Below, in pieces: positions 1 to 32,000 of a stretch of 32,000 bases of DNA; position 1 is the stretch's first letter, and every line of letters starts with the position of its first letter. The translations under genes and the position numbers were made by a program. The notes under the pieces were generated by a model. The model ran no database searches and had not been told where the DNA came from. It worked only from the letters and a program-made list of their open reading frames with translations. Origin of the DNA: Wallemia ichthyophaga EXF-994 (taxonomy: Eukaryota > Fungi > Basidiomycota); NCBI RefSeq assembly GCF_000400465.1, contig NW_008806276.1, positions 90,001 through 122,000 on the forward strand, given 5' to 3'.

Positions 1-1714
1 GATTTCTGCATCTTCAAGCCCAGCAGTTGATTCTACGCAGGCAAGTGGAATGTTTGATTGCTATCTGGGGGCTACCCAACGAGTTTGAGGTACGCTGGGT
101 TGTAAATACCACGCAAACCACGCAAACCACTCACATTCTCTAGATCGTCATACGCGACCTCTGGGCTCTCAGAGTATCCCTCCTCAAAGACCTCGTAGCC
201 GCTCCTATTGAAATGGCACGCAGGCGGAGCACGCACGAACAAACCGACGACGAGGACGATAAGGAGGACGATAAGGAGGATAGTAAAGAGGACACGAAAC
301 ACGACGATAAAGAAGAACCCAGCGATAACTCCGATGACGCACTCGAAGACCCCGATGAAATGCTCGGCAATCTCGAAACCCCACCTTCAGACGAAGACAT
401 GAACCAGCCTCAGACTATGGAGGAGGCACTCGAAGCAGCTAACCGGGTAAAAACGACACGCCGTGTACAAAGTGCAGTGGATGAATTCAGCATGATATGG
501 CTATTAGCCGTGCTGAATTTGGGATTCTGGACACTCCGCTTGCCCGTCTTCCACCTCGACTTTAAGGCAGCCTTGCAAGACCGGCGTGTGCCATACATGG
601 ATGCTCTTGCATACCTCCCTGAACCCATCAAAGCGCGTCTCAACCCGAGCTCACGCACGTCTTTCCAAGCAGAGGTGAGCGTTGCCTGGATTTTTAGGTA
701 GCTCGAAAAAAACACTCACACGCTCTAGACCCTTCCATCTCTGCGCAAAGTACACCGCGCATCTATCTACCTCGCCAGACAGATGCGGGAGCGATACGCG
801 GTGACGTTCAGTGACTACAACGTGACACCAGTTTTATGGCGCTGCGTACATGATCTTGGTTTGCCACCGACTATGCACACGCTTTGCATGGAGATGGTGC
901 AGCGCATCGGCATCAGCTTCTCTCTCCTCCCCCACCACCGCATGGGCAAGCGCAGCAAACACAGGAAGGGCGAAGCTTGCGCTCCTGAAATTATTGCTAT
1001 GGCTGTTGTTGTCTCCGTGTGCACCCTCGTGTATAACTTAGACAACGAGGTGACTGACCAGCCCCGAATAAGGAGCCTTCTCGACAAGAACAAGTGGATT
1101 ATGTCGCTAGATAAACACTTCAAACTTTCGGATAGTATCTTGAATGACCAGGTGTAAGTGGGAGTGGGAGTTTAGACAGTCAGTTCATTCATTCTCACAA
1201 ACACCCCACAGGCAAATCATAGACGCTACAGACGAACAGGTAGACGATTTTCTCGATTACATGGAACGGACTGTCCCAGTGGCAGACGAGGACACAATTA
1301 GAAGTGAGTAATGCAGCACACACAGTGCGATTCAAAACCTAACAAACCGCAGCCTGGCCACCGCTAGCCGACGAACTTAGACGCACGGGCGACCCTCACC
1401 GCATACCTGCCGTTAAACAAGACAGTAATTGGTTTCACAGCCTCTACGAAGATCGCATCCCTCTCGACGCATACCCAGCCCAGCCTGAGGCCAACCTGGT
1501 CCGCTCCTACCATACCTCTGATAGAATGGGCGACTATCCCATCCTTTACGACAGACTACTCAAGGCATCCGCTAAGGCCATAGGGGTATCCCATCCAGAG
1601 GAAATTGCTCACACTGTCGAAATGTTTCACAAAAGACTAGGGCTAGCCAGCAAGCAAACCAGTTCGAGGAGAACTAGCGTTGCGTCAGAAGGAGGGATTA
1701 ACATGTACTTTTAA
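1..1714 (+). CDS. RRN7: RNA polymerase I core factor subunit Rrn7/TAF1B, 5' partial; exons <1-89, 144-674, 729-1153, 1212-1303, 1353-1714
   Basis: Splicing at GT-AG introns gives one continuous frame: FLHLQAQQLILRRQ..LPNEFE|IVIRDLWAL, an acidic spacer, LLAVLNLGFWTLRLPV, NVTPVLWRCVHDLG, VDDFLDYMER, and C-terminal YHTSDRMGDYPILYDRLL. These motifs match the fungal Rrn7 pattern as I recall it. Confidence 0.85.
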
Positions 1715-2098
1715 ACCTACTATTAGGGTGTGTAGTAAGAGTGTAAGATACAAGAAATTGATATTAGACTGTTCAAAAAGAAACAAGACATTGACTGCCG
1801 CAATTGACATATCTCAAAATCTAGTGAGCGTGCTCGACGGTATAAAATGCGCGTTTTCTTTTAGCAGATTCAAGCAATTGGTACTTTTACATGGCCCAAG
1901 CTATCACTATCGCACGTGTACATGTCAGCATGAAACTTTTAGCTGTACAAGACAATAGAACGTCTAGATATTACCACCTATAGTTATTCATTTTAAGCCT
2001 CAAAGGCAACCTGCTAATGACAAAGTGAGTGAGAAGCGATGTATGTCATATACTGATAATTTGAACAATCTAACAAGACCATCAGATTCAAAGCACCT

Positions 2099-2640
2099 TC
2101 AGCATTCCAAACTTATCTGCAACTTAACCTTCCGATCCATGTACGCCGAGTTGAGTTTCTCCCCTACCACCCACCTCATCTCAAGTGTCTGATTTTCGAC
2201 TTGTGATAATCTCCAAATAAAAAAGCTTGATAAATAGCCCTGAATGAGCTTGACAAATTTCGCCAGATTTATATCCCTGAGGCTCAAACTCATCTCTGTA
2301 GGCTATTCGGAAGCTAACCTAAGTAGACGCCGCTCTGTCTTTTCAAAGCCTTTGTCGATTTTGTCTTCCAGGGCCTGCGCTCGTTTGAGTGATGATTACT
2401 TCAATGTATTTTCATAATCCTCGTTGTTAAAATTATCAATTTCTAGCGCGAGCTTGCTAAGGAGGTTTTCCGTATCTGCCGAACGCCTAAGCTAATTATT
2501 GCTCTACTTGATACCTTTAATTTGTTTGGTTTATTGCACATATTCCAGTATTTCTGCTAGTCAAATGTATCCTTGATAGTCAAGGAAATGGTTGGGTGTC
2601 TCAAATAAGACTGTGTAAATGCATTCAGTGGTTCAACGAC
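2099..2640 (-). pseudogene. Probable decayed gene remnant with a coiled-coil-like reading frame interrupted by stops
   Basis: One minus-strand frame reads ..LAEILEYVQ*TKQIKGIK*SNN*LRRSADTENLLSKLALEIDNFNNEDYENTLK*SSLKRAQALEDKIDKGFEKTERRLLRLASE*PTEMSLSLRD.. and runs into ORF 2099-2293. No family recognised. Confidence 0.3.
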
Positions 2641-3586
2641 CTAATCACACTCAATGATTGAGAGAAAGCGTGAAGCTCTATGCATAAGTGATTATTAGTC
2701 AAGTCTAAATGTATACTCGATAAGCTAAACATTCCATTGAGACACTCTGGCTAATCACCGTGGTATGGATTTATGTTGTAAAACTCATAGAATGTGAAAG
2801 TTTTGAGTCATTTGCGCGACTAAAATGTATCTTATGTGAAAACTTTCCCAATCCACTCACCACGTCCGGCCAGTGCTGGTGTATTCTTTTCCCAAGCTTT
2901 ACAATGTATATGAAATAAAACTTGTTTAGTTGGGGCTCAAAGATACACTCCAACTTTTTACTCCTTTTTTCGCCGATAAAAACACGCGGCGTCTACAAGG
3001 GTGTAAGCGTGATATATGCTGTATACAACCGACATTAATTAGGCGTAGAGGATTAATTTACGTGCAAGCTATTTTTGTGCTATGTGTTATTTGCTATGTG
3101 TGCCGGTTGTGTTGTGTGTTAGTACGTCTTTCGCGACATGCAGCGCGCCTCCATTGTCCAGCACAGGCGGATGTAGATTGTGATCAGGCACCTTATGCAA
3201 TACAAAATAGACCTTGATCATGGCAGGGATGCTTTTGAAGGTGCTTCGAGGAGAAGGACACGTATACTCACGCTATACAACAATATTGGCCATTTTCGAT
3301 CTGGAAATGATTTACTTTGCTTTTGCGAGATAGTGAAAATAAGGGGATAATCCGGCTATCATATAGTGCTTGAAGGTATGTATTAATCTTGATATTAAAC
3401 CCGTATCTATCAATACTGTTTGTGCACCAAGCTAAGCTTATACCAGCAGCTGAGGGGCAATGACGCCCAGCAACATACCAAAAGAAACTAAAAGCTTCAA
3501 TAATAATGCATAGAAGTACAAATAAAGTCATGGCTAAGTGTTCTAGATTAGGCGAGGTAGAACGAGTACAGAGCCAACATCCCCGC

Positions 3587-4036
3587 TTAGATGATAGACA
3601 ATGGAGTGCAGCCTGTGACAAGTTAGAAGGGAAAAGAGTGAAAATTCTCCACTCACCAACACCAACGAGGCCGTCTGATTCCATGTCCTCGCAACAAACT
3701 GGAGTGTTCTTGCACTCGTCTGCAGTGTGTTAGATTTGAGAAGGTGATGAAACCTTTACGAACCCTCTATTGCTACGCCGATCAAAAGAGGGACTTGATC
3801 ACATTGAACACCAACTTGAGATGCAATGTCGCCAGTTGAGATGAGGGCGTCGTTCTTGCCGGTGCTGGATTGAGCCTTCTTGTTAAGGTCACCTTAGCAG
3901 TGTGAGACGGTGTCAATCTACACGTCTCATACTTACAACAACTGATAGTGCCAGTGTTACATGAGCCGGTCTTGGATTCCCAGCCAGCAGAGGCGGCAGC
4001 GATGAGACCAACGGTGAAGACTGTTTGAGCGATCAT
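3587..4036 (-). CDS. Class I hydrophobin, 105 aa; exons 4036-3937, 3892-3764, 3719-3657, 3612-3587
   Basis: Signal peptide MIAQTVFTVGLIAAASA. After removing three 44-nt GT-AG introns, the 8 cysteines are spaced C-X6-CC-X29-C-X14-C-X5-CC-X12-C. Confidence 0.95.
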
Positions 4037-4090
4037 TGTGTGAGATGGGAATTTGGAGATGGGGTTGTAGAGAGATTGTGTAGTGCAGCT

Positions 4091-4097
4091 CTTTATA
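4091..4097 (-). promoter_or_regulatory. Candidate TATA box (TATAAAG) of the hydrophobin gene
   Basis: CTTTATA on the + strand, about 55-60 bp upstream of the hydrophobin ATG at 4036. Confidence 0.5.
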
Positions 4098-4559
4098 GCA
4101 GAAGCATTCCTGCACTAAAGTTGTACATACACTAGCGCACTAACGGAAATGTACGCACTAATTTACGTTCGGAATGGAGTTGTGATCTTATGCGAGATGA
4201 GCTTGGAATGTCAGAGATATTGTGTAGTGAAAGTATTGTTTATTTTGTTAAATTTGCACTGGCAACGAAAGCAAGACATCGCTTGTCTTTTTCCCTGCGG
4301 TACTCCCACCTTTCTTGGAACTCGGCTCAATATGCAGTCTAGTGGAAAAAGTACAACGTAAATCTATATGCATGACTAGTGGTATATTTGCGTGCGACGA
4401 GTGAAGGTGTGCGCTTGCGTCCGGCAAGGCACGAGGCGAGGTGAGGCAAATGACATACGACAAACGAGTTGGCGAGAAACCGAGCAGCCAAGCGCTGAAA
4501 AGCATTAAAAACCCTCCTAGACTTTATCTTCCAAGGCACTCTTCTCCTAATACATCCCG

Positions 4560-6747
4560 CTAATCGCCCTTCTGACGCAATTTCTGGCGCAAGTCAGCAA
4601 CTTCAGTCTGAAGGCTGTTTATGAATGGATTGGGTTAGTGAGGAGGCTACCGCACAAGGTAGGGCCCACCTATTAAGCTCATCGAGCATTCCGAGCGACT
4701 TATCCATCTGCATCTGCTTGAAAGCCTGTATATCATCCTCTCTATGTGCGAGCGACAAACGGAGGCTATCAATTTCCCCTGATTTCCTCTGTGCGTCGAG
4801 CTCCTTCTCCATTTGCGTGAGTTCTTCGCGCAGAACTTGGCACTCTTTCCTACTGCAGGGTTGCGTCAACGTGAATGTAACAAAAACACATATGCTCACA
4901 TCTCCCCGTCCTTCTTCGCAGCGTGTGACAAACTGGTCTGTAAATCGACCACCTGCTTCTTGTACGCTTCGAGAGCCATCTTGAAGTCAAGTGCGAGTTT
5001 GTGTGCTTTCTCCGCATTGCTCTGGTGTGAGTGTGGTGTTAGAATGTCAAATGATCTCACATACACTGAAAACTCAACCCACCTTGTACAGATTCGCTGT
5101 CTCAGCATTCAGGAGGATTCGTTCGATGAAGTGGCGGTTATCACTGACGAGAGTCTTTACGCGGGCTGTGAACGCGCTCAGCGAGAAACGGTCAGAGTGG
5201 CGCTCCTTTGAGCGTTGAAGAACCTGCTTGAGAGTTTCTATATCAGGTTGCGAAAGTGTGGGAGAAGTGGAAACGATGAGAGGGTGCGATGGGGAGCGCT
5301 GTGTGATTGGCGACGGTATGGCATTCCACAGCCCCCGTACAACTAGACCTAACGTCTCCGTCGATAGCCTGTCTTCGGTCATTGCAGCGGGTATTGATGT
5401 TGATGTTGATGTCGATGTTGACGTTGACGCTGACGCACCTCTACTATGTCTTTCCTTGCCTTTGTCTTCCACTTTCGTTTTCTCGTTCTCCCGCCCCCTC
5501 AGCTCCTGTTCGTAGGAAGCATTGCTGTCCTTGTAGAAGGTCTGGCTCGCTTGCTGTCTCATTTCTAGCTGACGCTCGAGCATGGAAATGTGCTGCTTAA
5601 ACTCGCTCTCCATGCCTCGCGTTGCATTCCAGTGGTGATCCATATCGCTGCTCTGGCTCTTGAGGGTGTCTTCAAGCTGCTTAGTGTGTTTCTCACCGTT
5701 TGCACACTGTTCGCGCAAGCTAGCCAATTCACCGTGGCAATGAGCTTCGGCCTTTCTAACGCGCGCCAACTCCGCGTCAATAGCCGCTGTAACCGACGAG
5801 AGTGAGTGGAGTGGGTTATGGGGGTCGTGAACGTAAGTTATGCGATGCGCGTCGAGCACACCCCCTAGCGCACCTACGCCCCCTGTTAGCGTATCTCGTG
5901 TTGACACAACTGCGCTAAATTCATCCAAACTGCTTTGTAGACGGCTTTGGAGAGTGTGCGTGTGGTCCGTTTTCTCGATCACTGTGGCGTGCGATCGCTC
6001 AAGTTGCTGCCGTAGTGCCGCATTGGCATGTCTTTCCTCAGCCAGTTGAGCTTGGAGGTGGGATATTTGCGTGTGTGGATGCATGTCACTCTCACTCTCC
6101 ACATCCTCACCTTGATTCTCACCCACACTCTCAAACCGACTTGCGCGGTCATTGTTGGCGTGAAAATGGCTGCTGTGGGGGATAGGCGAGGTGTTTTGTT
6201 TCTGTAGAAGCTGCTTAGACTGGATGAAGCGTGCTAGAACGCCGGCCTGGTGGTGGAGGAGCTGACTCTGGAGGTGAAGGAGTCTAGAGCGATGTCTACT
6301 GAGTACCTTCTCCAAGTTGTCTACTTTTTGGGAGGATTGGGTGAGCTGAGCCGTGTGCTGTGCAGTGTTTAGACCCCCGCTGCCTAGGCTCGAGCTTAAC
6401 GCCTGTAACGCACTCATTACGCTACTCTCCGTCTGCAGCCGCTGTGAGTATAGTTGCGCCTTGTGCGCGACGTGTGCATGCTCCATTTTGACCCACTCCA
6501 ATTCGTCGTCGTCGAGTGCGTCGTAGTTGGAAGCATCAATCACACTCTGTGTCGCTTGCAGGATTTTATGGTAGCCAGCCAGTATATCCCGCTTCGCTGT
6601 GCTCCTGGGGCTGGAGTTGGTTTGAAGGAACGAGGGTGGTGAGCTGGGCGGTGTGGAGATAGCGGAGAATTCCCCATAGCCGATAGCGGCATCGTTGTCG
6701 TAATTGCTGCAATTGTTGCCGTTACCGGCAGAACTCGATGAGCTCAT
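4560..6747 (-). CDS. Up-regulated during septation protein 1 (Uds1) domain coiled-coil protein; 4 exons
   Basis: NYDALDDDELEWVKMEHAHVAHKAQLYSQRLQTES resembles the Uds1 domain. Long coiled coils follow, then FSLSAFTARVKTLVSDNRHFIERIL. Three GT-AG introns (the first at 5082-5022) join ORFs 5074-6747, 4896-5108 and 4603-4899, and the frame ends ..RQKLRQKGD* at 4560. Confidence 0.75.
5395..5433. repeat. Coding hexamer microsatellite (GTTGAY)n encoding an STSTSTST run
   Basis: gttgatgttgatgtcgatgttgacgttgacgctgac, seen directly. Confidence 0.7.
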
Positions 6748-6924
6748 CTCCGCACTGCGAGGTGTTGGTGGTTAAGGTTCAAGGGGCTGAAGCAGAGGTG
6801 ATGTCAGTAACGCGAACGCGGCCACTAGCAAGCACAACAAGCCTATAGACAGTCTCACAAAGCTTGTCCAGCCGCGCTACTGTAGAATATATCGAAATGA
6901 AAATTTTGTAAGAAATGTCAAAAA

Positions 6925-8271
6925 CTACAACGGCAACTCCACCATAGCCCGTCTGACGCTCTTGACGGGTGGGAATGGGTGTGGTTTGTTTGCTAAGAAA
7001 TCGCTCAGCACAACTTTCTGCTGCTGGTGTGCGATGTAGCCCTTCATGTATCCCTTGAAGATCATCCCTGCGAGCAAACACTCGACTTCTGCAGTCTCAA
7101 TGTACACGCCCGAGACACTGAGCGCGATTCTGAACAAGGCTATATCGATAATTTTAGCTTTCTTGTTGAGAAGCCACACCTTCTTGAATAGACCGCGCAG
7201 GCACACCTCGCGCACCCTCTCGACTACGCCATAGGTACCACTTTCCACTAATCTCCGCTCGCCGTGCACCAGAGCCTCATCGAACTGCTTCACGTTGCCC
7301 GTCTGCAGCGCGTTGACGAAGGGATGGTAGAGTGTGTGCAGGGCGGGGAAGGTACCGAGAAGGTGGGGGGACGGGAGGTCACCCTGCATGAGGCGTAAGG
7401 GGATGAGGTGAGTAAGGATGAGTCTGTGTGTGATGTGTGAGTGTGTATATCGCTGAAAAAACCCACACACACTCTTGATTCCTGTGGTATTTCACAGGCG
7501 TTCTCTCCAACGCATATGTCAAATCCTCGTTACCCTATAGCCACGTAAGACGGGTAAAACCACCTGAGAACTACCCACCTTATCGAATTTGTCGTCGAGG
7601 AAAGCCAAGACACCTGTGTAGTATTTGAAAGTGACTTGGTGGGCTTTAGGGTAAGTGTGGAGCGGCATGAGGTCCTTCATTGCAGCCACAGCTCTGAGGA
7701 TGTTCTTGCAGAGTGACAGAGCGTTTATTTCAAAGTAAGTTTTGAATACGAGGCCAATGACGTAGTATACACCCCACCGCTTGGATTCACGCCCAGCGGA
7801 TTTATGCTGTATGCACGCAGTGAAAGCCTTGTTGAGGAAGCGAGCACATTCGTCTAGGGCATATGGCTTCCGGTGGGTCTGTGTGCATTCCTCGTCTGCC
7901 CTCCTCGCGAGCGTGCGCAGATCCCTGCTGATGGTGTAGAGACACTTGAGGTCGAAGCTGCTACCGTGGGGCTGGAAGAAGCGGATAAACTCCTGCGCGA
8001 GTGTGTGCTGGTGCTGGAACGCGAGTGTGTGGTGTTGGTTGTAGCGTGCATGCACAGCGAAAGCGTGGTACACGCACATGGCGTCGAATGGGCTGCGCTG
8101 GGTGCGTGTGAGCGTCTCGCGCATCCTCCCGTCCAGTCGATCAACCGCGTTGGCCAGATACGCCCGATTCGGGAGATCGACGGCGGAGAAGAGATGGGCG
8201 AGTGAGTCTGCGTCGCTGCGCCGTCTGCTTTCCTTGACAGCTTCCTGGAAATTAATAATTTCTGTGCTCAT
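6925..8271 (-). CDS. CSN12: PCI-domain protein of the Csn12/PCID2/Thp1 family; 3 exons
   Basis: MSTEIINF start at 8271. Motifs SKRWGVYYVIGLVFKTYF, YPKAHQVTFKYYTG, LILTHLIPLRLMQG and EVECLLAGMIFKGYMKGYIAHQQQKVVLS are characteristic of PCID2/Csn12. Two GT-AG introns join the frames. Confidence 0.9.
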
Positions 8272-8325
8272 GGTCGTTCGAGAGGGAGTACACCGCAACC
8301 ACCACGAGCAGCTACAGCGAGCAGG

Positions 8326-9417
8326 ATGAACACACAGCTGCCATACGCCGTGCAGTTCCAATCGCGGGGAATATCAGTGGGTGGTTAGCGTGTAGTATCC
8401 GCAGAGCACCGCTCACCTGCGTGTTTGCAGACACCGGACTTTAAGGCGTGGGGAGGAGCCAGTGCGCGAGCGCACAAGGACCGCGTAAACAGCGTGAGCT
8501 GGAGTGTCGATGGACGACGCTTGGGCAGTGTGTCGGCCGACAAAACGCTACGAATCTGGCCCGAGAAGGCACTCGACAGTGTGCGCCCGGATGCCAAACT
8601 AGCCAGTGCGATGGTAGGGCACAGCGACAAGGTGACGCAACTCGCATGGCACCCGCTCGATTCGAACCTCCTTTCGACCGTTTCGCTCGACCGCACGCTG
8701 CGGTGCTGGGACATACGCGCGCGCGCACCCACACACACCCTCCAGCTGCCCGCACCAGCTTATAACGTCGCCTACCACCCTTCTGGGAATACAGTGGCGG
8801 CGGGCGCCGAAACGGTGGATTTCTTCGACCTCGCTAGCTCAGCTGCCCCGATGCAGACACTGGAGAGACACTCGGACAATCAACGGATCAATCACGATTT
8901 CAAGTGGTCGGCGGATGGCCAGCTCTTCGCTGTCTGTTGCGGTGATGGTACCTTTCATACACACCTCTACCCGTCTTTTGAACCTGAATACACATGCCAA
9001 GCGCACACATCGGACGCTACAACGCTCGAGTTCACCCGCGATCGTCGTCATTTGCTCACGGGCGGGGGGGATGCAGTGGTGCACGTATGGGATGTGGACG
9101 AGTGGGTTTCTAGAGGCACGATCAACAATCTAGACGGACTCGTGCGGTCGATCAGCGCGAACAGCAATTCCGAGTGCGTGGCTATAGGGACAGACGACAG
9201 GAACGTGGTTATTGCGAGTATACACACGGGCGAGGTGCTGCACTCCTTCAACACTGCCGCCAAGAGCAAGGCGGTGGCATGGCATCCGAATAAGTTCCTG
9301 CTGGCTTACGCGAGCGAGGATATCAGCAGGGAGGAACACTCCCGCGATCCTGGTCTTACCAACATATCCTCGTCTGTACGTGTGTGGGGAAAGGGCGTAG
9401 GCAGGCCGGGTGTTTGA
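8326..9417 (+). CDS. TEX1: WD40 protein, THO/TREX subunit Tex1/THOC3; exons 8326-8376, 8431-9417
   Basis: WD repeats (AHKDRVNSVSWSVDGRRLGSVSADKTLRIW; GHSDKVTQLAWHP; AHTSDATTLEF..GGGDAVVHVWD) and terminal VAWHPNKFLLAYA match THOC3. A 54-nt GT-AG intron links an in-frame ATG at 8326. Confidence 0.8.
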
Positions 9418-9565
9418 GGTTGTGAAAATTTGCGTCTGCGCAGCTATTGTAGGATGGATAAACAATGTACTTGTATAGCTGAGGTGTATGTGTGTGCTGT
9501 GTAAACCACAAAAGGCGTGATAACAAGTTTGTATTCGCGGTATAACACCTTTCACCCGCACAACC

Positions 9566-10337
9566 ATGGACAATGCGCTGCTTTCACAAATCCAAGGCGG
9601 GAAAAAGCTGAAGAAGTCGCAGACGAATGACAGATCAGGGCCATCGGTGGGCGGGGGAGTGGTCGGTGAGGGAGGCGGCGGTGGTGGCAGTGGTGGCAGT
9701 GGCAGCGGCAGCACCAACACCACCACCAAACAAGCAAACCCCGCAGACACATCAACGGCCCCGCAACTCGGTGGGATATTCGCAGGCGTTGGAATGCCCA
9801 AGCTGCGTCCAGCGGGTGGAAAGGGCGTTGCAGGAATAAGTGAGTCTGGCGCAGTGCTTGGGTATTTCTAACGCGACTACATAGACAAAGCAAGCCTAGC
9901 TAAGCCACCGTCGATACCCAAGGCACCAGCAGCCACAACACCAGCAACACCACCAGCACCACCAAACAGAGGTATGCCACCGAGACCACCAGCAGCCCCG
10001 CCGGCTAGGGCTACACCACCACCACCACCTCCAGCACCAGCTCGAGGTATTCCCGCAGCCCCGCCAGTACCTGCGCCCATGCCAACGCCCACAACACAAA
10101 CAACCTCTCGGCCCCCTCCGCCAGTCCCACCAGTTAATCCAGCTGGTGCAGCTGGTAAGAAGCCACCTCCACCAAAACCCAAACCAAAGCCTGGTGCGGG
10201 TGCGAGTGGGAGTATGGCAGCAGCAGCAGCGGCGGTGGCTGCAGTGACACCTCAATTACCAGCAACTCAATTACCAGCAACTCAAGCACCAGCAACTCAA
10301 GCACCTTCTCAACCACCACGCGTACTACCACCAGGAC

Positions 10338-10372
<35 letters not shown>

Positions 10373-11083
10373 CCAGCACCAGCACCACGTTCAATACCCC
10401 AACCACCTCAACCACCTAATAGACCATCACCACCTCCAGCCCCACAGCGAAAAGCACCGCCAAGTCTACCATCGAGAGGTGCAAATTTGGTTTCGAAACC
10501 ACCACCACCACCGGCTAGAGGGGGAGAAAGAGGTGGACTGGGAATTGGCAGTGGGATTAGTAATAACAATAACAGACAACCACCACCGCCACCACCACCC
10601 AGACCAACAACCAGCTCATCGATTCGGTGAGTAGAGAAGGCGTATTTTAAACGGGCAAACTGATATATGTTCAGGGCACCACCACCACCACCACCGGCAA
10701 GAGGCGGATTTAATTCCAATGTGAATGTCAACAATGGGAAATCTGGAACACCTGGAACACTTGGAACACCTGGGAAACCTGGAAAATTCGGAAAATCACG
10801 AATAGTAGCAGCTGAACCAAAGGAGGGTATCGGTGCTGTTTCCATACCCAATCAAACACTTGAACCACCACCACCTCTACGATCAGCCACAATACGCAAC
10901 GTGAATAAGCCAGAAGGAACACAAGAGATTAGTGATAGCAAAACACCACCAGATAGCCTCGGTGAATACTCGTTTACAAGTTATTTGGATATACCACCAC
11001 CCCGGGAGTATTTAAAGACATCATTGACGTATCCGAGTGGCAGAAACAAGGCAACCAACTTTGATTTAAGGCAGTTGGAATGA
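9566..11083 (+). CDS. VRP1: Verprolin / WASP-interacting protein (WH2 domain, proline-rich); 3 exons
   Basis: N-terminal WH2 domain ALLSQIQGGKKLKKSQTNDRS, APQLGGIFAGVGMPKLRP, polyproline tracts, and C-terminal IPPPREY..YPSGR..FDL. Two GT-AG introns restore the frame. Confidence 0.9.
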
Positions 11084-11188
11084 ACAAAAATATAAATCTA
11101 AAATACATTTTTATTTTTTATATTTCCATTGACACGTACACGTATCTCCAACGCATTCTTGAACCCACACAGTCATCGACAGCACACA

Positions 11189-12667
11189 ATGAAATTGAAA
11201 ATATCAGTCGTAGCAGGATTATTAGCGGTATTTGCAGGCGTTGCAGGTGCCACAGATGGAAACAGCAACGTACTCCAACTCACAAAAGACAACTTTGATC
11301 ATGTTGTCAAGCCTGCTGATCTCATGCTTGTCGAGTTCTATGCTCCATGGTGTGGCCATTGCAAGGCTCTTGCTCCACAATACGAGGAGGCAGCTGGTCA
11401 ACTCAAATCCAAGGATATCAGCCTCGCAAAGGTTGATTGCGTTGAGGAGGCTCAAGTCTGCTCTGAGAACGATGTAGGCGGCTATCCAACACTCAAAGTA
11501 TTCAGAAAAGGTCTTGCATCGCCTTACGGTGGAACTAGAAAGTCTGAAGGTATCGTCAGCTACATGACTAAACAATCACTTCCACCTGTTTCTCAAGTTA
11601 CCCCTTCAAACCACGACGATTTTAAACAATCCGATAAAGTCGTCATCATGGCTTACAACCTCAAACCAAACACTGACTTATACAAGACATTCCACTCCAC
11701 CGCCACTAACCTTCGCGATAACTACCTCTTTGGTGAATCTGATGACTCATCTGTTGCAAAGTCAGCTGGTGTCTCTGGTCCTTCCATCGTCATTTACAAG
11801 TCCTTCGATGAAGGTCGTAATGACGTAAACACTAAATCTTTAGATGAAAACTCCCTCACCGAAACTATTAACATCAACTCTATTCCCCTCATTGATGAAA
11901 TTGGCCCTGAAAACTTCTCCCGCTACGCTACCTCTGGTCTCCCTCTCGCTTACATCTTCGAGAACCCTGAAGACCCTAAGTTAGCTCAGCACGTTGATGA
12001 GTTAAAGCCAATTGCAGAGGAATACAAGGGCAAAATTAGCTTCGTCTGGATTGACGGTGTCAAGTTTGTTGAGCACGGAAAGGCCCTCAACCTTATCAAG
12101 GACGAATGGCCTGGCTTCGTCATCCAAGATCTCCAGGCCGGTCACAAATATCCTATGGACATCACCAAACCCGTCTCTAAGAAGAATGTCGCTCAATTCG
12201 TCAAGGACTTTTCCAACGGCAAGGTAGAACCTTCCGTTAAATCAGAAGCCATCCCAGCTGAACAAACTGACTCAGCCATCACCCTTGTCGCTGATCAATT
12301 CGATGAAATTGTCTACAACAACGAAAAAGACGTCTTTGTTGAGTTCTATGCCCCTTGGTGTGGTCACTGCAAGCGTCTCGCGCCTGAGTGGGAGGCACTT
12401 GCGCAGAGCTACGAGAATGACTCCTCTCTCACCATCGCCAAAATGGACGCCACTGCTAACGACATCCCTCCCTCAACTAAATTCTCCATCTCCTCCTTCC
12501 CTACTCTCAAACTCCAGCCTGCTGGCACTAAAGAATGGATCGATTACGAAGGTGATAGATCTCCTGAATCCCTCCGCGAATTCATCAAAGATAACAGAGG
12601 TACTAAGTCAGCAACCGATGGTGACAAAGAGGCCCCTCACAATGAACACAAGAAGGACGAGCTCTAG
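11189..12667 (+). CDS. PDI1: Protein disulfide isomerase, intronless
   Basis: Signal peptide from the ATG at 11189, two FYAPWCGHCK thioredoxin motifs, and C-terminal KDEL. Confidence 0.97.
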   Translation: MKLKISVVAGLLAVFAGVAGATDGNSNVLQLTKDNFDHVVKPADLMLVEFYAPWCGHCKALAPQYEEAAGQLKSKDISLAKVDCVEEAQVCSENDVGGYPTLKVFRKGLASPYGGTRKSEGIVSYMTKQSLPPVSQVTPSNHDDFKQSDKVVIMAYNLKPNTDLYKTFHSTATNLRDNYLFGESDDSSVAKSAGVSGPSIVIYKSFDEGRNDVNTKSLDENSLTETININSIPLIDEIGPENFSRYATSGLPLAYIFENPEDPKLAQHVDELKPIAEEYKGKISFVWIDGVKFVEHGKALNLIKDEWPGFVIQDLQAGHKYPMDITKPVSKKNVAQFVKDFSNGKVEPSVKSEAIPAEQTDSAITLVADQFDEIVYNNEKDVFVEFYAPWCGHCKRLAPEWEALAQSYENDSSLTIAKMDATANDIPPSTKFSISSFPTLKLQPAGTKEWIDYEGDRSPESLREFIKDNRGTKSATDGDKEAPHNEHKKDEL

Positions 12668-13381
12668 CCGCACCACGTTGTACTTTAGATTAACTATTCA
12701 TTATTCCCTTGATTTGATTTTATGAGCGTAAACGTGCTACATTTGGTGTGTATCTAGGTAGTAGTTAGCAAAAGTTTGTCTCTCTTTTCAAGTCACTTAT
12801 GATAGCTGAAAAGAAACAAGGTAGCGTATAATATATCATTAATAACCTAGTTAGTCTTGAACTCGTCAATCTTGCAATTGTGACATCATCTTGCGACAGA
12901 TAACCTATGTTTCACTTTTCCGTCAGTAGTGTACCTGCTTCATCATCTGCTGGTGTACTATTACCTTTAAACAAAACTTTGGGTCCTAACAAATTAAGGT
13001 CCTGGTTCACGTTGAGATAGACATTAGCGATTATCCCCCCAATTGATATACCCATAAAACGACAAAGAGAAAACGACATGAGATATCAAAGATTATTGAA
13101 GCTCATAGAGATATCTTTGCTTGGCTTCTTAAACCTCTGGGCTTAAAGTTCCATGCGTCAGTATCTCATCTCTTAGAGCTGCAGAGCGAGTCATTAAAGG
13201 GATTTTGGCTACTTGCAACATTTACATCCGACTTTGCGACTCGGAATGATTGCGTTTATGAGCCGCCTCTGCCTTTCACATCGACGCATCTCTTGAGTTC
13301 CGAGATCTGACCAGACAGCGTTGCTCAATTTCTAAGCTTTCTAGGTTTACACAAAGATGGCTGCCTGTGTTATGATTTTAG

Positions 13382-13465
13382 CTCGTACTTGGGATAGATG
13401 CACGCGTCAATGAAGATAAAAGGTTCACGGCGAAGGAAATCAGGTTCCTGGCCACCAAGCTTGAG
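13382..13465 (-). pseudogene. Isolated catalase gene fragment
   Basis: 72/84 nt identical to 15531-15614 in the same orientation. Translates LKLGGQEPDFLRREPFIFIDACIYPKYE versus [28 protein letters not shown]. The flanks do not align. Confidence 0.9.
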
Positions 13466-14162
13466 TAGCTTTCAGGAAACCTCAATTTACTGTAAGTAGC
13501 CTGCTGTCTCAGATGTGCCACTTTTTGACAACTCACAGGGAAATTATCGAGGCTACGCAATGAAGACGAGAGAAAACTCGAGCAAATGGGATCGCGAAGA
13601 ACAGCGCAACTAGGCCATCTAATTAAATTAGCAAAATGATTCTATATACATACTTGATTAGCTGAATTTCTTTCAAATGTTTTACAGTTTGTTTTTCATC
13701 TACAGTACACGATACTAATGTTTTTTTTCTTGAAGTTGCAGCTGTGTACTTTTGAAAAGGTGTTGTTTAATAAGTTTCTGACGATGCTCTTCGAAATCGT
13801 AGTCAATGCGCTTGAACCTTTTTTTTTATGCTAGTGAACACCACCATTGTCGCATCTACTAATCTCAATCCCACCCGCACTCTAACTCCAGAACAAGGAA
13901 TTGATTGACAGATATCTAAAGATTGTCTGATTATATGGCTGGCGAGGGATATAGCAGATGTACTCCACAGTCGTTGTGAGATCTTACTACTAAAATGTGT
14001 GATTTTCGGTAACAGAACTACTCGAGATCTCCCTTTGTAAACATCAATTTAATAGGCTGAAAACTCTTTAGAGCGGCCAACGCAGTCTCCGCAAAAAGCA
14101 AAAGTGAGACATATAAATTATCGTAAAAAGAATACAAATTGAAAAGCGACGATAGCGCCTAT

Positions 14163-16595
14163 CTAGTAAGCCAATGTAGAGTTGTCTCTGCGCCAGTAAC
14201 GGTGACCAGCTATAGCTTGCGCGTAAGCACCTGCGAAAGTGGCGGCGTCGTAAGCACCGTGTGTTAATTTCTCAAGCAAACCAGTGTCTTGGTTTGTGAG
14301 GTTAGGCGCGACGACAACGCCATCTTGTACTGAGAAGCTCTTGCTATCTTCGATCTTGTTCGTGATTGGGATGAGCTTGGATGCCCATTCAGCGCTGCTG
14401 CCTACAACAGCCAGCGGCTTGTAGTGTGCATAAGCTTCAATGCACCAGTGCTTTGGTCTGCCCATTTGCAAAGTCTTCTGGTATGTATCGTTGCCGTCTA
14501 AGAAAATCAAGCTGTCGAAGTATGTTGATCTGGCTAACTCAAATGTGAATTGAGTGTCGAGCTGCTCGCCGTTCTTGCCATAAGTTGGTCCCTTTCTTGT
14601 TCCGATCACTGCTACAATATTACCTAAAGAAGAAAAGGCTTTCTGAACAGCGACTGCTTGTTGATAGTCGAAGCCATCTGGTGCAATCATCGCAATCAAT
14701 CTTCCCTCAGCCTTGAATGTGTTGTTCTTGGAGAGCATACTGATTGGATTGGAGCCGTCAGTCTTTCTGCCATGGTTCTTCTTTACTGGCTGACCGACGT
14801 CAATGCCGAAGTTGCTGGCGATACTCTTGGCGAGGTCATAATCAATGTGCTTGAAACGCTCCATCATACGCTCTTGAACACCTCTGTCATCACATCTACC
14901 AATTTCGAAAGCTGCCGTGTTAACGTAGTTGTTCTTTTCGACGTCAGATAATGAATTGTAGTGGAGAGTGGCTTGATCATAATATTCGAAGAACTTAGGG
15001 CCCAGATTTCTCTCACGTACACCTCCAACCTTGTATGGTGGATGGTGGAGACCACCCTGAGCAACAGATGCCGGACCAGGGTTGTTGTTGAATCTGTTAG
15101 GATAGTAGTTTGGTCCACTAGGGATAACTTTGCTTGATGAACCGTCTCTGAGAGTGTTCATAAATGGACACGCCTGAGGAATTGGCTGATTGATCGGTAT
15201 TTGGGAAAAGTTAATGCCACCAAGTCTAGAAATCTGTGTGTCGAAGTAACTGAAGTTACGGACTTGAAGCATTGGGTCATCCGAGTAATCCTGTTAAGTG
15301 TCAACATTTTTCAGGAAATGTCTTCCAAAACCTACGATGCCTGGTACAATGTTGTTGGTACAGAAAGCCACTTGTTCGTTCTCCGCAAACTGATCTGTGA
15401 CTGTTCTGTTCAACGTCATTGTTCCTACCCATTTAATTGGCACTTCCTCTTCAGGGATTATTTTTGTGCAGTCAAGCAAGTCAAATGAGAATTTGTCTTC
15501 GTCCTCCTCAGGAACGAGCTGTACACCAAACTCGTACTTGGGGTAGATGCCCGCGTCAATGAACATATAGAGATCGCGGCGGAGGAAATCAGGGTCCTGG
15601 CCGCCGAGCTTGAGAGCCTCATCCCAGCACAATGAGTGGTGTCCAAGATGAGGCTTCCAGTGGAACTTTACGAAAGTGCGCTTGCCTTCCTTATTGACAA
15701 AGACAAAGGTGTTTACACCAAATCCTTGAATCATACGGTAAGAGCGGGGAATCGTCGCATCGGATAACGCCCAGGAAGCCATGTGCTGATATTGTGTGAG
15801 TATATCTCGATAAAATCTTCTTAACTCACAGTAGACTCTTCGCTGAGGGAAATAAAGTCCCAAAAGTTGTCATGTGCCGTCTGTGCTTGCGGAATGCCAG
15901 TACGAGGTTCAGGTTTAGCAGCGTGGATTAGGTCAGGAAACTTCATACCATCTTGTACCTGTTGGTTTGTAAGTAAACAATCTCAAAACGTGGTTTAAAC
16001 TTCCGAAAAACGGTGCAAGTGAGTTACCGACAACATCCCAATTTCCTTCTTCTGTGTAAAAGCGGCTCGCGAAACCTCTTACTTCCCTTGCTGTCTCAGC
16101 TGCACCGGAGCTTCCGAGAACGGTTGAAAAGCGCACGAACATAGGAGTTTCACTTTCTGTGTCATTAAGGACCTTAGCGTGCGTAACATCTTCCAAGCTG
16201 GTGTGCAATTTGAAGAATCCATGTGCAGCGTCACCGCGGGCATGAACGACACGCTCTGAGATGACGTCAGTCAGAAAAACCAAATGCTCGGAACGCACCT
16301 GGGATTCTCTCGTGGTCAAAGTGCGAGACCTTATCGCGCATGATAGGATCGCTGAGAAGGTAAGGGCCTCTGCGGCCGGCCTTCATGCCGACTTCAACAT
16401 TATCAGCCTTGGCGCCGAAGGTGGTGCGGTGGAAGGCATCTCCCTCCGTAGGGATGTCCCTGGTGGCGGTGGCGAGTTGCTCGGCCTTCGAGTTTGCGTT
16501 GACGGGTTTGTCGGAATCGTATACGGACCTGCAGGAAAGTTATTAGATAGGGCGATACGTTTGCACATTACCCACATTATTATTCGTAGTTGGAG
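14163..16595 (-). CDS. Large-subunit monofunctional heme catalase with C-terminal DJ-1/GATase-like domain; start codon uncertain (about 16577-16595)
   Basis: [15 protein letters not shown] (distal His), [11 protein letters not shown] (catalytic Asn), [22 protein letters not shown] (proximal Tyr), and C-terminal [13 protein letters not shown] domain. Introns of 43, 46, 44 and 45 nt, plus an uncertain first intron. No signal peptide seen. Confidence 0.93.
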
Positions 16596-16640
16596 AAGAA
16601 GTCATGACAAATCGGCGAAATTTATTGGTGCAAGAAATCA

Positions 16641-16648
16641 TGACGTCA
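16641..16648. promoter_or_regulatory. CRE palindrome TGACGTCA upstream of catalase (second copy at 16262-16269 in an intron)
   Basis: Exact ATF/CREB consensus seen in the sequence; function is inferred. Confidence 0.4.
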
Positions 16649-16756
16649 ACTGGGTGCGATGAGTGATCAGCAAGTCGCTTTGAGGGGCGTGGAGGTGGAA
16701 AGCGTATACAGCATGTCTAGCGTGCTCAGTAAGTCGCAGTCTTGCACGCCACTCGC

Positions 16757-17132
16757 ATCTGTGGCAATCCGTTCGCTGGAACATTTAGCCGGTTTATCCA
16801 GATTAACCAATTTCAGGCAGAACAGAAAATCAGCCAGATTTTTATCGATATGTGCTTGTTTGCTCTACGCACTACATTAATAGGTGCAAACAGACCTAGC
16901 ATCTCCTCTCACAAAACAAATGGAGAATTTTCTCATGGTAATGAACGTCAGATTGTACTCTAAGTGATGTGAGAGGTTTGGGTGGTGAATGGATTGCGGG
17001 CTTTTTTGGCCTTAGTCACTATGCCACGCAAATCTCCAATCTGAAGCTACCCGCTCGCCCAAACGTTTAGCCAGTTTAACCAGATTACCCAGATTCAGGC
17101 AGATCAGAAAAACAGCGAGATTTATAAGCATT
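16757..17132 (+). repeat. Diverged direct repeat in the catalase upstream region (16757-16850 and 17039-17132, offset 282 bp)
   Basis: Cores tttagccggtttatccagattaaccaatttcaggcagaacagaaaatcagccagattt and tttagccagtttaaccagattacccagattcaggcagatcagaaaaacagcgagattt match at 50/58 positions. Confidence 0.85.
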
Positions 17133-17247
17133 CTTGATTACTAAAATCGTATAGCACATTAAAATAACGCAAGTAGCCCTGATATCTCTTCACATCAAGT
17201 ACGCGCAATTTTTTCATACAGCTGTAAATATCAAATTACACGTCTAT

Positions 17248-19182
17248 TTAGCCTACTTTAGCTTTCTTAGTGTGAGTAATGTCTGTGCGATCCTGCAAAT
17301 GCTCCTGCGAGCGCTTATCTCCTACATTCTTGCGCTCGTCTCCTGTATTTTCGTGCTTGTCTTCCACTTTTTCATCTTTCTCCCCTTGCTTCTCAATCTT
17401 GTCACCCCTTGCCGGCCTTGCCAATGGACCCCAGTTCGCCGGGTTGGCCTGATACCGTCTGATTTTCTCCTTGGAGTTGAACAGATCGACGACTTTCTGG
17501 TTATGGGTGAGATCAGCGTCGATGCTGTGAGTGTATCAGAGCAGATCACGCGCAAAAGCTCACCCTACCGCGGCTCCTTGGTGAGCAAGTGTCTTGTAGG
17601 CGAGCCCTCCTTGACGTTTTCCAGCTTGACGGGATGGGACAGCATCCACTTGCGCATCATGTCATGCACGGCGCTAACAGGTGCATCTGTCTTGATGGAC
17701 CCGGGGAGGGCGTGCGAGCGTGAGACGGCGTACCCCGCGTTAACGAGGCCGGACCTGTAAGGGGGTGAGACAATCAGTCCTTTCTAGCAAACCAAAATGT
17801 ACCCAACAGTCACCATAGAGGGCGCCGTCAGCTTCATAGCGCTCGCGACGCTGTCTGTGGTGAAGTAGAACGGCTCGTCGAGCTCGTCGTGCGCTGTGCT
17901 CACCATCCCCTTCATACGCGTAGCCGTACCGTAGGTGCCCTCCTGCGCCTGCGTGACGTGCTGCAAGAGGCGCTGCGTAAAGGCTTTGTTGTGCAGCTTG
18001 TCGATCCACATGGGGCCGTTAGTGTGACAGTGCGCGTGACACTCGCTGCATCGCCCACTCGCATCCACACCCGAGCCTACACCCACGCTCTGCGCTGCCT
18101 GGAACTTGCTCGAGACATTTCCCTTCCCGCTCACTTTCTCCACTACCCTCCCAAAAGGCTGGATGGTGTGCGCGCGGCAGAAAGAGCAAACATGCACACT
18201 CCCCGTTTTACTAAACGCCTTTTTGGTCTCGGCAGAGCCGTCGTGGATGCGCACCCACATGCGCACATAAAAGTCGATGGAGAGCGACATCATGGGCTCG
18301 ATGTAGCGCCCGTACCGCGATGCCGACTGGGAGATGGAGTTGAGGATGAGACGGAGTGCCTGCGAGTGTGTGAGTGTGAGTTTGAGTGAGCATCCCACCA
18401 CCATGCGCCTCACTCACCGCCTCGTGGGTGTACTCGGCGCGTACAGGCGTGCCGCCGTAGTTGGAGAAACACTTCTCCGGGTAGTTGGTGCCGGCCATGA
18501 CGGCAGTGTCGGTGCAGGTGATGCAGAGAAGACCCCCACTGCTAAGCGACTGCACAGCTGCATCAATGAACGGGGCTGCTGTACCGTATGGATCCAGGTC
18601 AATGACGTCGAATTGCGCCTTGCTGCGGTGCTGGTACATGAGCGCACTCGCATCGCCTTCCGTCACGTTTACCCGCCCTTGTAGCTGGTTGTACGCGACG
18701 TTTTGGCGGATGGCAGCGACGGCGTCGGGAGAAAAGTCGTTAGCGTAGATGCGGTTGGCGTTGGGGATCTCTTTGGCGTATCGGATGGCTCGCAAGCCGG
18801 TAGCTGAGAGAGCGTCGAGAATGCTGAAATTGTGCACCCAGTCTGGGTTTTCGATAGGCTCTCTCCGCTTTCCGGTGCTGTTACCGGTACTGTTACGGTT
18901 GCTGTTCTTCTCCAGCCTCTGCTTGAACTTGGCAGACTTCTCGTCGCGAACGATCTCGGACCAAACTTTGATAGCGGCTACAGACAGGTCCCTATTAAAC
19001 TCCTGTATGGGATTAATGAATGCCTTGTTGTCGCTCTTCTCGGTAATTGGGATCAGTATTTGGGCTGTATTTTCGCTTGTGAGTTTGTGATTTTCAGGAA
19101 GAGCGGGTTGAGTGGGAGTTGTGGACATTATACGGGCTTTACTGATAGACCTATTTACACAGCAGCTGCTCCTACTCAGCAT
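17248..19182 (-). CDS. TRM1: tRNA (guanine26-N2)-dimethyltransferase; 4 exons; two in-frame ATGs (19182, 19128)
   Basis: FINPIQEFNRDLS, ILDALSATGLRAIRYAKE, FDVIDLDPYG, GGLLCITCTD, SLSIDFYVR, C-x2-C pairs, GPMWIDKLH and YQANPANWGP. Three GT-AG introns; stop at 17248. Confidence 0.96.
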
Positions 19183-19247
19183 GCACTACTTGGTAGCGAG
19201 AAGACAACGAGGACACGATAGAAACTAAAAAAATCAACAAATCTATT

Positions 19248-20280
19248 CTAATACAACCCTTCCAAGTAATCCGCGCTCTTCTTTGTGCCAGCGAATGGTC
19301 TTTCTTGTACTTTTTCGTTTGGTTTGGGGTTAGGTGTGAGGTATGGTGCGATAACGTCGTCAAATGAGGGCAATTGCTCTTTCTTCTTCTCCACACCCTT
19401 CTTAGCAGCTCCCTTAGACAAGCCAGCTGTGATTATGCTACGGATCGAAACATAGTCGAGTGGCTTGTCATCTTTGCTATCTTTCTTACCATCCTTCTTC
19501 TCAGACAGGCCTTCAAATGGCTTGAATTCAGCAGCTTCCTTGGCCTGCTTGTCGGCAACCTGCTTCATTGAGCCGCGTGGGTTGTCAATCTTACCCAAAT
19601 GAGACAGAATATCACCACGCGTAAGCATACCGTGTCTGCCGGTGCCCTGGATAGCGCTTGGGTCTGATATACCATTGTCGATCAAGAGACGTGAGACAGA
19701 AGGGAATAATGGTTTGGTGGATTCTACGTGGGTGTCTTTAGGTGTAGGTTCGGGTGTGCTTTGTGCCGGTTCTGGGGTTGGTTGTGGTGTTGAGTCTTGC
19801 TTTGCACCTTCTGACTCTCCCTGAGAACTTTTTGCACTCTCTGCCACGGCGTCCGCGGCTGAGATATCATCGCCTTCCTCACCGAGCACAGCGATCGGAG
19901 CACCAACAGGAATACCTTTTGCGCCGTCGTTGAGAATGATCTTTGCGAGAACCCCGTCATCCTGGGCTTCGACGTCGATGGTGGCCTTATCAGTTTCGAT
20001 TTCCAACAAAACGTCGCCTGCGCTGAATTTGTCGCCTGCTTTAATCTTCCAACCAGCGATACCACCTTCAGTCATAGTAGGAGACATACTGAGAAATGCT
20101 GTTAAATTGGCATATAGACTATAGTTGCTTCCTCACGCTGGAAAATCGAATTTGTTGAGTACATTCGTACATCTAGTAGTGCTTAGTGACCGAGTGAGCG
20201 TGGCTTGGGAAACGTGCTTAGAAATATCAAATTGATTAGTATTACCACTTACTGCCCCTCCTCAGCGCCATTCTCGTCAT
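19248..20280 (-). CDS. PDX1: Pyruvate dehydrogenase complex protein X (lipoyl and E3-binding domains); 3 exons
   Basis: Spliced mitochondrial-type presequence MTRMALRRGTTLTRSLSTTR, then FPAMSPTMTEG, lipoyl motif EIETDKA, and E3-binding motif PSVSRLL..IQGTGRHGMLTRGD. No acyltransferase domain. Confidence 0.85.
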
Positions 20281-20461
20281 TGGAATCATAATCATCGTCA
20301 GAGTGTAAGATGCAAGAAGGTTATCTGGGACTTTATTGAAAATTAGTATATTTCATATTTAAATAGTAGATATTATTACAGTTAATACCTTCAAACCCCT
20401 TCAACACCCCGTCAAGACAAGAAAATACATGGTATGAAACTTATTATAGAAATGCTCTTAT

Positions 20462-21422
20462 CTAATTAAGGTACTTCCTGATAATATCAACTACGTTTAA
20501 TGCACGCTTGAGAAAGTTTCCTGGACGCGTTCTATCTGGCTCATCAGAAAAACCTTTGACATCATTATGATCTATCTCGCAGATAAGTTCCTTCGTGAGC
20601 CAGAAAGGAACACTGCGATACTCGTATGGCTTTTGGAGAAACACTCTTGCTCCTCCAACTGGCAGATGGACCTTTCTACAACAGACATGGCTATACTAGC
20701 CCTGTATACTGACTTTGTGCACTTTAATTCACGCCAATATCCCTAAACAATCTTGTCATTGTGATTGGAATGCTTTTGTAGATGTCAATCATATCTTCTC
20801 TCGTCTGAAATTTATCAACAAGCTCCGAGGAAAAAAAGTAATCACCCACCAGTGAGATTAGCGAGATGTCTATTTTTTCAGTAGGTCTGATCCCAAGGAG
20901 TCTCGGCTCATCTAAAACATACGGACAAACGCCGAGCTTTTCGACAATCGCGTACAACATCTTCTTAATACTCATTTTCCTTCTCGCGCTGTTCCTCATC
21001 GAGAATCCCGAAATCCTCTCTTGTCAATTCTTCGCGTGTACTTCTCACTATTTTCCACTTGCACATCTCGATTGCGAGCTCCAAATGCATCGAATCCTTC
21101 ATCCCACAATAGACTTTCTAGTCGATTGACGAGAACCGGAATGACTGCAGCTGATCGATTGCGGATTTTGAAAATGAATTCTTTCTTTGATCAATACTCG
21201 CGACAATTGGTGGCTTTGAGAAAGTCTTTCAACGTAAACAGTAAATCTGCATTCCCATTAGACGCGTAGATGTAATAATCATTGGATGCTATAACGACGA
21301 CGGGCTTTGTAGTATCTACGTTGAGTCTTGTAACATCACGGCGCAGGCTATTGCGATGCCATCTGGCCGTTGGTGCGTCGGCCGGAAAATTGGACTTTAG
21401 TGTGCGAGTTATCCTCAGTCAT
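20462..21422 (-). pseudogene. Tandem family copy A (decayed)
   Basis: Homologous blocks IASNDYYIYASNGN, LFTLKDF, IVEKLGVCPYVLDE, IPITM..GVN, WLTKELIC and GNFLKRALNVVDII. In-frame TGA at 21191-21193, further stops and frameshifts, and an intron at the same position as in copy B. Confidence 0.8.
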
Positions 21423-21671
21423 ATTGCCTAGAGTGGGGTTTTGATGGTCAGCTGATTGGGTTGGAATGTGGGGTGTGAGGATGTAAGAAATCGAGAGAAA
21501 AAATAATCTGGACGAGTGAGTAGTTGGTCAGGAAAGCGGTTATCAATTAAGCTCCCATGACTATCATCCTTCCTTAGAACTCCTCAGAAGAGATAGAAAT
21601 ATTAAATCATAAATCCAAGACAAATACAAGAAAAAGCAAGGTATAAAGCTTCAAACTGGATATACTCTCAT

Positions 21672-22663
21672 TTAGCTCAATTTCTTCCTAATATTCTCCA
21701 CCACGTTCACAGTTCGCTTCAGAAAAGTACCAGGATAGCAGTCACTGGGGTAGTAATTGTCTGGCTTCTCAGAGATACCATTCACGTCGTGATGCGCATG
21801 CTTGCAGTAGAACTCCCTCGACATCGCAATTGGGATTTGTTCTTCTTTGGATAACATCGGAGGAAACGCCGTCGTCTGTCGGACTGGCTGCTCTGCTTTT
21901 CCACCACAAACATAGCAAATACTGGTTGCACATTTAGACTGAATGCTCTTCGCATTCACACCCATCCCCTCAAACACCGCACTAATACTGATTGGATGAG
22001 ATCTGGGGAAATTTGGAAGATTTTCTTCGTCCTGTTTTCGTAAAGTAAGTAAGAGTCACTAAGGTTAGTCTTACCCACAAGCAATAGGCATAAAGAGATA
22101 TTCGGATACTCTGTATACCTAAACCCGAATGGTCTTAGTTCGTCTAAAACAATCGTACAATCACGACCAAATTTTTCGATGATTGTACGCACTATTTTCC
22201 TCATCATTGCATCCTCTTTCCTGTTTTGCTCATTTTCCAGAGCCAACACCTCCTTTTCCATCAATTCCTCACGTGCACCGTCCGGCAAATAATGTGATCT
22301 GGGACTCCAGAAGGAAGTATTCTTTTCTTTTTCATATAGTGATAGTGCTAAGGAGGTGTCTAGCCACTCGAGTCTATGATCAGGAAGTAAAAGCTTCTTT
22401 TTCTCGCAGTAATCGTGGCGTTCTGTTGCCTCATCAAAGTCTTCCAACGTGAAGAGTAGGGAGTCGTTACCATCAGATGCGTATATTTCCTTATCGTTAG
22501 ATGCTATCATGAGTATATGCCTTGTATTGTCAATTTTGAGTTTCATCACTTCGTCTTTCAAATCATCATTAAGCTTCCTGGCTGACTGTAGGTTGACTGT
22601 ATCTGGGAGAATGTAGATGAATTTGAAATCTGAATTCAAGGCTTTGAATCTGAGGAGCGGCAT
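21672..22663 (-). CDS. Tandem family copy B, intact 314-aa protein of unknown function; exons 22663-22079, 22031-21672
   Basis: A 47-nt GT-AG intron (22078-22032) joins ORFs 21956-22663 and 21672-21977 into one uninterrupted frame homologous to three neighbouring copies. Confidence 0.8.
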
Positions 22664-22929
22664 TGGGCTGAAAGATAATGGCTGTCAAGTGATGAGAAAT
22701 ACAAGTGAGACAATCAGGAGTTACACATGACTTTGAATAAACTGATGAGAATCTGGCTCCTTGGGAGAAAACATGTAGCAACAAAGACAGCAGAATCAAC
22801 AAATTCATCACATTAATTATTATATTACTCACACATCAAACATTTTCAGGAGTGTGAAAATTTCAATTCATATTTGTAAGACAAAATGCAAGGAATGAAG
22901 CTTGGTGCGGGATACAAATATTCTTGTTT

Positions 22930-23893
22930 CAGGTGGCTCTTAATTTTATCCATTACATTGACTGCGCGCCTGAAATAGGTACGCGGGAGGGGTCTGACTG
23001 GTTCATCAGAGATGCAGTCGACATCGTAATGGTCTTTCTGGCAGTAGACCTCCTTGGTAAGCCAGAGTGATAATCTCTGTGCTCGATTGATTTTAGGTGA
23101 AAGTATCTTACTGGTTACGCTGGTGTTTTGACCTTCTCAGCATACACGTGGCAGAGACTAGCAGCAGCTAAGGAAATGGTGCAATTTATCTCGACGCCCA
23201 TATCCTGGAACACACCCTTATTGTGATAGGAGGGGTTTTGGATACGTCTCGAAGATCTTCTGTCTGTTTGAGAACGTCAACAGTACATTGTACTAGAGGA
23301 CGCCTGCCACGTTTGATAGGAAGAATATGTTGAGATATTCAGTAGTCCTCCTACGGAATGGTCTCAGCTCATCTAAAATGATCATGCAAGGGCCAAGCTT
23401 GTCAACAATTTCGTCCGCTATTTTCCTTACCTCTACCTTTTTCTTATGGACCTGCTCCCTCTCAAGAATTAAAGCCTCGTCCTTCGTTATTTCGCCGCGC
23501 ACACTACTCACAATTTCGCCTTGCCAACTTGAAGTGCAAGAGCTGAAATTCTCTTGTCTCTTTTCCTGACATTCTTCTATAAACTGATGAGATGGAAAGG
23601 GGAAACAATCTAGCTTGTCGAGTGTGGATTTCGATAATAAGAACTCCTTTTTTCTATAATATTCCGGACGACCAGTAGCTTTGTCAAAGTCCTTCAACGT
23701 AAACAATAACTTTATATTCCCATTAGACGCGTAGATTTCATAATCATTGGATGCTATAGCGACGACGGGCTTTGTGCTGTCTACTTTGAGTCTTGTAACA
23801 TCACGGCGCAGGTTTTTGCGATGCCATCTGGCCGTTGGTGCGTCGCCGGCTCAGGATTGAAATACAACACTGCGTGGGAATTTTGGGGAACAT
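22930..23893 (-). pseudogene. Tandem family copy C (frameshifted)
   Basis: IASNDYEIYASNGN, FTLKDFDKAT, IVDKLGPCMIILDELRPF, GVFQDMGVE, WLTKEVYC and TYFRRAVNVMDKI occur in different frames. 1-nt deletions near 23845 and 23216 and another shift near 23120. Confidence 0.8.
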
Positions 23894-24057
23894 TGGAATA
23901 GAGGTGGAGGTGGTTGACTGATAGGGCCGAATGTGGGGTGTGGGGGAGGCTTAAGAAATTAGTAAAATAATGGAAGTAGATTGAAGATGTTTCAACAGTA
24001 AAATAAATACATTTCAAACACTGTAGCAGCAAAAGGATAGCAAGTCGAGTAAGCAAA

Positions 24058-24990
24058 TTAGAGGAAATCATTTATAATATTCTCAGTAACCACGAAAGTG
24101 CGGTGAAAGTATGTTCCGCTGGTACCACAGAATATTTCCCACTTTCTAAGGACAGCGAGTGAGTGAATGTTGCTGCAGTGGAGGTCATTGTAACATCGAT
24201 TCTCTTCGCTAGCAAAACACAGTGGCACTTGCACTCTATTCCCGCGCATGGGACAGAAACTAGCTGATGCTCTGGTATCACTCGTCTTCACCTCGACACC
24301 CTTCTCCATGAGGGCATCTTTGATAGTATAAGATGGGATCTGGCTTGAGTTAGTGGGGTTGCTTTATTAGCTATTGAAATACCTCTTTTAACACCAACAC
24401 ATCGAGATACCCATCTAAGCGAACACCAAACTCACATTGAACATCAAAAACAACAACACCCCTGCCAAACACACTGTCAATTTCGTCTGCCAACTTCCTA
24501 AACTCCTTTTTCTCCTTGTCCGTCTGTTCAACTTCAAGGAGATTGATAAAAGGCTGTGCGAGGTCGTGTTTGGTTCTTTCATCACAACAAGCCGCCAGGC
24601 TTCATTTTGTGACTGCAGATCAGCGTGCTGATCATTTGCGTGAAAATTGCGCGGGGATTTGCTGTATGAGTCGAGGCATGCGAGCGTGTAGTCGCAGAGT
24701 TGTAGCTTCTTGTTTGATCGGAAGCATTTGCGATCTACTGCCTCATCGAACTCTGTAATAGTGATTCTAGGCGAGATATTGCCGCTTATGGCAAAGAACG
24801 AGACTTTGCACGTGTTAATTATTGCGCATAGGGCAGCGCCGTCCAGCTTTAGATTTAGCTCTTCAATGTGTGCCTTTTTTCATCGGCAAGCTCTGCTGCT
24901 TGGATCTTTTTGCCGGCGTGGGGGTTCCAGATAGAGAAATACTACATTGTGGTTGTGTAGTTCTACAAATGAAGAGATTTTTGCGGACAT
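24058..24990 (-). pseudogene. Tandem family copy D (most diverged; premature stop and frameshift)
   Basis: MSAK..NHNVVFLYLEP, TGA at 24880-24882, FFAISGN..TITEFDEAVDR..KKLQLCDYTLACLD, a frameshift near 24590, RKLADEIDSVFGRGVVVFD, an intron at the shared position, and GTYFHRTFVVTENIINDFL*. Largely missed by the ORF track. Confidence 0.7.
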
Positions 24991-26346
24991 TGCGTGTGTT
25001 GCTGATCTGTGTGGAAATTCGGGACGATCGTGGGAGAGCGAGTGGCTTCAAAGTTTGCAGCTGAGTGAGTTTACTGGGATTTTATATTGATGTGAGTTGT
25101 TAAATTGGATTCTTTTTTATCTGCCACAATATCTCATCGTATCGTTGAGTTTTAGCGTGGTCGATGTAGTGTGTGCGGTATTTGTGTTCAGGCTGGCGTT
25201 AGAAAATAGGTAAGAACGTGTCATTTATACTTTGTTATTATTCTTATTTCAAGGGTATTGTGGGTCGACTGAGCCACCGGTGCATCTTATACATCTCTGC
25301 GACACCACCCTAATACGTGCAAGACACTGATAAGTGGCTGGAGATTCAAATCAGCTCCATAATCAACTATTTTAACCACTCACATTTTATTATATGCAGC
25401 AATACCGTGATAATTGCGTGATTCCAGTGATGAGATGGTGTCTTACTGAGTGAGATTCCAGGATCCACTATCAAATAGAGTAACGACATGTTAGATAGCG
25501 CAACCTTTGAAACTACCACGTCCACTACAATTACCACTTCAAAGTACCTTCACAGCTGTGTAGCTGTAGCCGTCGACTACGACCTGACTGCAAGGCACAG
25601 CTAGATGCGAGATAGATGTATCCGATAAGTCTAAAAGGGGTGCAAGATGTATCCTCAACGCATTTATTTATGTTCAGGGCGGAAAATTTAGCGAAGAATT
25701 TCCTCCGAGATACAATGGGCTATTAAAATTGACTTGAAAGAGAATAAGACGGTGATAGAAGCAATTTCAGGCTATTTGGCTGGTTTAGACAGCAAATCCG
25801 ACTGCTTCCGTTTCAGATTTTGACATGAAGACTACAATTTGAGAAAAGGAAGACATGTCAGATCTGTGACAGATATCCCAATTACAGCTAAAGCAGTCCC
25901 CTTAACCTAATCAGTCCCTTTATAATCATCTTCCGCCTCTATTTCAACCTCTCACCACGACCGCATCAGACATCAACGGCACTGGCGTTGTGACAGATTC
26001 CACTCGCAAAGCACAGACCTTCTTTACATGCACCACATCGGTAAGGTCCCGTCTTAACGAGCGCCCAGACACCCGAAATGGAAATGCGAGTACTGTGTCA
26101 GTCGTCAGTTACTTCGGTGTGAAGGTATGGTATGGCATTAAACGTCAGGATTCTGAATAAATGCTCACAACCGATCCATTGATCTAACAATATAATGCAC
26201 ATTTCCTTTTTTGTCTACCGCTAATCTCAAACCTCGGAAGATTTGACAGAACCATGACGGTACTCATATAGTGGAATTGGATGTGCCTAGGACAAGTCAG
26301 ATTTAAACCACCAACTCGATATAATCCTCTTTAAGTTAAATCCACC

Positions 26347-27637
26347 ATGTCTGCAGAATTCGCAAAGTTGATTACTAGAGCTGGAGAAGAAGCATGTGAG
26401 TGATCATGTAAAGGAGTGTGTAGTGATTGACAGTATTTGCAGCTGTAAATTGCGGTAGCAAATACCATGACAATTCATTACAAGGGTGAGTCGTAATCCT
26501 CCTCTCAGCGTACCTCCCTCACAAATCGCAGTCTTCGCATTGGTGCAATCTTCATCGTAATGGCTACGTCAGCCTTAGGCACACTCCTTCCAATCGTAAC
26601 CGGTAGAGTAAAAGGGCTGGGATTGCCCAAGATATTCTACGATACAATTAAGGTGTGTGTGGTTTTCTGTTTTCTTATGATGTCACCGCTCACCAGCCAT
26701 AGTACTTTGGCTCTGGGGTTATTGTTGCGACTGCTTTCATTCACTTGCTCGCTGAAGCCTTTGAGAAACTCACCGATCAGGAGTGTTTGAGTGGTGCTTG
26801 GAATGATTACAATTGGGCACCAGCTCTCGCGGAAGCTGCAGTATTTGTTAGTGGAAAGTAAGCCGTTAAAAGGTCTTTACTAACCTCTAACAGTTTATCT
26901 TCTTTGCTGAATTGTGGGCTTCAAGACTCGGAAACAAGTACCTCGAAAGACGCGGGATGAACTACGACAATCACGGCCATGACAATGTTGGTGGTATAGC
27001 AGGATCTCATGGTGCAGAAACCTACACACACACCTCTGATTCTCACCCACAAGTCCATGACGCTCCAGCTACCACTATGGCTGATCAGAAATCAACTGAG
27101 ACAAACGACGTGGAGAGCGTCCACTCGATGGGCAGTTTCGGATACAACACCATGTCAATGATTACTGGTGTAGCCATTCTCGAGTTCGGTGTTTTGTTCC
27201 ACTCTGCCATCCTTGGTCTTACACTCGCAACCTCGTCATCGGATGAGTTCAGGGTGCTGCTCATCGTCATTGTGTTTCATCAAATGTTTGAAGGATTAGG
27301 ATTGGGCGCTAGACTTGCGGAGCTGCCTGTGAGGCAGACTTGGATTCCGTACACTGGAGCCACCTGCTATTTCCTCATCACGCCTATCTTTGTCGCTATT
27401 GGTTTGGGTGTTAGAGAGACGTACAATTCTGGATCTACTGCGGCTCTCATCACCACTGGTCTCCTGAACTCTATTTCTGCTGGTATTTTGCTCTACACCG
27501 GTCTGGTAGAATTGCTGGCGCACGACTTTATCTTTAGCTCGCATATGAAGAAGGCGTCCGACATGTATGTCCTGTATGCTGGCTTCTGCGTACTCCTCGG
27601 AGCTGGCCTGATGAGTTTGCTCGGTAACTGGGCGTAG
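26347..27637 (+). CDS. ZRT1: ZIP family zinc/iron permease (Zrt1-like); 5 exons
   Basis: Spliced LRIGAIFIVMATSALGTLLP, KYFGSGVIVATAFIHLL, His-containing loop, LEFGVLFHSAILGLTL, FHQMFEGLGLG and GILLYTGLVELLAHDF. Confidence 0.93.
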
Positions 27638-28022
27638 ATACGTTCCTGATACCAACGCCCTCACCCCTTATAGAATTGGAATGGTTATGATAGCCTACTT
27701 TACACTTTTTACACTTTTTAGGATTTACGCGACTTTCTCTAGTCTATCTTGTACACTTAGTTAATACATGGATCAATTGTGCAAATTTTCATGTCAACCT
27801 GGTTTAAAGTGTTCAGTCAGAGTTTACCAAGTAACGTAACGTAAGATGATATTTAACACTGCTCTTACTCTACTCAGCGGTATACGTGTTATACCACCCT
27901 CACACAGGGCACAATCATCGACACGGACACAACAGGCAACGCACGGAATGATTGAAAACATAATCAATTGCTTGGGTTGGCGTACAAGAAGAGTACGAAA
28001 GGCGTAAGAAAGATGCACATAA

Positions 28023-28543
28023 TTAACCGCCCTTCTTCTTGGAGACACCGACAGTCTTTCCTCTACGACCGGTGGTCTTGGTGTGCTGACCGCGAACACG
28101 GATACCCCAGAAGTGTCTGAGACCTCTGTGGGCACGGATCTTCTTGAGACGCTCAAGGTCATCACGCAACTTGGAGTCGACTTGGTTAGAAACGACTTGG
28201 TGGTTCTTACCGTCGCTGACGTCCTTGCGACGGTTAAGAAGCCAAGCAGGGATCTTGAAAGCGGTTGGGTTCTGCAAGATGCTGACGATTCTCTCAAGCT
28301 CATCAGAGTTGAGCTCACCGGCGCGCTTGAAGAGGTCGACATCAGCCTTCTTGATGACGACGTTGGCGTAGCGTGGACCAACACCCTTGATTTCGGTCAT
28401 TGCGTACTGGATCTTTCTCTTACCGTCAACGTTTGTGTTGAGGAGACGCAAGATATGCTGGAACTGCATATGCGGCTCTGGGGCTACGAGGCTGGCCTGT
28501 AAATTCTTAGCAAAGCCTTTTAATATTTGAGATTTCTTACCAT
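28023..28543 (-). CDS. RPS18: 40S ribosomal protein S18 (uS13); exons 28543-28541, 28496-28023
   Basis: ATG, a 44-nt intron, then [61 protein letters not shown]. Confidence 0.98.
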
Positions 28544-28653
28544 TTTTGATCTTGTACGTTGACTCGAAGGATTATTTTTTGAAATCTTCTTCCTTCAGGC
28601 GAGCGAGGCTGGCTTAAATTTTTTAATTCGACCAAGCTTCTTGGAGAAGAACG

Positions 28654-29224
28654 ATGAGGATGGCGGTGAGTGGTAGGTCTGTGCTTGGTGTTTGCTTGGT
28701 GTTTGCTTGATTTCTTGTAGTCACCCAGCAGCATCAGTAGCAGCGCGATAACTACCACCACCTCCACCACCTCCAAACATTATGTAAGTCCCCGCTCACT
28801 CCACACACGCCATCCACATGATCGAAAAGCCCACGGTTATTAGGGCTCTCTACTGGCACCTCTTATTTTAAGGTGGACACACGCACCGTCTTCCCGTAAG
28901 CTCAGCCGGCAGCTGTGTTCATCTGATGATTTGAATTTCATAACTGAATCTCGATGGCTGTGTGCAATGTTGTTTGTTGCATTTTAGCTGACGTTGTTAC
29001 AGGTCTTTGTGAATATTTTCACTTTTATAACTTTGTTTACTTTATATATACAGTTTCATACGCCTATTTTTAATATTTTTGCCTACGCTCACATTTACTC
29101 TCCCAAGCAGCCCCCATCACCCAAAACATTCGGTAAAAAGCATTTATTAGCGAATAAGCGAATCGGCGTAGTGATAAAAGAAAAAAAGAAAAAACTCCAG
29201 AAATTGAGAGGAAGAGGTACTTGA
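28654..29224 (+). other. Putative spliced transcript divergent from RPS18 (exons 28654-28665, 28721-28783, 29003-29224); ncRNA host or microprotein gene
   Basis: GTGAGT..TAG (55 nt) and GTAAGT..GCTGAC..CAG (219 nt) intron signals. Splicing keeps one 98-codon frame. Confidence 0.45.
28802..28964 (+). ncRNA. Candidate intronic structured RNA (box C/D snoRNA-like)
   Basis: Terminal stem cacaca-c-gccatc / gatggc-tgtgtg, C-like ATGATCG (28818), CTGATGA (28923), D box CTGA (28944), internal hairpins, and an oversized host intron. Family not recognised. Confidence 0.5.
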
Positions 29225-29342
29225 AAGGTAAAGTGGGTATAGAAATTCCTTAAATAATGCATCTTGTGCGAGTGAGAATTTTCCTTCTAAAGAGTGTGTG
29301 TGTGTAGAGAGAGATAGAGAGTAGAGATTGACAGTATAGAAA

Positions 29343-30456
29343 TTACTTGTTGGCCTTTCTCAAACTAAACGACCTTACGAGTTCGTCTAATGGGGAGGCG
29401 ACAGAGTGTCTATTAGTATTATTAGATTGTCCATTATTAGGTGGTGGTGGTGGTGCGAGTATATCGTGGCTACTCCTCGATTGCTGTTCCCATGCCCCGA
29501 ATGAGTGTTCCGAATGTGGGCGGAACATGGATCTATCGCTGTTGGACCGAGCGAGGAGAGAGTCGCGTCGGGAGTGAGAGTGGGAAGAGGGTGTAAAAGA
29601 GCGTCTGCTTGAGGCTGCTGCGATGGCGCCTGCACCTGCTGCACCTGCTGCTCCTGCGCCTACGCCGAGCATGTTAGAGTTGTTTGTGGTGTTACCTGCA
29701 GCAGCACCATCTGTAGCTGCACCATTTGTAGCATCACCATCTGTAGCTACACCACCACCACCAGCACTCCCACCACTCGCCAACGCCGCCTCTTGGGCTT
29801 GTTTACCACTCAAGGCACGCTGCTTGTTGCGCTTGCGAGTGAGGAGGAAGAGTAGGAGGCCGAGGAGTGCGAGTGCGCCGACGATAGAACCGACAATAGG
29901 ACCAGCAATCCACGCTCTGTCGTTGCTGCTGTCCGAGTCGCTGAGAGTCGCGGATGGAGAGGCTGTACGAGAGGTTAAGGGGTGTTTCGTGGGACAGTGC
30001 GCTGAGCTTACCGGAGAAGAGGGAAGAGGAAGAGGAGAGGGAGGAGAGGGATGACTGTAATGACTGTGATGATTGTAGAGAATGCGTAGACTGCGATGAC
30101 TGCGATGACTGCGACGAATCCAATGACTGTGAGCTGATAGAACTCTGTGTGCTCTGAGAACTAACGCTGCTAACGCTGCTAACACTGCTAACACTACTAG
30201 CGCTACTAGCACTGCTAACACCGCTCTGTATCGATAAGCTGCTGACGCCCCCACCAATCATCGTAGTTCTACCGTCCGTCGCTGCATCTGGAGAAGCGAA
30301 AGTAGGTGCTGGGCTCTGAGTACTTAAGATGATTGTTCCGGTGCCGTCGCCGCCAGCACCATCGTCACCACCATCAAACCACAAATCCCTCTTATTCGTA
30401 CGCATCAAACGCCTCGGGTTCCTCGTCAGTGAGGGTATAGAATGTGCATCTGACAT
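29343..30456 (-). CDS. Ser-rich single-pass membrane protein (Mid2/Wsc-like architecture); exons 30456-30012, 29962-29343
   Basis: A 49-nt GT-AG intron joins the Ser/Gln-rich ectodomain to WIAGPIVGSIVGALALLGLLLFLL, followed by the stop-transfer TRKRNKQR and a low-complexity cytoplasmic tail. Confidence 0.75.
30040..30235. repeat. Coding 9-bp tandem repeats (SSQ/SSV/SSA units)
   Basis: gcgatgact/gactgcgat and ctaacgctg/ctaacactg units seen directly. Confidence 0.7.
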
Positions 30457-30641
30457 GGTAATTGATAGCCGTGTCTAATTATTATTTGTTATTAAAATGA
30501 GCGTGATTTGCTGTTTTCTATTTATCTTCCTCTTGGTTCTGAATCAGATGCACCTAGCAGTCGTCGATTCGCTAAAAATTATTTTGTAAATTATTTTCTA
30601 TTTTATACAGCGCGCATTATCAACACTCATTACTCAGCTCA

Positions 30642-32000
30642 CTACACTACACTCCCTCCCTTAACCCACCTCATTCCCCCTTCCACCATCGTCACACTCC
30701 CCGGCCTAAGCGCGTGCAGTGCCAACCTAGCTCCCACCTCTCCCACTGCCACCAAACACGCGATAACAATCAGCCATATGATTATTATCGTTATCCTGCT
30801 CATTCCCTGCTCATTGACGTGTTCGTGAATGACTGTTTGCTTAATTAGTTTCTGCGATATTCCCCTAATGCTTACTTACTGTCTAACAAATCTCCCGCAA
30901 CCGCTAACCGCTCATTCAGTGTCTGTACCCGCGCTCCTATTTCGAAATAATCCCTCCCCGCATCGTATAGCGCTTTGAGTCCAGCTTCTGACCAGAATAG
31001 CTCAGGTACATCGAGCACATTACTCACCAGATTAACATCCACACGCAATTTGAATAGCTTTCCTGTCAGTCGTATAGCCTGTCGACGATCGAGTGCTAAT
31101 GTCCCTGTCGCTGCCAGTTCCTTAGGTATAGTCGATGCACTATCTAGTACTCCCAGCGTCAATTCTTCAAACGCAGACAATTTCGTCGACTGCGCTAGAG
31201 CATGTGCCAATGACAGCTTCAAATAGTGCGAATTAGTCTTGAGAGTGAAGAAATCGTTCAATATCCTCGACGATGGTATGTTACTGTCTTGACCATAGTG
31301 ACATTGCTCCATCTCCCGACTATCTGGGTGCAGAGGTCGGACTACTACACCGGCATTCACCATGTCTTGCAATATATCCCGCTCTTGACTTTCTGTCATG
31401 TTGTAAAATACTGAAACTCCCTATCGCCCAGTTGTTAGCGTTGTTAGCTAACAGACTCACACTCCCAACTTACATAGTCAAAATGTATCACCTCCGCTAC
31501 CGTATCATTCACACTTTCCAGCTGCGTCTTCCATTTCCGTTTCGGTTTCGCTTTCTCTTTCTGAGTCTTTGTCTGTGTCTGCCTTCTCGACTCAGTGCTC
31601 TGCACATCGGCATCGTCGCGAGGTTCGTCCGTGTTGCTTTCTGGAATAGCTGCAACACTCGCACTACCATTCCCGCTCTCGTCCACACTGCCAGCAACGC
31701 CACCACCCTCGCGAATAAATCCATCGTCGTCAATCCTAGGGGGACTATTAGCGACGTCGTCGAAGGGGCGCTGGTGGCTATGATCCATCTCTGCTAGCTG
31801 GGGTAGCTCGTCTGCTTCCTCGTACATATCGATAATGCTGCCCCCGCCTGGGCTACGGGAGGGGTTGCTTGAACGAATACACGAAGCTGCGCTGTATCCT
31901 GGAAGCAAGGGACGATGGTAGACTGTGTAGATAGCCTCATCGTACTGCCTCGCCCATGCATTGTGCTCCCGCTTGCTGTATGCCGCTAGACTGCGCATCT
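30642..32000 (-). CDS. RMD1: Rmd1/DUF155 family protein, 5' partial; at least 3 exons
   Basis: EVIHFDY|GVSVFYNMTESQERDIL, LKLSLAHALAQSTKLSAFEE, GKLFKLRVDVNLVSNVLDVPELFWSE, YFEIGARVQTLNERL, and last exon IIHEHVNEQGMSRITIIIIWLIVIACLV; stop at 30642. Confidence 0.9.

Follow-up and report, generated by a model that had tools for sequence, protein, structure and literature searches.

The window analysed here, a 32,000-nucleotide stretch from the genome of the salt-loving fungus Wallemia ichthyophaga, carries at 20465-24990 an array of four paralogous units that all lie on the minus strand (Table 1). In at least two species the array is bordered by a ZIP transporter gene and a gene for pyruvate dehydrogenase protein X, and six strains share these neighbours with one another and with the syntenic locus of the second species (L004). 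Four tandem units had been claimed in an earlier note on this DNA, and tblastn with copy B together with a profile built without copy D recovered all of them. When the spliced copy B was compared with the window, copy C was matched at E = 2e-39 (33% identity over 324 aa), copy A as three collinear pieces (best pairs at 2e-16 and 4e-13) and copy D as three collinear pieces as well (9e-6, 0.017 and 0.062). The profile built without D still retrieved the three pieces of D in the correct order among 1212 six-frame fragments (6e-8, 1e-6 and 3e-3), and the profile search of these fragments found no further decayed copies elsewhere in the window. The units are separated by spacers of 180-260 bp, and the intron position, as had been stated, is common to all four copies and to the intact copy of the second species. 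The array was also described as an AT-richer island; its GC content is indeed 42.7% versus 47.5% for the window, but equally AT-rich stretches occur elsewhere in the window.

Table 1. Features of the array (positions in the window unless another locus is named)
Feature	Position	Strand	Details
Copy A (type I), pseudogene	20465-21440	minus	broken N-terminus; stops at 21191, 20965 and 20724; at least 3 frameshifts
Copy B (type I), sole intact gene	21672-22663	minus	product of 314 aa
Copy B, exon 1	22079-22663	minus	
Copy B, exon 2	21672-22031	minus	TAA stop included
Copy B, intron	22032-22078	minus	47 nt; GTGGGT...ACTAAC...CAG
Copy C (type I), pseudogene	22921-23880	minus	no in-frame ATG; stops at 23851-23853 and 23115-23117
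Copy D (type II), pseudogene	24061-24990	minus	TGA stop at 24880-24882; frameshift between 24562 and 24583
Common intron position	20805-20849 (A), 22032-22078 (B), 23264-23310 (C), 24340-24382 (D)	minus	also L004 10607-10655, in the intact copy of the second species
Gene-conversion tract, A with C	21171-21380 (A), 23636-23845 (C)	minus	84-90% DNA identity
Conserved type I 3' motif, AAGCTTYATWCCTTGY.TTTT	21626-21651 (B), 22881-22903 (C), 20417-20442 (A)	minus	

Copy B is the only uninterrupted copy, as the earlier note had it; at least 14 strain accessions carry an annotation of its product, and the gene is open in all of them. Stops and frameshifts interrupt the other copies, with 2-6 lesions in each. 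Copy C additionally shows a 1-nt phase error at the junction of the intron and exon 2 and another frameshift near 23120, while copy D has lost the second Cys of its CxxC motif and retains a 3' half that is open and spliceable. The lesions of A, C and D were found again in five other W. ichthyophaga strains (99.1-99.7% identical), and because they recur in independent assemblies, they are genuine and sequencing errors were ruled out. Additional strain-specific indels are confined to A, C and D, one strain having three more in A. Outside the gene-conversion tract, the synonymous sites of A and C are saturated. The 3' flank motif reported for copies A-C is also real and is present in the second species. 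Because an in-frame reading gives a hydrophobic tail in copy C (..SFIPCILSY) and in unit 3 of the second species (..SIIKPCIFLSL), the motif would most simply represent a former C-terminal coding tail. No consensus RNA fold was found in the conserved 3' flanks, and a search for guide (omega) RNA with the Rfam models gave no match at the array.

The proteins of the array are labelled 'hypothetical protein', and the family is unrecognised, as had been stated, at the level of Pfam and PDB sequences. Pfam hmmscan of B, of the intact copy of the second species (u2) and of P0018, P0011 and P0012 yielded nothing above noise, neither B nor the family profile A4 had a relevant match among PDB sequences, and word-indexed homologue searches returned Wallemia proteins only. 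A profile search of protein sets had been proposed earlier; exhaustive HMMER over 1.84 billion representatives returned 11 family pieces, all of Wallemia type. A Coemansia match in HMMER (E = 7.5e-4) was discarded as a spurious coiled-coil hit. Collectively, no match outside Wallemia-like genomes was obtained from Pfam, PDB sequences or the protein sets of 5.8 billion and 1.84 billion. About 15 Wallemia 'hypothetical proteins' are pieces of the array and are due for re-annotation, including a 620-aa chimeric reference model; J056_003017 had no record in the literature searched.

A remote relationship emerged from comparison with Fanzor1, a eukaryotic, transposon-borne RuvC nuclease related to the RNA-guided nucleases TnpB and Cas12. 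In hhalign, family profile A4 matched a profile of nine fungal Fanzor1 sequences with 93.5% probability (E = 2.4e-7), and a second, local run gave 94.3% and 1e-7. Both profiles were thin, with Neff of about 2.5 and 3.8, and translated pseudogene pieces made up half of the rows for the family. The significance comes from about 125 columns, and the CxxC motif accounts for few of them. Reversed and 20 column-shuffled templates scored 10-16 (P at least 0.25), and the family-Fanzor1 score of 59 exceeded the score of 44 that the same method gave for the Fanzor1-TnpB yardstick. The match held when the family was restricted to its intact or open members (B, u2 and P0018; 8e-7) and when the Spizellomyces sequences were left out of Fanzor1 (7.5e-8). 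With an extended template, residues 1-314 of B were aligned to residues ~315-613 of SPu-1 and the motifs were collinear over the entire protein, which makes copy B the equivalent of approximately the last 300 residues of Fanzor1. The N-terminal (RuvC-I) part of the family alone gave no significant match to Fanzor1 (P = 0.55), yeast Fanzor2 was negative (P = 0.12), and the match to a thin profile of bacterial TnpB was no more than suggestive (P = 0.004). In the reverse direction, a Fanzor1 HMM ranked a family exon above every other six-frame fragment of the window and likewise of L004, with a score of only ~9 bits.

An AF2 model built from family sequences only provided an independent structural line. 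The top four Foldseek matches of this model were SpuFz Fanzor (E of 8e-4 to 3e-3), and many Cas12f, TnpB, Cas12i and Cas12X chains followed, interspersed with pantothenate kinases. The model is poor (mean pLDDT of 51, TM of about 0.3 to the matches), and because of this low confidence the fold match is insufficient alone. Nevertheless, profile-profile comparison and fold search both point to Fanzor1, which suggests that the family is transposon-derived, namely a remotely matching, truncated Fanzor1 derivative with substituted catalytic residues. The earlier note held that no function could be read from the sequence; hhalign and Foldseek do at least place the origin. It also named a match of B to a well-characterised family as grounds for refutation, and this applies in part: B does match Fanzor1, but only remotely, and its product is unable to work as a Fanzor.

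Read against Fanzor1, each unit is predicted to encode the last WED strand, the RuvC-I sheet, a helical insertion, RuvC-II, a zinc finger and the RuvC-III helix. The 'KFG..VLD' strand occupies the canonical RuvC-II position, the 'V.V..ID..A.S.C..C' strand leads into the zinc finger, and 'NR.V.V..NI' corresponds to the RuvC-III helix. The N-terminal WED/REC half of Fanzors binds the guide RNA and reads the target-adjacent motif (TAM). These approximately 315 residues are absent from the family, as B aligns only from about residue 315 of SPu-1, and there is no room for them because the spacers between the units are so short. The catalytic carboxylates of SpuFz1 are D383, a rearranged E541 and D606 (Saito et al. 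2023), and we transferred these positions through the hhalign alignments. All three are replaced in all members of the family: D383 by Ala, Thr or Asn, E541 by Ser, Ala or Thr, and D606 by Thr, Asn or Ala; the assignment at D383 rests on collinear extension because the RuvC-I part is not significant alone. B, u2 and P0018 retain the zinc finger as CxxC...Cx3H, which aligns with the cysteines that are invariant in Fanzor1 and has His as its last ligand, and the splice sites and core motifs of B and u2 are undamaged as well. Since the carboxylates are replaced and the guide-binding half is absent, the protein, as judged from its sequence, cannot act as an RNA-guided nuclease. Any activity would most plausibly be non-catalytic, in the form of nucleic acid binding via the dead RuvC cleft and the zinc finger.

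The locus of the second species holds five syntenic units, four of which are dead, and the intact one is a type II paralogue; no orthologous pair is intact in both species. Between the species, the family proteins are ~30-50% identical, and the DNA identity of the flanking genes is 72-76%. A comparison of substitution rates, also suggested in the earlier note, showed protein-level purifying selection over most of the family's history, with pN of 0.21-0.46 versus pS of 0.56-0.91 in every old pair of paralogues or orthologues. The present-day polymorphism of B looks relaxed: the six strains differ by five synonymous and nine nonsynonymous changes (pN/pS about 0.6), the SNP density of B is 15/kb versus 17/kb in the spacers, and V306E in one strain is a radical change within the most conserved, RuvC-III-like helix. 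The birth-and-death turnover that had been proposed for the array is real. No inverted repeats were found in 20000-26500, and the copies are tandem, not dispersed; by these signs the array does not reside in a transposon.

Collectively, these data suggest that the array is probably a Wallemia-restricted, nuclease-dead derivative of the C-terminal half of Fanzor1 that became fixed in its host and is now being lost, with a putative present function. A gene for this half, now outside any transposon, would have been fixed at a single host site; tandem duplication would then have produced two ancient subtypes, and the present decay in both species would have left one open copy in each, type I (B) in W. 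ichthyophaga and type II in the second species. A bolder version of this reading would make the array the first takeover of a Fanzor by a eukaryotic host, that is, a guide-less family of dead RuvC and zinc-finger proteins, long under selection, in which B is functional and serves as a Fanzor inhibitor or in a new nucleic-acid-binding role; we regard it as unlikely. Somewhat unlikely, too, is the opposite view that the entire array is a functionless relic and B is the copy that has not yet been struck. The relaxed polymorphism of B, including the change in its most conserved helix and an SNP density close to that of the spacers, favours this view, as do the proportion of dead copies (three of four here, four of five in L004) and the survival of a different paralogue in each species. 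However, B is open in all of the strain accessions, and exactly one lesion-free copy beside heavily damaged ones in each species would be improbable had constraint been lost jointly. The intact zinc ligands, splice sites and core motifs of B and u2, as well as the purifying selection in the old divergence, also speak against it.

The earlier note's idea of genes in conflict is compatible with the data. Amplification in tandem, the two old subtypes, the fast divergence of the proteins and the parallel recent decay could be the marks of a decoy or dominant-negative inhibitor that acted on active Fanzor1 elements, for instance by sequestering their guide RNA or blocking their sites, was amplified and diversified in an arms race and has been decaying since the transposon disappeared from these compact genomes. 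The RuvC domain of TnpB-type enzymes is known from published structures to contribute to binding of the guide-RNA scaffold, which would suit such a role. Against it, a full-length Fanzor was not seen in the window or the other loci examined, and a structured RNA was not found in the array; we consider this explanation decidedly unlikely. It is very unlikely that the family is an orphan unrelated to Fanzor whose likeness reflects chance and a generic zinc-finger motif. Pfam, the PDB sequence search and HMMER over billions of proteins gave no link, and the fold model is of low confidence, yet the hhalign match owes little to CxxC and was not approached by the shuffled controls, the independent fold search indicates the same family, and all motifs are collinear along the full protein. 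We find it barely conceivable that the proteins are active nucleases with a rewired site, in which the invariant RuvC-II Asp (IVLD) and the Asp or Glu of the 'SN[DE]' turn would replace the lost residues. All members carry this Asp where Fanzors have Gly or Pro, and Fanzors provide a precedent for relocation of the RuvC glutamate. Against this, the robustly aligned RuvC-III Asp position is Thr, Asn or Ala in every member, and the guide-binding half is absent.

Should the preferred reading, a host-fixed and now decaying Fanzor1 derivative, be true, a fragment of a Fanzor would be able to persist over long periods as a normal gene of its host, the RuvC half alone would be selectable without its catalytic residues, and the locus would show the birth, diversification and death of such a gene family. 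No paper dealing with Wallemia together with Fanzor was found in the literature searched. The Fanzor papers searched made no mention of domestication, and neither Wallemia nor Basidiomycota appeared in the text supplements of the two Fanzor surveys examined.

The wtf drivers of fission yeast are clustered paralogues with fast turnover and many pseudogenes, engaged in genetic conflict. The Wallemia family has no sequence or fold relation to them and no sign of drive or toxicity, and the two may be compared by analogy only, in their tandem or clustered paralogues, pseudogenes, rapid divergence and lineage-specific survivors. The TnpB/Cas12 lineage, of which Fanzors are the eukaryotic branch, offers parallels in bacteria, where hosts have repeatedly adopted its members to serve as CRISPR effectors or dead RNA-guided repressors. 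According to the literature, TldR (TnpB-like nuclease-dead repressors), Cas12k and Cas12m share with the Wallemia family their descent from TnpB, the loss of RuvC catalysis and the departure from the life cycle of a transposon. These bacterial proteins retain the half that recognises guide RNA and DNA and trim or inactivate RuvC, whereas the family has done the opposite and consists of the RuvC half only; a guide-binding half and an adjacent guide RNA gene, which mark TldR-like proteins, were both not found. Function has been demonstrated for the bacterial TldR-type proteins and is putative for the fungal family. Budding yeasts contain short Fanzor2 genes, such as SCe-1 (350 aa), AGo-1 and ECy-1 (Bao and Jurka 2013). 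These resemble the family in being small, fungal, present in one or a few copies and without a recognisable surrounding transposon, but they retain the catalytic 'DRD.NAAKNI', and the family profile does not match them. Fanzor1 itself differs from the family in length (620-930 aa versus 314 aa, the WED/REC half accounting for the absent N-terminus), in having Cys as the last zinc ligand instead of His, and in its catalytic carboxylates; unlike Fanzor1, the family has no terminal inverted repeats, no transposase and no detected guide-RNA-like structure, and it forms a fixed, syntenic head-to-tail array. Nevertheless, both are fungal and contain introns, and the Fanzor1 proteins of Spizellomyces punctatus (SpuFz1/SPu-1), Rhizopus (ROr), Phycomyces (PBl) and Allomyces (AMa) have the same order of elements as the family: the last WED strand, RuvC-I, the helical insert, 'KFG..v.v', 'G..V.LID..TS..C..C' with the zinc finger, and the 'NR(D).AA..N' helix.

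The earlier note had described four same-strand units, with copy B alone uninterrupted, and our searches bore this out. With copy B as the query, tblastn against the window recovered copy C (2e-39) and copies A and D, each as three collinear pieces; A, C and D all contain in-frame stops and frameshifts, and the frame of copy B is open once its intron (GTGGGT...CAG) is spliced out. A family profile built without D still detected D as three pieces in the correct order (6e-8, 1e-6 and 3e-3), and the family profile found no further matching region in the rest of the 32-kb window. The intron position is the same in all four units, and the 3′ flank motif ascribed to copies A to C was recovered in A, B and C. 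Since this motif is in frame in copy C and in unit 3 of L004, the syntenic locus of a second species, where it forms a hydrophobic tail, it appears to be an old C-terminal end that an earlier stop would have removed from B. The supposed AT-rich island amounted to a modest dip in GC content (array 42.7% versus window 47.5%). According to the strain annotations, the gene-orientation order is DUF155 protein, ribosomal protein S13, ZIP transporter, array, pyruvate dehydrogenase protein X, Trm1 and catalase.

Coordinates of the array units and of the intact unit of the second species
Unit	Position	Strand	5′-to-3′ order	Intron	Protein
Copy D	window 24990-24061	minus	first		
Copy C	window 23880-22921	minus	second		
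Copy B	window 22663-21672	minus	third	22078-22032	314 aa
Copy A	window 21440-20465	minus	last		
L004 unit 2 (u2)	L004 10001-10976			10607-10655	309 aa

The reference-strain model J056_003017 (620 aa; window 21672-24600, minus strand) is a chimera in which invented introns join the 3′ half of D to most of C and the whole of B, and strain annotations list other pieces of A, C and D as separate small hypothetical proteins. The Trm1 tRNA methyltransferase and catalase are fused as one 1297-aa model in two strain annotations (L001 and L002, 13536-18502; window about 14150-19200) and annotated separately in a third strain; the fusion is probably an annotation artefact.

The decayed state of A, C and D is real, because five other strains (99.1-99.7% identity over 4.9 kb) carry every lesion and the strains differ from one another by indels in A, C and D only, with none in B. 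The frame of copy B was uninterrupted in each of the strain accessions covered (at least 14). Over six strains, it carried 5 synonymous and 9 nonsynonymous SNPs, the latter including V306E within the RuvC-III-like helix, and SNP density per kb was 15 in B, similar to that of the spacers, 5 in C and D, and 21 in A. The private changes of one strain (L007) in copy B comprised four nonsynonymous (I60L, A62T, Y125H and V306E) and zero synonymous ones, and V220M was common to L007 and L008. Small as these numbers are, the polymorphism of copy B fits relaxed constraint. On the longer scale, all old copy pairs exhibited saturated pS (0.56-0.91) against a pN of 0.21-0.46, so that the copies, including the now-dead ones, diverged as protein-coding genes; the 2 to 6 lesions per dead copy would be recent relative to this divergence. 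Only a 210-nt tract common to A and C (21171-21380 and 23636-23845; 84-90% identity) looked near neutral (dN/dS of 0.59); elsewhere the two copies are saturated, which suggests that these pseudogenes recently underwent gene conversion.

The best match of copy B, and the sole one among 5.8 billion clustered proteins, was a 99% identical 314-aa "hypothetical protein" of Wallemia ichthyophaga, and Pfam and PDB sequence searches with the family gave no matches. When the family profile was run exhaustively with HMMER against 1.84 billion representatives, 12 proteins emerged: 8 fragments into which gene callers had cut A, B, C and D in W. ichthyophaga strains, 3 proteins from elsewhere, and a spurious coiled-coil match that was rejected as a family member. 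Two of the outside proteins lie on the 93-kb Logan contig L004, which shows synteny to the window on either side of its array (DUF155, S13, ZIP ... protein X, Trm1, catalase; 72-76% DNA identity, 90% for S13) and carries five same-strand units, unit 2 alone being intact. The array and its decay are real, and the array keeps its synteny and predates the split of the species. The third outside protein comes from a 1.27-kb metagenome contig that holds the 3′ half of one unit and, after it, the 5′ half of another, so its organism has a tandem arrangement as well. On this contig of a third organism (L005 1-1275, sample SAMEA5410244), a type II unit precedes a type I unit; the former has a stop within the conserved 'LE.EQ' region, and its frame may continue through the intron.

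Type I comprises B, C, A, L004 unit 3 and the second metagenome unit, and type II comprises D, L004 units 1, 2 and 5, and the protein P0018. Both species hold both types; W. ichthyophaga has kept a type I copy intact and L004 a type II copy, and unit 3 of L004, the positional counterpart of B, is decayed. L004 unit 4 (12342-12875) matches the family over about 45 residues only (KFG/VLD region), within an otherwise unrelated-looking 177-aa open frame, and could represent an incomplete unit joined to different sequence.

The AF2 model of B, made from family sequences only, was poor (pLDDT 51), with the element order strand-strand-strand, helices, long helix, strand, helix, strand, helices. In a Foldseek search of the PDB, its four best matches were Spizellomyces Fanzor (E values of 8e-4 to 3e-3), followed by Cas12f, ISFba1 TnpB, Cas12i, Cas12X and Cpf1, plus ASKHA kinases, which have an RNase H-like fold in common with the Fanzor/TnpB/Cas12 matches. 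Taken alone, this model-based result would hint only weakly at a relation to Fanzor. For profile comparison, Fanzor1 sequences from Additional file 3 of Bao and Jurka (2013) were trimmed to the RuvC half. The family matched Fanzor1 with 93.5% probability (E=2.4e-7) and, in a local hhalign run, 94.3% (1e-7); with upstream-extended templates, the alignment covered all 314 residues of B against residues ~315-613 of SPu-1, the Spizellomyces punctatus Fanzor1. Reversed and 20 column-shuffled control templates scored 10-16 (P of at least 0.25), and the match was kept when the query was limited to B, u2 and P0018 (8e-7) or the Spizellomyces rows were left out (7.5e-8). By the same method, family-Fanzor1 scored higher (59) than Fanzor1-TnpB (44); the family matched bacterial TnpB weakly (P=0.004) and yeast Fanzor2 not at all (P=0.12). 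Among all six-frame fragments of the window, and likewise among those of L004, the top-ranked match to a Fanzor1 HMM was a family exon. The N-terminal third of the family, taken alone, gave no significant match to Fanzor1. Collectively, the comparisons show that the family shares ancestry with the C-terminal half of Fanzor1.

The array is not a transposon now: no inverted repeats were found in 20000-26500, no Rfam family matched at the array, and the conserved 3′ flanks yielded no consensus RNA fold. We propose that, in a Wallemia ancestor, a fragment of Fanzor1 turned into a host gene and was duplicated into two subtypes and further copies. Selection may have retained it for a non-catalytic role, nucleic-acid binding being the natural guess and defence against Fanzor elements a conceivable purpose, and parallel loss would now be under way in two species. 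Among the papers searched, none had Wallemia and Fanzor together and none named J056_003017; Wallemia and Basidiomycota are both absent from the supplement text searched for two Fanzor surveys.

In SpuFz1, two Mg ions are coordinated by D383, N385, E541 and D606 (Saito et al. 2023); the equivalents in the SPu-1 consensus are D378, N380, E536 and D601. The D383 position is occupied by Ala in B, C and A, by Thr in L004 type II units 1 and 2, and by Asn in D and L004 unit 5, and Asn at the N385 position is retained in most members. At the E541 and D606 positions, which lie in the robust part of the alignment, the family has Ser, Ala or Thr at the former and Thr (B and D), Asn (u2 and P0018) or Ala (A and C) at the latter; the zinc ligands are retained as CxxC...Cx3H. 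Judged by this alignment, two or more of the three catalytic carboxylates are missing from the family. As both the WED/REC half and the catalytic triad are absent, the predicted family protein cannot be an RNA-guided nuclease. The 'alternative' glutamate of Fanzors is lost from the family. Whereas the canonical RuvC-II position is Gly or Pro in Fanzors (Jiang et al. 2023), every family member carries Asp there (IVLD, VVLD or VVFD; ~22145-22156 in B).
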